Source: an uncultured Candidatus Binatia bacterium
Lineage (GTDB): Bacteria; Desulfobacterota; Binatia; Bin18
Assembly (NCBI GenBank): GCA_965200965.1
Contig: OZ241744.1
Location: 2,208,001-2,272,000, forward strand
Direction: 5' to 3'
Length of the DNA stretch: 64,000 bases
In this document: piece by piece, positions 1 through 64,000 of the stretch
How positions within the stretch are numbered: position 1 is the stretch's first letter
Layout of the letters: the number at the start of each line of letters is the position of its first letter
The notes under the pieces: model-generated
Told to the model about the DNA's origin: nothing
Seen by the model: only the letters and a program-made list of their open reading frames with translations
The model's database searches: none
Position numbers and translations under genes: made by a program

Positions 1-324
1 GAGCAGCACACACAGCTCGATGATCAAGACCGCGCCGCCGCCCAGGGCGACCCGGCTCAGCCCCCGGCGCAGCGGGGGCTGGGGGTCGGTCTGGAGGTTG
101 AGCAACATGATCACAAACAAAAACAGGACCATCACCGCCCCGGCGTAGACGATGATCTGCAACACGGCCACCATATGGGCCTCCAGAAACAGATAGTACA
201 CCGCCAGCAGAAACAGCGTCAGGACCAGAAACAGCGCGCTGTAGACCGGGTTGGGGTGCAACACGACCAGACCGGCGACGAGGATCAGGGGAACAGCCAG
301 AGCAAAAAACGTGATCGGGTCCAT
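1..324 (-). CDS. nuoJ: NADH-quinone oxidoreductase subunit J (5' part, runs off window)
   Basis: Manual translation MDPITFFALAVPLILVAGLVVLHPNPVYSALFLV...VLQIIVYAGAVMVLFLFVIMLL has the NuoJ signature; follows nuoH. Confidence 0.9.
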   Translation of the reverse strand, partial: MDPITFFALAVPLILVAGLVVLHPNPVYSALFLVLTLFLLAVYYLFLEAHMVAVLQIIVYAGAVMVLFLFVIMLLNLQTDPQPPLRRGLSRVALGGGAVLIIELCVLL

Positions 325-327
325 ACG

Positions 328-1419
328 CTATTGCACCAGCAGAATGACCAGCGCGGTGGCCATCACATTGACCAAAGCGACCGGCAACAGAATTTTCCAG
401 CCCAGGTGTATCAACTGATCATAGCGAAAGCGGGGCAGGGTCCAGCGAATCATGATCTGCAACCAGCAGAAGAACACCACTTTCAGGGTAAACGCGCCGA
501 CCTGGAGCAGGCTGACCAGCAACGACGGCAGGCCAAGACTCACACCGCCCGGGAACTGAAATCCCTCGCGGCCCAGAAAAGGGACCTGCCAGCCGCCAAA
601 AAACAGCGTGCTCACCAGCGCGGCAACCACCACCACCTCAACAAAATCAACCAGCATGAAGGTTGCCTGCTTCATGCCCGAGTACTCGGTGAAATAGCCC
701 GAGATCAGCTCCGACTCGGCCTCCGGCAGATCAAACGGATTGCGTTTGCTCTCGGCAATCCCGGCCGTCAGAAAGATGAAAAAGGCGACCGGCTGTAAAA
801 AAATGCCCCAGGCCGGGATGATCCCGCCCCACAGCTCGCCCTGAGCGCGCGCAATGTCCTGCAAGTCAAGCGTGCCAAAGCTCAGCACCACCCCGATCAG
901 CGACAGGCCCATAGCGATTTCATACGAAATCATCTGGGCTGAGCCGCGAATGCCGCCCAGCAAGGCCCAGCGGTTATTGGACGCCCAGCCGCCCAGCACC
1001 ACCCCGTACACCCCCAGCGACACCATGGCCAGGATGTACAGCAGGCCGACATTGAGCGAGGCCGCCTGGAGGGGAATCGTCCGCCCGCCGATAATCAGCA
1101 CATCCCCGAACGGAATGACCAGAAACGTGATCAGAATCGGCAGCAGGGCAAGAATCGGGGCCAGGGTATGCAACAGGCGATCGGCCCCCGGCGGGATAAA
1201 GTCCTCTTTGGTAATCAGTTTGATGGGATCGGCAACCAGGGTGTTGATGAAGCCCAGGTTAAACGGCAGCTTGCCAAAAATGGCAGCCCGATTGGCACCT
1301 ATCCGGTCTTGCAGCACCGCGCTGCCCTTGCGCTCAACCCACAGCAGCAGCCCGCCAAGGTTGATGACCATGAGCAGGACCAGCAGGGTGAGCGTAAACG
1401 AGACGATAAAATCCAGCAT
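328..1419 (-). CDS. nuoH: NADH-quinone oxidoreductase subunit H
   Basis: ERK..A..QDRIG, RNPFDLPEAESEL, RWTLPRFRYDQL motifs. Confidence 0.95.
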   Translation of the reverse strand: MLDFIVSFTLTLLVLLMVINLGGLLLWVERKGSAVLQDRIGANRAAIFGKLPFNLGFINTLVADPIKLITKEDFIPPGADRLLHTLAPILALLPILITFLVIPFGDVLIIGGRTIPLQAASLNVGLLYILAMVSLGVYGVVLGGWASNNRWALLGGIRGSAQMISYEIAMGLSLIGVVLSFGTLDLQDIARAQGELWGGIIPAWGIFLQPVAFFIFLTAGIAESKRNPFDLPEAESELISGYFTEYSGMKQATFMLVDFVEVVVVAALVSTLFFGGWQVPFLGREGFQFPGGVSLGLPSLLVSLLQVGAFTLKVVFFCWLQIMIRWTLPRFRYDQLIHLGWKILLPVALVNVMATALVILLVQ

Positions 1420-1429
1420 GGGTTCTCCC

Positions 1430-1936
1430 TCAGGAAGAGGGTATCTGTTGTGTCTCCATTTTCTCTGCCAGACCGTCGATCAGGCGCTTGACCCGGTCTG
1501 GGGTCTGGTGTTCGTGGTAGTCGTCGTTGACCTGGACAACCGGGGCTGTGCCACACGAGCCCAGGCACTCGACCTCACTCAGCGAAAAGACCCGGTCGGC
1601 CGTGGTCTGGCCCAGCCCGATGCCGAGCTTGTCGCGTACACAGTCCACAATCCGGTCTGCGCCCCGCAGGCGACACGACAGATTCGTACACACCTGGAGG
1701 TGAAACCGGCCCATCGGCTTCTTGTACAGCATCGTATAAAATGAGGCGACCGAAGCCACAGAGGCCGGCGACAGATCGAGGAGCCGGGCGATGTACTCCA
1801 TGACCTCCGGACTCAGATAGCCAAACTCCTCCTGGGCCAACCAGAACGTCGGCAGGAGGGCCGCCTGTTTGGTCGGGTAGTGGCTCAGGACCTCTTCAAA
1901 GCGTTGATACGTCTCGTCTGAGAATTGTACGGACAT
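1430..1936 (-). CDS. nuoE: NADH-quinone oxidoreductase subunit E (2Fe-2S)
   Basis: VCTNLSC...ECLGSCGTAP cysteine motif; start could be 1954. Confidence 0.92.
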   Translation of the reverse strand: MSVQFSDETYQRFEEVLSHYPTKQAALLPTFWLAQEEFGYLSPEVMEYIARLLDLSPASVASVASFYTMLYKKPMGRFHLQVCTNLSCRLRGADRIVDCVRDKLGIGLGQTTADRVFSLSEVECLGSCGTAPVVQVNDDYHEHQTPDRVKRLIDGLAEKMETQQIPSS

Positions 1937-1954
1937 GCCGGGTTGTGTGCGCAC

Positions 1955-3222
1955 TTATCTATCGCACTCTCCACCAATCATGTTGACCATCCCGAAGGTA
2001 GTGATGATATCGGACACCAGGTGGCCTTTGAGCATCGTGCCCAGCGCGGCCATGCCAAAGAAGCACGGCGGGCGGACCCGGACGCGGTAGGGCCGGCCAC
2101 TGCCGTCGCTGACCAGATAGAAACCGAGTTCGCCGTTGGCCCCTTCAACCGGGATATAGACCTCACCGGGTGGAATTTCACCCCCTCAATGACCAGCTTG
2201 AAGTGGTTCATCAACCCCTCAATATTGCCGTAGACCTCTCTTTTGTCGGGCAGGCTGATACGCGGATCGTCAACCCGGACCGGGCCTTCGGGCAACAGCT
2301 CAAGGGCTTGCTCAATGATGCGCCTGCTCTGCCTGAGTTCTTCAAAGCGCACCGCAAAGCGGTCGTAATTGTCGCCCTGGGTACCGGTCGGAATATCAAA
2401 GTCGAGCTGGTCGTAGACCAGATACGGCTGGGAGCGGCGAATATCGTGCGGAATGCCGGTCGCCCGCAACAGCGGGCCGGTCAGGCTGTAGGACACCGCG
2501 TCCTGTTGAGAGATAGCGCCGACCCCCGACATGCGATCAATAAAAATCCGGTTCTTTGACAGCAGGTGATCGCAGTCGGACAGGATTTTGTCTATGTCAG
2601 CAAACGCACCCCGCACCCGCTCGGCAAATCCGTGGGGAACATCCTGGGTCACCCCACCGACCCGGGCATAGCTGACGGTCAGCCGCGCTCCGGTCACGGC
2701 CGAGACCAGGTCGTAGAGTATCTCGCGCGTCTCCATCATGTAGAAACCGACCGAGATGGCACCAGCCTCGGCCGCCGCCATGCCCAGACACGTCATGTGG
2801 TCGGTGATACGCGAGATTTCGCTCATAATGGTCCGAATGTACTGACAGCGTTCCGGCACCTCGATTTCCAGCAGCTTTTCGGCCGCCAGGGCAAACGCCA
2901 CATTATTGATCAGCGGCGAGGCGTAGTTCAGCCGATCGGTATACGGCACGACATGGTTCCAGGTGCGCTGCTCGCACATCTTCTCAAACCCCCGGTGCAG
3001 ATAGCCGATTTCGGTATCCAGGTTGAGGATTTTTTCGCCGTCGAGGGTCAGGTTGAACTTGATCGTACCGTGGGTAGCTGGATGGGACGGTCCCATCTGG
3101 AGCGACATCACCTCCGAGGTCGGATCAAGGCTGTCGGGAAGAGATACCGGTGATATCTTCTGCGGAGCTCGGTCATGACCGGGCTCCTGCGTGTCCGCGG
3201 CCGGGAGTGGCTCTTGTGCCAT
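1955..3222 (-). CDS. nuoD: NADH-quinone oxidoreductase subunit D (1-nt frameshift near 2177, probably a read error)
   Basis: GPSHPATHG and GYLHRGFEK motifs; the C-terminus (EGANGELGFY...IGGECDR*) continues in another frame. Confidence 0.9.
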
Positions 3223-3223
3223 A

Positions 3224-3724
3224 TTATTTTGTATCCCACGGGTTGGCGATTGGATCGCGCTCTTCAACCAGGGGCTGACGCTTATTGACCGGGTAATCTT
3301 TGCGCAGCGGGTGGCCCTGAAACTCCTCGTACATCAAAAGACGGGTCAGCTTGGGATGGTCCCGAAAAGACACCCCGAACATGTCCCACACCTCACGCTC
3401 CAGCCAGTTGGCGGCCTTCCACAGCCCTGTCACCGACGGCAGCCAAGCCTCGTCCTCGGCTACCCGGACCTTGACCCGCAGGCGGTGGTTGAGCCGCAGC
3501 GAGTACAGATGGTAGACCACCTCAAAGCGCGGCTCCTGACCAAAAAAGTCAACCGCGCTCAGATCAACCAGCATAGTGAAGGCAAACTCGGGGGCGTCTC
3601 TGAGGCTGGTGAGGACCGCAAGCAGGGCAGTCCGTTCAAGCACAATCGTGGCGTTGCCGTGCCGGGTATGGCTCTCGACAATTTTGCCCGAAAAGGCGCT
3701 CTCGGCTTTGCTCAGCAACTCCAT
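3224..3724 (-). CDS. nuoC: NADH-quinone oxidoreductase subunit C
   Basis: ANWLEREVWDMFGV, GHPLRKDYP. Confidence 0.93.
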   Translation of the reverse strand: MELLSKAESAFSGKIVESHTRHGNATIVLERTALLAVLTSLRDAPEFAFTMLVDLSAVDFFGQEPRFEVVYHLYSLRLNHRLRVKVRVAEDEAWLPSVTGLWKAANWLEREVWDMFGVSFRDHPKLTRLLMYEEFQGHPLRKDYPVNKRQPLVEERDPIANPWDTK

Positions 3725-3746
3725 GACAGGCTCGCCCGTCCTTTCC

Positions 3747-4100
3747 CTAGGCCGATTCAAGCGCCCCCTTCTTGATTGCATACACCAGCCCAAGGGCCAG
3801 AATCAGGACAAAAACCAGCATCTCGACAAAGCCGAACAGCCCCAGCCGCCGAAACACCACCGCCCACGGGTAGAGAAACACCACCTCAACGTCAAACACA
3901 ATGAAAAGAATGGCGACCAGATAAAACTTGACCGGGAATCTCCCCCAGGCCGAGCCGCTTGGCGGATTGCCGCACTCAAACGGCTCGTCTTTGACCGCGG
4001 AATGCCGCTCAGGGCCAAACAGGGTGCTGGCAAAGACCATCGCCCCGGCGATCATCCCCGCCAGGATCAACGCTATCAGGACCGGAACATACTGCTCCAT
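3747..4100 (-). CDS. nuoA: NADH-quinone oxidoreductase subunit A
   Basis: PFECG, FYLVAILFIVFDVEVVFLYPWAV. Confidence 0.93.
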   Translation of the reverse strand: MEQYVPVLIALILAGMIAGAMVFASTLFGPERHSAVKDEPFECGNPPSGSAWGRFPVKFYLVAILFIVFDVEVVFLYPWAVVFRRLGLFGFVEMLVFVLILALGLVYAIKKGALESA

Positions 4101-4239
4101 ATTCCCCTCAGTCCATGTCCGAGGCATAAAAACAGAGGACGCCGGGGGTTGTCAAGCCAGGACATACGCAACATGCCGCCCTCAGCCGTCTGTTTCTTGC
4201 GATCCCGACCCGGAGGTGGTACAACCCCCATACACCGCA

Positions 4240-4329
<90 letters not shown>

Positions 4330-4331
4330 GA

Positions 4332-4438
4332 GGTGATAGCTAGGTCCTGCGCAAGGGAGGTCGGGAACCCCGTCAGGTCCGGAAGGAAGCAGCGGTACCG
4401 ATTGCACCCCTGTGCCGCAGGGTAGCCTAGCTATCACC
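4332..4438 (+). ncRNA. ffs: SRP RNA (4.5S)
   Basis: CAGGTCCGGAAGGAAGCAGC core; terminal helix GGTGATAGCTAGG/CCTAGCTATCACC; usual position before dnaX. Confidence 0.93.
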
Positions 4439-4478
4439 CCTGACGGCAGAGGGGCAGCTCTCCATAGCGTTTCCAGCC

Positions 4479-6314
4479 ATGAGTTATCTCGTCCTCGCCC
4501 GCAAGTGGCGGCCCCAGACCTTCGACCAGGTGGTCGGCCAGGAGCATGTGACCCGGACCCTCCAGAACGCGATCCAGAGCGGCCGCATCGCCCACGCGTT
4601 CTTGTTCACCGGTCCGCGCGGGGTCGGCAAGACCACCATCGCCCGGCTGCTGGCCAAGGCGCTGAACTGTGAGGGCGGACCGACGCCCCAGCCGTGCAAC
4701 AGGTGCAGCAACTGCGCCGAGATTACCGCCGGCAGCTCGATCGACGTGCTGGAGATTGACGGGGCGTCGCATACCGGGGTTGATCACGCCCGCGACATTA
4801 CCGAGGGCGTGCAATACCGACCGGCCAAGAGCCGTTTTCGGGTCGTCATTATCGACGAAGTCCACATGCTGTCAAATGCGGCCTTTAACGCGCTGCTCAA
4901 AACCCTGGAAGAGCCGCCGGCCCATGTCAAGTTCATCTTTGCCACCACCGAGGTCCAGAAAATTCTGGCCACGATCGTATCGCGCTGTCAGCGCTACGAT
5001 TTCAAGCGGATTCCGCTGCGTGATCTCATCAAGCAGTTGACCGCCCTGGCCGAGCACGAACAGTTCGTGTGCGATGAGGTCGGCTTGTCTCTCATCGCGC
5101 GGGAGGCCGACGGCAGCCTGCGCGACGCCGAGTCCCTGCTTGAACAGGTCGTGACCTGGGGGGACGGTCAGGTCAACACCCAGACCATCCGCCAGGCGCT
5201 CGGGGTAGCCGACCGTCAGATGCTGTTTGAGCTCGTCGGCGCAATCCTGGCCCATGATCCGGCCCAGGCACTGCGCGTTGCCGGGGATCTGTACGAGTAC
5301 GGCTATGATCCGCGTCGGCTGTGCCGTGATCTGCTTGAGCACTTTCATCATCTGGTCATTGCCAAGGTGTGCAACGACCCGGCTGTGCTGGCCGATTTGC
5401 CCGACCATGAGATTAAAACGGTCCAGGACCAGGCCGCCAAACGATCGCCCGAAGACCTCCAGCGGTCTTTCAACCTGCTGCTCCAGGCCGAAGAAGACAT
5501 CAACCGGACCGCCTATACCCAGTTGGCGGTTGAAATGAGCCTGGTCAAGCTGGCCAGCCAGCCGCCGGTCGTACCAATTGACGAGGCCCTGGCCCAACTC
5601 CAGACCTTGCGCCAGCAGCTCGGCGCGCCTGGCCCCGGCCAGGCCCAAGCTCCGCCCCAACCCCCGGCCTCCGAGCCAGGCCGCCGGCCGCGGCCCACAG
5701 CGCGGGCGTCAACACCCGCCCCTGACAATCTGCCGCCGCCCGACCCGGCTACTCCCCGAGGACGGAATGTGTCGCCTTCCTCTCAATCCGGTGACACATT
5801 CCGTCCCTATCTCCAGCCGGTTCCAGACCCCGCGCCGAGCGACACCGGACGGGACGACTGGGAGCGCCTGTTAGCCGCAGTCCAAAAGGATAAGCTGTCA
5901 CTGTTTTTTGCCCTCAAGGCGGGCCAGCTGCACGACCTCAGCCAGACCGTGCTGACCATCCGGGTGAACAAAGAGCCGTATTTCAAGGAACTGACCCGCA
6001 AAGAAAACCACACAATTGTAGAAGAAGCCGCCGGCCGGGTATTTGGCCGGCCCCTGCGGGTCGAGGTGAGCAAAGAGAGCCGGCCGCGGCCGGCGGCCCC
6101 CCACAGCGACGCGGCCGGCCCGGCACCGGCAAACGCCACCGCCGGCAACTCGGACGAAGCACCCCCTCCCCCTGATCCTCTCCCCGGGGGATCGGAAAAG
6201 TCCAGCCTGACCGACAAGAACAAAGACCCCCTGGTCCCAACCGTTCTCGAAGTACTGGGCGGCGAGGTCCAGAGCAGCCGCATCCGTGAAGGACGCAACG
6301 TGTCATCAGATTGA
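4479..6314 (+). CDS. dnaX: DNA polymerase III subunit gamma/tau
   Basis: LARKWRPQTF, GPRGVGKTT, DEVHML, KTLEEPP, SRC; Pro-rich linker. Confidence 0.97.
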   Translation: MSYLVLARKWRPQTFDQVVGQEHVTRTLQNAIQSGRIAHAFLFTGPRGVGKTTIARLLAKALNCEGGPTPQPCNRCSNCAEITAGSSIDVLEIDGASHTGVDHARDITEGVQYRPAKSRFRVVIIDEVHMLSNAAFNALLKTLEEPPAHVKFIFATTEVQKILATIVSRCQRYDFKRIPLRDLIKQLTALAEHEQFVCDEVGLSLIAREADGSLRDAESLLEQVVTWGDGQVNTQTIRQALGVADRQMLFELVGAILAHDPAQALRVAGDLYEYGYDPRRLCRDLLEHFHHLVIAKVCNDPAVLADLPDHEIKTVQDQAAKRSPEDLQRSFNLLLQAEEDINRTAYTQLAVEMSLVKLASQPPVVPIDEALAQLQTLRQQLGAPGPGQAQAPPQPPASEPGRRPRPTARASTPAPDNLPPPDPATPRGRNVSPSSQSGDTFRPYLQPVPDPAPSDTGRDDWERLLAAVQKDKLSLFFALKAGQLHDLSQTVLTIRVNKEPYFKELTRKENHTIVEEAAGRVFGRPLRVEVSKESRPRPAAPHSDAAGPAPANATAGNSDEAPPPPDPLPGGSEKSSLTDKNKDPLVPTVLEVLGGEVQSSRIREGRNVSSD

Positions 6315-6347
6315 GAGGCCAGAAGAGATCATCTGACAGGAGTCGGT

Positions 6348-6674
6348 ATGGCAGATTTCAACATCGGCGACATTATGAAACACGCCCAGCAGTTGCAGAG
6401 CCAGCTCAGCCAAGTCCAGGAACAGGCCACCAAAAAGACCGTCAGCGCCACCGCCGGCGGCAGCATGGTCAGCGCCGAGGTCAACGGCGGGCTGGAGTTG
6501 GTATCGCTGACCATTGACCCGGCCCTGCTTGACGGCGACAGGGTAGACGCGGAGATGATTCAAGACCTTGTTATTGCCGCGGTCAATCAGGGCATCAGCC
6601 GGGCCAAAAAGATGATGGCCGATGAGGTCGGCAAGCTGACCGGCGGACTTAAAATTCCCGGTCTGACCCCATGA
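6348..6674 (+). CDS. ybaB: YbaB/EbfC nucleoid-associated protein
   Basis: AGGSMV, DLVIAAVN; dnaX-ybaB-recR synteny. Confidence 0.93.
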   Translation: MADFNIGDIMKHAQQLQSQLSQVQEQATKKTVSATAGGSMVSAEVNGGLELVSLTIDPALLDGDRVDAEMIQDLVIAAVNQGISRAKKMMADEVGKLTGGLKIPGLTP

Positions 6675-7267
6675 ACCTCACCCCGTCTCTGGCCCGCCTG
6701 GTGGAACAACTCGGCCGGCTGCCGGGCATTGGCGAAAAAACTGCCACCCGCCTGGCCATGTTCATTCTGAGCGCCGACCGTGACTATGCCGAAGCGCTGG
6801 CCGAAGCGGTCTGGGCGGTCAAGACCGAAACGACCCTGTGCCGGGAGTGCTTCGGCCTAGCCGAAGGCGAGCGCTGCGCCATCTGTCTTGACCCCAAACG
6901 CGACGACGACGCGCTGTGTGTCGTTGAGGAGCCGGCCGACCTCATAGCGCTGGAAAAAGTCCACGAGTACCGGGGCCGCTACCATGTTCTGCACGGCGTC
7001 CTGTCGCCCCTCGACGGCGTCGGTCCCGACGAACTCAAGATCGCTCCCCTGCTCGAACGGCTGCACCGCGTCTCAACCCGGGAAGTCATCATCGCCACCA
7101 ATCCGACCACCGCGGGCGAAGCCACCGCCCTGTACCTGGCAAACGTGATCAAACCGCTCGGGCCGCGGGTCAGCCGCATCGCCCGCGGCATCCCGATGGG
7201 CGGCGATGTGGAATACACCGATGTCGTGACCCTGGGCCGCGCCCTTGAAGGCCGGCGGGAGATGTAG
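6671..7267 (+). CDS. recR: Recombination mediator RecR
   Basis: LPGIGEKTA, C4 zinc finger, YHVLHG, IATNPT, RIARGIPMG. Confidence 0.96.
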   Translation: MNLTPSLARLVEQLGRLPGIGEKTATRLAMFILSADRDYAEALAEAVWAVKTETTLCRECFGLAEGERCAICLDPKRDDDALCVVEEPADLIALEKVHEYRGRYHVLHGVLSPLDGVGPDELKIAPLLERLHRVSTREVIIATNPTTAGEATALYLANVIKPLGPRVSRIARGIPMGGDVEYTDVVTLGRALEGRREM

Positions 7268-7325
7268 CCGCCCGTCTTTACACCCGCCCCGGCCTTTGCT
7301 ACAGAACTTCGTTCCAACGCGGTGA

Positions 7326-7401
7326 TCCTCGGTAGCTCAACCGGCAGAGCAATCGGCTGTTAACCGATGGGTTGTAGGTTCGAATCCTACCCGAGGAGCC
7401 A
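7326..7401 (+). tRNA. tRNA-Asn(GTT)
   Basis: TCCTCGG acceptor stem, anticodon loop CTGTTAA, GGTTCGAATCC, CCA end. Confidence 0.95.
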
Positions 7402-7436
7402 GCCTTCCCCGCCCGTGCCAAACCTTCCGCTTTGCG

Positions 7437-8815
7437 GTCTGGTTGACCCCGCCGTCTCCAAGTCGTTATATTCTGCGACCGCATCGCTGACAGCGGTAGT
7501 TGGGTCTGGTTGACCCCGCCGTCTCCAAGTCGTTATATTCTGGCGACCGTGGGCGGGGGCTGCGGATGGCGTCTGGTTGACCCCGCCGTCTCCAAGTCGT
7601 TATATTCCTCTGCAAAGCCCCAACCGCGAGGGTCGCTGTCTGGTTGACCCCGCCGTCTCCAAGTCGTTATATTCCCGGCGGCGGGGGAGTACGACCCAAG
7701 CCCCGTCTGGTTGACCCCGCCGTCTCCAAGTCGTTATATTCACCGGCCTACGACTACGCCACCGCCCATGCGGTCTGGTTGACCCCGCCGTCTCCAAGTC
7801 GTTATATTCCCGGCCAGCCCGCGTCCAGCGGCAATGTCCGTCTGGTTGACCCCGCCGTCTCCAAGTCGTTATATTCGCCATTGAGCGCTGGGCCAACGGC
7901 CGAACGGTCTGGTTGACCCCGCCGTCTCCAAGTCGTTATATTCCTGGCCCTCGAGCTCCGTGCCGCGGCCGTGGTCTGGTTGACCCCGCCGTCTCCAAGT
8001 CGTTATATTCGTCAGCGAAAGTGTCACCGGAGATCATACGGTCTGGTTGACCCCGCCGTCTCCAAGTCGTTATATTCACCGGGGGGGGACGCCCCCCCAC
8101 CCAAAATGTCTGGTTGACCCCGCCGTCTCCAAGTCGTTATATTCCAGCGGCGTTCCGTGGACCATCAACTAATTGTCTGGTTGACCCCGCCGTCTCCAAG
8201 TCGTTATATTCTGCAATCGGCGCTGATGCGGAGTGTGGCCCGTCTGGTTGACCCCGCCGTCTCCAAGTCGTTATATTCTGCAATCGGCGCTGATGCGGAG
8301 TGTGGCCCGTCTGGTTGACCCCGCCGTCTCCAAGTCGTTATATTCCGTAGTAGTCTGCGTCGTTCACGATGTTCTGTCTGGTTGACCCCGCCGTCTCCAA
8401 GTCGTTATATTCCGTAGTAGTCTGCGTCGTTCACGATGTTCTGTCTGGTTGACCCCGCCGTCTCCAAGTCGTTATATTCCGTAGTAGTCTGCGTCGTTCA
8501 CGATGTTCTGTCTGGTTGACCCCGCCGTCTCCAAGTCGTTATATTCCGTAGTAGTCTGCGTCGTTCACGATGTTCTGTCTGGTTGACCCCGCCGTCTCCA
8601 AGTCGTTATATTCACCAAGATGCGTGTGGAGGCAGGAGCCGAAGTCTGGTTGACCCCGCCGTCTCCAAGTCGTTATATTCTCATTTTGGCATAGTCTCCG
8701 TCGGACTTCCTGTCTGGTTGACCCCGCCGTCTCCAAGTCGTTATATTCGATCGTCGGGGGCTTGGCGAGTACATGGATGTCTGGTTGACCCCGCCGTCTC
8801 CAAGTCGTTATATTC
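7437..8815 (+). CRISPR. CRISPR array, 21 identical 37-bp repeats GTCTGGTTGACCCCGCCGTCTCCAAGTCGTTATATTC, 20 spacers of 30-31 bp
   Basis: Repeats counted by hand (first at 7437, last at 8779); + orientation inferred from the tracrRNA anti-repeat. Confidence 0.98.
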
Positions 8816-8852
8816 AAGCCACACGGAAACCCCCGTGCGGCTTGAACTTTTC
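8813..8852 (+). terminator. Hairpin at the array/cas2 boundary
   Basis: TTCAAGCCACACGG-aaacc-CCGTGCGGCTTGAA followed by CTTTTC. Confidence 0.6.
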
Positions 8853-8882
8853 TGATCTGGAAGGCGTTGGCACAATGTTTTC

Positions 8883-9188
8883 CTAGAGAAGAACCAGTTG
8901 AACAGGGCGTGGGCTCTCCCTATGCTTACCCCCATTCCAGATGGTCATCATCCGCCCCATCTGCTTCTCGGTAATTTGCAAAACCGACACATGGCCCTTC
9001 TCTGGGCACAGAGCGACGAGCTTGGTAAGCTCCCGCTCGCTCCGGTCTGGCGTACCCACGAACTTGCGGTACACCGAGAACTGCATCATCTCATAGCCGC
9101 GTTTGCGGATGTCATTGTGAAAACGTGTGTATGCCTTGCGGCCCTCTGGGTTGGCTACAGGAAGGTCGTAGAAGACGAGCAGCCACAT
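8883..9188 (-). CDS. cas2: CRISPR-associated Cas2 (start uncertain)
   Basis: MWLLVFYDLPV...GYEMMQFSVY...ITEKQMGRM, typical type II Cas2. Confidence 0.92.
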   Translation of the reverse strand: MWLLVFYDLPVANPEGRKAYTRFHNDIRKRGYEMMQFSVYRKFVGTPDRSERELTKLVALCPEKGHVSVLQITEKQMGRMMTIWNGGKHRESPRPVQLVLL

Positions 9189-9210
9189 GTAACGCGGCCT
9201 TCCCGAAACT

Positions 9211-10113
9211 TCAGGAGAGGAACGGGCAATCTGGATAGCGGACCCGTGTCTCGCGGCCGTCTTCAAGAAACTCTCGATATCCACGCACCACTTCCAGCAC
9301 TGCCCGCTTTACCGGCCCGTCATTCGCAAATGGCTCTAATATCGCTGACTTCACCGCTTTCTGGTCAATGCCGTCCGTGTCGCCTACTCCGAGTGTCACC
9401 GCCGCATCCACGGTCGGGCGGAAAGGCTCCATCAGGTCGGAAGCGAGCGCCCAGGCGTTGGTGCGAGAGGCATGACCAAATCCCAGCGACGGGTCACAGC
9501 CAAGCGCCACAAGGCCGCGCCCCACAGTTGCCAGCAGAACGGCATACCCCCAGTTCAGCAGGCCATTACGCGGGTCATCCTGGTCCGAACGCTTGAAATC
9601 ACTGAACAGACCACGCCAATAGATCGCAGCCGCCTGAGCCTCAACTGTCTCCTGTCCATCCAGCCCCACCTCGTCGGCCAAGCGTCGGACCCGCTGAGCA
9701 CCCCGCGCACCGACCTGTGCCAGGAGCGCCGCCTGTGCCATAATTTTCGCCTGCACGGTGCGCCGCCACAGCCGACGGGCAGCGGCCTGACCCCGCAAAG
9801 CGCGGACTTGGATGCGATGGACTTGTCCGGCGTTCCATCCCGCACTAACCGGCAGAGACAGCGAGACCGGAAGATGCTGCCGGCAAAAAATGACTGGGAT
9901 ACCGCGCTCACCGCAGGCCGCAAGCACCGCGGATGTCACCGTCGCCCGCTCGGTTTCCAGCACAACCGCCAGCACATCGCCGGACGGGAGCGTTACCCGG
10001 CCAGCCTTGTCGCGTCTTTCAACGACGAAGCTATTTGCCTCGAAGCGGATATGGCACCGGCTGGATACCTCCAGGAGCCTTTCCGCGCCTGTGAAGTCGT
10101 CTGCCAAGGACAT
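9211..10113 (-). CDS. cas1: Type II CRISPR-associated Cas1
   Basis: EAQAAAIYW, NGLLNWGYAVL, LGFGH, LASDLMEPFRP. Confidence 0.93.
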   Translation of the reverse strand: MSLADDFTGAERLLEVSSRCHIRFEANSFVVERRDKAGRVTLPSGDVLAVVLETERATVTSAVLAACGERGIPVIFCRQHLPVSLSLPVSAGWNAGQVHRIQVRALRGQAAARRLWRRTVQAKIMAQAALLAQVGARGAQRVRRLADEVGLDGQETVEAQAAAIYWRGLFSDFKRSDQDDPRNGLLNWGYAVLLATVGRGLVALGCDPSLGFGHASRTNAWALASDLMEPFRPTVDAAVTLGVGDTDGIDQKAVKSAILEPFANDGPVKRAVLEVVRGYREFLEDGRETRVRYPDCPFLS

Positions 10114-13100
10114 CGCTGCGAAACTTGACTATATTGTTGTCAGGTGTAATCTGCTGTTTCTGTTTCTTTTCACGGGCGGCTTCGTTCACTGGGTAGGCGA
10201 TCAACCGCTTGTCCGCTCGCAGACCGGTTACGACAAAAGCCTTCCTTTCTTTGTTATTGATGACTATATCACCGGACCGGTACACCGGACGCTCTTTCGG
10301 GAAAATGTCGGCGCGTTTCTCGGCATTCATCCGGGCGAACTCGGCGACCGAAATGACCCGCCGGTCTTTGGCGTTTGGCGCGCCAACCACGGCGAACTTG
10401 CCTTCAGCGTTGATGAAAGCGCCCTTTTGACCGGACAGGGAGAGAACTGTTTGGAATCCCAACGGCCTTTTCAGGCCGCGATACCCGACCTTGATTTTCT
10501 TGTCTTGCTGCTCTTTGAGGCGCTTCCTTTGCAGCGTGTCAGTTGGAATCTCCTCGTATCGGGTCAGAATCTCTCTCCCTCCTGGAATGTTCTCGCCGTC
10601 CGGGGCCAATCTTTCCTTGCGGAGAAGTTTCGTCAACTCCTTTCTCGTTTCCCATGTCAGCGAGTAGATATTCCCTCCTCCAAACGCCCCGAGTCCGCTG
10701 CCCATCTTGTCGCCAGGGTTCCAGCGGTTGTCCGCACGATGGGCTGTGTGGATAGTCGGCAGCGTCTGTTCAAGCCGGACGAGGTTGTCCTGAAAGTCCC
10801 TGAACAACCCCTTACCGCCGTTGATCTGATCCAAAGCCGCCTGCAAAGCGCGGGGCTGGTACAGTTCCTCATAGGCGTGTGCATGGCCCAGCCGGTCGAA
10901 GGCAGCCTTGAGAACATGGCTGTCGAAATGGGCCACCAGAAACGCATCAACCGCGTGGTTGCGGAGATCGGAGCGGTCTTTATTGATGCCGAACATGCAG
11001 CGTAGCGCATAGACCGCCCACGCCTTGATCGGCTCGGTTTCTGCCCCAAGGTGGCGCAGATAACGCCGGGCGAGCTTGGTGGACCAGCCGATATTGGCGA
11101 TATCGCGCGCTGCTGGGCCGCCCTTGCGCGGCGTGTAGCCGGGACGACAACGACGGAACAGGGCGGCTTGGTCTTGGGGCCGGAATGGCTGCGCTCCCTT
11201 GCGGCTCGCTCCGCCTCCCTCCTCTGCGTCTGTACCCGGAATGACCGGCGGCCTTTCCAGAGCCTTGAGCACATCGGGGCGCGGTTCACCAAACTCAGCG
11301 AGCCGCTCAAGGTTCTGACGCGCCTGAGTCCGTCTCTCTTCAAGGCGTCCCCGCCTTGGGGAATTCCTCGTCAGTCCGCCAAGCACTTTTTCGATCCCTT
11401 TAATCTGACTGCACAGACCAAAGGTTGCAAACGCTACGAGAGCGGGCTGGAAGCCGGGGTCGTGGCTGAAGGCTTCCCACGGTAGGCACCGGCCTTTCTG
11501 TTGATTGAACCGCGACACGAAAATGTTATTTTCGCGGAAGTCGCCAAACGCGGCCGGCTCAACATGGTCAAGCTGGTATTCGCTGCCATCCACCAGCGCG
11601 CTTGGCTGGATATCGCTCCCGTCGTAGTCCCGCCAGCCTTGACGGACCGCGGCTTTCCAGCAGTCTACCAAGCGGTCAAGCGTAGGACCGGCCGGCATCT
11701 TTTCACCGAGAACCTTCTCGATCCCAGCTTTAATGTCCTTGCGCAACTTCTCGCGGGCACGGTTCGTCTTATTATAGTCCGCAGCTTGCGCCTCTGAGAA
11801 GGTTGAGCGGGCCATCTCGATAGCGCACCGCGTCGGCAGAATACCGCCCATCATCTCGATAATGGCGTTCACCACGGCCCGCAGTCGGTTCATAACCACA
11901 TGCACATCAGGGTTGGCCGCCCGCCCATACTGCTGTTCCTCTGCCACCGTTCGCTCCTCGGGCGCGAACCCCGTCGCCGGGACAATCTCGTCCGGCATGA
12001 CTTGGCCGTAATAGGGAAGCCGCTCATAGATCTCGAGTACTGGTTTCCGCGCTCCCCGTTCCCGGAGTTTGCGGAGATGTTCATCGTGGTCCAGCCCTTG
12101 CGCGTAGCAGTCGCCGAGCAGACGGGCAGCTTTGACAGATATTGATGAAAACCTGTCTTCAAGTTTCTTTGCGACCTTTGCCCGGTCCACCTTTTCCAGC
12201 GCGTCGGGGCCGAACTCTGCCGCGGCCTTGCGCTCCAGGGCTTCGGTGTCGGACTTTTTCCAGGGCGGCAACTTCCCGTCGCTGGCCGAAGGCCAGTGTC
12301 GGCGCAGGAACCGCATTGTCCAGTCATCGCGTTGCTCAATGGGCAGACTGCTCCACGCCTCTCCCAAGGCTCCACCAAGCGCGGCATCGGTTTTGGCTCC
12401 TACCAGTCGCCGCGTCCCAGAGCGGTCGCCCCGGTCGAGTTTCAATTCAATCTCAAGCTCCCTGGAAAGTTCGTTGAGGCTGACCGCCTCACTTGCCGAG
12501 AGAATATCGATCACCCTGTTGAATCTCGCCCTATCAAGGGGCTTTCCACCCTGGTCGCGCAGGGTGTCCGCCTGCTCCAGGCTGCGGAACCACTGGAAGC
12601 TCGGCAGGGCGGCAACACAACGGTACTCGTGGGGGAAATAGCGGCATCGGCCCGGCGTTTTGGTCTGGAGCGGTCGCCTGAACTCCGCGGCCTCTTCAAT
12701 ACGCGCCCAGGCATCGTCATCAATCTCGATTCCCGATGCCTTCCTCAGCATCTCGCACTCCTCATGGATCAGGGAGAAGGTCGGGGTCAGGAACTTGAAC
12801 GCTTCATAGCTCGGCGCGTTGCCGCCGTCCTTCGGCTTCTTCTTCCTGTTCTCCTTCTGCCACGCGAGAGAGCAGTGACGCTTGCGAAACGGAACCTTGT
12901 CCCGTCTGGCATCGCTAGCGCAACGCTCCAGAAACTCGCCGATTGTTCGACAGTCATACTGCTTGATCGCTTGGCAGTAGTCGTCCTCGGTCCGCGTAGC
13001 GAAGCCTGATCCTTCGTCCGGTCCGGCGCGGCCAATGGGTTTCAAGTAGCCGCGACGTTTCAAGGTATTGTATAAAGCCCGCCCTAGGTCGTGGGGATGG

Positions 13101-13654
13101 ACGGAGAACGAGGGGTCAAGCAGCTTGGCCCGAAGCACGTCCGCCTTGATATTGACTTGTCCCTTGGGATATTCGCCCTCTTTGGGCAGCAGCCCGGCAT
13201 TTTGCAGGGCCTTCTTGACGTACAGGCGTCGCCGTTGACGGGCGTCTAACGTGCGGCGCGCTGCCCTGGCCTCCGCGCGAATTTTCGAGAGCGACTTGTC
13301 CGCCTTCTCATGTCGTTCTCGGGCGTCGAACTTGTGCGTACCCAGCGGCACAAAGCCGGGGAGGTCGGGAAGCTGTGTGCGGGTGGCCGACTTCGGCAAC
13401 GTGCGGTTATGGTCGGCAATATCCTCCGCGGTCAGAAAATGCAGGCGCTTGCCATCCTCGAAAAGGATGCACCAGCCGATATTGCCGTTGCCGATGTCAA
13501 AGCCAATGCGGTAGCCGGTAAACGTTCCGAGATTGGCTTTTCTCGTTGAACGCCGCCGCGGACCGGCCGCGGTGTCTACTTCCTCTTGAAACGCCGCGTC
13601 CTCATAATCTTCGGACCGACGATCTATGCGGGCAAATGGCTTCATATCCTCCAT
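10031..13654 (-). CDS. cas9: Type II-C Cas9, divergent, about 1207 aa
   Basis: RuvC-I GFDIGNGNIGW, Arg-rich bridge helix, RuvC-II IEMAR, HNH LDHVEP..NN..FNQQKG, RuvC-III NHAVDA; no csn2 or cas4. Confidence 0.93.
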   Translation of the reverse strand: MEDMKPFARIDRRSEDYEDAAFQEEVDTAAGPRRRSTRKANLGTFTGYRIGFDIGNGNIGWCILFEDGKRLHFLTAEDIADHNRTLPKSATRTQLPDLPGFVPLGTHKFDARERHEKADKSLSKIRAEARAARRTLDARQRRRLYVKKALQNAGLLPKEGEYPKGQVNIKADVLRAKLLDPSFSVHPHDLGRALYNTLKRRGYLKPIGRAGPDEGSGFATRTEDDYCQAIKQYDCRTIGEFLERCASDARRDKVPFRKRHCSLAWQKENRKKKPKDGGNAPSYEAFKFLTPTFSLIHEECEMLRKASGIEIDDDAWARIEEAAEFRRPLQTKTPGRCRYFPHEYRCVAALPSFQWFRSLEQADTLRDQGGKPLDRARFNRVIDILSASEAVSLNELSRELEIELKLDRGDRSGTRRLVGAKTDAALGGALGEAWSSLPIEQRDDWTMRFLRRHWPSASDGKLPPWKKSDTEALERKAAAEFGPDALEKVDRAKVAKKLEDRFSSISVKAARLLGDCYAQGLDHDEHLRKLRERGARKPVLEIYERLPYYGQVMPDEIVPATGFAPEERTVAEEQQYGRAANPDVHVVMNRLRAVVNAIIEMMGGILPTRCAIEMARSTFSEAQAADYNKTNRAREKLRKDIKAGIEKVLGEKMPAGPTLDRLVDCWKAAVRQGWRDYDGSDIQPSALVDGSEYQLDHVEPAAFGDFRENNIFVSRFNQQKGRCLPWEAFSHDPGFQPALVAFATFGLCSQIKGIEKVLGGLTRNSPRRGRLEERRTQARQNLERLAEFGEPRPDVLKALERPPVIPGTDAEEGGGASRKGAQPFRPQDQAALFRRCRPGYTPRKGGPAARDIANIGWSTKLARRYLRHLGAETEPIKAWAVYALRCMFGINKDRSDLRNHAVDAFLVAHFDSHVLKAAFDRLGHAHAYEELYQPRALQAALDQINGGKGLFRDFQDNLVRLEQTLPTIHTAHRADNRWNPGDKMGSGLGAFGGGNIYSLTWETRKELTKLLRKERLAPDGENIPGGREILTRYEEIPTDTLQRKRLKEQQDKKIKVGYRGLKRPLGFQTVLSLSGQKGAFINAEGKFAVVGAPNAKDRRVISVAEFARMNAEKRADIFPKERPVYRSGDIVINNKERKAFVVTGLRADKRLIAYPVNEAAREKKQKQQITPDNNIVKFRSDVLGRRLHRRGKAPGGIQPVPYPLRGK

Positions 13655-13754
13655 ATCCTGTTCTCCATATCCTGCGAGCGGGTCTACTATAGCGACTGAG
13701 CCCCAGCCCTGGAAGCAGCCTGTTGACATTGCCCCGGTATTCCTGTTAAGTGGT

Positions 13755-13886
13755 CAAGACGACTTGGAAACGGCGGAGAGTCAACCCGATAAGGGTTCTC
13801 CCGAGAGATGATCGGTCCAGCGCCGCGGCAACGGACCATCCCCGGCATACCCGGGCGAAGGCCGACCTGATTCGGGTCGGTTTTTT
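13755..13886 (+). ncRNA. tracrRNA
   Basis: Anti-repeat 13759-13790 complementary to 30 nt of the repeat, then TAAGG nexus-like motif, hairpins and terminator GCCGACC-tgattc-GGGTCGG-T6; TTGACA at 13723. Confidence 0.88.
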
Positions 13887-13910
13887 GTTGTGCGTGTAGT
13901 CTGAGCCCTG

Positions 13911-14127
13911 CCGCATGGCGGGAGCATTAGACGGAATCAAAATCCTGGAACTGACCCGGGTGGGGCCGGGGGCATTCTGCACCATGATGCTGTCCGACAT
14001 GGACGCCGGGATTGCCGCCCTCGAACGACGACGGGACAAGACCCGCTGCGTCAAGCAGGGCATGATGCCGCAGCTCCCGACCGGGCGGGTGCGGCTGGGC
14101 GAGCCGGTGGAGAAGGTGCAGAACTGA
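13911..14127 (+). pseudogene. Chimera: duplicated 5' end of CoA-transferase fused to the 3' end of a type I hsdS
   Basis: 13911-14002 is about 97% identical to 17443-17534; then LSDMDAGIAALERRRDKTRCVKQGMMPQLPTGRVRL, an HsdS C-terminal motif. Confidence 0.8.
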
Positions 14128-14145
14128 CGCGCTACAGAGGCACTG

Positions 14146-15693
14146 ATGCTTGAGCGGCGTTTCAAGAAGCTCTGGGAGCAGTTGCAGGGCAAAAAACTGC
14201 ATATGCCGCACTTTCTGGCGGAAATCTCCCTCAAAGGCATTCGCGGCATTGACGACCTGCGGGTGCTGTTTGATTACCCGGTCAGCGTCATCGCCGGCGG
14301 CAATGCCAGCGGCAAGTCCACCGTGCTGTTCGCCGCGGCCTGCGCTTACAAGGTTCCGGGAGCCGGCGTCAAAGACTTTGTGCCGTCCACCCTGTTTCCC
14401 GACTATCGCCCCAGAGCGGGGCAACGCCAAGACCACACAGGCGAGATTGTCATTGCGTTTGGCTATGACACGCCCGAGGGCCGCCAGGCCATGCGCTGGC
14501 GGCGGTCCAAAGGCTGGAATCGCAGCTTTCTGGGCCGCAAGAACGCCAGCCAGCCGGAGCGGCCGCTCTATCTCAGGACGCTCAGCAATCTCAGCAACCC
14601 GTCCGAGGTGCGCGGCGTGCTCAGCATGTCGCGCCTGACTGCACTGCCGCAAGAGGCTCCCCTGACGGCCTCACAAATTGAGTTCGCCCAGCAGATGCTG
14701 CCCTTCAGCTATGCCGAGGTCGTCAATCTGTCGAGCGGCACGAAAAACCTGCTGTTTGCCGCCCAGCAAAGCGGCGCGGCCTACTCCGAGTTGCACATGG
14801 CCTCTGGCGAGCGCACCCTCCTGCGGCTGGCACGGGAAATCGCCCAGCTCCGGGGTGCGCTGGTGCTGATTGACGAGGTGGAAGCCGGGCTGCACCCCTG
14901 GGTCCAGCAGCTCCTCATGTTGCAGTTGCAGCAGCTTGCCCTGCGGAACGACCTCCAGATCATCGTGACTTCCCACAGCCCGGTCGTGCTTGACTCGGTG
15001 CCGGCCAACGGGCGCATCTTCCTGGAGCGCGACGAGCAGGGCCGGGTAAGCGTCCGCCCGGCCTACCGCGATATTGTCCAAGATGCCCTGTACGGCCGCT
15101 CGGGCGACGCCCTCAACCTGCTCTGCGAGGACGCCGCGGCCGAAGGGCTGCTGCAAGGCGTTTTTGATGTCTTGCTCCGCCGCCAACGCATCCGGCGGGA
15201 GTCGGTCCGCATCGGGCGAGACACCGGGGCCGGCGAGTTTCCCATGCACGCCACCGCCTTCCGAAAATTCGGCCAGATCGGCAACTTCGTCTTTGTGCTT
15301 GACGGCGACAAGCGCAACAGCGACATTGCCGGCAAGATACACGCGCAAGCCAAACAGGATATCTCGATCCTCTATCTTCCCGGCTCCGACGGCCCGGAAG
15401 TCTGGGTATGGGACCGCCTGCGGCACAACCCGGCCGCAGCCGGGGAATTGCACCTCGATCCCGCCGAACTGTCCGAACGCATGACCCGGCTGGACGCCGT
15501 CTATGACACGGCTTCCGACCCGCCGGCAGCAATAGCCAAGGCCAAGCTGCGCGGTCTGGCCGAACCCCTCGGCCGGGACACACCGGACCTCTGCCGGGTC
15601 CTTGCCCGGCTGGAGGCGGACCGACAAGACAGCGACATCCAGCCCCTGGTGGAAGGGCTGGAAAACGCCCTCCTGCAATGGCGCACCGAGTAG
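14146..15693 (+). CDS. ABC-type ATPase with C-terminal TOPRIM (OLD-family-like nuclease)
   Basis: Walker A GGNASGKS, MASGE signature, LIDEVE, TSHS; TOPRIM CED...LDGD. Confidence 0.75.
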   Translation: MLERRFKKLWEQLQGKKLHMPHFLAEISLKGIRGIDDLRVLFDYPVSVIAGGNASGKSTVLFAAACAYKVPGAGVKDFVPSTLFPDYRPRAGQRQDHTGEIVIAFGYDTPEGRQAMRWRRSKGWNRSFLGRKNASQPERPLYLRTLSNLSNPSEVRGVLSMSRLTALPQEAPLTASQIEFAQQMLPFSYAEVVNLSSGTKNLLFAAQQSGAAYSELHMASGERTLLRLAREIAQLRGALVLIDEVEAGLHPWVQQLLMLQLQQLALRNDLQIIVTSHSPVVLDSVPANGRIFLERDEQGRVSVRPAYRDIVQDALYGRSGDALNLLCEDAAAEGLLQGVFDVLLRRQRIRRESVRIGRDTGAGEFPMHATAFRKFGQIGNFVFVLDGDKRNSDIAGKIHAQAKQDISILYLPGSDGPEVWVWDRLRHNPAAAGELHLDPAELSERMTRLDAVYDTASDPPAAIAKAKLRGLAEPLGRDTPDLCRVLARLEADRQDSDIQPLVEGLENALLQWRTE

Positions 15694-15845
15694 CGCCTCG
15701 CGGTCTTTTTCCGACCGTTTTTTAGTCGTACAATTGTCGCCATAAAACCGGAGCAACGCCACATCGAGACGATGTGGCACCTGCGGAGCTCCAGATGTCG
15801 CCGGCTTGACAATGCCGGCCCTACACCGGGCGTGACAAAAACAGT

Positions 15846-16079
15846 CGCTACAACGGCAAGAGCCACGAGCATACCAACCATATCGAAGACGAGACATTCT
15901 ATGATTTTCACATACACCTCGCAACGGAACGCTACCAACAGCGTGGAACGCGGGAGGACGCCTACGCCAAGCCAACCAACCGTTACGATGACTTTTCCAG
16001 CGCCCTTCGTTGCCTGATTGCCGACGCCAATCTTGAGGCCCCGTCCGATCCACAGGGGAACCTCTTTGAGGAGGGGTGA
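15846..16079 (+). pseudogene. 5'-truncated hypothetical gene upstream of the DUF1828-like gene
   Basis: Frame absent from the ORF track: RYNGKSHEHTNHIEDETFYDFHIHLATERYQ...; in-frame TGA at 15807 and no start codon. Confidence 0.6.
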
Positions 16080-16082
16080 GCA

Positions 16083-16859
16083 GTGGCCCTAGAGACCATA
16101 GAGCAGGACTTTCGCCAAAAAGTTTCCGCAAAGGTAGGTCTGGTAGCCGAAGGCGTGGACCGCTTCCGCGTCTTCACCCCCTTCCTGTTCGAGGATGGCG
16201 ACCACCTGTCTATCGTCCTGAAAAAGGAAGGGGCGCGGTGGGTGCTCTCCGATGAAGCGCACACATACATGCACCTCACCTACGACATTGAGGAGAAAGA
16301 CCTCCACAGCGGCACACGCCAGAAGATCATCTCCAACGCGCTGTCCACATTCCGGGTCGAGGATCGGGAGGGAGAGTTGACGCTCGCCGTACCAGATGCG
16401 CGGTACGGTGACGCGCTGTACTCCTTTGTCCAAGCCCTGCTCAAAATTGCTGACGTGTCATACCTGTCGCGGGAACGGACGCGGTCCACATTCATGGAGG
16501 ACTTTCGGACATTGTTGAGTGAGGCCGCCCCGGAAGAACGCCGAGACTTCGACTGGAGCGATCCTCAACATGACCCCCGGGGAAAGTACGCCGTGGACTG
16601 TCGGATCAATGGGATGCCCCGCCCGCTTTTCGTTCATGCCCTTGCCAATGACGACAGGACCCGCGATGCCACGATAGCGCTGCTCCAGTTCGAGAAATGG
16701 GAGATTCCGTTCCATTCCCTGGCTATCTTTGAGGATCAGGAGTGCATCAATAGAAAAGTGCTGGCCCGTTTCAGCGATGTTTGTGAGAAGCAGTTCTCCA
16801 GCCTCACCGCGAACCGCGAAAGGATCGCCCGCTTCCTGAGCGAGAGCATTGCGGGATGA
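16083..16859 (+). CDS. DUF1828/DUF1829-like protein
   Basis: [17 protein letters not shown]...LSDEAHT pattern. Confidence 0.65.
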
Positions 16860-16922
16860 AAGCGGTGCAAAGCAGGGGGGACACACCTGCCCTCACCCAA
16901 ACCTGAGCCTGGAGGAGATGCT

Positions 16923-17366
16923 ATGAGCGCAGTCGGCCAGCCGGAGATCCACACCCGGCGGCGCGTGATTGCGTTCTTCCAAGAGGCGCTCGGCTACGCC
17001 TATCCTGGCAACTGGCGCGACCGGCCCGACAACCGCAACATTCAGCTTGGCAACCGGCTGCCGGCGCTCCTGGCCACATGGCAACACAAGGCCGGCGTGA
17101 GCGTTCATGACATGAGGATCAAAAAGATGAAGACCCGCTGGGGCTCCTGCAACGTCACGGCTCGGCGTATCTGGCTGAACCTGGAGCTGGCAAAAAAACC
17201 GCAGGCCTGCCTGGAATACATCCTGGTGCATGAGCTTATCCACCTGCTCGAGCCCGGCCACACCGCTCGCTTTCACGACCTGATGGACAGCCTCATGCCG
17301 CACTGGCGCTCATGCCGGGACACCCTCAACCGTGCCCCGCTCGCTCACGCGGACTGGCCCTACTAG
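16923..17366 (+). pseudogene. Chimera: type I hsdR N-terminus fused to M48/YgjP (DUF45) peptidase C-terminus
   Basis: MSAVGQPEIHTRRRVIAFFQEALGYAY..NWRDR (HsdR-like start) joined to MKTRWGSC...VHELIHL (HExxH). Confidence 0.7.
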
Positions 17367-17446
17367 GCAGCGCAGCCTGCCCTACTAGCCCTCTTTGGCG
17401 GCCCTGCGCTATAAGGGCCCGGAATCACTGCCACAAGGAGGACCGC

Positions 17447-18658
17447 ATGGCGGGAGCATTAGACGGAATCAAAGTCCTGGAACTGACCCGGGTGGGGCCG
17501 GGAGCATTCTGCACCATGATGCTGGCCGACATGGGCGCTCAGGTGCTCAAAGTTGAGGCCCCGCCGTCGGGCAAACTGGCCGGCTCGGGCGCTTCGCCCA
17601 CGCCTGACCAGGCCAGGAAACTGGCCACCAATTTCACCAACCGGAACAAGAAGAGCGTCACCCTCAACCTGAAAGAAGCGGCGGGGCAGGCCATCCTGCA
17701 CAATCTGGCCACAGACTATGACGTGCTCGTCGAGGGCTTCCGGCCGGGGGTCATGCAACGCCTGGGCGGCGATTATGCCACCCTGAGCGAACTCAACCCG
17801 CGCCTCGTGTACTGCTCGCTCAGTGGCTTTGGCCAGGACGGCCCCTATCGGGACTATCCGGCCCACGACCTGAACTATCTCGCCCTCGCCGGTGTGCTGG
17901 GCCTGATCGGTCAGCCCGAAGGACCGCCGGCCATTCCGCTCAACATCATCGCCGACTACGCCGGTGCCTCCATGCACGGCGTGACAGGCATCATGTTTGC
18001 CCTGTTTGCGCGTGAGCGGACCGGCAAGGGCCAGCTCGTTGATGTGTCCTATCTCGACACCACTATCTCCCTGCTGGCGGCCACGCCCAATGTCCGTGAC
18101 TATTTTGCCGAGGGGACCCTGCCCGGCCGGGGCAAGGGCGTGTTTGGCGGCGGCTTTGCCTATTACAGTGTGTACAACACCAGGGATAACAAGCAGTTGA
18201 GCATCGGCTGTACCGAGCCGTGGCTGTGGCATAATCTGTGTGATGCGCTCGGCCGCCCGGACTGGAAAGACTGCGGCATGCAGGCCGGCGACTTCTCGCA
18301 GACCACGACCGACCGCCACCAGCAGGTGCGCCGGGAACTCCAGGCCGTGCTGATGACCAAAACCCGCGACGAGTGGTATGAACTCCTGACCAGGGCCGAT
18401 GTGTGTGTCGGCAAGGTCTACGATGTGCCCGAGGTCTTTGACGACCCCCAGGTCCGCCACCGGCAGATGGCGGTCGAGCTCGACCATCCCCAGGCCGGCA
18501 AGGTCGTCCAGGCCGGGGTAGCGGTCAAACTGTCCGATACCCCGGGCGCTATCCACTCCTTTGCCCCGTCAATCGGCCAGCACACCCAAGAGGTCCTGGG
18601 CAGCCTCGGCTACAGCGCGGCTCAAATCGCCGAACTGCGCGACAAACGAGTGGTGTAA
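17447..18658 (+). CDS. CaiB/BaiF class III CoA-transferase
   Basis: GPGAFCTMMLADMGA, NRNKKSVTLNLK, EGFRPG, HDLNY. Confidence 0.92.
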   Translation: MAGALDGIKVLELTRVGPGAFCTMMLADMGAQVLKVEAPPSGKLAGSGASPTPDQARKLATNFTNRNKKSVTLNLKEAAGQAILHNLATDYDVLVEGFRPGVMQRLGGDYATLSELNPRLVYCSLSGFGQDGPYRDYPAHDLNYLALAGVLGLIGQPEGPPAIPLNIIADYAGASMHGVTGIMFALFARERTGKGQLVDVSYLDTTISLLAATPNVRDYFAEGTLPGRGKGVFGGGFAYYSVYNTRDNKQLSIGCTEPWLWHNLCDALGRPDWKDCGMQAGDFSQTTTDRHQQVRRELQAVLMTKTRDEWYELLTRADVCVGKVYDVPEVFDDPQVRHRQMAVELDHPQAGKVVQAGVAVKLSDTPGAIHSFAPSIGQHTQEVLGSLGYSAAQIAELRDKRVV

Positions 18659-18673
18659 GCGGGACACAGAGGG

Positions 18674-20044
18674 ATGCGTCTCCGCTTCGACCTTGGCACT
18701 GTCGTGGTGGACAAGCCGCCCCCGGACTTCCACGCCCCGGCCTGCTTGCGCTGGGACGGCCGGGTCGATCGCTGGCGGGCGCAGGCGCATCACTACCGCC
18801 GGTTGCTCGCCCACTTCACACAGGCCGGTCTTGCCTGTCGGGACACGGCCCCGGCCTATCCAACCCTCAAGCTGGTCAGCCGCCTTGAACACCGCCCCCA
18901 CCCGTTTCAGACCGAAGCCCTGGCCGCCTGGCAGCAGGTCGGCCGGCGGGGGGTGATTGTCCTGCCGACCGGTGCCGGCAAGAGCTATGTCGGTCAGATG
19001 GCCATTGCCAGCGTGCAGCGCGGGACCCTGGTAGTTGCCCCCACGATCGACCTCATGAACCAGTGGTATGAGCTGCTGTGCGCGGCGTTTGGCGAGCCGG
19101 TCGGGATACTCGGCGGCGGCTACTACGAACTCCAGTCCCTGACCGTCACCACCTATGACAGTGCCTACAGCCATATGGACCGGCTCGGCAACCGCTGGGG
19201 GCTGGTAATTTTTGACGAATGCCACCACCTGCCGGGCGAGATGTACAGCCATGCCGCCCAGATGTGTCTGGCCCCGTATCGGCTGGGGCTGACCGCCACC
19301 CCAGAGCGGACCGACGGCCGCCACGTCCTGCTCGACGATCTCATCGGTCCCCAGGTCTACGCCAAGAGCATCACAGAGCTGTCCGGGGAGTATCTGGCCG
19401 ACTATGTAACCGAGCGGGTCACGGTGCACCTCACGCCCGAAGAAGAAGCCGAGTACCGTCAGGCCAGGGGCAGGTTCTACAATTTCATTGTTGACCACGG
19501 CATTGTCCTGGACGGGCTGGCCGGCTGGCACCGGTTCATCCGCGAGAGCGCCCGCAGCCGCCAGGGCCGCCAGGCACTGCTGGCCCATCAACGCTCAAAA
19601 AAACTGGCTCTCGGCACATCGGCCAAGCTCCGCACCCTGGACTTTTTGCTCAAAAAGCACGACCAGGAACGGACGCTCATTTTCACCAGCGATAATGACA
19701 CGGTGTACGCCATCTCGGCCGCGTTTCTGATTCCGGCCATTACCCACCAGACCCCGACCAAAGAACGCAAAGCCATTCTGGAGGGCTTCAACCGGGGCGA
19801 GTATCTGGCCCTGGCTACCTCAAAAGTCCTCAACGAGGGCGTGAACATCCCGGAAGCGAGTGTGGCGGTGATTCTGTCCGGGTCCGGCTCAACCCGGGAG
19901 CATGTCCAACGGCTGGGCCGGATCTTGCGCAAACGGGAGGGCAAGCAGGCGGTGCTGTACGAGGTGATTACCGCCGACACGGTCGAAGAGGGCATCAGTC
20001 GCCGCCGGCGGCAACATGCGGCCTATCAGCTTGAGGACGGCTGA
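18674..20044 (+). CDS. SF2 DEAH helicase, XPB/Ssl2-like
   Basis: LPTGAGKS, DECHH, LTATP, QRLGRILR. Confidence 0.88.
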   Translation: MRLRFDLGTVVVDKPPPDFHAPACLRWDGRVDRWRAQAHHYRRLLAHFTQAGLACRDTAPAYPTLKLVSRLEHRPHPFQTEALAAWQQVGRRGVIVLPTGAGKSYVGQMAIASVQRGTLVVAPTIDLMNQWYELLCAAFGEPVGILGGGYYELQSLTVTTYDSAYSHMDRLGNRWGLVIFDECHHLPGEMYSHAAQMCLAPYRLGLTATPERTDGRHVLLDDLIGPQVYAKSITELSGEYLADYVTERVTVHLTPEEEAEYRQARGRFYNFIVDHGIVLDGLAGWHRFIRESARSRQGRQALLAHQRSKKLALGTSAKLRTLDFLLKKHDQERTLIFTSDNDTVYAISAAFLIPAITHQTPTKERKAILEGFNRGEYLALATSKVLNEGVNIPEASVAVILSGSGSTREHVQRLGRILRKREGKQAVLYEVITADTVEEGISRRRRQHAAYQLEDG

Positions 20045-20078
20045 ACGGCTGCCGGTCGCCGATGGCAGACAGGGCTTC

Positions 20079-21173
20079 TCAGGAGAAGGTAATGACGCTG
20101 CGTGCCACCGTGCCCTGCTTGAGCAGATCGTAGGCGTGATTGACCTGTTCGAGCGGCAGCGTTTTGGAGACCAGCTCGTCAATTTTGAGCCGGCCGTCCA
20201 TGTACATGTCGATCAGGCGGGGCATGTCAACGCGTGGTCGGGTCGAGCCATAGTACGAGCCCTGGAGTTTCTTCTCCATCATCATAAACACGTTGGGGTT
20301 CAGCGAAAGACGGGAGCCGTCTGGCGAGACGCCGACAATTGTGCAGCAGCCGCCCCGGGCGGTCATCTTGAAGGCCAGCTCAATCGTCTTGGGCGTACTG
20401 ATGACCTCAAAGCCGTAATCAACCCCACGTCCCCCGGTCAGCTCCAGCACGGCCGCTAAGGCGTCGTCCTGAGACGGGTTCACGCAGTGGCTTGCGCCAA
20501 AGGTCCGGGCAAATTCGAGCTTGTTGTCAAGCAGGTCAAGCGCGATGATCTGGCGTGCCCCGGCAATGGCCGCACCCTGGATCACATTCAGGCCAACCCC
20601 GCCACAGCCAATAACGGCGACTGTGCTGCCCGGCTGCACCCCGGCGGTATTAATCGCCGCCCCGACCCCGGTCATGGTGCCGCAGCCAACAAAACAGGCC
20701 CGGTCCAGGGGCGCATCGTCGCGGATTTTAATCGCGCAACTCTCATGCACGACCGTCTCTTCGGCAAACGACGCGGTAAAGGCAAAATGATGAATAGCCG
20801 CCCCGTTTTTATGTAAGCGGGTCGTGCCGTCAAGCAGCACACCGGCGGTCGTGGGGCGAGTTTCGCACAGGTGCGGGCTGCCCTCGGTACAGTACAGGCA
20901 GGTGCCGCACACCGGGTTGAACGACAGCACCACATGGTCGCCCTCTTTGACCGATGTCACCCCGGCCCCGACTTCTTCAACCACCCCGGCCCCCTCATGG
21001 CCGAGGACCATCGGCAGGGGTTGGCGCATATCGCCAGTCATTACATGCAGGTCACTGTGGCAGGCTCCATTGGCGGCCACGCGGACCTTGACCTCTCCGG
21101 CCTGTGGCCGATCGAGCTGGACATCTTCAACAACCAGGGGCCTGCCAGGCTCGTACAAAACGGCAGCTTTCAT
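20079..21173 (-). CDS. Zn-dependent alcohol dehydrogenase
   Basis: CHSD, GHEGAG, structural Zn cysteines, GCGGVG. Confidence 0.92.
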   Translation of the reverse strand: MKAAVLYEPGRPLVVEDVQLDRPQAGEVKVRVAANGACHSDLHVMTGDMRQPLPMVLGHEGAGVVEEVGAGVTSVKEGDHVVLSFNPVCGTCLYCTEGSPHLCETRPTTAGVLLDGTTRLHKNGAAIHHFAFTASFAEETVVHESCAIKIRDDAPLDRACFVGCGTMTGVGAAINTAGVQPGSTVAVIGCGGVGLNVIQGAAIAGARQIIALDLLDNKLEFARTFGASHCVNPSQDDALAAVLELTGGRGVDYGFEVISTPKTIELAFKMTARGGCCTIVGVSPDGSRLSLNPNVFMMMEKKLQGSYYGSTRPRVDMPRLIDMYMDGRLKIDELVSKTLPLEQVNHAYDLLKQGTVARSVITFS

Positions 21174-21314
21174 AGTCTGTGCCCTCCTTTCGCACTCGCA
21201 ATAGTACGCCAATTGAGCGGCTCCGGCCAGCCGTGGGCTTGGGTGCGGGAGTTGCCAAAGCTCTCCCCGTCAGGCAAAAAGGAGCCTATCTCGTCTGACA
21301 CAAGGAGGAAGGCT

Positions 21315-21602
21315 ATGGTCACCCTGACCGCCAAACTGAAGATCAAAGAGGGGAAAGAGGGAGAGTTTGAGGCCACGATGCGGGACAAGGTGGTTGCCGA
21401 GGTACGCAAAGAACCCGGCAACCACGCCTATACATTCTGCAAATCCAGGAAAGATCCGCGGGTCTTTCTGTTCTACGAAGAGTACACGGATGACGCCGCC
21501 TTTGAGGCCCACCGCAAACATCTGGGCGAACTGGGGGTGAATCTGGCTGCCCTGCTTGACGGCGCGCCAGAGCTGGAGTTCTACGAAAAAATCGCCGAAT
21601 AG
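21315..21602 (+). CDS. ABM / putative quinol monooxygenase
   Basis: EPGNHAY..FYEEY..AFEAH; RBS AGGAGG. Confidence 0.8.
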   Translation: MVTLTAKLKIKEGKEGEFEATMRDKVVAEVRKEPGNHAYTFCKSRKDPRVFLFYEEYTDDAAFEAHRKHLGELGVNLAALLDGAPELEFYEKIAE

Positions 21603-21660
21603 AACGGGCGGCTGGTCAAGCCACAGACGCCCCGCCGGGGCGTCTGAGCGGGTGTACGCC

Positions 21661-22122
21661 ATGACCATGATCCAGGTCCCTGAAGACCTCATGCACAAAG
21701 AGATTACGCTCGGCACCTTTGCGGTGACGGCAGACGACATCCGGGGCTTTGCCGAGGCCGTGGACGATCTCAACCCGCTCTATCTTGACCCCCAGGCCGC
21801 CCGCCAGGCCGGCTACCCGAACGTCATCGCTCCTCCGACCTACTGTATGCATCTGCGGGCGAGCAGAATTGTCCCGGACATTCCGCTCGCCCCTGGCCTG
21901 GCCAGCCTGTACGCCGGCCAGGAGTTCGAGTTTCACGACGAAATCCATGCCGGCCGGACGTATACGCTCACGGCCCGGCTGGCCGATGTGTACGAGAAGA
22001 CCGGCCGCAGCGGCCGGCTCGGCGTCATTGTCCGCGAAATGCTGGTCAAAGATGAGGCTGGCGGCACAGTGATGCTCCTGCGCGAACGCCAGATGGTCCG
22101 CTCGCCGCACAAGAAGATATGA
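21661..22122 (+). CDS. MaoC-like dehydratase, N-terminal-type subunit
   Basis: FAEAVDDLNPLYLD, APPT, QEFEF. Confidence 0.82.
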   Translation: MTMIQVPEDLMHKEITLGTFAVTADDIRGFAEAVDDLNPLYLDPQAARQAGYPNVIAPPTYCMHLRASRIVPDIPLAPGLASLYAGQEFEFHDEIHAGRTYTLTARLADVYEKTGRSGRLGVIVREMLVKDEAGGTVMLLRERQMVRSPHKKI

Positions 22123-22547
22123 ACACCCCCCTGCCCTTTGATGCGGTTGAATTTGGCGATGAGATCGGCCCCGTCAGCTGGGTTCCGACACGCGATATTG
22201 TCCGCCGCTACGCGGCCGCGGCGGGGGTGACAGACCGGCGTTTCATTGACCCCGAACGGGCGCGCCAGGTCGGCTTTGCCAGGCCGATCGTGCCGGGTCC
22301 GCTGAGCGCCTCCTTTTTGGCCAAAGTCCTGAAAAATCATTTTGTTGGCTGGCGTCTCACCATGCTGAACACCAGCTTTCGGACGCCGGTCGCACACGGC
22401 GACCGGCTGAACTGCTGGGGCATGGTGACGGAGAAAAAACTGGAGAACGGCGTTGGCTGCGTTGACTGTGACGTGGTGATGGAAAACCAGAACGGCGACC
22501 GGGTGATCGTTGGCACGGCTGTGCTGCGCTGCCAGGTCCAGACCTAA
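22119..22547 (+). CDS. MaoC family dehydratase
   Basis: Hotdog-fold motifs YAAAAG, PIVPG, FRTPV; pairs with the upstream gene. Confidence 0.8.
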   Translation: MNTPLPFDAVEFGDEIGPVSWVPTRDIVRRYAAAAGVTDRRFIDPERARQVGFARPIVPGPLSASFLAKVLKNHFVGWRLTMLNTSFRTPVAHGDRLNCWGMVTEKKLENGVGCVDCDVVMENQNGDRVIVGTAVLRCQVQT

Positions 22548-22590
22548 TCCTGCCCCGCCCGAGTGCGTCCGGGCGAGCGGAGAAAAAGGG

Positions 22591-23562
22591 ATGCGTATTG
22601 CCTTAGACCCGTGGGGCAGCGATTATGCGAGCCAGGTTTCGGTTCCGCACGAGGCCGACGGGGCAGAAACCACCGTCCAGGCCCTGGAGGAGCCGGTCGA
22701 AGCCGGCCGCTGGGAAGCCCAGCGGCCCCAGCCGGCCGGCCGGCCGGCCATGACCGCGGTGGTGGACGGGGTCATGCGAACCGACGCCCGGTCTGTGGTC
22801 AGCCAGGGCGAGCGCCAGTTTCCGGGCCTGTTCTGTTCGCTGGCCGGTGGGGCGGTGGTGGTGGACCGCCATGTCACTCTTGCCGATCTGGTGGTCAAAC
22901 GCCTGTTCATTACCGGCAGCGGCCAGTCCGGGCCGGACCCCTTTCCCGTCCCGGCCGGCAGCGGCCCGGCCCTCCGCTACGCCAACCTCAGCTCGCCGGC
23001 CACCGCCCCGGACAAGCTCAGCGAGGCACTGATGACCGAAATGCGCCAGACCGAATCGGCCATTGCCGAGCGGCTGTCCGGCCCGGACAGCCTGATCCTG
23101 GCCGACGGCAATCTGACCTATATCGGTGGCAGCTCATCGGTCGTCGGGGTCATCAAGACGATCCACCGCATGTATCTGTCGGGCCAGCGCCTCGGGGTCC
23201 TGGAGCGACTCCAGCCGGGCGAGCGCACGCCCCTGTTCCGCATTCAGGGCGGCGCAAGACGGGAGAGCTATGACGTGTTCTCGTGCTATCTGCGCCTGAC
23301 CCGGCCGCGGCGGATTGAGCATGCCTTTGCCGGCCTCGTGCGGCTCGAAGTCAAGGCCTCGCTCGGCCCGCACAAGGCGGTCGAGTTGCTCAATCAGGCC
23401 AGCCTCACAGTCTTCAGCCTGGCTTCGCGCGCGCCCAAAGACCCCCGCGCGCCGCAAAACCTGCTGCCGGTCGGCGGCTTAGAGCGACAGTTGCGCCGCC
23501 GGCTCGGCGACCCGCAGCTCGTCCGCCGGGGGATTGAAAAAGCCCTGCTGCGCGGCCTGTAG
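22591..23562 (+). CDS. nurA: NurA-family nuclease
   Basis: VDGV, ADG, GVIKT, DPRAPQNLLPVGGLE; directly upstream of herA. Confidence 0.8.
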   Translation: MRIALDPWGSDYASQVSVPHEADGAETTVQALEEPVEAGRWEAQRPQPAGRPAMTAVVDGVMRTDARSVVSQGERQFPGLFCSLAGGAVVVDRHVTLADLVVKRLFITGSGQSGPDPFPVPAGSGPALRYANLSSPATAPDKLSEALMTEMRQTESAIAERLSGPDSLILADGNLTYIGGSSSVVGVIKTIHRMYLSGQRLGVLERLQPGERTPLFRIQGGARRESYDVFSCYLRLTRPRRIEHAFAGLVRLEVKASLGPHKAVELLNQASLTVFSLASRAPKDPRAPQNLLPVGGLERQLRRRLGDPQLVRRGIEKALLRGL

Positions 23563-23578
23563 TGGGGAAGGAGAAGAC

Positions 23579-25351
23579 ATGGGCAGGGTGATCGGGACCC
23601 AGGACGCCACCCCGCTGGAGTTCTGGGTGTTGCTCAACGAGAAGGAGGCCGTTCAGGTTGACGAGGCGGTGGTGGTCGAAACCGACTCGCCACAGGGGCC
23701 GCTCAAGCTGTTCGGCATGGTTGATATGATCCGCTCCCGGCATCAGGGCTCGACGTTTGACTCGGACGTGATTGAGGCCGAGCAGGGCCTTCCGGTCGAG
23801 CTGTCGGTTGCCGCCCATGTCAAAGTCACCCGCCTGGACCCCGAGTATTACTACCCGCCGCTGCCGGGCAATACGGTCCGGGTGGTCAGTGGCGAAGAGT
23901 ACGCCAAGGCGCTGTTCATGGACAAGATGGAGCGCCGGTTTCCCATCGGGCTGTCTCTCTCCGGGCACGAGGTGGTGTACGGCAATCTGGACTTTCTGAA
24001 CGGGCGCAAGGGTGCCCACATGAATATCAGCGGCGTGTCGGGCATTGCGACCAAAACAACCTATGCGACGTTTCTGCTCCACAGTTTGTTGCACTGCGGG
24101 CAGGTGAGCGACGCAGCGCTGGATCGTGCTGACGGTGGACCGGCAGGACAAGACGACGCAGCGCTCAACAACACCCACGCGATTATCTTCAACGTCAAGG
24201 GCGAGGACTTGCTCTTCCTCGATAAACCCAGCAACGCCATCGGTGTTGAAGACGAAGCCGAGTACAAGCGGATGGGCCTGCCGGCCGAGCCGTTTGATTC
24301 GGTCCAGTTCTATGTGCCGCCGACAGAGCAGGCGCGTGGCCCGATCAGGCCCCGGGTCGGCTCACGGCGGGCCGATGAGGTCACGCCCTACTTCTGGACT
24401 GTGCGCAGCTTCTGTCGTGAGCGTTTGCTGCGCTATCTGTTTACCGACAGCGGAGACGAAGCCTCGCTGCTATCCACCCTGATCTATCAGGTTGAACGCC
24501 GCCTGAGTGAGGCGGCCGAGGAAGCCGACAAGCACGCGCCGGGGTCAGGTGTTGTTCTGCCGATCAGCAAGGCCGAAAAAAAAGGCAGCCGGCAGGACGG
24601 CGAAGAAGACGCCGGAGCGGCCGCAGAGGAGCACGAGATCCGGGACTTTCCGACCCTGCTGCGCGCTATGGAAGCCATCGCCGCCACCACCACCCACTCG
24701 CAGGGCACGATCGGGGCTTTCATGCGCCGGCTGTACGGTGCCGAGGACAAGGTGGCCTGTATTATTCGTGATCCGGTTGACAGCGATCCAAACAGCCACA
24801 CCATTGACTGGCGCAAGAGGCAGGTGACGGTTGTCAGCCTGACCGGGCTGTATGAAATTGGCAAGAGCTTTGTGGTCGGCTCGGTCCTGCAACAGATTCA
24901 ACACGAAAAAGAAGCCACCGCCTCAGCCGAGCCGCTGTGTTTCATCGTGGTTGATGAGCTCAACCGCTATGCCCCGCGCGACGGCTGGTCGCCGATCCGC
25001 GATCGTCTGCTGGAAATTGCCGAGCGAGGCCGCTCGAGCGGCACGATCCTGATTGGCGCGCAGCAAACCGCGTCTGAGGTGGAGCGCCGGATTGTGGCCA
25101 ACCCGGCCTTTCGGATTGTCGGGCGCCTGGACGCAGCCGAGGCCGAACGCGCCGAGTACGGCTTTCTGCCCCCCACGCTCCGCCAGCGGGCGGCAATTCT
25201 GACCTCAGGCCGGATGATCGTCTCGCAGCCGGATATTCCAACGCCTGTCCCGGTCCGCTTTCCCCGGCCGGCCTGGGCAACCCGCACCGAGGAACAGAAG
25301 CTGCCCAAGCCGAACCTGAAACTGGCCCGGGTCCGGGAAAGCGAGTATTGA
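23579..25351 (+). CDS. herA: HerA-family ATPase/helicase
   Basis: HAS barrel, HMNISGVSGIATKTT, VDELNRYAP, RGRSSG..LIGAQQ. Confidence 0.85.
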   Translation: MGRVIGTQDATPLEFWVLLNEKEAVQVDEAVVVETDSPQGPLKLFGMVDMIRSRHQGSTFDSDVIEAEQGLPVELSVAAHVKVTRLDPEYYYPPLPGNTVRVVSGEEYAKALFMDKMERRFPIGLSLSGHEVVYGNLDFLNGRKGAHMNISGVSGIATKTTYATFLLHSLLHCGQVSDAALDRADGGPAGQDDAALNNTHAIIFNVKGEDLLFLDKPSNAIGVEDEAEYKRMGLPAEPFDSVQFYVPPTEQARGPIRPRVGSRRADEVTPYFWTVRSFCRERLLRYLFTDSGDEASLLSTLIYQVERRLSEAAEEADKHAPGSGVVLPISKAEKKGSRQDGEEDAGAAAEEHEIRDFPTLLRAMEAIAATTTHSQGTIGAFMRRLYGAEDKVACIIRDPVDSDPNSHTIDWRKRQVTVVSLTGLYEIGKSFVVGSVLQQIQHEKEATASAEPLCFIVVDELNRYAPRDGWSPIRDRLLEIAERGRSSGTILIGAQQTASEVERRIVANPAFRIVGRLDAAEAERAEYGFLPPTLRQRAAILTSGRMIVSQPDIPTPVPVRFPRPAWATRTEEQKLPKPNLKLARVRESEY

Positions 25352-26520
25352 TGAGATTCCTCCATACCTCAGACTGGCATGTTGGCCGGACCATCCGTAA
25401 CCGCTCCCGGATGGATGAACACCGGGCGGTGTTTGCCGAACTGCTCGATATTGCCAGGCGTGAACAGGTTGATGCCGTTCTGGTCACCGGCGACATCTTC
25501 CACGAACGGCGCCCGCCGCTGGCCGCCGAGGAACTGGTGGCCCACACCCTGGCCCAACTCGCCCGCGCCAATATCGTCTCGGTCGTCATTCCCGGCAATC
25601 ACGACGATGCCGCCCGCCTGCGCACCCTGAAACCTCTGGGCGAGTTGCTCCAGGTGCATATGATGACAGACCTGAGCGAGGAGCCGTCGGCTCTCATTGT
25701 GCCCATCGCCCAGCGAACCGGCGGGGAGAAGGCGCTGGTCGGGTGTTTGCCCTACCTGCATCCACACCACGTTCTCACCAGCGCGGAAGGAACCGCCAAA
25801 AGTGAGAGCGAGCGCCTGAGCGCCTATCAGAGCAAGGTCCAGGACTATCTGCGCGCCGTGAAAGAAGAGATGCTGCGGATAGACCGCGCCGCGGTGTCTC
25901 TCGTGCTGGCCCATGCGCATATCTCAGGTGCCGAGTTTGGCGGCGGGGAATGGCGCTCGAGCGTCTTCCCCATTGATCCCGGGATTTTACCCGGCGGGGT
26001 CCATTATGTGGCCCTCGGCCACATGCACCAGCCGCAAAACGTGGCGGGGACGGCTGCGCAGACGCGCTATGCCGGCTCTGTCCTGCAAATGGACTTTGGC
26101 GAGCGCGGCCAACAAAAAAGTGTGTATCTGATTGAGGCGCATCCGGGCAAACCCGCCGAAGTCAAGCCGATTGCGCTGACACAGGGCAAGGCGCTGCTGC
26201 GCCGGACGGGAACAGCCGAAGCCATCCTGTCGCAGGCCGAAGACTTCACCAGCGCCTGGGTTGAGATCGTCCTGAAGCCGGAAGGTCAGACATCCGAGCG
26301 GATTGAACGCCTCCGGGAACTGCCCGGCGTGGTGTCGCTCCGGTTTGAAGACACGTCATCAAAAGACACCGGCAGCGAAGCGCTCCGCAGCCAGCGACCG
26401 CCGGCAGAACTGTTCACCGACTATTACCAAGCCAGACGCAAGGCCGCCCCCGAGCCGCAGCTCGTAGCCCTGTTTGAACGCCTGTATCGGGAGGCCAGCA
26501 CCGCCAGCGACGAGCCGTAA
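25348..26520 (+). CDS. sbcD: SbcD/Mre11 nuclease
   Basis: HTSDWH, GD, GNHD, LGHMH. Confidence 0.92.
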   Translation: MMRFLHTSDWHVGRTIRNRSRMDEHRAVFAELLDIARREQVDAVLVTGDIFHERRPPLAAEELVAHTLAQLARANIVSVVIPGNHDDAARLRTLKPLGELLQVHMMTDLSEEPSALIVPIAQRTGGEKALVGCLPYLHPHHVLTSAEGTAKSESERLSAYQSKVQDYLRAVKEEMLRIDRAAVSLVLAHAHISGAEFGGGEWRSSVFPIDPGILPGGVHYVALGHMHQPQNVAGTAAQTRYAGSVLQMDFGERGQQKSVYLIEAHPGKPAEVKPIALTQGKALLRRTGTAEAILSQAEDFTSAWVEIVLKPEGQTSERIERLRELPGVVSLRFEDTSSKDTGSEALRSQRPPAELFTDYYQARRKAAPEPQLVALFERLYREASTASDEP

Positions 26521-26523
26521 TCC

Positions 26524-29500
26524 ATGCGCCCCCAAAAACTCAGCCTCAAAAATTTCATGCCCTTTCGGGCGACGGGCGGTCAGGCCCACGAGGTGGACTT
26601 TTCGCCGCTCGAGCTGTTCGCCATTACCGGCCCGATGGCCAGCGGCAAGTCGGCGCTGATCGACGCCATTGTGTGGTGTCTGTACGGTCGGACGGCCCGC
26701 TACGGCGTGGATTCAAAAGGCGTCATTGCCGCGGGGGAGCAGACCTGTGAGGTCGCCCTTGATTTCACTGTTGGCGAGCGGTGGTTTCGAGCCGTGCGCC
26801 GCACCGGCAGAGTGACAGACTCCGGCTTAAGCGAACGTGAGGGAGACGAGTGGATACAGGACCGCTCCGGCTCTGCCCTCCTCACCAAACGCATTGAAGA
26901 CCTGTTGGGCCTTGACTTTGACAGCTTCACCAAAACGGTCATTCTGCCCCAGGGACGCTACGGCGAGTTTCTGACCAGCGAGCCGAAAAAGCGGCGCGAG
27001 TTGCTGGAAAAAATACTTGAACTCGGCGTGTACACGCGTGTGCGCACCCAGGCCAGAGACGTTGCAAAACAGGCCGAAACCCGGGCCGACACGCTGCGGG
27101 AAACCCTGGCCCAATACGCCGACTTGAGCCCGGAGCGCCTGACCCGCCAGCAGGAAGAACTGGCCGAACTCGAACACCGCATTGAGCACCTCGCTCAGCA
27201 AGAGCAGGTCTTGCACAGTCTGGCTCAACAGGTCGATCGGGTCGCCGGGCTACGCAGTCGGCTTGCTGAGCTTCAGGCAGACCTGCAGGTCCGCGCTCAA
27301 GAGAAAGAGGAGGCGAAAAAAAAGGCCGATGCGATCACAGTCGAGCTTGCTGAGTTGACCCATGCCCTAGCCCGGTTCGGTCAAGAACGGGAAGCGCTGG
27401 GCTATGATGCGGCGCGGCACACGGTCGTCAAACAGGCCGTTGCCCATCTCGGTGAATGGGCGGCCGCTGACAGGGAAGCCGGGCAGAAAAGCGCCGAGCA
27501 TAGCCGCGTCCAGGAAGAAGTTGAGGCGCTGGCGCAGCAGCGCGCAGTCCACGTCCGGCAGCTTGAACAGGCGCGGTCTCAGCATCAGACCCACACCGCC
27601 ACATTTGAGCGGCACATCGCCGAAGCCGGCGATGTGGCCACACTCACAGAAAAGCTGAGCGCGGCAAAACGCTGGAAAGAGTTGTGCCAGCAGCAGCAGG
27701 AACTCGTCGCCCAGCTCGCCTCGCTGCGTCACACACACGCGGCAAGCCGCCACACCCTGGAGCGCGTGAAGCGGCAAGAAACTCTCCATGAACAGACGGT
27801 CCGGGAGTTGCAGGCAACACTCGAACGGGCCAAAGAAGACGAGCGGCAGAAGCGGCAGCTGATAGCCGAAGCGGAATCCCTGGACCGGGAACTGCACGAG
27901 GCGGCTGAGGCGGAAAAGCGCGTCCAAGCCGAGGCTGAGGCTGCCCGCGCCGCGCTGGCCAAAGCCGAGCACACCGCCCAGCACATCCGGCGCGATCTCG
28001 CCCAAGCCCAGGGGCAGGAGCAGGCCGCCCGCGCCGCCCTTGAAGACACCCAACGCCAGCACGAAGCCGCCCATCTGCGGGAGACGCTGCACATCGGCGA
28101 CGCCTGTCCGGTGTGTCGGACAATTGTCAGCGACATTCCCGCCGCTCAAGACGCTGAGAGCAGCCTCAAGGAACTTCAGGAACACCTGGCAGGAGCCCAA
28201 CAGACCACCGAGCAGAAACGGACACGAGCGCAAGAAGCCAGTGCTGCTGTTGCTGCCCAACAGGCGAGGCGTGAGGCCGCCGGGCAGGAGGTGAAAGAAC
28301 GCGGCCGCGTCCACCAACAGGTCCAGGACCGCTTTGTGTCCCGTTTCCCCGCCTGTGCGTCCCCGGCTGAAGCCCTGAAGGCATTGCAGACCCAACACAA
28401 AGAGCTGAACGCAACGCTCAAAGACCTTGAGGCCCAGACGGCATCTGCCGAGCAGGAAACAAGGCAGCGGTCACACCAACGTGAAACCGCCCAACAAGAA
28501 GAGGCGAGGCTGGGCGAAGCGCTGCGCGGGGCAACCGACAGGCTGGACACCGGGAAACCTCAGTTGGCAGCGCTCAGGGTTGAGATTGCCGCGTTTCTCG
28601 CGCCAAACGAAGACCCTGAACACCAGGTTGCCCACCGCCGGACCAGGGTGATGCAGGCTGAGCAACACATGAAGGCCGCAGAGGAAGCCCGGCGTCAGGC
28701 CGAAACAGCCCTGGGCCGGCTCACCACCGCGCACATCCAAAAAGAGGGGGAGGCCACCCTGCTCGCCTCCGAACACCAGGCAGCCTTGCAAGGAGCCGAG
28801 CGCGAAGCCCGAGCGGTCCGGGAATGTCTTGGTCTGGCCCACGACGCGGTGTTGCCACCGGCTGAAGACCTGGCAGGTGAACTCACCGGGCTGTCACACA
28901 AGCAGGCCCGGCACGTCGATCTGTCGCAACGCGAAGACGAGGCGCGGGCCAGTCACGGGCAGGCCGAACGTCAGGCCGCGGCCTTGCAGGCCGACCAGCG
29001 AGCCCGAACGCGCATGTTGGAGGAAGCCCGGCACAAGCGGCAACAGGCGCAAAACCAACTCGACAGAGAACGGGATACGCTGCGGACGGCGATTGCCCGC
29101 GAGGCCGGGGCGCGTCACCTGCCGGACGCCGGCGAGGACGGTGCCAATATCAAGCCCCAACTTGAAACGCTGCGCGGGCACAGGATATCGCTTCAGGAAC
29201 ACCGCGGGCGCCTGGAGGCCGAACAGGCTGAGGCCCAACGCCGCTGGAGGGAGAAAGAACAGGAAGAAGAAAAACTGCGCACCGCCCAAACCGAGCAGCG
29301 TCTGGCCTCGGACCTGCACGGGCTGCTCGGCTCGGCCTTCAGCAACTTTCTTTCACGCGGGGCCATAGAGGCGCTCATGCGCGATGCCTCTGTCCACCTG
29401 CAAGGGCTGACCCACGGGCGCTACACCTTTGACATTGCTTATCGAAATCAAGCGATTCATCTCCAGATTATTGACCACGAAAATCAGCGCCGCGCCCGGC

Positions 29501-29817
29501 CGGCCCATTCCCTGTCAGGCGGAGAAACCTTCCTGGCTTCGCTCGCCATTGCGCTCGCTCTCTCGCAGGGTTTTCGGACCGTTGCGACTGGGCGCGCCGC
29601 AACAACCTCAACCGAATGCCTGATCCTGGATGAGGGGTTTGGCACGCTGGACCGAGAGGGCGTGCAGATGGTGACGGAAACCCTGCAAGAGCTGCGCGGC
29701 GAAGAAGGCCGGATGGTCGGCATCATTACGCATGTCGAAGAAGTCGCCGCGGCCATGCCGGCGCAGCTTGAGATTCACAAAGGCAGCCGCTCAAGTCTCA
29801 TTGCGGTCGCCTCCTGA
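26524..29817 (+). CDS. sbcC: SbcC/Rad50 SMC-like ATPase
   Basis: GPMASGKS, LPQG, CPVC zinc hook, LSGGE, LDEGFGTLD, coiled coils. Confidence 0.92.
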   Translation: MRPQKLSLKNFMPFRATGGQAHEVDFSPLELFAITGPMASGKSALIDAIVWCLYGRTARYGVDSKGVIAAGEQTCEVALDFTVGERWFRAVRRTGRVTDSGLSEREGDEWIQDRSGSALLTKRIEDLLGLDFDSFTKTVILPQGRYGEFLTSEPKKRRELLEKILELGVYTRVRTQARDVAKQAETRADTLRETLAQYADLSPERLTRQQEELAELEHRIEHLAQQEQVLHSLAQQVDRVAGLRSRLAELQADLQVRAQEKEEAKKKADAITVELAELTHALARFGQEREALGYDAARHTVVKQAVAHLGEWAAADREAGQKSAEHSRVQEEVEALAQQRAVHVRQLEQARSQHQTHTATFERHIAEAGDVATLTEKLSAAKRWKELCQQQQELVAQLASLRHTHAASRHTLERVKRQETLHEQTVRELQATLERAKEDERQKRQLIAEAESLDRELHEAAEAEKRVQAEAEAARAALAKAEHTAQHIRRDLAQAQGQEQAARAALEDTQRQHEAAHLRETLHIGDACPVCRTIVSDIPAAQDAESSLKELQEHLAGAQQTTEQKRTRAQEASAAVAAQQARREAAGQEVKERGRVHQQVQDRFVSRFPACASPAEALKALQTQHKELNATLKDLEAQTASAEQETRQRSHQRETAQQEEARLGEALRGATDRLDTGKPQLAALRVEIAAFLAPNEDPEHQVAHRRTRVMQAEQHMKAAEEARRQAETALGRLTTAHIQKEGEATLLASEHQAALQGAEREARAVRECLGLAHDAVLPPAEDLAGELTGLSHKQARHVDLSQREDEARASHGQAERQAAALQADQRARTRMLEEARHKRQQAQNQLDRERDTLRTAIAREAGARHLPDAGEDGANIKPQLETLRGHRISLQEHRGRLEAEQAEAQRRWREKEQEEEKLRTAQTEQRLASDLHGLLGSAFSNFLSRGAIEALMRDASVHLQGLTHGRYTFDIAYRNQAIHLQIIDHENQRRARPAHSLSGGETFLASLAIALALSQGFRTVATGRAATTSTECLILDEGFGTLDREGVQMVTETLQELRGEEGRMVGIITHVEEVAAAMPAQLEIHKGSRSSLIAVAS

Positions 29818-29826
29818 GCCAAAGGA

Positions 29827-32800
29827 GTGAACATGTCCTCAGATCGACGTGACGGCGACACACTCGAAGCCCTGCTCGAACAGCATGGGGAGCTCATGGC
29901 CGATCAGATGCCCAAGGCTGCGGCCTGGGCCGGCTCTGAGGAGGACGTGCGTCATGCCTGCAACAAGCTGATTGACGAGTTCATCCGCAAAGCCGACCTC
30001 AACGTCAGAGGCCGGCACGAATACAGCTTGGCCGGCGGGCGGATTGACTCGAAATATGGCGGCGTGGTCATCGAATACAAGGCCGCGGGTACAATCACCG
30101 GGCACGGCGCGGGCCTCAAGGCTGTCATCAGGCAACTCAAGGGGCGGTTTCAGGACTTTGCAGCCACAGAACACGTTGGCCGGGAGCGTATTCTCGGCGT
30201 GGGCTGCGATGGCAACACGCTCGTGTTCGTGCGGATGCGCGGGGGCCGGCTTGACGCCGAAGACCCGACGCCGGTCACGCCGCATAGCGTCAGGCGGCTG
30301 CTGCGGGCCGTTGTTTCGCTCGGCGCGCGCGGGCTGTCGTTCACACCTGAGAATCTGACCGCCAACTTCGGCTCAGGGGCCGAGAGCGCACAACAGGGCA
30401 TCCGGCTCATTCATAGCCTGATTCGCACGACCGACAGCCCCAAGGCCCAGACCTTCTTCCGCCAGTGGCAGATTCTCTTCGGCGAGGTATGCGGCTATGA
30501 CATTCACGCACGAAACGCCAAGGTCGAGATGCTGGCCGTCCATTATCAGGTCCCCGACCCGCACCCGGCAGAACTCCTGTTCGCCGTTCACACCTGGTAC
30601 GCCCTCTTCATGAAAATGCTGGCCGCGGAGATCGTCGCCTCTTTCTCGCCGCTGGGAACCTCACCCCTGAAAAAGCTCGTGATCGCGCCAACCGCGGCTG
30701 GACTCCGGGAGGAGTTGCGCCGTCTCGAAAAGGGCGGCATCTGGTCACAGCTCGGCATCCGCAACTTTCTCGAAGGCGATCTCTTCTCCTGGTATCTCGA
30801 CGCCTGGAATGAGGACTGCGCCGCCGCTGTCCGTGCCATGACCGCGGCCTTTGACCAGTTTGACCCGACCACCCTGAGCGTTGACCCCGCGGAATCCCGC
30901 GACCTGCTCAAGCAGCTCTATCAGCATCTGTTCCCCAAGTCGGTCCGCCACGACCTCGGCGAATACTACACGCCTGACTGGCTGGCCGAACTCGTACTTG
31001 ACGAACTCGGCTACGACGGCAACCCGGACAAGCGTCTGCTTGACCCGGCCTGTGGCTCGGGCACCTTCCTGGTCATGGCGCTCAACCGGGTCAAAGCCTG
31101 GTACGACGAACACCGCCACGAATGCGGCTTTGGCGAAGACGAGAACTCCTGCGCAACATCCTGCGCAACATCATCGGCTTTGACCTGAACCCGCTGGCCG
31201 TTATGGCCGCCCGGACCAACTACCTGCTGGCCGTCCGCGAACTGCTGCGCCACGCCGACACCATCGAACTGCCGGTCTACCTGTGCGACTCCGTCATGAC
31301 GCCCTCGGAGTACGGCGAGTTGTTCGCCACCGGCAGCTTGGGCAAGGTGCGGCAACTCAAGACCAGCGCCGGTGATTTCAACATCCCCACCGAAGTCACC
31401 GACAACCGTGAACACATCGGCCGCTACGCCGATACCCTGGAGTTCTGCATCACAAACGACTATTCGCCCGAAGAGTTCATCAAACGGTGTGAGTTCAAAG
31501 CCATCCCCGCCACACAGATCACACTTCACAAGGACCTCTACCGCCATCTCCAGCAGCTCAACGCCGACAACAAAAACGGCGTGTGGGCGCGCATCATCAA
31601 GAACGCCTTTGCGCCGCTCTTCATCGGCAGCGTGGATTACATCGCCGGCAACCCGCCGTGGGTGAATTGGGAGCATCTGCCCGAAGGCTACCGCGACGAC
31701 ATGAAACCCCTGTGGGCAGCATACAACTTGTTCACCCTGTCGGGTTCCGAAGCTCGCTTGGGCGGCGGCAAAAAGGACCTCTCCATGCTGTTCACCTATG
31801 CCTCGGTGGACAACTACCTGAAAGAAGGCGGGCGGCTTGGTTTCGTCATTACCCAGAGTGTCTTCAAGACTCAGGGGGCCGGCGACGGTTTCAGGCAACT
31901 CTGCTACACACGAGCCGATACCGAATGGCACATCAAGCCCTTGATGGTCCACGACCTGAGCGCCATGCAGGTTTTTGAGGGCGCAACCAACCGCACCGCG
32001 GTCTTTGTGTGCAACAAAACGCGCCAGCCCTTTCACTACCCGGTGCAATACACCATCTGGACCGGAGCGTCGCGCATTGCCCAAGACGCGGCTCTTCCAG
32101 ATATCCTCACTGTGACACGCCAGAAGAAAATCAAGGCCATGCCGGTTGTCGCCTCCAAAGACTCATCCCCGTGGCTCACCGCTCCACAGCGGGCGCTCTC
32201 CGGCATTCAGAAAGTGCTCGGGCCGAGCGCCTACCGGGCCTATGCCGGCTGCTGCGGGTGGCTGAACGGCGTGTACTGGATTCGGGTGCTGGACAAGCGA
32301 CCCAATGGCGAGTTGCTGATCGAGAACCTGCACGATGTCGGCAAACTCAAGGTCAGGCATGTCCAGGCCGTCATTGAGCCGGCCTTGGTCTACCCCCTGC
32401 TGCGTGGGAGAGATGTTCGCCGCTGGCAGGCCGAACCCTCAGCCCACACTATTCTGGCTCAGGACCCGGAAACCCGCAAAGGCATCCCGGAGTCCGACAT
32501 GAAACGCCGCCAGCCCAAAACCTATGCCTACCTCAAGCAGTTTGAGGGCGAGCCTGAAAAACCGAAGCCTGGAACACTGCGCGGACGCTCCGGCTACCGG
32601 CGGTATTTCAAGCCCTCCGATCCCTTCTATTCCATGACCAATGTCGGGCCGTACACAATGGCGGAGTGGAAAGTTGTGTGGAGAGAACAGAGTTCCATAT
32701 TCCAAGCGGCCTTGGCTGGGTTGAGCGCGCAACGAGTCATGCTGCCCGACCATAAGCTGATGATGGTTGCCTGTAAAAGCCGGCATGAAGCGGATTTTCT

Positions 32801-33092
32801 TCTTGGAATGCTCAACTCTAGCCCGAGCCTCTTGGCAATTCACGCCTATGTCGTTTCAACCTCGACCTCAACGCATGTCCTCAGCAATGTGGCCGTCCCG
32901 CAGTTCAAAGACACCGACAGCGCTCACACCCGGCTGGCCGAACTCTCGGCGCGCTGTCACACCGCGGCCCAACGTGAGGCCGAACAGGAATTGACAGAAC
33001 TGGAGGCGGAGATTGACCAAGGAGCAGCCAACATCTGGGGCATCACCGACGCCGAACTGCAAGCGATTCAGGAGGCCCTGACCGAGCGCTGA
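29827..33092 (+). CDS. Type IIG-like fused restriction endonuclease/N6-adenine methyltransferase (frameshift near 31140)
   Basis: RIDSKYGGVVIEYK nuclease, GEYYTP, DPACGSGTFL; second frame continues with GFDLNPLA and NPPW. Confidence 0.82.
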
Positions 33093-33142
33093 GGCCGGCA
33101 CAGAACACCTGCACTAAGCGCCACCGTGAGGACGGCTTCGGC

Positions 33143-33171
33143 TTGACAGACCCCGGCAGTTCTCATATACC
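33143..33171 (+). promoter_or_regulatory. Sigma70-like promoter of the three-gene module
   Basis: TTGACA-17 nt-TATACC, then RBS GGAGGAG. Confidence 0.65.
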
Positions 33172-33197
33172 GCGGCACGCACCGGGAGGAGCGCAAT

Positions 33198-33503
33198 ATG
33201 GGAGAGGCACAACAGGAACAAGAGACGCTCAATGACCTAGAAGCAGTTCTCACTTCTCAGGATATCCCGCAGCTGTATGTAAACGGGTTTACGACCGTGA
33301 TCAGCAATACCGATATCTGTACGGTGCTGGAACGGAATGGCTCTCCGGTTGCCGTGCTGAATATCTCCTACACAACGGCAAAATCCCTGGCTCAGAAACT
33401 CTCCCAGCTCATCGCCGACTTTGAGACCGTTGCGCAGCACCCTCTGATGACGATAGAGGATGTGAACAGCACCCTGGCACAGCTCAAGAAAGGGAAGCCA
33501 TGA
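33198..33503 (+). CDS. DUF3467-like small protein
   Basis: PQLYVNGF...DI..V...LNISYTTAKSLAQKL pattern. Confidence 0.55.
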   Translation: MGEAQQEQETLNDLEAVLTSQDIPQLYVNGFTTVISNTDICTVLERNGSPVAVLNISYTTAKSLAQKLSQLIADFETVAQHPLMTIEDVNSTLAQLKKGKP

Positions 33504-34105
33504 AGTATAGAGAAGCCATGAAGTATGTGGAGGGACATTCTCAACCCTTCTCCTCTGTGTCTTATCCGTCCACTGACCGACTGCTGGCAAAGCTCCAGGA
33601 GTTAGCCGACCTGCCGGACGGATGGCGATTTGGGGAAGGGATTCCACCCCGGCCACAAGCGATTGACAAGGCCCGTGCCATCTATCGTCGGCTTGCTCTC
33701 CTGTGGCTCAAGGCTGACGTATTCCCAAGCGCAGACGGATCGGTGTGCCTGGTTTTTTATGCCGGCGAGCGGTGTGTTGAGATACAGGTGTCTCAGACCG
33801 GAACACTTGATGTCTGTGTTGAACAAGGGAAGGGGGCTGACTTCCAGGAAATCAAGGACATCCCGGACGCCTCAATGGCCGAGGCGGTAGAAGAAGTGAT
33901 GCAGCTTGCGCAGAGATTGGGCATATGGCACTTATCCGACTCCTTCATCCGAGAGAATACGACAAAACTTTTCAACGTTTCCGCAGTTCATGCTTCAGGA
34001 ATTCGAGCAACGGGACAGGTATATCGCTCGTTGATGTGGAATGCGTTGAAGAACACTCCAGGCCCATCTGTGGGCACCTCGAACACTATTACCACCCCGT
34101 CATAG
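33500..34105 (+). CDS. Hypothetical protein, putative antitoxin with a C-terminal tail
   Basis: ATGA overlap with the upstream gene; LPDGW.FGEG.PP and FPSADGSV core; S/T-rich tail. Confidence 0.55.
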   Translation: MKYREAMKYVEGHSQPFSSVSYPSTDRLLAKLQELADLPDGWRFGEGIPPRPQAIDKARAIYRRLALLWLKADVFPSADGSVCLVFYAGERCVEIQVSQTGTLDVCVEQGKGADFQEIKDIPDASMAEAVEEVMQLAQRLGIWHLSDSFIRENTTKLFNVSAVHASGIRATGQVYRSLMWNALKNTPGPSVGTSNTITTPS

Positions 34106-34338
34106 GCCAGCCTGTCACCTATTGGCAGCTTCCAGCCGATGTACCGCCTGGCACGCAGATCGCAGCAACTGCAAGCAGTACCGGCGACCCCTGTCATCGC
34201 CAACTCTCCGGCCTGTCCAACAATCAGAGTGCCAGGTTCTTTAAGCGTTCGTGCCGCCCCAAGGACATACGGGTCTGTCAAGACGGCATCCCTGTTCCCT
34301 GTAGTCAAGCATTCCTGGAAGCGGTCTTTTCGGGGTAA
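33925..34338 (+). CDS. Hypothetical protein, possible ADP-ribosyltransferase/RES-like toxin
   Basis: N-terminal LIR strand, F..S....GISL and late DPCH resemble ART-fold toxins. Confidence 0.4.
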   Translation: MALIRLLHPREYDKTFQRFRSSCFRNSSNGTGISLVDVECVEEHSRPICGHLEHYYHPVIGQPVTYWQLPADVPPGTQIAATASSTGDPCHRQLSGLSNNQSARFFKRSCRPKDIRVCQDGIPVPCSQAFLEAVFSG

Positions 34339-34458
34339 ATCACAAGACGCGCCGACCGCTCCGCACGAGGCAGTAGCCAACATCTGGGGCATCAGGTAGT
34401 ACGAGGGCTTGGCGACTGGCCCCGGGCCGGGTATATTCCGGGGAGGGAGGAAACGCGC

Positions 34459-34878
34459 ATGGCAAAACTTGAGATGTACCACAACCCCGGCTGAGGCCAG
34501 TCCCGTAAAGCGCTCGAAATTTTGCAGCAGCGCGGCGTCGAGGTCGACGTTACCGAATATCTGAAAAATCCTTTGAGTCAGGCCGATTTTGAGCGGTTTC
34601 TGAGGCTCCTGCCCAACCCGGCCGCGGATCTGGTGCGCAAGGACAAACGCTTTAAGGAACTGGGGCTCAACGAGGCCGACTACACGACCCCCGAGGCGGT
34701 CGTCACGGTCTTGCTTGCACACCCGGAACTGATGCAATGTCCGATCATCATTCGCGGCAGGCGGGCGGTCCTGGCGCGGCCCGGGGAGATGGTTACAGCA
34801 TCCTTCCCCCTGTGGGACACCCCCCTACCCGACCGCGTACTCCGTATGCGGTCGGACATGGGCGGGATGAAAGCCTAA
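34459..34878 (+). pseudogene. ArsC-family copy 1 (TGA at codon 12, R-to-C change, foreign C-terminus)
   Basis: MAKLEMYHNPG*GQSRKAL; MQCPII; 3' end runs into antisense xisI. Confidence 0.7.
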
Positions 34879-35160
34879 AACGATATGGTCTTTGGGCACA
34901 CCAGCCTGAACCAGATCTTTCGCAATCCCGTGCTCCGTTCCATCTCGCTGAATCCACAGCTTGCCGTCAATAATATCGATGTGGACCAGACCGCCATGCA
35001 CCCGTCGCCCATTATCCCAGCCAACATTCACGAGCAAATAACGGTCATGGCCCCGGTCAAACACCGCCTCCGTCCGAATGTCCTCATACGCATACGGCAG
35101 GCGCGCATACTCGGTGAAGATCGTCTCAACGATCTGACGATATTCGTCTAAGGAAGCCAT
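34825..35160 (-). CDS. xisI: XisI family protein
   Basis: DRYLLVNVGW, HIDIIDGKLWIQRDGTE, IVLGF. Confidence 0.9.
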   Translation of the reverse strand: MASLDEYRQIVETIFTEYARLPYAYEDIRTEAVFDRGHDRYLLVNVGWDNGRRVHGGLVHIDIIDGKLWIQRDGTEHGIAKDLVQAGVPKDHIVLGFHPAHVRPHTEYAVG

Positions 35161-35564
35161 TGCGTAATTACCTCCTGCTGTGGATCAAAACCGATCACCC
35201 TGGTGAGCTGATTCTGGAGCAAGAGATGTCCGAGCGGCTCCTCGAAAATATCCCGGAGTGCGTGCTGAGGCACGGCAAGATAGAGGATACGCTCAGGGTC
35301 TCTCTCGGCCAGGACGGTCCGGTAGAGTATGTATTGTCCCAGAGCCTTTTCAAGATCATCAATCTCTGAATCTCCGACAAAACTCTTGACTTCCACAGCT
35401 ATACGCTGCCCCGCTTTTTCTGCTGCAAGCAATCGCTCAGCACCCAGGTCAACATACAAATCTTTTTTACCCCATGAGAGGCGAAGCGGGTCATGGGTAA
35501 TTCTCCAGCCGTCTTTTATGAGGGCGTTTCTGACCCCGTTGTGATACAGGTCCTTGGCCGGCAC
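35148..35564 (-). CDS. xisH: XisH family protein
   Basis: PAKDLYH..VRNALIKDGWRITHDPL, DLGAE, AVEVKSF, ALGQY. Confidence 0.9.
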   Translation of the reverse strand: MPAKDLYHNGVRNALIKDGWRITHDPLRLSWGKKDLYVDLGAERLLAAEKAGQRIAVEVKSFVGDSEIDDLEKALGQYILYRTVLAERDPERILYLAVPQHALRDIFEEPLGHLLLQNQLTRVIGFDPQQEVITQWLP

Positions 35565-35666
35565 GGTACAGAATTGTACACGGATTCCGCCACAAAGACC
35601 ACCGGTCCAGCCGTACTTGGCGACTGGCCCCGGGCCGGGTATATTCCGGGGAGGGAGGAAACGCGC

Positions 35667-36020
35667 ATGGCAAAACTTGAGATGTACCACAACCCCGGCT
35701 GAGGCCAGTCCCGTAAAGCGCTCGAAATTTTGCAGCAGCGCGGCGTCGAGGTCGACGTTACCGAATATCTGAAAAATCCTTTGAGTCAGGCCGATTTTGA
35801 GCGGTTTCTGAGGCTCCTGCCCAACCCGGCCGCGGATCTGGTGCGCAAGGACAAACGCTTTAAGGAACTGGGGCTCAACGAGGCCGACTACACGACCCCC
35901 GAGGCGGTCGTCACGGTCTTGCTTGCACACCCGGAGTTGATGCAACGTCCGATCATCATTCGCGGCAGGCGGGCGGTCCTGGCGCGGCCCGGGGAGATGG
36001 TCAGGGAACTCCTGGACTGA
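35667..36020 (+). CDS. arsC: ArsC/Spx-family reductase, probable selenoprotein (Sec12)
   Basis: RBS GGAGG; YHNPG-TGA-GQSR aligns with YHNPxC; LMQRPII and ARP intact. Confidence 0.78.
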
Positions 36021-36036
36021 GAAGGCGCTATCCTGG

Positions 36037-37347
36037 TCAATTTTCGCATTTCTCCCCCGCCAGGGTGTGGGCGGTGGCTGAGGCGACTGTGATCCGCACG
36101 AGTTCGCCCGGCTGGGCACCGTTGGCCGGAAAGACCACGGTTTTGAACTGCGGGTTCTTGCCGGCCAGCCAGCCAGCCTGGCGTTTGGCCGGCCCTTCAA
36201 CCAGGACCTCGACCGTCCGGCCAAGCTGACGCTGGTTCAGTCCGGCAGCAATCCGCTCCTGGAGGCCGATGACGGTTTGCAGCCGCCGGCCTTTTTCTGC
36301 TTCTGACAAGGTTTCGCCCCACTTCCAGGCTTTGGTCCCCTCGCGGGCCGAGTACTTGAACAGAAAGGCCGCGTCGTACTTGACGGACTCCATAAACGCG
36401 CAAGTGGCCCGGAAGTCGTTCTCGTCTTCGCCCGGAAAGCCGACAATGATGTCGGTTGACAGGGCCAGGTCAGGGATGGCCGCCCGCAAACGCTCAACCA
36501 GGGCGGTATAGACTTCAATGGTATAGCCGCGCTCCATCCGGGCCAGCACCCGATTGGAGGCCGATTGGAGCGGCAGGTGCAGGTAGGGGGCGACTTTGGG
36601 GCAGTCGGCCAGAGCCTCAATGGTCGCATCGTCCATGTCCGAGGGATGGGGCGAGGTAAAACGAATCCGCTCAATGCCGTCAATGTCGGCGGTCCGGCGC
36701 AGCAGGCTTCCAAAGTCACACCCGTCGTGGCGATAGGCGTTGACCGTCTGGCCGAGGTACACCACTTCCCTATAGCCCTGCCCGGCCAACTCCCGGACCT
36801 GGCTGAGCAGGGCCTTGGCCGGCACGCTGCGCTCCCGGCCCCTGACGTAGGGCACTATGCAGAAGGTGCAGAACTTGTCACAGCCGCGCATGACCGTCAC
36901 CCAGGCCCGGACGCCCTCAGCCCGGACCGGAGTTACATCGGCATAGGTCTCATCCCGGTCGAGCCGCACTGCAAGCAGGGGATCGTCGGGGTCGTCCTGG
37001 CTCAACAGGCTGGGCAGCTTCCGATACGCATCGGGGCCGAGCACGAGGTCAAGAAAGGGTGCTTTGTCCAGCAGACCTTGGCGGCGGTGCTGGGCCATGC
37101 AGCCGGTCAGGCCCAGGCGGACGCCAGGGCGGCGGGTTTTGTGACGCGCCAGGTCGGCCAGGCGTCCGAGCACACGTTCCTCGGCGTGTTCCCGAATCGC
37201 GCAGGTGTTGAGCAGAATCACATCGGCCTGCTCGGCCTGTCGGGTCGGCTCATAGCCGTGGGGTTTCAGCAGCCCGACGAGCAGTTCACTATCGGCGATA
37301 TTCATCTGGCAGCCATAGGTTTCAATATAGACCTTGCGTGTGTGCAT
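36037..37347 (-). CDS. miaB: tRNA methylthiotransferase MiaB
   Basis: TYGCQMN, NTCAIRE, GCDKFCTFC, TRAM domain. Confidence 0.95.
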   Translation of the reverse strand: MHTRKVYIETYGCQMNIADSELLVGLLKPHGYEPTRQAEQADVILLNTCAIREHAEERVLGRLADLARHKTRRPGVRLGLTGCMAQHRRQGLLDKAPFLDLVLGPDAYRKLPSLLSQDDPDDPLLAVRLDRDETYADVTPVRAEGVRAWVTVMRGCDKFCTFCIVPYVRGRERSVPAKALLSQVRELAGQGYREVVYLGQTVNAYRHDGCDFGSLLRRTADIDGIERIRFTSPHPSDMDDATIEALADCPKVAPYLHLPLQSASNRVLARMERGYTIEVYTALVERLRAAIPDLALSTDIIVGFPGEDENDFRATCAFMESVKYDAAFLFKYSAREGTKAWKWGETLSEAEKGRRLQTVIGLQERIAAGLNQRQLGRTVEVLVEGPAKRQAGWLAGKNPQFKTVVFPANGAQPGELVRITVASATAHTLAGEKCEN

Positions 37348-37445
37348 CAGGATTTTTGTAGCGAGTCTGCACGGCCAGGGCAAGGACTGTCTTGCTCCCC
37401 GGCGGGCGGAATGCTAGCCTGCGGCTGACCCGGAGGAGAGGGGCC

Positions 37446-38378
37446 GTGTCTGAGCCACAACGGATTGTTTCCCTGCTGCCCAGCAGTACCGAGATGGTGT
37501 GCGCCCTCGGGCTGGGTGAGCGTTTGGTCGGGGTGTCGCACGAGTGCGATTACCCGGCCGAGGTGGCCGGTCTGCCGGTGCTGACCGAGCCGAAACTTGA
37601 CCCGAGCGGGACAAGCGCCGCTATTGACGCCCGGGTGCGGGAACTCGTCCGGGACGGTCTGAGCGTCTATCGCCTGAAAACCGAACTCCTGCATGAACTC
37701 AAACCCGAGCTGATCGTCACCCAAGACCAGTGTGCGGTGTGCGCCGTGTCGGTGGCCGAGGTGGAGCGGGCGGTCCAGGCTTTTCCCGGCCCGGCTGTCA
37801 GGGTGGTGTCGCTCAGCCCGCAACGCCTGGGCGATATCTGGCATGATATGCAGCGTTTGGGGCAGGCGACCGGTCAGGACGACCGGGCCGCGGAGCTGTG
37901 CCGCACCCTCAAGAAGCGGGTCTGGAAAGTTGAGCAGCAGACCCGGCATCTCGAACGCCCACGGGTGGCCTGCCTGGAATGGCTTGAGCCGCTGATGGCC
38001 GCCGGCAACTGGCTGCCTGAGTTGATTGAGGTTGCCGGCGGGACATACCGCTTGGCCGCGGCCGGGGCTCACAGCCCGACGCTGAGCTGGGACAGCCTGC
38101 TTGCGTGGCAGCCGGAGGTGATCGTCATCATGCCGTGCGGCTTTCCCATTGCCCAGTCGCAGGCCGGGCTGCCAGGGCTGATCTCCCATCCCGGCTGGCA
38201 GCGACTACCGGCGGTGCAGGCCGGGCGGGTGTATATTGCCGACGGCAGCGCCTATTTCAACCGGCCCGGCCCGCGCATTGTCGAAAGCGTTGAGTTGCTG
38301 GCCGAGCTGCTGCATCCCCAGGAATGCGCCGGCCTGGCCCCCGAGGGATCGTATATCCCGGCGCTGCAGGGGCATTAG
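37446..38378 (+). CDS. BtuF-like cobalamin/iron substrate-binding protein
   Basis: RIVSLLPSSTE, VGVSHECDYP, FNRPGPRI. Confidence 0.85.
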   Translation: MSEPQRIVSLLPSSTEMVCALGLGERLVGVSHECDYPAEVAGLPVLTEPKLDPSGTSAAIDARVRELVRDGLSVYRLKTELLHELKPELIVTQDQCAVCAVSVAEVERAVQAFPGPAVRVVSLSPQRLGDIWHDMQRLGQATGQDDRAAELCRTLKKRVWKVEQQTRHLERPRVACLEWLEPLMAAGNWLPELIEVAGGTYRLAAAGAHSPTLSWDSLLAWQPEVIVIMPCGFPIAQSQAGLPGLISHPGWQRLPAVQAGRVYIADGSAYFNRPGPRIVESVELLAELLHPQECAGLAPEGSYIPALQGH

Positions 38379-38728
38379 TCCTCCTCGTCTTCAGCCGGAT
38401 TAATCAGTCGCACCGTTCCGTCCCGGAACTCCTGGCCACGCTCTTTTACCAGGTCGGGATAGGCATGGTAGAACTGCCCGCCAAGCCGCAGGAAAGACTC
38501 GACTTCGGTGTCTTCCAACTCCAGGGCTTGAATGGCTTGGGCGGCTTCGTCCTGGGTCGTGCTGCTCACAAGGGCGTCGTAGAGTTGCCGACAATCGGCA
38601 ATCTGAAAATCGTCCCGCCTGGGCAGCGCCTCGCGATCCTGGAGGCTGTGGGGATGGTATTCCAGCAAATAGCGCAGGGCTTTGAGTTCATGCCGCTGCT
38701 GGTCGAGTTTTTTAATCATATGCGCCAC
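38375..38728 (-). CDS. Hypothetical protein
   Basis: ORF with RBS GGAGGAAG; fills the gap between genes. Confidence 0.6.
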   Translation of the reverse strand: MAHMIKKLDQQRHELKALRYLLEYHPHSLQDREALPRRDDFQIADCRQLYDALVSSTTQDEAAQAIQALELEDTEVESFLRLGGQFYHAYPDLVKERGQEFRDGTVRLINPAEDEED

Positions 38729-38806
38729 CGGTCTTCCTCCACAGGGTTGCGAGCGTGTTGGCTGAGGCTGTAGGATGGGAGCATTGTTCACCAACAGGAT
38801 ACTGCT

Positions 38807-39313
38807 ATGGCGGTTCACGAGCATAAAAACAAGGCCCACCGCACAGCCCGCTGCGCGATTATCACCCTCAGCGATACCCGCAACGAAACCACCGACACCA
38901 GCGGTCAGCGCATCAAAGCCCTGCTGGCCGAGCGAGAGCAGCCGGTGGTCTCCTACCAGATTCTGAAAGATGAGCCGGCCCAGCTCACGGCCGCGGTCGG
39001 GGCGCTGCTGGCCCGGCCCGACATAGACCTCATTCTGACCAACGGCGGGACCGGTATTGCGCCACGCGATACCACCTTTGAGGCGATTCAGGAACTGCTG
39101 GAAAAGGAAATCCCCGGGTTTGGCGAACTGTTTCGGATGCTGAGCTATGAGGACATTGGCTCAGCCGCCATGCTGACCCGGGCCACTGCTGGCGTTGCCC
39201 GGGGAAAAGTCATTATTTCGCTGCCCGGCTCGACCGGCGCGGTGGAGTTGGCGATGACCAGGCTGGTCTTGCCCGAGCTGGGGCATATGCTGTTTGTCCT
39301 GCGGGGAGAGTAG
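38807..39313 (+). CDS. moaB: Molybdenum cofactor biosynthesis protein B
   Basis: TLSD, DTSG, GGTGIAPRDTT, PGFGE, LPGS. Confidence 0.9.
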   Translation: MAVHEHKNKAHRTARCAIITLSDTRNETTDTSGQRIKALLAEREQPVVSYQILKDEPAQLTAAVGALLARPDIDLILTNGGTGIAPRDTTFEAIQELLEKEIPGFGELFRMLSYEDIGSAAMLTRATAGVARGKVIISLPGSTGAVELAMTRLVLPELGHMLFVLRGE

Positions 39314-39315
39314 CC

Positions 39316-40023
39316 ATGCGCATCAGACTGCGCTATTTTGCCTCGCTGCGTGAGCGGCTGGGCAAAACCGAAGAAACCCGTGAGATGCCTGACGGCGCAA
39401 GCGTGGGGCAAGTGTGGGAGCGGCTGAGCGACGAGCACCCCGAGTTGGCTGACTTGGCGCATTCGGTCGCCTTTGCCGTGGCCCAGGAATACGTTGACAA
39501 GGATCACCGCCTTCAAGATGATGACGAGATCGCCTGTATTCCGCCGGTGAGTGGAGGCGTCGTGCCGCAAGACCACACCCGCATCCTGGCCAGGATCACC
39601 CAAGACCCCATTGACATGCAGGAGTTGAGCGACTTTGTGGCCGACCCGGGTGCCGGCGCGCTGGCCAGCTTTGTAGGCACAACCCGCAAGACCAACGAGG
39701 GCCGCCAGGTCATCCGCCTGGAGTACGAGTGCTATCCGGGCATGGCTGAAAAAGAAATGGCCAAAATCGGCCGCCAGGTCCTGGCCGGCTGGCCGGTTCT
39801 CAAAATTGCCCTGATTCACCGCCTCGGCAGGGTCGATATCGGCCAGGCCAGCGTGGCGATTGCGGTGTCCTCACCCCACCGCCAGGCAGCGTTTGAGGCC
39901 TGCCAGCACGCCATCAACACCCTCAAAGAGACCGTCCCGATCTGGAAAAAAGAATGCTACGAGGGGGGACAGGTCTGGATCGGCTCCCAGACCGGAAGCC
40001 ACGGCAGGCTGCATAAGGAGTGA
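39316..40023 (+). CDS. moaX: Fused molybdopterin synthase MoaD-MoaE
   Basis: YFASLRE...PPVSGG, then FVGTTR, HRLG, VPIWKKE. Confidence 0.85.
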   Translation: MRIRLRYFASLRERLGKTEETREMPDGASVGQVWERLSDEHPELADLAHSVAFAVAQEYVDKDHRLQDDDEIACIPPVSGGVVPQDHTRILARITQDPIDMQELSDFVADPGAGALASFVGTTRKTNEGRQVIRLEYECYPGMAEKEMAKIGRQVLAGWPVLKIALIHRLGRVDIGQASVAIAVSSPHRQAAFEACQHAINTLKETVPIWKKECYEGGQVWIGSQTGSHGRLHKE

Positions 40024-40117
40024 ATGTGTCGCCTTCTGGTCGATCTGACGACACGTTCATTCCTCCGGGTTGAGCAGCAGGACGGCGACTGACCCCTGCA
40101 ACAGAAGGGAGGAGCGT

Positions 40118-40519
40118 ATGAGCGCAGAGAACGAAAAGAAGGCGACCGATTTCTGCCTGTCTTTGGAGGACGGGGAGTTGGCCAAGAGCGTGCAATATCT
40201 GTCCGAGGATGTGGACTATCATAATCTACCCTGGGAGCCGGTGCGCGGCCACGCCGGGGTGCGCAAGGTGTTGGACAGCTTTGTCGAGGGCGACAACAAC
40301 ATTTTGCAGAAGATGGACATCAAGCGCACCGCCTCGTCGGGCAACACGGTGATGAACGAACGGCTCGAAACCTGGGCGATCGGCACTGTCACCGTCAAGC
40401 TGCCGGTGGTCGGCCTGTTTGAGTTCAACAGCGAGGGCAAAATCTGCCGCTGGCACGACTATTTTGACGCCAAGACCATCGCCCCGCTGACCGACGAGAT
40501 GAAACGAGTCCGGGGCTGA
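40118..40519 (+). CDS. Limonene-1,2-epoxide hydrolase / SnoaL-like protein
   Basis: YHN, NERLE, GKICRWHDYFD. Confidence 0.8.
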   Translation: MSAENEKKATDFCLSLEDGELAKSVQYLSEDVDYHNLPWEPVRGHAGVRKVLDSFVEGDNNILQKMDIKRTASSGNTVMNERLETWAIGTVTVKLPVVGLFEFNSEGKICRWHDYFDAKTIAPLTDEMKRVRG

Positions 40520-40639
40520 GGCTTGGGGCCCCGGCGGCAAGCCGCCGGGGCCCCCGCCTGCTCAATACACATCAGGGCAGCAGGTTCTTCGCATGAGCGT
40601 TTGCACCCATCATCTTTGAGAATGACAGACTTGACGATC

Positions 40640-41104
40640 CTACAGTTTGCCCCGGCTGGCAAAGCGGGCAAACTCCCCCTGGTTGAAGATGTGCTTCAGG
40701 CGGTTCGTGCCGGCCTGCTTGAGCAGCCATTGCCGCGCCCCGGGGGCATACCCGCCGCCGTCGAGCAGGATGATTGTATCATATTCGTCTTGCTGGATAC
40801 TCAACACCTCAAACGGGAACTTCTGATCCACACTCCCCGGTGACGCCTGCCACTTGCATTGGATCACGAGGCAGTGGGGCCAGCGCCGGGGGTGGTAGAG
40901 GATCAGATCAACAAGGCGGCGTTTGCCGTAAATATCCGTGCCGGTTTCGACCTGGCGGGCATAGATGGGCTGCTCCATCTCACGCAGCGGAAAGAACAGC
41001 CGGCGTTCGACCGACTGATAACCTGAGTCGTCCAAGATATGAGCAGCAAACGTTTCGAGCTGGTTGCCGGCGGCGTTGGCCCGCGCCCCTCCTGACTGTG
41101 GCAT
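40640..41104 (-). CDS. PD-(D/E)XK endonuclease paired with the Dam-like MTase
   Basis: VDLIL...IQCKWQASPGSVDQKFP. Confidence 0.72.
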   Translation of the reverse strand: MPQSGGARANAAGNQLETFAAHILDDSGYQSVERRLFFPLREMEQPIYARQVETGTDIYGKRRLVDLILYHPRRWPHCLVIQCKWQASPGSVDQKFPFEVLSIQQDEYDTIILLDGGGYAPGARQWLLKQAGTNRLKHIFNQGEFARFASRGKL

Positions 41105-41105
41105 C

Positions 41106-41937
41106 TCATGCCCCGCAGATCAGCAGTTCCACAACCTTCTCTCTCTTCCCCCCCCCGACAGTTGATCCTGCGCGGGGCCTCAATGGGGACAATCCGAAAC
41201 CCCTGATACAGCTTGCGGATCAGGTCAGTATCGCTGTTCGAGAGAAGGATATGCGCCCCGGCGTCCTGCCAGCGTTGGCAGGCATCGCGCAGCGCCCTCT
41301 GGTCGCTCTCGGTAAACCCTTGGCCGGTATAGCCGCTGAAGGTGGCGTCATAGGGCGGATCGCAATACACGAGGTCGTTGATCGTGGGCTGAATCTGCTC
41401 AAACGATTGCACCCGAAGCCGGGCCTTTTTCAGCACCTCAGCGACGGCCAGGAGGTTGTCCGCATCGCAGATGGTTGGGTTCGTATAGCGCCCGATCGGT
41501 ACGTTAAAACGGTCCTGGCTGTTCACCCGATAGAGGCCGTTGTAGCAGGTCCTGTTGAGGTAGATGAACCGGGCGGCAATGCGTACCGGGTCCTGATAGG
41601 CATGGCCCTCTTCCCGGATTTTCAGATAATAGGCCCGCGCGTGGTGCTGGGCATGCCGCTCCAACTCCGCAATCACAGCCCCCGTATCTTTCTGGAGCAT
41701 CCTATAGGTCAGCATCAGCTCGGGATTGCTGTCCGACAGATGGGCCGCCTGTATCCGGCTATCCAGGGCGAAGAAGACGGCCCCGCCCCCGCAGAACGGC
41801 TCGTAGTAGTCTCTAAACTCAGTGGGGAGATGCCTGACAATCTCCGGGACAATCGCCCGTTTGCCCCCGGCCCACTTGAGGAAGGGCTGGGCTCGGGGGA
41901 GGTCAAGGGAGGGGAAGGACGGCTGTTCGGACATCAT
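41106..41937 (-). CDS. Dam-family DNA adenine methyltransferase (G9 tract shifts the last ~14 codons)
   Basis: FLKWAGGK, EPFCGGGA, YNGLYRVN, DPPY, LSNS. Confidence 0.88.
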
Positions 41938-42123
41938 CTCATGCAGAAGCTGAAAAATGAGTTGTCAAGTTTTTTACTCAAGGCAGGTTCGATAGACAAC
42001 TGTAGGGATGCGGTGTGGACCATACTCCCCCCTCCTTTGCCGCCGGCGCAGTCTGGCACTCTTGTTGTCCGGCTGTCAAGATTGTGTCAGGCTATGTTCC
42101 CGATATCCACAAGGAGGGCAGCT

Positions 42124-42417
42124 ATGGCACGCCGCAGACTCTCAGACGCCGAGATTCAGACCGCCCTGACAAACCGCCCCGGCTGGGCGGTGGTTGAGGG
42201 CAAGCTCCACCGTGAGTACAGGTTTCAGGACTTTGTTCAGGCCTTCGGTTTTATGGCCAGCGCGGCCCTGGTGGCCGAGGCCATGAACCATCATCCCGAG
42301 TGGTTCAACGTCTACAGCACGGTCAGGGTTGAGCTCAACACCCACGACGTGGGCGGCATCAGCCAGCTCGACTTTGACCTGGCCGAAAAAATGGACGCCC
42401 TGGCCGGCCGCCATTGA
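42124..42417 (+). CDS. Pterin-4-alpha-carbinolamine dehydratase, copy 1
   Basis: AEAMNHHPEW, THDVGG. Confidence 0.88.
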   Translation: MARRRLSDAEIQTALTNRPGWAVVEGKLHREYRFQDFVQAFGFMASAALVAEAMNHHPEWFNVYSTVRVELNTHDVGGISQLDFDLAEKMDALAGRH

Positions 42418-42489
42418 TGAACGGGCCGGCGCAGAACTGCGGGGTGGGCTATTACTGCTCGCTCCAGTCAGGACATTCGGCCAAACGTT

Positions 42490-43368
42490 ATGGCAAGACA
42501 CACAGAGAAAGCGTTCAGAGACTACCACGAAGAGGGGCATCTCTGGATAACCTTGTCTACAGGGGAGTACTACCCTGACATCCTGACTCTGGCCTGCGAG
42601 TTATACAAGCCGGTGCTCATAGCATTTGGACAGATGTTGCAGTCTGCCCATTCCTCGACGGACTTGTTTATGGCCATTGGACAAACACAACCGCAGTGGA
42701 TGCGAATACAGCTATGCAGAGTGTTTCGGAAATACGTCAGTCCCGAAACTCCTGTCGAAATGCTCAAAAAGAAAAGCGCTGCGAAGACCATCTGTAAGCG
42801 TTTCGGCAAGGGCTTCCGAAGAATTACCGAAGTACAAGAGCTGTTTCAATCGCGCCCCATGCCCGACGAGGCACTGTGCGCGGTCCTGTGGGAATACAGG
42901 GAGAGAGGCCGGAAGGGCTACGATTTGACCGAACGGTTATTCACAATCATTCGAGAGCGTTTTCCTTCACTTGCAATCACTGGACCGGAGCGTGCGGGGA
43001 GGGATGTGCTACTGGGCGAATTGTTCGGCAATTACCCGAAGCCGGACAGACCTGTGGACTTCGTGCTATCCCACAGAGGTAAGCCGGTGGCAATCGGTCT
43101 TGCGAGATACGATTCTGACAGAGGCGGGGCACAGGAGGATGACAGAACTGGTCAGTACCGAGACTGTGCCGCGGAGATTCTTGACTACGCAAATCAACAC
43201 ACGCTTCCGCTCAAGGTCATCTTCCTGAACGATGGGCCGGGTCTCCTGCTTGGCTCCATGTGGCGGGACTACGCCTCTCTTGAGGAGTCTCGCCCGGGGT
43301 TGATAAAAGTTGTGACGCTCAGAATGATCCCTGAGCGTATAACGTTGAAATGGCTTCTTTCTCAATAG
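42490..43368 (+). CDS. Type II restriction endonuclease (BstEII-like, by recollection)
   Basis: PVDF..ARYDSDRGGAQEDDR; lower GC; adjacent to an MTase. Confidence 0.6.
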   Translation: MARHTEKAFRDYHEEGHLWITLSTGEYYPDILTLACELYKPVLIAFGQMLQSAHSSTDLFMAIGQTQPQWMRIQLCRVFRKYVSPETPVEMLKKKSAAKTICKRFGKGFRRITEVQELFQSRPMPDEALCAVLWEYRERGRKGYDLTERLFTIIRERFPSLAITGPERAGRDVLLGELFGNYPKPDRPVDFVLSHRGKPVAIGLARYDSDRGGAQEDDRTGQYRDCAAEILDYANQHTLPLKVIFLNDGPGLLLGSMWRDYASLEESRPGLIKVVTLRMIPERITLKWLLSQ

Positions 43369-43377
43369 GTTTCTTGC

Positions 43378-44679
43378 ATGGCTACAGGAATTCCAACGAA
43401 GACCAGGGCTGGAGAAAGTCATACCCTTGAGTTGTCCTATCCGGGTAAAAAGAGCGTGTCCACCATACTACGCGCTCGGCCCACGGCCTGTTTTGATGTG
43501 GCGCGAGAAGGTTCTTCTTTGAATCGTCTGTACTGCGGTGACAATCTCACTGGCCTGTACCATCTGATGGAAGAATCTTCCGTTCGGGAAAAAGTTACTT
43601 TGGTGTATATTGACCCCCCTTTCGCTACGAGAGGGACGTTCCTCTCACGCGATCAACACAAAGCGTATGAGGATGATGTTTGTGGTGACGAATATGTAGA
43701 GGCCCTGAGGGAACGGCTTGTACTTCTGAGGAAACTCTTGTCTCCTGAAGGTTCCATCTATCTTCATCTTGATGAGAAGATGCTATTTCACATGAGGCTC
43801 ATTATGGACGAAATTTTCGGCACCGCCAATTATAGAAATCTCATTGTCCGAAAGAAATGCAATCCAAAAAACTACACAAGAAAAGCCTACGGAAACATAG
43901 CTGACTTCATCCTGTTCTATACCAAGAGTGAAGAATATGTATGGAACCGCCCTGTGGAGCCTCTTTCAGAGCAGAGTTCCAAAGAATATCAATATGTCGA
44001 GCCGGATACCGGACGGCGGTTTATGAAAGTACCCATCCATGCGCCCGGAAAACGCAATGGCGCTACCGGGAGACCGTGGCGCGGAAAACTGCCACCACCG
44101 GGAAAGCATTGGCAATACCTCCCAGACACTCTTGATGAAATGGACGCCAAGGGTGAAATTTCCTGGTCTGGCAATGGCAATCCCCGACGGAAGGTATATC
44201 TCGATCAGCATCGCGGTGTTGGTATCCAAGATATTTGGCTGGACTTCAAAGATGCGCACAACCAGAACGTTAAAATCACAGGCTACCCCACGGAAAAGCC
44301 TCCCGATTTGCTGCGCCGGATCATTGAGGCATCTTCTAATCCGGGGGACATAATTCTGGATTGCTACGCCGGTTCAGGAACAACGCTGGACGTTGCAAAC
44401 GAGTTGCGGCGCTACTGGATCGGGATGGACTGGAGCCCCAAGGCGGTCGCTACTACGCTTGATCGATTCAAACATGGCCTGTCGCGTATGGGAGATTACG
44501 TCGAAAAACGGAACGCACCAAGACAAGTTTCGCTATTTGATTCGTTAGAGAAAGGAAAGCACACGCATGAGGATGGCCGCCAGCGAGACCGTTTCTCAAG
44601 CTCGGATTTTTCATTATTGATACAACGAGACAGGAGGGACGATTTTCTCCCAATCGTCGAAAGCATAGACAGCCTCTGA
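43378..44679 (+). CDS. Site-specific DNA methyltransferase (beta class)
   Basis: IDPPF precedes DCYAGSGTT; YPTEKP. Confidence 0.9.
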   Translation: MATGIPTKTRAGESHTLELSYPGKKSVSTILRARPTACFDVAREGSSLNRLYCGDNLTGLYHLMEESSVREKVTLVYIDPPFATRGTFLSRDQHKAYEDDVCGDEYVEALRERLVLLRKLLSPEGSIYLHLDEKMLFHMRLIMDEIFGTANYRNLIVRKKCNPKNYTRKAYGNIADFILFYTKSEEYVWNRPVEPLSEQSSKEYQYVEPDTGRRFMKVPIHAPGKRNGATGRPWRGKLPPPGKHWQYLPDTLDEMDAKGEISWSGNGNPRRKVYLDQHRGVGIQDIWLDFKDAHNQNVKITGYPTEKPPDLLRRIIEASSNPGDIILDCYAGSGTTLDVANELRRYWIGMDWSPKAVATTLDRFKHGLSRMGDYVEKRNAPRQVSLFDSLEKGKHTHEDGRQRDRFSSSDFSLLIQRDRRDDFLPIVESIDSL

Positions 44680-45393
44680 AAGACTATCATACGGTCATCT
44701 GTCGGACGAGCCAATAAGAACTGTTCTAGCTCTCCGTGCTGTGGCTCTCGGTCAGACGCCCGGCAAACGCCCGATGTGGGGCTGTTCCCATGCCCTTTTG
44801 GAGTTGGGCCAGGACCCGCGCCATATCGCCCCGGGGCAGGGCCGGCACGGCCAGGTGCAGGCCGGGGAAAATACGGCTGGGATCACGCCGGAGGAATCCG
44901 GCGGCAGTGCGCGGTAGCCGTCTGCGGTCCAGTGGAACCGGTCAATCCGCCGGTCGTAGACCTGCCGACCAGGTATTCCCGCACGCCGTTGCGGCGGTGG
45001 ATGTGCAGGTCACAGGCGGCGCGGCTGGCGGCAATTTCACCAATGAGTTCGGGCGCGCCTTCAATGTAATCAAATGGAATCATCGGCAATGATTGAGGAC
45101 CGTCCGCCCTGATGTCTTGAACTATATCCATAGCGTCAATTGTCACTACAAATTCAATGAGTTGCCTCTCGCATGGTTAGGGCTGCCCACCGCCGCTGAG
45201 TTCGGGGTTTAGCCGTTGCTCAGCGGTCGGGACACAGCACCTGGCCCTCGGGGCGGCCCAGGCCCGACTCGGCAGGGATGCGGTGTGGACCATACTCCCC
45301 CCTCCTTTGCCGCCGGCGCAGTCTGGCACTCTTGTTGTCCGGCTGTCAAGATTGTGTCAGGCTATGTTCCCGATATCCACAAGGAGGGCAGCT

Positions 45394-45711
45394 ATGGCAC
45401 GCCGCAGACTCTCAGACGCCGAGATTCAGACCGCCCTGACAAACCGCCCCGGCTGGGCGGTGGTTGAGGGCAAGCTCCACCGTGAGTACAGGTTTCAGGA
45501 CTTTGTTCAGGCCTTCGGTTTTATGGCCAGCGCGGCCCTGGTGGCCGAGGCCATGAACCATCATCCCGAGTGGTTCAACGTCTACAGCACGGTCAGGGTT
45601 GAGCTCAACACCCACGACGTGGGCGGCATCAGCCAGCTCGACTTTGACCTGGCCGAAAAAATGGACGCCCTGGCCGGCCAGCAAGCCCAGGAGGCGGGAG
45701 GGAAGATATGA
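45394..45711 (+). CDS. Pterin-4-alpha-carbinolamine dehydratase, copy 2
   Basis: Identical to copy 1 except the last codons. Confidence 0.88.
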   Translation: MARRRLSDAEIQTALTNRPGWAVVEGKLHREYRFQDFVQAFGFMASAALVAEAMNHHPEWFNVYSTVRVELNTHDVGGISQLDFDLAEKMDALAGQQAQEAGGKI

Positions 45712-46643
45712 CCCTGGAAAAAAGCCTGCGGGTCCTGGTGGAAAAGCTCCGCGAGCGCATTGACAATCACGGCAATGCGCTTCGCCAGAGTGAGGCACTG
45801 ACCCGCTATGCGCTGATTGATCCCCTGCTGCGGGAGCTGGATTGGGACACCGCAGATCCCGACTTGGTGATACCTGAGTACAAAACGGATGACGGGTCGG
45901 CAGATTACGCCCTGCTCAGGAATGACGAACCTCTTATGATAGTAGAGGCGAAGAAACTGGGCACATCTCTGCGAGACAGGGTTCTCACTCAAGGGCTTAC
46001 TTACTGCCAAATGCAGGGGACTCGCTACTGCTCTGTCACTGATGGCAGGCGCTGGGAAATCTATGACACCCACAACACCGGTCCCAAAGACGAGAAGCGG
46101 ATAGTTGAGTTCGATCTGAAGAGCGGGTCTGCTGCCGAGGTGAGCCTGAAGGCGCAGGCGTTGTGGAGGAGGAAGATAGAGGCAGGCCACGTTGGCCCTG
46201 ACAAGCCCGGTTTGTTGAACCGGCTCCGCCGGAAAGTCTTGATTCCACAAACTCCGCCGCAGCCTGCCGGTGATGAACATGAATGGCAGCTACTATCGGA
46301 GTTGAAAGAAGGCGGTCCTTGCCCGGTAGAAATCTCTTTCCCCGACGCCTCGGTCGTCCAAGTTACAAAATGGACATCGCTACTGGTCGAAGTCGCGCGT
46401 TGGCTCATAAGCAACAATCACCTCACACCAAGCCAGTGTCCTGTTCAACGGACGCCAGGAGGCGAACGATACATCGTCCATACCGAACCTGTTCATGGGA
46501 CCGGAAAACGGTTTCGTAGCCCCAGCAAAGTGGGGTCATTATATGTTGATCGGTTGAGTGGAGCCAGGAGCGGCCCCGCCTCCCTATCCATCATCAAACA
46601 TGTCGGCCAGGACCCGGCACGATTCAAGGTCCGGTTTTCCTGA
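45708..46643 (+). CDS. HsdR-N-like restriction endonuclease domain protein
   Basis: E..TR..LIDPLL, ADYAL, VEAKK, TDGRRW. Confidence 0.72.
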   Translation: MTLEKSLRVLVEKLRERIDNHGNALRQSEALTRYALIDPLLRELDWDTADPDLVIPEYKTDDGSADYALLRNDEPLMIVEAKKLGTSLRDRVLTQGLTYCQMQGTRYCSVTDGRRWEIYDTHNTGPKDEKRIVEFDLKSGSAAEVSLKAQALWRRKIEAGHVGPDKPGLLNRLRRKVLIPQTPPQPAGDEHEWQLLSELKEGGPCPVEISFPDASVVQVTKWTSLLVEVARWLISNNHLTPSQCPVQRTPGGERYIVHTEPVHGTGKRFRSPSKVGSLYVDRLSGARSGPASLSIIKHVGQDPARFKVRFS

Positions 46644-46820
46644 CAGAAACGCGCGAGGGTGTGTTATCTCTCCGTGCTGTGGCTCTCGGTCAGACGCCCG
46701 GCAAACGCCCGATGTGGGGCTGTTCCCATGCCCTTTTGGAGTTGGGCCAGGACCCGCGCCATATCGCCCCGGAGCAGGGCCGGCACGGCCAGGTGCAGGC
46801 CGGGGAAAATACGGCTGGGA

Positions 46821-47332
46821 TCACGCCGGAGGAATCCGGTGGCAGTGCGCGGTAGCCGTCTGCGGTCCAGTGGAACCGGTCAATCCGCCGGTCGTAGACC
46901 TGCCGACCAAGTATTCCTGTACGCCGTTGCGGCGGTGGATGTGCAGGTCACAGGCGGCGCGGCTGGCGGCAATTTCACCAATGAGTTCGGGCGCGCCTTC
47001 AATGTAATCAAATGGAATCATCGGCAGTGATTGAGGACCGCCCTTGTCCGGTTCCAGGCGGAGCAGGGCGTCCGGCCGCGGTTCGTTGTCCAGGTCAAGG
47101 CGCACGGTGGCGTTGTCGGCCAGATGCACACGGGCGTTACGGCGCTGTACACGCCGAGCCAAGTCATGAGGTGGACGTGGGGTTCGCCATGACCCCTGGC
47201 CCGGACCGGCAAGCTCACATACGCCACCCCCTCTATCAACCCGGCCTTCTTGACATCTGGCCGACGCTCGTAGCGCCGTTCAAACGCGTACCGTGAGAGC
47301 CGGTCGCCATGCTCCAGAGGAACGGGCGGCAT
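46821..47332 (-). pseudogene. Uma2/DUF820 endonuclease pseudogene
   Basis: LEHGDRLSR..FERRY, LIEGV, PDA, GAPELIGEIAAS, GVQEY split across frames. Confidence 0.8.
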
Positions 47333-47334
47333 GC

Positions 47335-48531
47335 TCAGATCACCCCCTCTGCCTCCAGCGCCTTGAGCGCCTCGGCACTCAGGCCGAGCAACTCGTGATA
47401 CACCTCGGCGTTATGCTGGCCGAGGAGCGGGGCGGGTCTGAGTTCGAGCGGGGAGTCGTCCATCTGCACGGCACAGGTCGGCATGGTGAGTTCGCCCCGC
47501 GTCGGGTGCCTGAGTGTTGCCACCATGCCGCGTTCGCGCAGGTGGGGGTCGCTGAGGATGTCCTGGGAATCAAACACCGCGCCGCACGGAATACCGGCCT
47601 CGCCCATTTGGCGCATGACGGTGAACTTGTCGCGCTGCGTGGTCCAGGCGCTGATATACTCGTACACTTCGTCAAAGCGTGCGTTGCGCTCGGAGCGCTT
47701 GGTGTAGCGCGGGTCATCAATCAGGTCATCCCGCTCAATGACCCGCAGCAGGGCCTCCCACATGGCCGAGCTGGTGGCCATCAGGTAGACATAATCGTTG
47801 GGGCCACGGGGATGGCAGGGATAGGTGTCGGTCGGCGCGGCGTGGCTGAGCCGGTTGCCGCTGCGCGGCACTACCGCGCCGGTCTGGAGATGGTGGCGCA
47901 TGGGAACCCGCCCATAGTTCACCATCGCGTCCTGCATGGCCACTTCAACGTGCTGGCCGCGGCCGGTTTTGCCGCGCTGGAGCAGGGCTGACAAGATGCC
48001 GACCGCACAGTGCAGGCCGGTTCCGGTGTCGGCAATCGTCGGCCCCGGCTTGATCGGCGGGCCGTCCGGCAGGCCGGTGATGCTGATCGCCCCGCCGGTT
48101 GCCAGGGCGGCCGAGTTAAAGCTCTTATAGCCGCTCCACGGCCCATAGGTCCCATAGCCCTTGATCGTGGCGTAGATGAGGCGGGGGTTGATCGTGCGCA
48201 GGGTCTGGTAGCCAAGCCCCAAGGCTTCCATTGTGCCCAGCGAAAAATTTTCGATCACAATATCGACCTGCTGGGCGAGGGAGCGGAACAGGTCTGCGCC
48301 CCGCTCGGATTTGAGATCGAGGGTGACGCTGCGTTTGTTGGCGTTCAGCAACACAAACAGATACGAGTCCACATCCGGCTTGTCACGCACAAAACTGCGG
48401 CCCGGCTCCCCCGTGCCCGGCGGCTCAAGTTTGATGACATCGGCCCCTAAAAAGGCCAGCAACTCGGTGCAGGCCGGCCCAGCTTCGTAGTGGGTCAAAT
48501 CGAGAATGCGAATATGGTTGAGTGCCGACAT
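47335..48531 (-). CDS. Formyl-CoA transferase-like class III CoA-transferase
   Basis: DLTHYEAGPACT, NANKRSVTLDLK. Confidence 0.9.
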   Translation of the reverse strand: MSALNHIRILDLTHYEAGPACTELLAFLGADVIKLEPPGTGEPGRSFVRDKPDVDSYLFVLLNANKRSVTLDLKSERGADLFRSLAQQVDIVIENFSLGTMEALGLGYQTLRTINPRLIYATIKGYGTYGPWSGYKSFNSAALATGGAISITGLPDGPPIKPGPTIADTGTGLHCAVGILSALLQRGKTGRGQHVEVAMQDAMVNYGRVPMRHHLQTGAVVPRSGNRLSHAAPTDTYPCHPRGPNDYVYLMATSSAMWEALLRVIERDDLIDDPRYTKRSERNARFDEVYEYISAWTTQRDKFTVMRQMGEAGIPCGAVFDSQDILSDPHLRERGMVATLRHPTRGELTMPTCAVQMDDSPLELRPAPLLGQHNAEVYHELLGLSAEALKALEAEGVI

Positions 48532-48649
48532 GGGGCGTCCTCCTGCCGCGGGTGCTTCGGGCCAGTCTAGCACCGGGCTGCCACACTTGCAAAAGAACGC
48601 GCTCAGGGAAATAATCAGCGTCAGACAGGCTCAGCGAAGGAGGCACCCC

Positions 48650-49513
48650 GTGGCCCAGCCCAAATACAACCGCAAGACGCAAGACATTGGCAATATCCTC
48701 GGCCTGGAGCATGTCAATGTGACGGTTCCTGACCAGGAGTTGGCGCTGCGCTTCTACGTCTCAGGACTCGGCCTGACCCGCGATCCGTATATGATGGTCG
48801 GGCCTGAAAACATGTGGGTCAATGTTGGCGGTCAACAGTTTCATCTGCCCACCCGCGACCCACAGGTGTTGACCGGCTGCATCGGTCTGGTGGTTGCTGA
48901 CCGTGACGCGCTGCAACGGCGGCTCAGCCGGCTTGAAGACAAACTGGCCGGAACGGCCTTTGGCTGGACGGCCAAAAAAGATCACATTGCCGTGACCTGT
49001 CCGTGGGGAAATCAGCTCCGCTGTCACGCTCCCGGTCCGCAGTTTGGCGGGATGAGCCTGGGCATGCCCTATGTGGAGGTGTTGGTCAAACCCAGAACCG
49101 CCCGAGGCATTGCCGACTTCTACCGCACGGTCATGCACGCCCCGGCGACGGTGGTCAAAGACGGACAGAGCACGCTGGCCGAGGTCGGCCTCGGCTGCTC
49201 CCAGGTCCTGCGTTTCCGGGAAACCGACCGGCCCTTGCCCGATTATGACGGGCATCATATCGCCATCTATGTGGCCGACTTTTCCGGCCCCCACGCCTTC
49301 CTGAAGCGTCAGAAGCTGATCACCGAGGAATCCAGCGACTATCAGTACCGATTTCAGGCTATTGTGAATCCCAGAACGGGCAAACTCTTGTGCGAACTTG
49401 AGCACGAGGTCCGCAGCCTGTATCACCCGATGTACGGCCGTGAGCTGGTCAACCGGAACTCGGCCCAGAATATCTTTGCCTACGCGCGTGGACGGGACGC
49501 TTTTGTGCAGTAA
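48650..49513 (+). CDS. Glyoxalase/VOC-like protein
   Basis: LEHVNV, QFHLP, HHIAIY; RBS AGGAGG. Confidence 0.7.
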   Translation: MAQPKYNRKTQDIGNILGLEHVNVTVPDQELALRFYVSGLGLTRDPYMMVGPENMWVNVGGQQFHLPTRDPQVLTGCIGLVVADRDALQRRLSRLEDKLAGTAFGWTAKKDHIAVTCPWGNQLRCHAPGPQFGGMSLGMPYVEVLVKPRTARGIADFYRTVMHAPATVVKDGQSTLAEVGLGCSQVLRFRETDRPLPDYDGHHIAIYVADFSGPHAFLKRQKLITEESSDYQYRFQAIVNPRTGKLLCELEHEVRSLYHPMYGRELVNRNSAQNIFAYARGRDAFVQ

Positions 49514-49545
49514 GGGCCCATCGGGCCAGGGTGGCCGGGGGAACA

Positions 49546-50544
49546 CTAATAGCCGCCGTGTTTATCAACCACATTGTCAAGCGCCTCGCCCCGCAAAAAC
49601 CTGGCCAGATTGGGTTTGAAGACCGCGGTTGCGTGCTTCCAGTACTCAGAGCGCAGACCCGAAGTATGCGGGGTCAGGATCACATTCGGCAGCCGAAACA
49701 GCTCGCTGTCCGGCTGGGGCGGCTCGGGGTCGGTCACATCAAGGCCGGCACCGGCAATCCAGCCCTCTTTCAAGGCTTGAATCAGCGCCGGCTCCTGGAT
49801 AATCGGACCCCGCCCGACGTTAATGATGTGAGCGGTCGGCTTCATCAGTCGCAACTCGTGCTCGCCAATCAGGCCGGTTGTCTGGGGCGTGAGTGGGGCG
49901 GCGATAATCACACAGTCAGCCTCCTGCAAAAGGCGCGCCAAGCCGTCGGTGCCCGACACCTCATCCACACAGGACGGCACGGCCTTGACCCTGCGCCTGG
50001 TGGCGATCACCCGCATGCCCAGGGCTTTGGCCCGCTCGGCAAGCGCCAGGCCAATACCCCCCAGCCCGATAATCCCGGCCGTGCGGCCGTGCAGTTCGGA
50101 AAAGCTGGGATAGAGCGCAAACATCTTGCGCCGCGGCCACTGGCCTTCGAGTTGATAGCGGTAGGCCACATGGAGCTGGCGGGCCAGCATAATCATCACG
50201 CCCAGGATGTGTTCGGCAATCGGGATGCCGTGCAAACCCCGTGAGTTGGTGATAATCACGTCGCTGTCGATCATCTCTGGAAACAGGACATGGGTCGCTC
50301 CGGCCGAGGCGAGGTGGAGCCACTTGAGTTGCCGGGCGATCTGGAGGTCCTGCGGACTGAAGCGGACGGCAAACAGCGCGTCAGTGTCGGCCAGTTCGGC
50401 TGGGCGGCGGCCCGGGTCCTGGATGAGGGTGATGCGGGCGGCGGGAAACTCACGCTGGAGCTGCGCGGCCAGTTCCGGCGAATAGGCCGGGAAGCCCCCC
50501 AGCCCGGACGATCCGGCAAACGAGATGCACACTTTGGGTTTCAT
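49546..50544 (-). CDS. D-2-hydroxyacid dehydrogenase
   Basis: GLGGIG, NVGRG, LDVTDPEP, TPH. Confidence 0.92.
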   Translation of the reverse strand: MKPKVCISFAGSSGLGGFPAYSPELAAQLQREFPAARITLIQDPGRRPAELADTDALFAVRFSPQDLQIARQLKWLHLASAGATHVLFPEMIDSDVIITNSRGLHGIPIAEHILGVMIMLARQLHVAYRYQLEGQWPRRKMFALYPSFSELHGRTAGIIGLGGIGLALAERAKALGMRVIATRRRVKAVPSCVDEVSGTDGLARLLQEADCVIIAAPLTPQTTGLIGEHELRLMKPTAHIINVGRGPIIQEPALIQALKEGWIAGAGLDVTDPEPPQPDSELFRLPNVILTPHTSGLRSEYWKHATAVFKPNLARFLRGEALDNVVDKHGGY

Positions 50545-50657
50545 GCCTGTGCCTTTCTCCGGTCTGTATCGCCGCCATAGGCGGAGGGCATGAGCGGGCG
50601 GCCACAGGCCAGCCAGCCGAGCGGGCGAGCCTCAGGTGAAGCGGGCCGCCCGGTATG

Positions 50658-51422
50658 TTACCGTCCCGGCTGACGGTCCAGGGCCGCCAAGCCCTCTAAG
50701 GCCAGACCATAGCCCAGCCCATCTCGAATTCCCCGCTTGAGTTCCTGGGTCAGGGCCACCCGCGCATAACGCAGGGTCAGGGGCGGTTGCTCGGCCAACT
50801 GCTCGGCCAGCTCCCAGGCCCGGGCCAGGAGGGCGTCTCGGGGCAGGACTTCGCTGACCACGCCGAGACTCAGGGCGTCCTGGGCCGACAGCTTCTGGCC
50901 CGTCAGCAGGAAATACCGCCCCCGGTTTGCCCCGAGTAACAACGGCCAGACCAGATGCACCCCGTCGCCCGGTACAACGCCATTGGGAAAATGAGGGGCA
51001 TCCTGGAAGGCGGCCGTGTCCGAGGCCAGGACAATATCGCACAACACGGCAATTTCGGCGTGGATCAGGGCTGGCCCGTTGACCGCGGCAATCATCGGCA
51101 CCTCAATATCCAGCAGGTTGAGCAGCAGGCGCTTGCCCTCCCAATAGATTTTGTCCCAGCCGCGCGGCGTGCCCAGACCGTCGCCGAAGCTGGCGAAATC
51201 AATCTCGGCACAGAAGGCATCGCCGGTCCCGGTCAGAATGACCACCCTGTTTTCGGGGTCGGCACCAATGTCGGCGCAGGCAGAGGCGAATTCTCGATGG
51301 ATGCTCTCGTTCCACACCATCGGGCCGCCGTTGTTATGGAGGGTCATCTCCAGGATGCCGTTGCGGCGTTGCATACGAATATCCTGGTACTTGTTGGCAT
51401 AGTCTTCGTTCGGCATAGTCAT
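50658..51422 (-). CDS. Enoyl-CoA hydratase/isomerase family protein
   Basis: [22 protein letters not shown]. Confidence 0.88.
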
Positions 51423-51508
51423 CCTCCTTATGCCGTGCGCTCGAACGGGAGTCGGGCCAGGTGCGCAGAGTTTGAACGCCTGAGCCGGTGCCGCTCCTCT
51501 CGGCTCCC

Positions 51509-51712
51509 CTAGCTGAAGATGAGACGCAGGGCGATACCAGTGGTCATCACCATCAGGTAAGCGACCTGCCACTGTAACACCGACAGCGTGCGCTCGACAT
51601 TCGCAAAGCGGTTTTCATACCCTGCCAGTTCCTCGGCGGCTTCGCGGGCAGTGTCCTCCGGGGCACCGGCCTGCTTCAGCGCCTCATAGGTTTTCATCAA
51701 GGCTGAGGCCAT
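51509..51712 (-). CDS. Small coiled-coil protein with C-terminal TM (DUF1640-like)
   Basis: [12 protein letters not shown]; hydrophobic C-terminus; RBS AAGG. Confidence 0.6.
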
Positions 51713-51806
51713 AGTGTCCTTTCTTCGCCCCTGTTGTCCGCCTGGGCAGCAAGCGAACGCATGGCAGAGGGATGAGATGGGGGGCGTCCGAGCAGGACGG
51801 GGGGTT

Positions 51807-52868
51807 TCATTGCGCCCAGGCCGCCTGGTGCAAGGCCGGCAGCACCGCCCGGTTGAACAGCTGGTCGTGCAGCGTCAGATGAAAACACTCGACACCCAGG
51901 TCGTGAAACTCGTGCATCCGCCGGAGGATGGTGTCCGGGTTGCCGATCAGACGGCTGGCCAGGCCCTCGTTACTGTCCAGGTGGGTCAGCGGGTCGTCGC
52001 TCGGCTGCCACATGCCCCGCGCACCGCTGACCTTTTGCCGGCGGCGGGCCAGCATGGCCGTGTCCTGGCCGTCGAGCATGGCCTGAACAGCCGCCTCGGC
52101 CTCGCCATCGGTCTCACGGCACAGGGGAATGGCGTACAGGGCAAACCGGACTCGGCGGCCTGTCTCAGCCGTCCGTTTGCGGACCGTCTCGATAATGCGC
52201 CCGATTTTGTCGGGCCGGCCGCCGTTCAGAAACATCCAGTCCGAGTGCTGGGCGGCCAGGGTCATCGCTGCCGCGGACTGTCCGCCCTGGAAGACCTCCA
52301 GGTGGGTTGAGATCGGGCGCGGCTCCAGGCGCAGGCCGTAAACCTGGTAAAAACGCCCGACATAGTCAAACGCCTCGTGCGCCCACGCGCCGCGCAAAAT
52401 CTCGACAAACTCGCTCGTCCGGGCATAGCGCTCGTCGTGTTCAAGCAGCGCTGCCCCGTACATGCCAAACTCGGCCTCATGCCAGCCGGAGGTGAGGTTG
52501 ATTGACCACCGGCCACCCGTCAGCCGATCGAGCGTGGCCCCCCATTTGGCAATTGGCGCGGGCAGGAAAAAACCGGGATGGATGGCCGTAATAAGACGCA
52601 GACGCTGGGTTTGAGCGGCGTAAAAAGCGGTCATGGCCAGACAGTCATAGCTCGCCCCCTCGATTTCCTGCCCGCTCCCCCACCAGCGTTGGGCCACCAG
52701 GAGATAATCAATGCCGAGCGCTTCCACGGCCTGGACGGGACCGAGCAGACGCTCGGTCAGCGCCAGCCCGTGGAGTTCGGCCAAGCCCAGACTGGAGGTC
52801 CGGTTGTTGCTGAGTTGGGGGAGAGCCAGGGCGGTGGGTGCCCAGGTACAGGTCAGAATGCGTGCCAT
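51807..52868 (-). CDS. LLM-class flavin monooxygenase (SsuD/SfnG-like)
   Basis: AIHPG, TLDRLTGGR, HDERY, QGGQS. Confidence 0.85.
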   Translation of the reverse strand: MARILTCTWAPTALALPQLSNNRTSSLGLAELHGLALTERLLGPVQAVEALGIDYLLVAQRWWGSGQEIEGASYDCLAMTAFYAAQTQRLRLITAIHPGFFLPAPIAKWGATLDRLTGGRWSINLTSGWHEAEFGMYGAALLEHDERYARTSEFVEILRGAWAHEAFDYVGRFYQVYGLRLEPRPISTHLEVFQGGQSAAAMTLAAQHSDWMFLNGGRPDKIGRIIETVRKRTAETGRRVRFALYAIPLCRETDGEAEAAVQAMLDGQDTAMLARRRQKVSGARGMWQPSDDPLTHLDSNEGLASRLIGNPDTILRRMHEFHDLGVECFHLTLHDQLFNRAVLPALHQAAWAQ

Positions 52869-52973
52869 GACACCTCCATATCCCAAGTGAACCGGCGGAC
52901 ATTTTTGGGTGGACAGGAGAGTGGGGACGGAATCGCCCGCCAAGCGGAGCCGGACGGGCGGTGGGGAACGAAC

Positions 52974-53351
52974 TCAGCCCATGCAGATGGCGTTCAGTTT
53001 ATTGCCGTCCAGGTCGCGGAAATAGCCGATGTAGGGGCCCTTATCTCCGCCACGCCGACCGGGTGCCCCTTCGTCGGTACCGCCCAATTCCAGCGCTTTT
53101 TTGTGGATGGCGTCCACTTTTGCGGAACTGTTCGCGGCCAGGGCAACCATGACCCCGTTGCCGACACTGGCGGCCTTGCCGTCAAACGGGCTGGAGACGG
53201 CCAGGTTGGGTGCGCCGGGCTTGCCCCAGAGTTTGATGCGACCGGCATCCATGATCACCTTGATAGCGGGGTCGAGTTCGGCCAGCAGAGCGTTATAGAA
53301 ACTGGTCGCCCGTTCCATATCGTTTGTGCCCAGGGTGACATATGCAATCAT
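52974..53351 (-). CDS. VOC family protein
   Basis: YVTLGTND, GNG.MVAL, YFRDLDGNKL. Confidence 0.88.
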   Translation of the reverse strand: MIAYVTLGTNDMERATSFYNALLAELDPAIKVIMDAGRIKLWGKPGAPNLAVSSPFDGKAASVGNGVMVALAANSSAKVDAIHKKALELGGTDEGAPGRRGGDKGPYIGYFRDLDGNKLNAICMG

Positions 53352-53460
53352 CACTGCTCTCCTTTCATCAGTCAGACTTGGCCGAAATGTGGCATAGTCT
53401 GGCGGCCTTGGGAAGTCCCCCGATCCGGAGTCCGGGGTGTCGGGCGTACAGGGGCGTTGT

Positions 53461-55119
53461 TCAGGAGGCCGCCTCGCTCGCCTTCCACACCTCTGCCTCA
53501 TCCCCGGACAACTGGGCCAGGCGTGCGTCGAGCTCGGGCAGCACATGCTCAAAGGTGAACCGGTACAGATGGACGCCGATGAACAGGGTGTGGAGTGAGT
53601 TGGGGACTTGGTCGGGCCGTTTTTTCAGCAGTGCCCAGATGAACCTCAGGCTCTCCCGTTTATATTCCGCGGGCAGCTGTCGAAAAGCGTTCTGGAGCAC
53701 CCGCACACGGGACAGCAGGCTGTCGGCCTGGTGTGAGGTGCTGGCCGTTGAGCGGACGATCGTACTGCCGAGGATGCGCCACATATGCCGCAGACCGCCT
53801 TGCACACGGGCGAGCGACGAGCTTGGGCCGGGTTGGCGGCACAGGGCGTCGAGCAGCCGGCCAAAGAACTCGCTCGGGGTGTAGATCGTCTGGAGAATCT
53901 TGCGGTAGCCTTCAAGCAGGGCTCGGCGCGGCAGAACCGGGACAATGTTGGTGAAACCGCCGTGGGTCGTAAACCGGTCGGAATCCGCGTCGAGCAGCCG
54001 GCCGGCCTGTTCCAGACGGGTGTACAGGGGCGTACTGGGCAGGGCGACCAGCAGCCCGACCATAGCGTTGGGGACGGCAATCTGTCGGATGAAGTCGATC
54101 TGTCGATCGAAGATGTCTTCGTTATCGTTGTCAAACCCCAGAATAAAGCCACCGGTGACCATCAGGCCGGCGTGCTGAATGACTTTGACCGAATCGACCA
54201 GCGAGCGCTTGATATTCTGATATTTCCTGGTTTCTTTGAGACTGGCGATCGACGGGGTCTCAAGGCCGAGAAAGACCGTCTTGAAATTCGAGGCCACCAT
54301 CTGGGCTATCAACTCGTCGTCGTTGGCCAGATCGACGGTGGCTTCGGTGATGTAGACAAAGGGCGAATCGTGCGCCTCGTTCCAGACCGTCAGCTCGGGC
54401 AGCAGCTTTTTGACCTCCCGCTTATTGCCGATAAAATTGTCGTCCACAATAAAGACGCTGCCCCGGTAGCCGGTCTGGTACAGGGCATCGAGCTCGGCCA
54501 GCATCTGGGCCGGCGTTTTTGTCCGGGGCCGACGGCCAAACATCACGATGATGTCGCAGAACTCGCACTGGAACGGACAGCCGCGCGAGAACTGAATCGG
54601 CAGCGAGCCGTACTGACTGATATCGAGCAGATCGAAGCGGGGTACCGGGCTCTGGGTGACATCGGGCTTTTCGGGGCTGGTGTAGACCGCCTGGCGGGTC
54701 CCGGCCTCCAGGTCGGCCAGAAAAGCCGGCCAGGTGACCTCGCCCTCGTTCAGCACCAGCACATCGGCGTAGGGCTGACACTCCTCGGGGCAGGCGGTCG
54801 GATACGGGCCGCCAAAGACCACCAGCTTGCCGGCCGCCTTGCAGCGCTCGGCAACCGCAAACAGCGAGGTCTTTTGTGAAATCATGGCCGACAGACACAC
54901 CAGGTCAGCCCACTCCAGGTCATCATCGGTCAACGACCCGCAGTTGAGATCGACCAGCCGGAAGTCATAGTCGTCCGGCGTCAGGGCGGCGATGGTAATC
55001 AGGCCCAGCGGCGGCATAAAGGACTTCTTGTTGAAGATGGGCAGGACGTACTGCATCCCCCAGTAGGTCAGGGGAAACTCAGGATAGACGAGCAGGATAT
55101 GACGATAGCTGTGCTTCAT
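53461..55119 (-). CDS. B12-binding radical SAM protein
   Basis: PPLGL, GGPY, RGCPFQCEFC, DDNF. Confidence 0.9.
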   Translation of the reverse strand: MKHSYRHILLVYPEFPLTYWGMQYVLPIFNKKSFMPPLGLITIAALTPDDYDFRLVDLNCGSLTDDDLEWADLVCLSAMISQKTSLFAVAERCKAAGKLVVFGGPYPTACPEECQPYADVLVLNEGEVTWPAFLADLEAGTRQAVYTSPEKPDVTQSPVPRFDLLDISQYGSLPIQFSRGCPFQCEFCDIIVMFGRRPRTKTPAQMLAELDALYQTGYRGSVFIVDDNFIGNKREVKKLLPELTVWNEAHDSPFVYITEATVDLANDDELIAQMVASNFKTVFLGLETPSIASLKETRKYQNIKRSLVDSVKVIQHAGLMVTGGFILGFDNDNEDIFDRQIDFIRQIAVPNAMVGLLVALPSTPLYTRLEQAGRLLDADSDRFTTHGGFTNIVPVLPRRALLEGYRKILQTIYTPSEFFGRLLDALCRQPGPSSSLARVQGGLRHMWRILGSTIVRSTASTSHQADSLLSRVRVLQNAFRQLPAEYKRESLRFIWALLKKRPDQVPNSLHTLFIGVHLYRFTFEHVLPELDARLAQLSGDEAEVWKASEAAS

Positions 55120-55504
55120 AGTGACCCTCTCTCCCCTGTTGTATAGCGAACCGTGACGGCTTTTGACAGGGGGAGTGTACAGGGGATAGACACGCCGCGC
55201 TACACAACGCTGGTTTGGGCGGGATGTATCCTGCCGCGGGCAGCAATTTTTGTTCTTTTGAACGCGCCCATACCGCCAGACAGAAAGGCTCCCCCATGAC
55301 CCGGCCAGTCCCTGCACCAAAGATGGTGACCTTGGCCTCATGCGCGTCAACAACCCCAAGGTGTACAAACGGGTGTGTGAGCTGGCCGAACACGACCCGG
55401 CTCCGTGGCAGCCGGCCCCGCTGCTCAAGCGGCTGGCCGAAGCCGGCCGGACTTTCAATCAGGGCTGGGGACCTCCGCCCCTAATTGCCTTGTATCAGAA
55501 AAAA

Positions 55505-55882
55505 GTGATAACAGGTGTGTGGGAGTTCCGGGAATATCAGAGCAGCAAGGGGAAGCGTCCGGTGTCGGAGTGGTACGAAGCGTTGTCACAGAAAAACCGG
55601 GCGAGCGCCGACAGGTTCCTGGGTATCGTCCAGAAGCTGGAGCAGCTCAAACCACCGCGCTTCAAGAAATTTCGGGAGTTGCTGGAAGCGCGCTGGTTCG
55701 GGCAAAACAGGGTCCCGCATCGGATATTCTGTGACAAGCCATCTGACAGGCAAGTGACATTTCTGTGTGACTGTACCCACAAAGACAGGCGATATACCCC
55801 GACAAACGCCTGCAATACGGCTCTCAGACGCCGTGACGAAATACAGAACGGGGAGGCTGGCACGCATGAGTTCAATTTCTAA
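55505..55882 (+). CDS. RelE/HigB (Gp49-like) toxin (start uncertain)
   Basis: GKRPVSEWY, LLEARW, HRIF, KD..P; upstream of an HTH gene. Confidence 0.7.
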   Translation: MITGVWEFREYQSSKGKRPVSEWYEALSQKNRASADRFLGIVQKLEQLKPPRFKKFRELLEARWFGQNRVPHRIFCDKPSDRQVTFLCDCTHKDRRYTPTNACNTALRRRDEIQNGEAGTHEFNF

Positions 55883-56546
55883 GCTGTGGCGGAAATTGGA
55901 GACAAAGGAGTACCGGGACGGCTACACGCAAGCGCAGCTCTCCATTGAGGTCCCTTTCCAGATTCGTGCGCTCCGCAAAGCACGCGGCTGGACCCAAGCC
56001 CAATTAGCTGAACGGTGCGGCATTCCGCAGGCCCGGATATCCCACATTGAACAGCCCGGGCGGGACCCGCTGTCGTTACGCACACTGTACCGGCTGTCGG
56101 CGGCCTTTGATGTCGGGCTGCTCGTCGAGTTTGTGCCCTTCAGTGAGCTGATCCGCCGTGAAGCGGCGTTTGACCCCAAGACCTTCAGCGTCCCCAGCTT
56201 CAAGGACGACCGGATGCAGACAGTTTTCTCTATCGCGTCTACATCAGCGAAGTTGTCATCTTTCAGAAGCGCGTCCACGCCTGGACGGATACAGCATCAG
56301 CGGCAAGTGGCGGAGAGATGGATCCAAGCGTGGCGGCCTCGCACGGATCGCACGGTATGGATACAGCATCAGCCACAAGCACAGGATGAGGCCCGTCCCA
56401 TGTCGCTCAAGACGGATCAACTCCCAGGGAAAGCGCCGCTATGGCCACCTTCCCTGCCGGTCAATCCAATCTCCTCCATTCCAGGAGATTACCGATATTA
56501 CAGCGGGAGGATGTCCCATGCCTACGAAACGCAGGTCACAGGATAA
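55866..56546 (+). CDS. XRE/HigA-like HTH antitoxin with a ~110-aa low-complexity C-terminal tail
   Basis: IRALRKARGWTQAQLAERCGIPQARISHIE, then an S/P/R/Q-rich tail. Confidence 0.78.
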   Translation: MSSISKLWRKLETKEYRDGYTQAQLSIEVPFQIRALRKARGWTQAQLAERCGIPQARISHIEQPGRDPLSLRTLYRLSAAFDVGLLVEFVPFSELIRREAAFDPKTFSVPSFKDDRMQTVFSIASTSAKLSSFRSASTPGRIQHQRQVAERWIQAWRPRTDRTVWIQHQPQAQDEARPMSLKTDQLPGKAPLWPPSLPVNPISSIPGDYRYYSGRMSHAYETQVTG

Positions 56547-56829
56547 GCCTGTCAACATCAATGAATTGCCGCAGCGGCAGGCGGCGGCATATGTTTCGAC
56601 ATACTCGAATAATGTTGAAGCAGGGACCACGCCTTGGGACTTCCGGTTTCTGTTCTTCGAGATTACCGAAGATGAAAGCGGGGAGCTTATACGCGAGAAG
56701 AAGGCTCGCGTGGTCATGTCCCCTCAGCACGCTATCGCCTTTTCTCAGTTATTGAACAATACTGTTGCCAAGTGGATGAAAGACCACGCCTCCGATGAGA
56801 ATGCTGACACAGAGCGTGAGGACACCTGA
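56518..56829 (+). CDS. DUF3467-like protein
   Basis: YSNNV...DFRFLF...ARVVMSPQHAIAFSQLL; RBS GGAGG. Confidence 0.72.
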   Translation: MPTKRRSQDKPVNINELPQRQAAAYVSTYSNNVEAGTTPWDFRFLFFEITEDESGELIREKKARVVMSPQHAIAFSQLLNNTVAKWMKDHASDENADTEREDT

Positions 56830-56851
56830 CTTCATGGCATGAAGGACCGTT

Positions 56852-59800
56852 GTGGATAATCGCTTCTTTGCCCAGCCGGTCCTGAACTCTCCCTACGCCT
56901 ATCCGACGCACCACTGGGAGTTGGACGAGCAGGGCCAGCCCACACAACGGATCAGCGAAGGCCGCCGCCGTGTGGCCTTCATCACCCCGGTTCCCACGCC
57001 CAGGAAGCGCAAACAACTCGAACTGGCCCTTGGCCCCGGCCAGGGACTTTCAAGCCCAGAGCAACAGTACGACCCGACCTCAATTATCAACGCCCTGCGC
57101 CGTCAGGTAGACCAGTGGCGCAGCCGGCCAGACCCGGCCGACTGGCGGGTCACGCCACAGACCGCCCGGCTGCTCCAGCACTGGCGACACCACCAATTTC
57201 ACACCATCCGCCCGTTCTTCTGTCAACTTGAAGCGCTTGAAACCGTGATCTGGCTGACTGAGGTCGCGCCAGGGGCCGGCAAGACCGGCAGGGACTTTCT
57301 CAGCTACCTGAGCAACGCCAACCCCGGTCTGGCCCGGCTGGCCCTCAAGCTGGCCACTGGTGCCGGCAAGACCACCGTCATGGCGATGCTGATCGCCTGG
57401 CAGACCATCAACGCGGTCCGCCACCCCGCCAGCCGGAGGTTTACCCGCGGCTTCCTCGTCGTCACCCCGGGCATCACCGTCAAAGACCGGCTGCGCGTCC
57501 TGTACCCGAACGACCCGGACAGCTATTACGCCAGCCGGGAACTGGTTCCCAGGGATATGCTCCTTGACCTGGAACGGGCCAAGATCGTGATTACCAACTA
57601 CCACGCCTTCAAGCGGCGCGAGCGCCTGGAGTTGTCAAAAGGCGGCCGCGCCCTGCTCCAGGGTCGGGGCGCGGCGCTGAGCACCCTGGAGAGCGAGGGC
57701 CAGATGCTTCAGCGGGTCATGCCCGAGCTGCTGGGCATGAAGCACATCCTGGCGTTGAACGACGAGGCCCACCACTGTTATCGGGAGAAGCTGGGAGCAG
57801 ACGCCGAGGCCGGCTCAGGAAGGGACGGAACGTGCCGTCAGGGCGAGAGGAAGGCGACCCGTTCCATCCTCGGCCAGGACAGGGCAGAGGCCGACAAAAA
57901 CAACGCCGCGGCCCGGCTGTGGATCTCCGGTCTGGAGGCGGTGGGCCACAAGCTGGGCCTCAGCCGGGTGATTGACCTGTCGGCAACGCCGTTTTTCCTG
58001 CGCGGCTCAGGCTATGCCGAGGGCACCCTCTTTCCCTGGACGGTGAGCGACTTCTCGCTGATGGACGCGATTGAGTGCGGGATTGTCAAGCTGCCGCGCG
58101 TCCCGGTGGCCGACAATATCCCCGGCGAGGGGATGCCCAGGTTCCGCAACCTGTGGGATCATATTGGCCGGCAGATGCCCAGAAAAGGCCGGGGCAAGAC
58201 CCGCGGTCTCGATCCGCTCAGCCTGCCAGTCGAGCTGCAAACCGCGCTGGATGCCCTGTACGGACACTACGAAAAGACCTATGCGCGGTGGATGGAGCGC
58301 GGTGTTGCGGCCCCCCCGTGCTTTATTGTGGTGTGCAATACCACCGCGACCTCCAAGCTGGTGTACGACTACATTGCCGGCTTTGAGCGCCACAACCCGG
58401 ACGGATCAACGACGCTGGAGAATGGCCGTCTGGCGCTCTTTCAGAACTTTGACCAGGGCGGGAGCCCCCTGGCCCGTCCCCGCACCCTGCTTATTGACAG
58501 CGAACAGCTCGAATCCGGCGCTGCCCTTGACCCGAACTTTCGGGCTATGGCGGCTGACGAGATTGCACGCTTCCGCCGTGAGATTGTCGAGAGGGGCGAC
58601 CGTCGGCAGGCCGAACACCTTTCTGACCAGGACCTGCTCAGGGAGGTGATGAACACGGTCGGCAAGCCGGGCCGGCTCGGCGAGTCGATCCGCTGCGTGG
58701 TGTCGGTGGCCATGCTGACCGAAGGCTGGGACGCCAACACCGTCACCCATGTGCTGGGCGTCCGCGCCTTTGGGACCCAACTCTTGTGCGAGCAAGTCAT
58801 TGGCCGGGCTTTGCGCCGGCAGTCCTATGAGCTCGACGACGACGGGCTGTTGCCTGTTGAGTACGCCGATGTGCTGGGGATTCCGTTCGACTTTACCGCC
58901 AAGCCGGTCGTTGCTCCGCCCCAGCCACCGCGTGAGACCGTCCGGGTCAAGGCCGTGCAGCCCGAGCGCGACCGGCTCGCCATCCGGTTTCCGCGTGTTG
59001 AAGGCTATCGGGTTGAACTGCCCGAGGAACGGCTCAGCGCCGCGTTCACCAAGGATTCTGTGCTGGAACTGACGCCGGACCTCGTCGGCCCGCCCATCAC
59101 CCGCAACGCCGGCATTATTGGCGAAGATGTCAACCTCAGCCTCGAACACCGGCAAGACCTGCGTCGCTCAAGCCTGCTGTACCAGCTTGCCAAGCGGCTG
59201 CTGTACACCCACTGGCGCGACCCCGGCCAGCAGCCCAAGCTCCACCTCTTCGGCCAGCTCAAGCGCATCACCAGGCAGTGGTTTGACAGCTGCCTGCGCT
59301 GTACCGGCGGCACCTATCCGGCTCAACTCATGTACCAGGAGCTGGCCGATATGGCCTGCGAGCGCATTACTGCCGGCATTACCCGCTCCCTGGTGGGCCA
59401 ACGGCCGGTCAAGGCCATGCTTGACCCCTACAACCCCACCGGCTCCACCAGCCAGGTGAACTTCAGCAGCTCCAGTCGCAACCGCTGGCAGGCGGACGCC
59501 CGCAAGTGTCACCTCAACTGGCTGATGCTGGACAGCGACTGGGAGGCCGAGTTCTGCCGTGTGGCCGAGGCCCACCCCCGGGTCCGGGCCTATGTCAAGA
59601 ACCACAATCTCGGCCTGGAAGTCCCCTACCGCTACGGCTCGGCCCCGCGTCGCTATATCCCCGACTTCATCGTCCTGCTTGACGACGGCCGGCCCGACCC
59701 CGTGCAGTTCATCGTCGAGATCAAAGGCTATCGGGGCGAAGACGCCAAGGAAAAAAGGGCGGCGATGGAGACCTGCTGGCTGCCTGGGGTCAACCGGCTC

Positions 59801-59899
59801 GGCGAGTACGGACGCTGGGCCTTTGCCGAGTTCACCGCCGTCTATGAGATTGACCGGCAGTTCGGGGAGCTGGTTGCGGCCCAGGTGGGCCGGGGCTGA
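56852..59899 (+). CDS. Type III restriction enzyme Res subunit
   Basis: ATGAGKT, DEAHH, SATP, EGWD, QVIGR, PDF..EIKG. Confidence 0.9.
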   Translation: MDNRFFAQPVLNSPYAYPTHHWELDEQGQPTQRISEGRRRVAFITPVPTPRKRKQLELALGPGQGLSSPEQQYDPTSIINALRRQVDQWRSRPDPADWRVTPQTARLLQHWRHHQFHTIRPFFCQLEALETVIWLTEVAPGAGKTGRDFLSYLSNANPGLARLALKLATGAGKTTVMAMLIAWQTINAVRHPASRRFTRGFLVVTPGITVKDRLRVLYPNDPDSYYASRELVPRDMLLDLERAKIVITNYHAFKRRERLELSKGGRALLQGRGAALSTLESEGQMLQRVMPELLGMKHILALNDEAHHCYREKLGADAEAGSGRDGTCRQGERKATRSILGQDRAEADKNNAAARLWISGLEAVGHKLGLSRVIDLSATPFFLRGSGYAEGTLFPWTVSDFSLMDAIECGIVKLPRVPVADNIPGEGMPRFRNLWDHIGRQMPRKGRGKTRGLDPLSLPVELQTALDALYGHYEKTYARWMERGVAAPPCFIVVCNTTATSKLVYDYIAGFERHNPDGSTTLENGRLALFQNFDQGGSPLARPRTLLIDSEQLESGAALDPNFRAMAADEIARFRREIVERGDRRQAEHLSDQDLLREVMNTVGKPGRLGESIRCVVSVAMLTEGWDANTVTHVLGVRAFGTQLLCEQVIGRALRRQSYELDDDGLLPVEYADVLGIPFDFTAKPVVAPPQPPRETVRVKAVQPERDRLAIRFPRVEGYRVELPEERLSAAFTKDSVLELTPDLVGPPITRNAGIIGEDVNLSLEHRQDLRRSSLLYQLAKRLLYTHWRDPGQQPKLHLFGQLKRITRQWFDSCLRCTGGTYPAQLMYQELADMACERITAGITRSLVGQRPVKAMLDPYNPTGSTSQVNFSSSSRNRWQADARKCHLNWLMLDSDWEAEFCRVAEAHPRVRAYVKNHNLGLEVPYRYGSAPRRYIPDFIVLLDDGRPDPVQFIVEIKGYRGEDAKEKRAAMETCWLPGVNRLGEYGRWAFAEFTAVYEIDRQFGELVAAQVGRG

Positions 59900-59956
59900 C
59901 CCGGGCCGGGGGCCGGACGCTTGCCTTTGTGGCCAAAAACCCTGTAGAAAGAGCCT

Positions 59957-60232
59957 GTGCCCAAATACCTGCTCATTCTTGAAGACCCGTCCGCGCTGGA
60001 CAAAGACAAGCTGACCGCCCGCTACAAGGTGGTCTACAGCATCAACCCGCATACCTGGGCGATCCACACCAGCGACTCTACGCGCCAAATAAGCGAAGCC
60101 TTATTCTCCCCCCCGTCTGAAACCTACCTGCCGCCGTCCCATTCGGTGTACCGGATAGACGCCTGGTGGGGATACGAGACCCGCACGCTGTGGGAATGGA
60201 TGGACCGCAAGGAGGCCTGGCTTCGTGATTGA
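59957..60232 (+). CDS. Small hypothetical protein
   Basis: 91-aa ORF overlapping the next gene. Confidence 0.5.
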   Translation: MPKYLLILEDPSALDKDKLTARYKVVYSINPHTWAIHTSDSTRQISEALFSPPSETYLPPSHSVYRIDAWWGYETRTLWEWMDRKEAWLRD

Positions 60233-60866
60233 CGATGCCCCTGACCGCGCTGCGCCGCAAAGCTCCAGGCTGCCGGAGAATCTGCCGGAGGGGCAGCCTC
60301 ACCATCCTGCGGAGCAGGACCCGTCTGCGCTGCAAGGAACGGCTGATCTGCGCGAACGCTTTGGGCGCATTGAGGAGAGAACCGAGCACCTGCAAGGGGA
60401 TATTGCCCAGCTGCGTGGCGAGATAGGCGAACTGCGTGGAGAAGTGGGCGAGCTGCGCAAGGAGATGGGCGACATCCGCAGCACAATGGCCACCCGGAAG
60501 GAGATGGACGACATCCGCAGCACAATGGCCACCCGGGCGGATATTGCCCAACTCCGTGACGAAATCGGCGGGCTGCGCACTGCTACCAGCACCGATATTG
60601 CCCAACTCCGCAGCGAAATGCAGGGGATGGTCGGTCAGACCGCGTTCTGGTCCGGCATCGCCATTGTTGTCGCGGTTCTGCTTGGGTTCGGGACGCTGGT
60701 CTATAACAAAATCCCTGACCAGTTCCCCCCACCACCAGCCCAGCCAAGCCTTGAGTCCGGGCACACGCCGGCGCACCCCCCCCCGCCGCCTGAGCGTCCG
60801 CCCGTTCGCCTCAAACTCTTGCCTTGCCATACTGTATCGTGTGGATCATGGGACACATACATTTGA
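60225..60866 (+). CDS. Coiled-coil repeat protein with a TM helix
   Basis: Heptad repeats, 39-bp tandem duplication, hydrophobic segment. Confidence 0.6.
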   Translation: MIDDAPDRAAPQSSRLPENLPEGQPHHPAEQDPSALQGTADLRERFGRIEERTEHLQGDIAQLRGEIGELRGEVGELRKEMGDIRSTMATRKEMDDIRSTMATRADIAQLRDEIGGLRTATSTDIAQLRSEMQGMVGQTAFWSGIAIVVAVLLGFGTLVYNKIPDQFPPPPAQPSLESGHTPAHPPPPPERPPVRLKLLPCHTVSCGSWDTYI

Positions 60867-60970
60867 CACATGGCAATGCTTAGCCTACTCTCTGGGTGAT
60901 CCGCCCCTTGGCAGTACGCTGTGTTCCTTGCGATCCCTGAACGCAGCCAGCCCCTTGGGGCTGTTTTTTT
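60863..60970 (+). promoter_or_regulatory. Promoter, structured leader RNA and intrinsic terminator before the NYN fragment
   Basis: TTGACA-17-TACTCT; stem GCTGTGTTC/GAACGCAGC; CAGCCCC-tt-GGGGCTG-T7. Confidence 0.6.
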
Positions 60971-60984
60971 GTGAGAAGCGTTTG

Positions 60985-61077
60985 ATGACCAAAGTCGCAA
61001 TCCTCATTGACGGCGGATATTTCCTCAAACGTCTTCCGACAATCTGTCCGCAAATTGATTCCTCATTGACGGGCTGA
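60985..61077 (+). pseudogene. NYN-domain RNase, 5' fragment
   Basis: MTKVAILIDGGYFLKR, a typical NYN start; stops after 30 aa. Confidence 0.7.
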
Positions 61078-61129
61078 CCAGCGGATTTCCCCGGCCGACT
61101 CCCAACGCAAGCCGAGAAAAAGGAACAGC

Positions 61130-63826
61130 GTGAAGAAGGCGAAGAGACAGGCCAAAAAGCAGGTCAGGACGCTGACCCACCCCGAGGCCAAGCGGCCCAA
61201 TATCCCCACCGCGGAGCTTCAGGCGGTCATGGTCCAGGAGGAGCAGACCCCCGTCCGGGTGGCCTGTGAACGCCGCAATCGGGACCTGGACCCGCAGCTG
61301 GTGTGGCGTGGCAAGGACGAGCAGGACTGGTCGGAGCTGGTGGTCCACGCCCCGCCGCTCTATATTCAGGAGAAGGTCCACCCCAAGGCCCTGATTGATG
61401 ACTTGGCGGCCAGCGGGCAGAAACGCGCCGCTGAAAGGACGCCGCAGCCTGACCTGTTCGCCGACTTCAACGGCCTGCCCGACGAGGCCGCGGCCGCAGC
61501 GTTCTACCAGCACGAGGCCAGCTGGACCAACCGCATGATCCTGGGCGACAGCCTGCATGTGATGGCCTCACTGGCCGAGCGCGAAGGGCTGCGCGGCAAG
61601 GTGCAGTGCATCTATCTTGACCCGCCCTATGGCATCAAGTTCAACTCCAACTTTCAGTGGTCCACCACCAGCCGCGACGTGAAGGACGGCAGGGCCGACC
61701 ACATCACCCGCGAGCCCGAGCAGGTCAAAGCCTTCCGCGACACCTGGCGGGACGGCATTCACTCCTACCTGAGCTACCTGCGCGACCGCCTCACCGTGGC
61801 CCGCGACCTGCTGACCGAAAGCGGCTCCATCTTCGTCCAGATTGGGGACGAGAATGTGCATCGCGTCCGCGCCCTCATGGATGAGGTGTTTGGGGAGAGC
61901 AATTTCATTAACTTAATTTCATTTACAAAACGGAGTCCACAGCCGGATGACTTCCTATCGTCAGTAACTGATTACTTGGTTTGGTTTGGAAAGAATCGCC
62001 AGCAATCAAAATTCAGAGCCCCGTTTTTCCCGAAGAACGAATACTCCTCCGAATTCGTCACAAATGACCTTACATCATCACACTTCTATGACTCACCTGA
62101 TTTCCAGTTTGAGGGAAAGATATTTAAGCCAAGCCAAAGATATTGGTCTACAAGCATTCAAGGAATGAATAGGCTGTCTTTTGCCGGCAGGCTAATCGCC
62201 ACAAAGAACTCCATCAGATTTAAGAGATACCATGACGACTTTCCGGTCATGTATGTCGGCAATACTTGGCCCGATGTTGCCTTGTCTCATTTTGGCGATG
62301 AGAAGTGGTATGTGGTTCAAACCGCCTCCAAGGTCATCCAACGCTGCATCCTGATGACGACCGACCCGGGCGACCTGGTGCTTGACCCGACCTGCGGTTC
62401 GGGCACGACCGCGTATGTGGCTGAGCAGTGGGGGCGGCGATGGATTACGATTGACACATCCCGCGTTGCGCTGGCCCTGGCTCGCGCCCGACTGATGGGC
62501 GGGCGTTATCCGTATTACCTGCTGGCCGACAGCCCCGAAGGTCACGCGAAGAAAGCCGAACTCGCCGGCAAGGCTCCGTCTGAAACGCCCAGCTCTGGCA
62601 ACATCCGCCAGGGCTTTGTCTATGAGCGGGTGCCGCACATCACGCTGAAATCCATCGCCAATAACGTCGAGATTGACATGATCTGGGAGGAGTACCAGGC
62701 CACGCTTGAACCGCTGCGGGAGGCGCTCAATGCCGCCCTGAACGAGCAGTGGCGGGAGTGGGAGATACCACGCGAGGCCGGCGAGCACTGGCCGGCGGAG
62801 GCCAGGCGGCTGCACGCCGAGTGGTGGGAGGCACGCATCGCCCGCCAGCGGGCCGTTGACGCTTCTATTGCCGCCAAAGCCGACCATGAATATCTGTACG
62901 ATAAACCCCACGAGGACAAATCCAAGGTCCGGGTGGCCGGGCCGTTCACGGTCGAGAGCCTGTTGCCGCACCGGGTGCTGGCCGTTGATGAGGATGACGA
63001 GTTGATCGGCCTGGAAGCGGACCGGAACAGCGAGCGGCCTCAGGGCGAGACCGACTTTGCCGGCGTCATCCTGGAGCACTTGCGGATCGCGGGGGTGCAG
63101 CAGGCCCACAGGGAAGACACCATCCGGTTCCAATCTGTCACCGGCTGGCCGGGCCGGCTGGTGTGTGCCGAAGGCCGCTATGTCGAAGGCGAGGAAGAAA
63201 GCGGAGCGGAACACCGCGCCGGCATCTTTATCGGCCCGGAGTTTGGCACGGTGTCGAGGGCCGACCTGGTGGCCGCGGCACGGGAGGCCGGCGAGGCCGG
63301 TTTCAGCAGCCTGATCACCTGCGCCTTCAATTATGACGCCCATTCCGCGGAGTTTGACCGGCTGGGCCGCCTCCCGGTGCTCAAAGCCCGCATGAACGCC
63401 GACCTGCACATGGCCGATGCCCTGAAAAACACCGGCGGCGGCAACCTGTTTGTGATCTTCGGCGAGCCGGATATTGAACTGCTGGAGGCCGAGGACGGCA
63501 CGATGCGGGTCAAGATCAAAGGCGTCGATGTCTTCCACCCCAACACCGGCGAGGTCCGCAGCGACGGGCCGGAGGGCATCGCCTGCTGGTTCATTGACAC
63601 CGACTACAACGAAGAGAGCTTCTTTGTCCGCCACGCCTATTTCCTGGGCGCAAACGACCCCTACAAGGCCCTCAAGACCACCCTCAGGGCCGAGATTGAC
63701 CCGGACGCCTGGGCGGCACTCCACAGCGACACCTCACGCCCCTTTGCCAAGCCGGCGTCTGGCCGCCTCGCCGTCAAGGTGATCAACCACCTGGGCGACG
63801 AGGTGATGAAGGTGTTCCGGGTGTGA
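61130..63826 (+). CDS. Type III RM methyltransferase (Mod)
   Basis: GDSL, DPPYGI, DPTCGSGTT; near the Res gene. Confidence 0.9.
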   Translation: MKKAKRQAKKQVRTLTHPEAKRPNIPTAELQAVMVQEEQTPVRVACERRNRDLDPQLVWRGKDEQDWSELVVHAPPLYIQEKVHPKALIDDLAASGQKRAAERTPQPDLFADFNGLPDEAAAAAFYQHEASWTNRMILGDSLHVMASLAEREGLRGKVQCIYLDPPYGIKFNSNFQWSTTSRDVKDGRADHITREPEQVKAFRDTWRDGIHSYLSYLRDRLTVARDLLTESGSIFVQIGDENVHRVRALMDEVFGESNFINLISFTKRSPQPDDFLSSVTDYLVWFGKNRQQSKFRAPFFPKNEYSSEFVTNDLTSSHFYDSPDFQFEGKIFKPSQRYWSTSIQGMNRLSFAGRLIATKNSIRFKRYHDDFPVMYVGNTWPDVALSHFGDEKWYVVQTASKVIQRCILMTTDPGDLVLDPTCGSGTTAYVAEQWGRRWITIDTSRVALALARARLMGGRYPYYLLADSPEGHAKKAELAGKAPSETPSSGNIRQGFVYERVPHITLKSIANNVEIDMIWEEYQATLEPLREALNAALNEQWREWEIPREAGEHWPAEARRLHAEWWEARIARQRAVDASIAAKADHEYLYDKPHEDKSKVRVAGPFTVESLLPHRVLAVDEDDELIGLEADRNSERPQGETDFAGVILEHLRIAGVQQAHREDTIRFQSVTGWPGRLVCAEGRYVEGEEESGAEHRAGIFIGPEFGTVSRADLVAAAREAGEAGFSSLITCAFNYDAHSAEFDRLGRLPVLKARMNADLHMADALKNTGGGNLFVIFGEPDIELLEAEDGTMRVKIKGVDVFHPNTGEVRSDGPEGIACWFIDTDYNEESFFVRHAYFLGANDPYKALKTTLRAEIDPDAWAALHSDTSRPFAKPASGRLAVKVINHLGDEVMKVFRV

Positions 63827-63846
63827 ATTGCCCACATAGGACGGAA

Positions 63847-64000
63847 ATGGCCCCCCGGCGTAAAAAAAGCGCGCTCCCAGAACTCAATTCAACCACAAAG
63901 GTAGCGGTTGAGACCCTCCGGTTTGACCGATGTAACCCGCGGCTGATTGGACAGGATACTGAGGCTTCGGATGAGTCCATCATCGCGCAACTCTACCGCT
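63847..64000 (+). CDS. ParB/Srx-like N-terminal domain protein (runs off window)
   Basis: Manual translation MAPRRKK...LRFDRCNPRL... Confidence 0.45.
   Translation, partial: MAPRRKKSALPELNSTTKVAVETLRFDRCNPRLIGQDTEASDESIIAQLYR

Follow-up and report, generated by a model that had tools for sequence, protein, structure and literature searches.

The window analyzed here is a stretch of 64,000 nt from an uncultured Candidatus Binatia bacterium (contig OZ241744.1), in which three open reading frames on the + strand follow one another in the order C-A-T and encode proteins of 101, 201 and 137 aa, just as an earlier reading made from the letters of this DNA (the "sequence-only reading") had delineated them. 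Gene C (33198..33503, +) encodes, according to profile comparison and structure prediction, a remote DUF3467 homolog with an alpha-beta-beta-beta-alpha-alpha arrangement, a putative non-SecB chaperone or sensor. Gene A (33500..34105, +), recognized by a PADLOC match, encodes a putative antitoxin composed of a folded N-terminal domain and a tail, and its start shares bases with the stop codon of C (ATGA). Gene T (33925..34338, +) encodes a predicted ART-fold protein and putative toxin, with conserved R5, S34 and H91 as well as C40, C49, H51, C90 and C118. The tail of A (59 aa; 33925..34105, +), a putative chaperone-addiction-like element, is overprinted on T, i.e. one piece of DNA serves, in two different frames, for both the last 59 residues of A and the first 60 codons of T.

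Outside this overlap each of the three genes is under purifying selection by the measure of codon substitution: dN/dS is below 1 for C, A and T in nine pairs (0.13-0.67 for C and 0.17-0.54 for the N-terminal domain of A), the tenth pair being saturated. Where C and A join, a strain-specific 18-bp tandem duplication (33491..33526, +), identified from the repeat listing and the contigs of individual sequencing runs, supplies the first 6 residues of A, which is 195 aa long without it; it is missing in two of the four runs compared. The module is covered by contigs of 4 runs from 3 studies and is therefore no assembly artefact. The stretch is present in sponge metagenomes, and none of the RNA datasets was listed as containing it.

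Upstream of C lies a sigma-70-like promoter candidate, TTGACA-17-TATACC (33143..33171, +; -35 box at 33143-33148 and -10 box at 33166-33171), followed by a Shine-Dalgarno-like GGGAGGAG (33184..33191, +). The sequence-only reading had credited the module with a promoter of its own. Both hexamers are indeed in place and are unchanged in G007, the one relative compared, but the candidate is not among the promoter calls of a consensus scanner, which omits it because the -10 box lacks the final T; judged from the sequence, an independent promoter is plausible.

Genomic context of the module

The module follows a type IIG restriction-methyltransferase gene (29827..33092, +), which a frameshift splits in this assembly and whose two halves are recognized by PADLOC with E-values of 6e-207 and 5e-104. 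The frameshift lies near 31141, where two of the four runs have 2 letters fewer, and the gene may be intact in other strains. This gene and the module form one variable cassette: in G000 and G007 both are located between an sbcC-like gene and arsC, and in four congeners, from which the cassette is absent, another gene is found there. Other copies of the module in Binatia occupy other sites, several of them adjoining the 3' ends of restriction-modification (R-M) genes, as judged by eye.

The sequence-only reading had described the module as bracketed by a 20-bp direct repeat. Copy 1 (33026..33045, +) falls within the 3'-terminal part of the type IIG R-M gene, copy 2 at 34375..34394 (+), and the repeat is exact and beyond chance (2 matches versus 0.02 expected); even with up to 2 mismatches allowed, the genome contains no third copy. 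As a defining bracket it does not stand, since in the closest relative, G007, the module occupies the same site with a degenerate second copy; the repeat is therefore a local scar outside the system. For the same reason we rejected it as an integration or excision site, the congeners moreover lacking the R-M gene and the module together; no joined (excised) form is listed in the contigs of the 4 runs, contigs that show presence only. Immediately downstream, at 34408-36020, a XisI gene (34825-35160, -) and a likely XisH gene lie between two identical copies of at least 300 nt, which comprise the promoter and start of the arsC-family gene; contig depth is approximately doubled over the copy, and the insertion is absent from G007.

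Distribution of the C-A-T module

Loci were collected by the motifs of T alone (n=51), and 36 were kept after dropping 15 (9 duplicates, 3 at contig edges and 3 with a broken or short T). A three-gene operon of putative toxin, putative antitoxin and third gene is present in 34 of the 36 distinct loci. All 34 tailed loci among them possess a DUF3467-like first gene, assigned in 32 cases by the C profile, in L022 by a score above the Pfam cut-off and in L044 at E 0.043. The module is found in at least seven phyla, with T identities of 28-83% (the highest value in G007, which belongs to the same genus), and both the order C-A-T and the phase are conserved in Binatota, further genomes of the Desulfobacterota phylum, Nitrospirota, Bacteroidota, Pseudomonadota, Chloroflexota, Planctomycetota and Verrucomicrobiota. 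Sweeps of individual phyla for T gave 6 positive genomes out of 301, 6 out of 251, 1 out of 351 and 1 out of 351.

Among relatives of the Binatia genome the module is present in 9 of 61, at differing sites and often beside R-M genes, a distribution that we read as patchy and mobile. Decayed copies are found in L034, L050 and L118. The last of these is among the loci added later, which also include two complete modules (L114 and L116) and L085 with a divergent DUF3467-like gene. One exception has a long tail but a 216-aa first gene (L086:843-1493) in place of C; its sister L085 has the DUF3467-like gene there. No C-type gene was found in L086, and for the 216-aa protein we could detect neither a match to a known family nor any relatives. 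In magnetotactic Nitrospirota two divergent copies of the module often occur (L026-L033, L115-L120).

T is predicted to adopt an ART-like fold

The T family comprises 435 clusters at 50% identity in a profile search. None of 129 members matched a Pfam family at a meaningful level, T has no sequence relative among solved structures and no usable match in the Atlas, and tblastn gave no match in the phage and plasmid collections; T was found on 1 viral contig. Among the 129 homologs H91 is invariant (100%), S34 is conserved in 98% and R5 in 88%, and further conserved positions are F19, F24, C40, C49, H51, Y56, D88, C90 and C118, of which the Cys/His set suggests a metal site.

The structural model of T (pLDDT 96, pTM 0.89) places R5, S34 and H91 each on one of three strands, which would correspond to the ART strands. 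The top rows of the Foldseek search were CC0527 and TreTu (E 0.04-0.08), and a wide structural search returned the tRNA 2'-phosphotransferase Tpt1 as the best match (Z 5.7, rmsd 3.5, 98 aligned residues), with Tne2, Tse2, TreX, PltA, RES toxins, Scabin and DarT also listed. Nearly all of the 50 listed neighbors represent what we take to be ART, NADase or RES folds. T shares the ART-fold core with Tpt1, CC0527 (DUF952), TreTu/TreX, Tne2 and RES toxins at 6-17% identity. Each score is modest, including the best Z of 5.7, and it is because the list is so uniform that we confidently predict a split beta-sheet ART-like fold for T. The R/S/H spacing in which the sequence-only reading had seen a resemblance to ART/RES folds is thus borne out both by conservation and by the predicted structure with its neighbors in the wide structural search. 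If the model is correct, T represents an unannotated ART-fold family characterized by an Arg/Ser/His motif and, probably, a metal site.

C is a remote homolog of DUF3467

Against DUF3467 (PF11950) the product of C scores 13 bits (E=0.11), below the curated Pfam cut-off of 25 bits. Comparison of the C profile with that of six HigBA-linked DUF3467 proteins, including the one encoded at 56518 in the window, gave an hhalign value of 94.6% (E 6.9e-8 over 60 columns); the relationship between the 33198 and 56518 proteins is visible in profile-profile comparison only, as direct BLASTP and profile-versus-single-sequence searches returned nothing. Among 32 proteins from the C slot 7 matched DUF3467 in Pfam, one of them above the cut-off, and it is in L022 that this slot is occupied by a true DUF3467 member. 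At the profile level these results support C as a remote DUF3467 homolog. The label "DUF3467-like" given by the sequence-only reading thus falls short by the Pfam cut-off and stands by profile-profile comparison, which also confirms the homology of the 33198 and 56518 proteins. In the literature searched, from which subscription journals are largely missing, we found no described function for DUF3467.

A Pfam search with the 32 C proteins gave no SecB match at E-values of 1 or below, no SecB was found among the PDB sequence matches of the C profile, and SecB is absent from the listed structural matches, a list that does not rule out an unlisted family. In the model of C (pLDDT 88, pTM 0.67) three strands are accompanied by a long helix. 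COMM domains rank first among the structural neighbors (Z 5.2, rmsd 2.1, 54 aligned residues), followed by nucleic-acid-binding PUR/PC4 domains (Z 3.6-3.9), all of them under the reliable range of the structural tool; Foldseek gave no significant match. With COMM and PC4-PUR-Whirly-like proteins C shares the core of a three-strand sheet and a helix (Z 3.6-5.2) and no sequence similarity. The main text of the paper on prokaryotic COMMD proteins (PMC13392464) makes no link to toxins or defense.

The tail of A is overprinted on T

The N-terminal domain of A matches the C-terminal part of PDC-M32A, the PADLOC profile of a candidate defense system, in 19 of 33 A proteins (best E 1e-7), and its search in the Atlas returned unnamed clusters only. 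The match covers only profile positions of about 257-359 of the 375 aa in PDC-M32A, which has some 250 further residues. Neither T nor six of its homologs match PDC-M32B, and PDC-M32 (named in PMC12429752) is modeled by PADLOC without a third gene.

The sequence-only reading had noted the S/T-rich tail of the 201-aa protein, and 16 of the 59 residues are indeed S or T (hand count); the alternative-frame overlap with T had been missed. This overlap spans 109-490 nt in 34 of the 36 kept loci, its phase is always identical, and the tails range from 35 to 160 codons. In all 17 divergent clusters (T identity <55%) the tail frame runs through at least 35 codons without a stop, versus 4.3 clusters expected from synonymous resampling, a contrast somewhat flattered by the 35-codon threshold, which was chosen after the shortest overlap had been seen, and drawn from kin whose independence is incomplete. 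An equally long open third frame occurs in 1 of the 17 cluster representatives, and likewise in 4 of 9 loci of the Binatia cluster and in L031. Beyond the stop of A, the tail frame contains 61 stops in 1185 codons. Taken as a comparison of reading frames, these data show selection against stop codons in the tail frame.

The sequence of the tail is weakly constrained as far as substitutions in T reveal: synonymous change is 0.184 in the overlap versus 0.211 outside (Fisher p 0.31; lower inside in 9 of 10 pairs), and this contrast is reversed in the tail-less pair described below. The S+T fraction is 0.236 in the tails; this frame gives 0.193 once the stop has been passed, and simulated sequences give 0.177+-0.011, so that most of the S/T richness can be put down to the frame and the tails show a modest surplus. 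Since the tail is overprinted on T, it cannot be deleted without hitting T and can be lost by a stop codon only, as in the one lineage discussed next. A long overlap maintained in one phase across phyla is unusual in itself and offers a natural case of a putative regulatory peptide overprinted on a toxin gene.

Joint loss of C and the tail

In two of the 36 loci (L005 and L006) A lacks the tail, its stop lying 5 nt before T, and there is no C upstream. C was not found elsewhere in these genomes, which are 100% complete, in a search that detected the positive control G035; the A domain is retained together with T. The two loci form one clade (100/99) nested within the tailed, C-bearing modules (98/94), and the old tail frame has acquired further stops. 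Read on this tree, C and the tail were both lost in one derived lineage, a single evolutionary event. As they flank the domain of A on opposite sides, two separate changes were needed. The co-variation of the tail with the small gene is seen both in the 34 of 34 tailed loci with a DUF3467-like gene and in this joint loss.

Removal of the ChAD has been reported to render TAC pairs chaperone-independent (10.1101/2024.02.24.581848), a result that the joint loss in L005 and L006 mirrors; here, on genomic grounds and in one lineage, the extension is dispensable once C is gone. The tail-less, C-less pair is a natural revertant and a built-in control. Two more tail-less A proteins, P0186 and P0190, are present in the database.

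DUF3467 accompanies a second type of toxin

The same window contains another module (55505..56829, +), identified by Pfam, tree and hhalign, which comprises a Gp49/HigB-like toxin, an HTH antitoxin with a long tail and DUF3467 (56518-56829), and has exactly the layout of HigBAC and MqsRAC with DUF3467 standing where SecB stands. The C-A-T module shares with it just the small-protein type. Directly after it, at 56852-63826, lies what reads by eye as a set of genes for a type III-like restriction helicase and methyltransferase, and hence as another defense site.

We found 24 DUF3467 matches in 21 of 61 related genomes. The neighborhoods that were read (15 loci and the window) include five of the Gp49/HigB-HTH-DUF3467 type, i.e. 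5 of the 24 matches are toxin-linked. Most of the nine other loci adjoin sigma-54 activator or tail-sheath-type genes (by eye), and 2 of the 10 strong matches look stand-alone; going by these neighborhoods, DUF3467 is clearly not toxin-specific. In L063, L066, L068-L070 and L073 the genes directly 3' of it are, by eye, of the tail-sheath or contractile-injection type, and a sigma-54 activator often precedes it.

Searched in the opposite direction, with the HigB-like toxin as the query, 9 of 55 genomes yielded 10 matches. At 6 HigB/Gp49-HTH loci with an adjacent DUF3467 the antitoxin is 164-225 aa long. Without DUF3467 it is 148 and 159 aa long in two close kin and 104 and 121 aa in two distant plain pairs; the gap is small at its edge (164-168 aa with versus 159 aa without DUF3467). 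One HigBA pair possesses a DUF6941-like third gene (L129:371-1708, E 0.014). The HigA tails beside DUF3467 overlap no toxin gene and yet co-vary with DUF3467. This evidence from length is weaker than the joint loss in the C-A-T module, because one deletion could remove both the end of the tail and DUF3467. The observation from which the sequence-only reading had suggested a general DUF3467-chaperoned family, one small-protein type next to two toxin types that are not related to each other, is borne out in several genomes.

Comparison with known systems

In the literature the TAC class is defined by a SecB-like chaperone that doubles as a phage sensor, and its genes are ordered toxin, antitoxin and then chaperone (Mets et al., 10.1101/2024.02.24.581848). 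The C-A-T module is likewise a three-gene operon, but in another order and without SecB sequence homology. With CmdTAC (PD-T4-9) it has in common the three genes, a small predicted ART-fold toxin, a partner with a long C-terminal extension and a small putative protector. The closeness to CmdTAC itself that the sequence-only reading implied is not supported, however. The order is C-A-T instead of T-A-C. CmdT carries the catalytic triad H-Y-[E,D,Q] (Vassallo et al. 2024, PMC11618068), whereas T has Arg/Ser/His and the conserved Cys/His set, and T is therefore not CmdT. CmdA consists of two helices and a tail (PMC11618068), whereas A has a folded alpha/beta domain. Finally, the third protein is DUF3467-like with no match to SecB, and the tail shares its DNA, in another frame, with the putative toxin gene. 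By analogy, the module probably works like TAC and CmdTAC systems, yet as these are defined it falls outside both. We found no description of the C-A-T system in the literature searched, a body from which subscription journals are largely missing; the supplementary neighborhood tables of the TAC and PADLOC studies may list such loci.

Proposed mechanism and alternatives

We put at about even the chance that the C-A-T module is a toxin-antitoxin-chaperone-like defense switch in which a DUF3467-type C takes the place of SecB. From binding onward, we infer the following course of events. The folded domain of A would hold the predicted toxin T neutral, and, by analogy with HigBAC and CmdTAC, the tail would destabilize A unless it is covered by a C oligomer. 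A phage protein or stress would compete for C, A would then be lost through proteolysis or aggregation, and freed T would modify nucleic acid, most likely RNA, with NAD+, or destroy NAD+, so that the infected cell arrests. If this is true, a different fold doing the job of SecB widens the TAC class and gives DUF3467 its first function, and many unannotated three-gene islands are explained. We more tentatively entertain a broader proposal, possible though short of probable, that DUF3467, as a COMM/PC4-like oligomer, constitutes a second, SecB-independent class of addiction chaperones by which, in many phyla, toxin-antitoxin pairs with no relation to one another are armed as phage sensors, the degron here being an overprinted peptide locked on the toxin coding sequence.

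The most serious alternative, which we regard as unlikely, is that C belongs to a complex of three proteins as a stoichiometric subunit, with a scaffolding or triggering role (for example as an activator or by sensing phage directly), and binds the tail of an A protein stable by itself, without chaperone addiction. Co-occurrence and co-loss speak for this as well, COMM domains, the best structural match of C, are oligomeric scaffolds (PMC13392464), and L086 indicates that another protein can fill the first slot. On the other hand, tails of variable length and low specificity, borne by two unrelated types of antitoxin, are easier to reconcile with a generic unfolded client than with a fixed interface, and the tail-less pair persists in two species.

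Somewhat less probable still is the view that A and T form an ordinary toxin-immunity pair, that C is a PC4/PUR-like nucleic-acid-binding regulator and that the overlap serves purely for translational control of T. The hardly constrained tail sequence and the place of PUR/PC4 folds next after COMM domains among the neighbors of C agree with it, as does the fact that T has its own start, often preceded by a purine-rich leader. However, proteins of the C family are acidic and contain few aromatic residues (K+R 8.8%, D+E 12.2%, aromatic 5.2%), which argues mildly against nucleic-acid binding, the HigA tails co-vary with DUF3467 in the absence of any toxin-gene overlap, and the co-loss of C and the tail is left unexplained.

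We consider it improbable that T is an NAD-using repair or modification enzyme of the Tpt1 type and no toxin, and that the module is an accessory enzyme set. Tpt1 is the best structural match of T, and no conserved catalytic Glu was seen in the 129 homologs, the invariant residue being His91; but T, a single domain of 137 aa, lacks the second domain of Tpt1, its obligate partner is related to PDC-M32A, several copies have decayed, and the distribution is patchy and mobile at defense-type sites.

A programmed -1 frameshift that yields an A-T fusion, with the tail as the unshifted by-product, would account for the invariant phase and for in-frame fusions in the database (P0084 and P0023), but is very improbable, as essentially every T homolog is provided with a start codon for itself (M at column 1 in 84%), the overlap comes after this codon, and in the tail-less pair a stop precedes T. 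In P0084 the A domain is fused in frame to T, and in P0084, P0023 and L050 alike such a fusion to T or a part of it may be natural or may reflect frameshifted copies.

Loci led by a different first gene

Besides the toxin-antitoxin-chaperone-like module proposed above, we found genes of the TIGR04255 family (16 matches in 13 of 151 genomes), which often come first in loci of three genes, followed by a partner and by a small third gene of ART-like appearance (L089, L090, L091, L093-L098 and L102). An assignment of the first gene of L086 to a TIGR04255-like type was tried and found unsupported. Comparison of the C-A-T module with the TIGR04255-led loci gave weak hhalign values of 4-5%. Two of the partners in these loci match PDC-M32A and two of the third genes weakly match PDC-M32B, and the loci are possibly a parallel family with another first gene.
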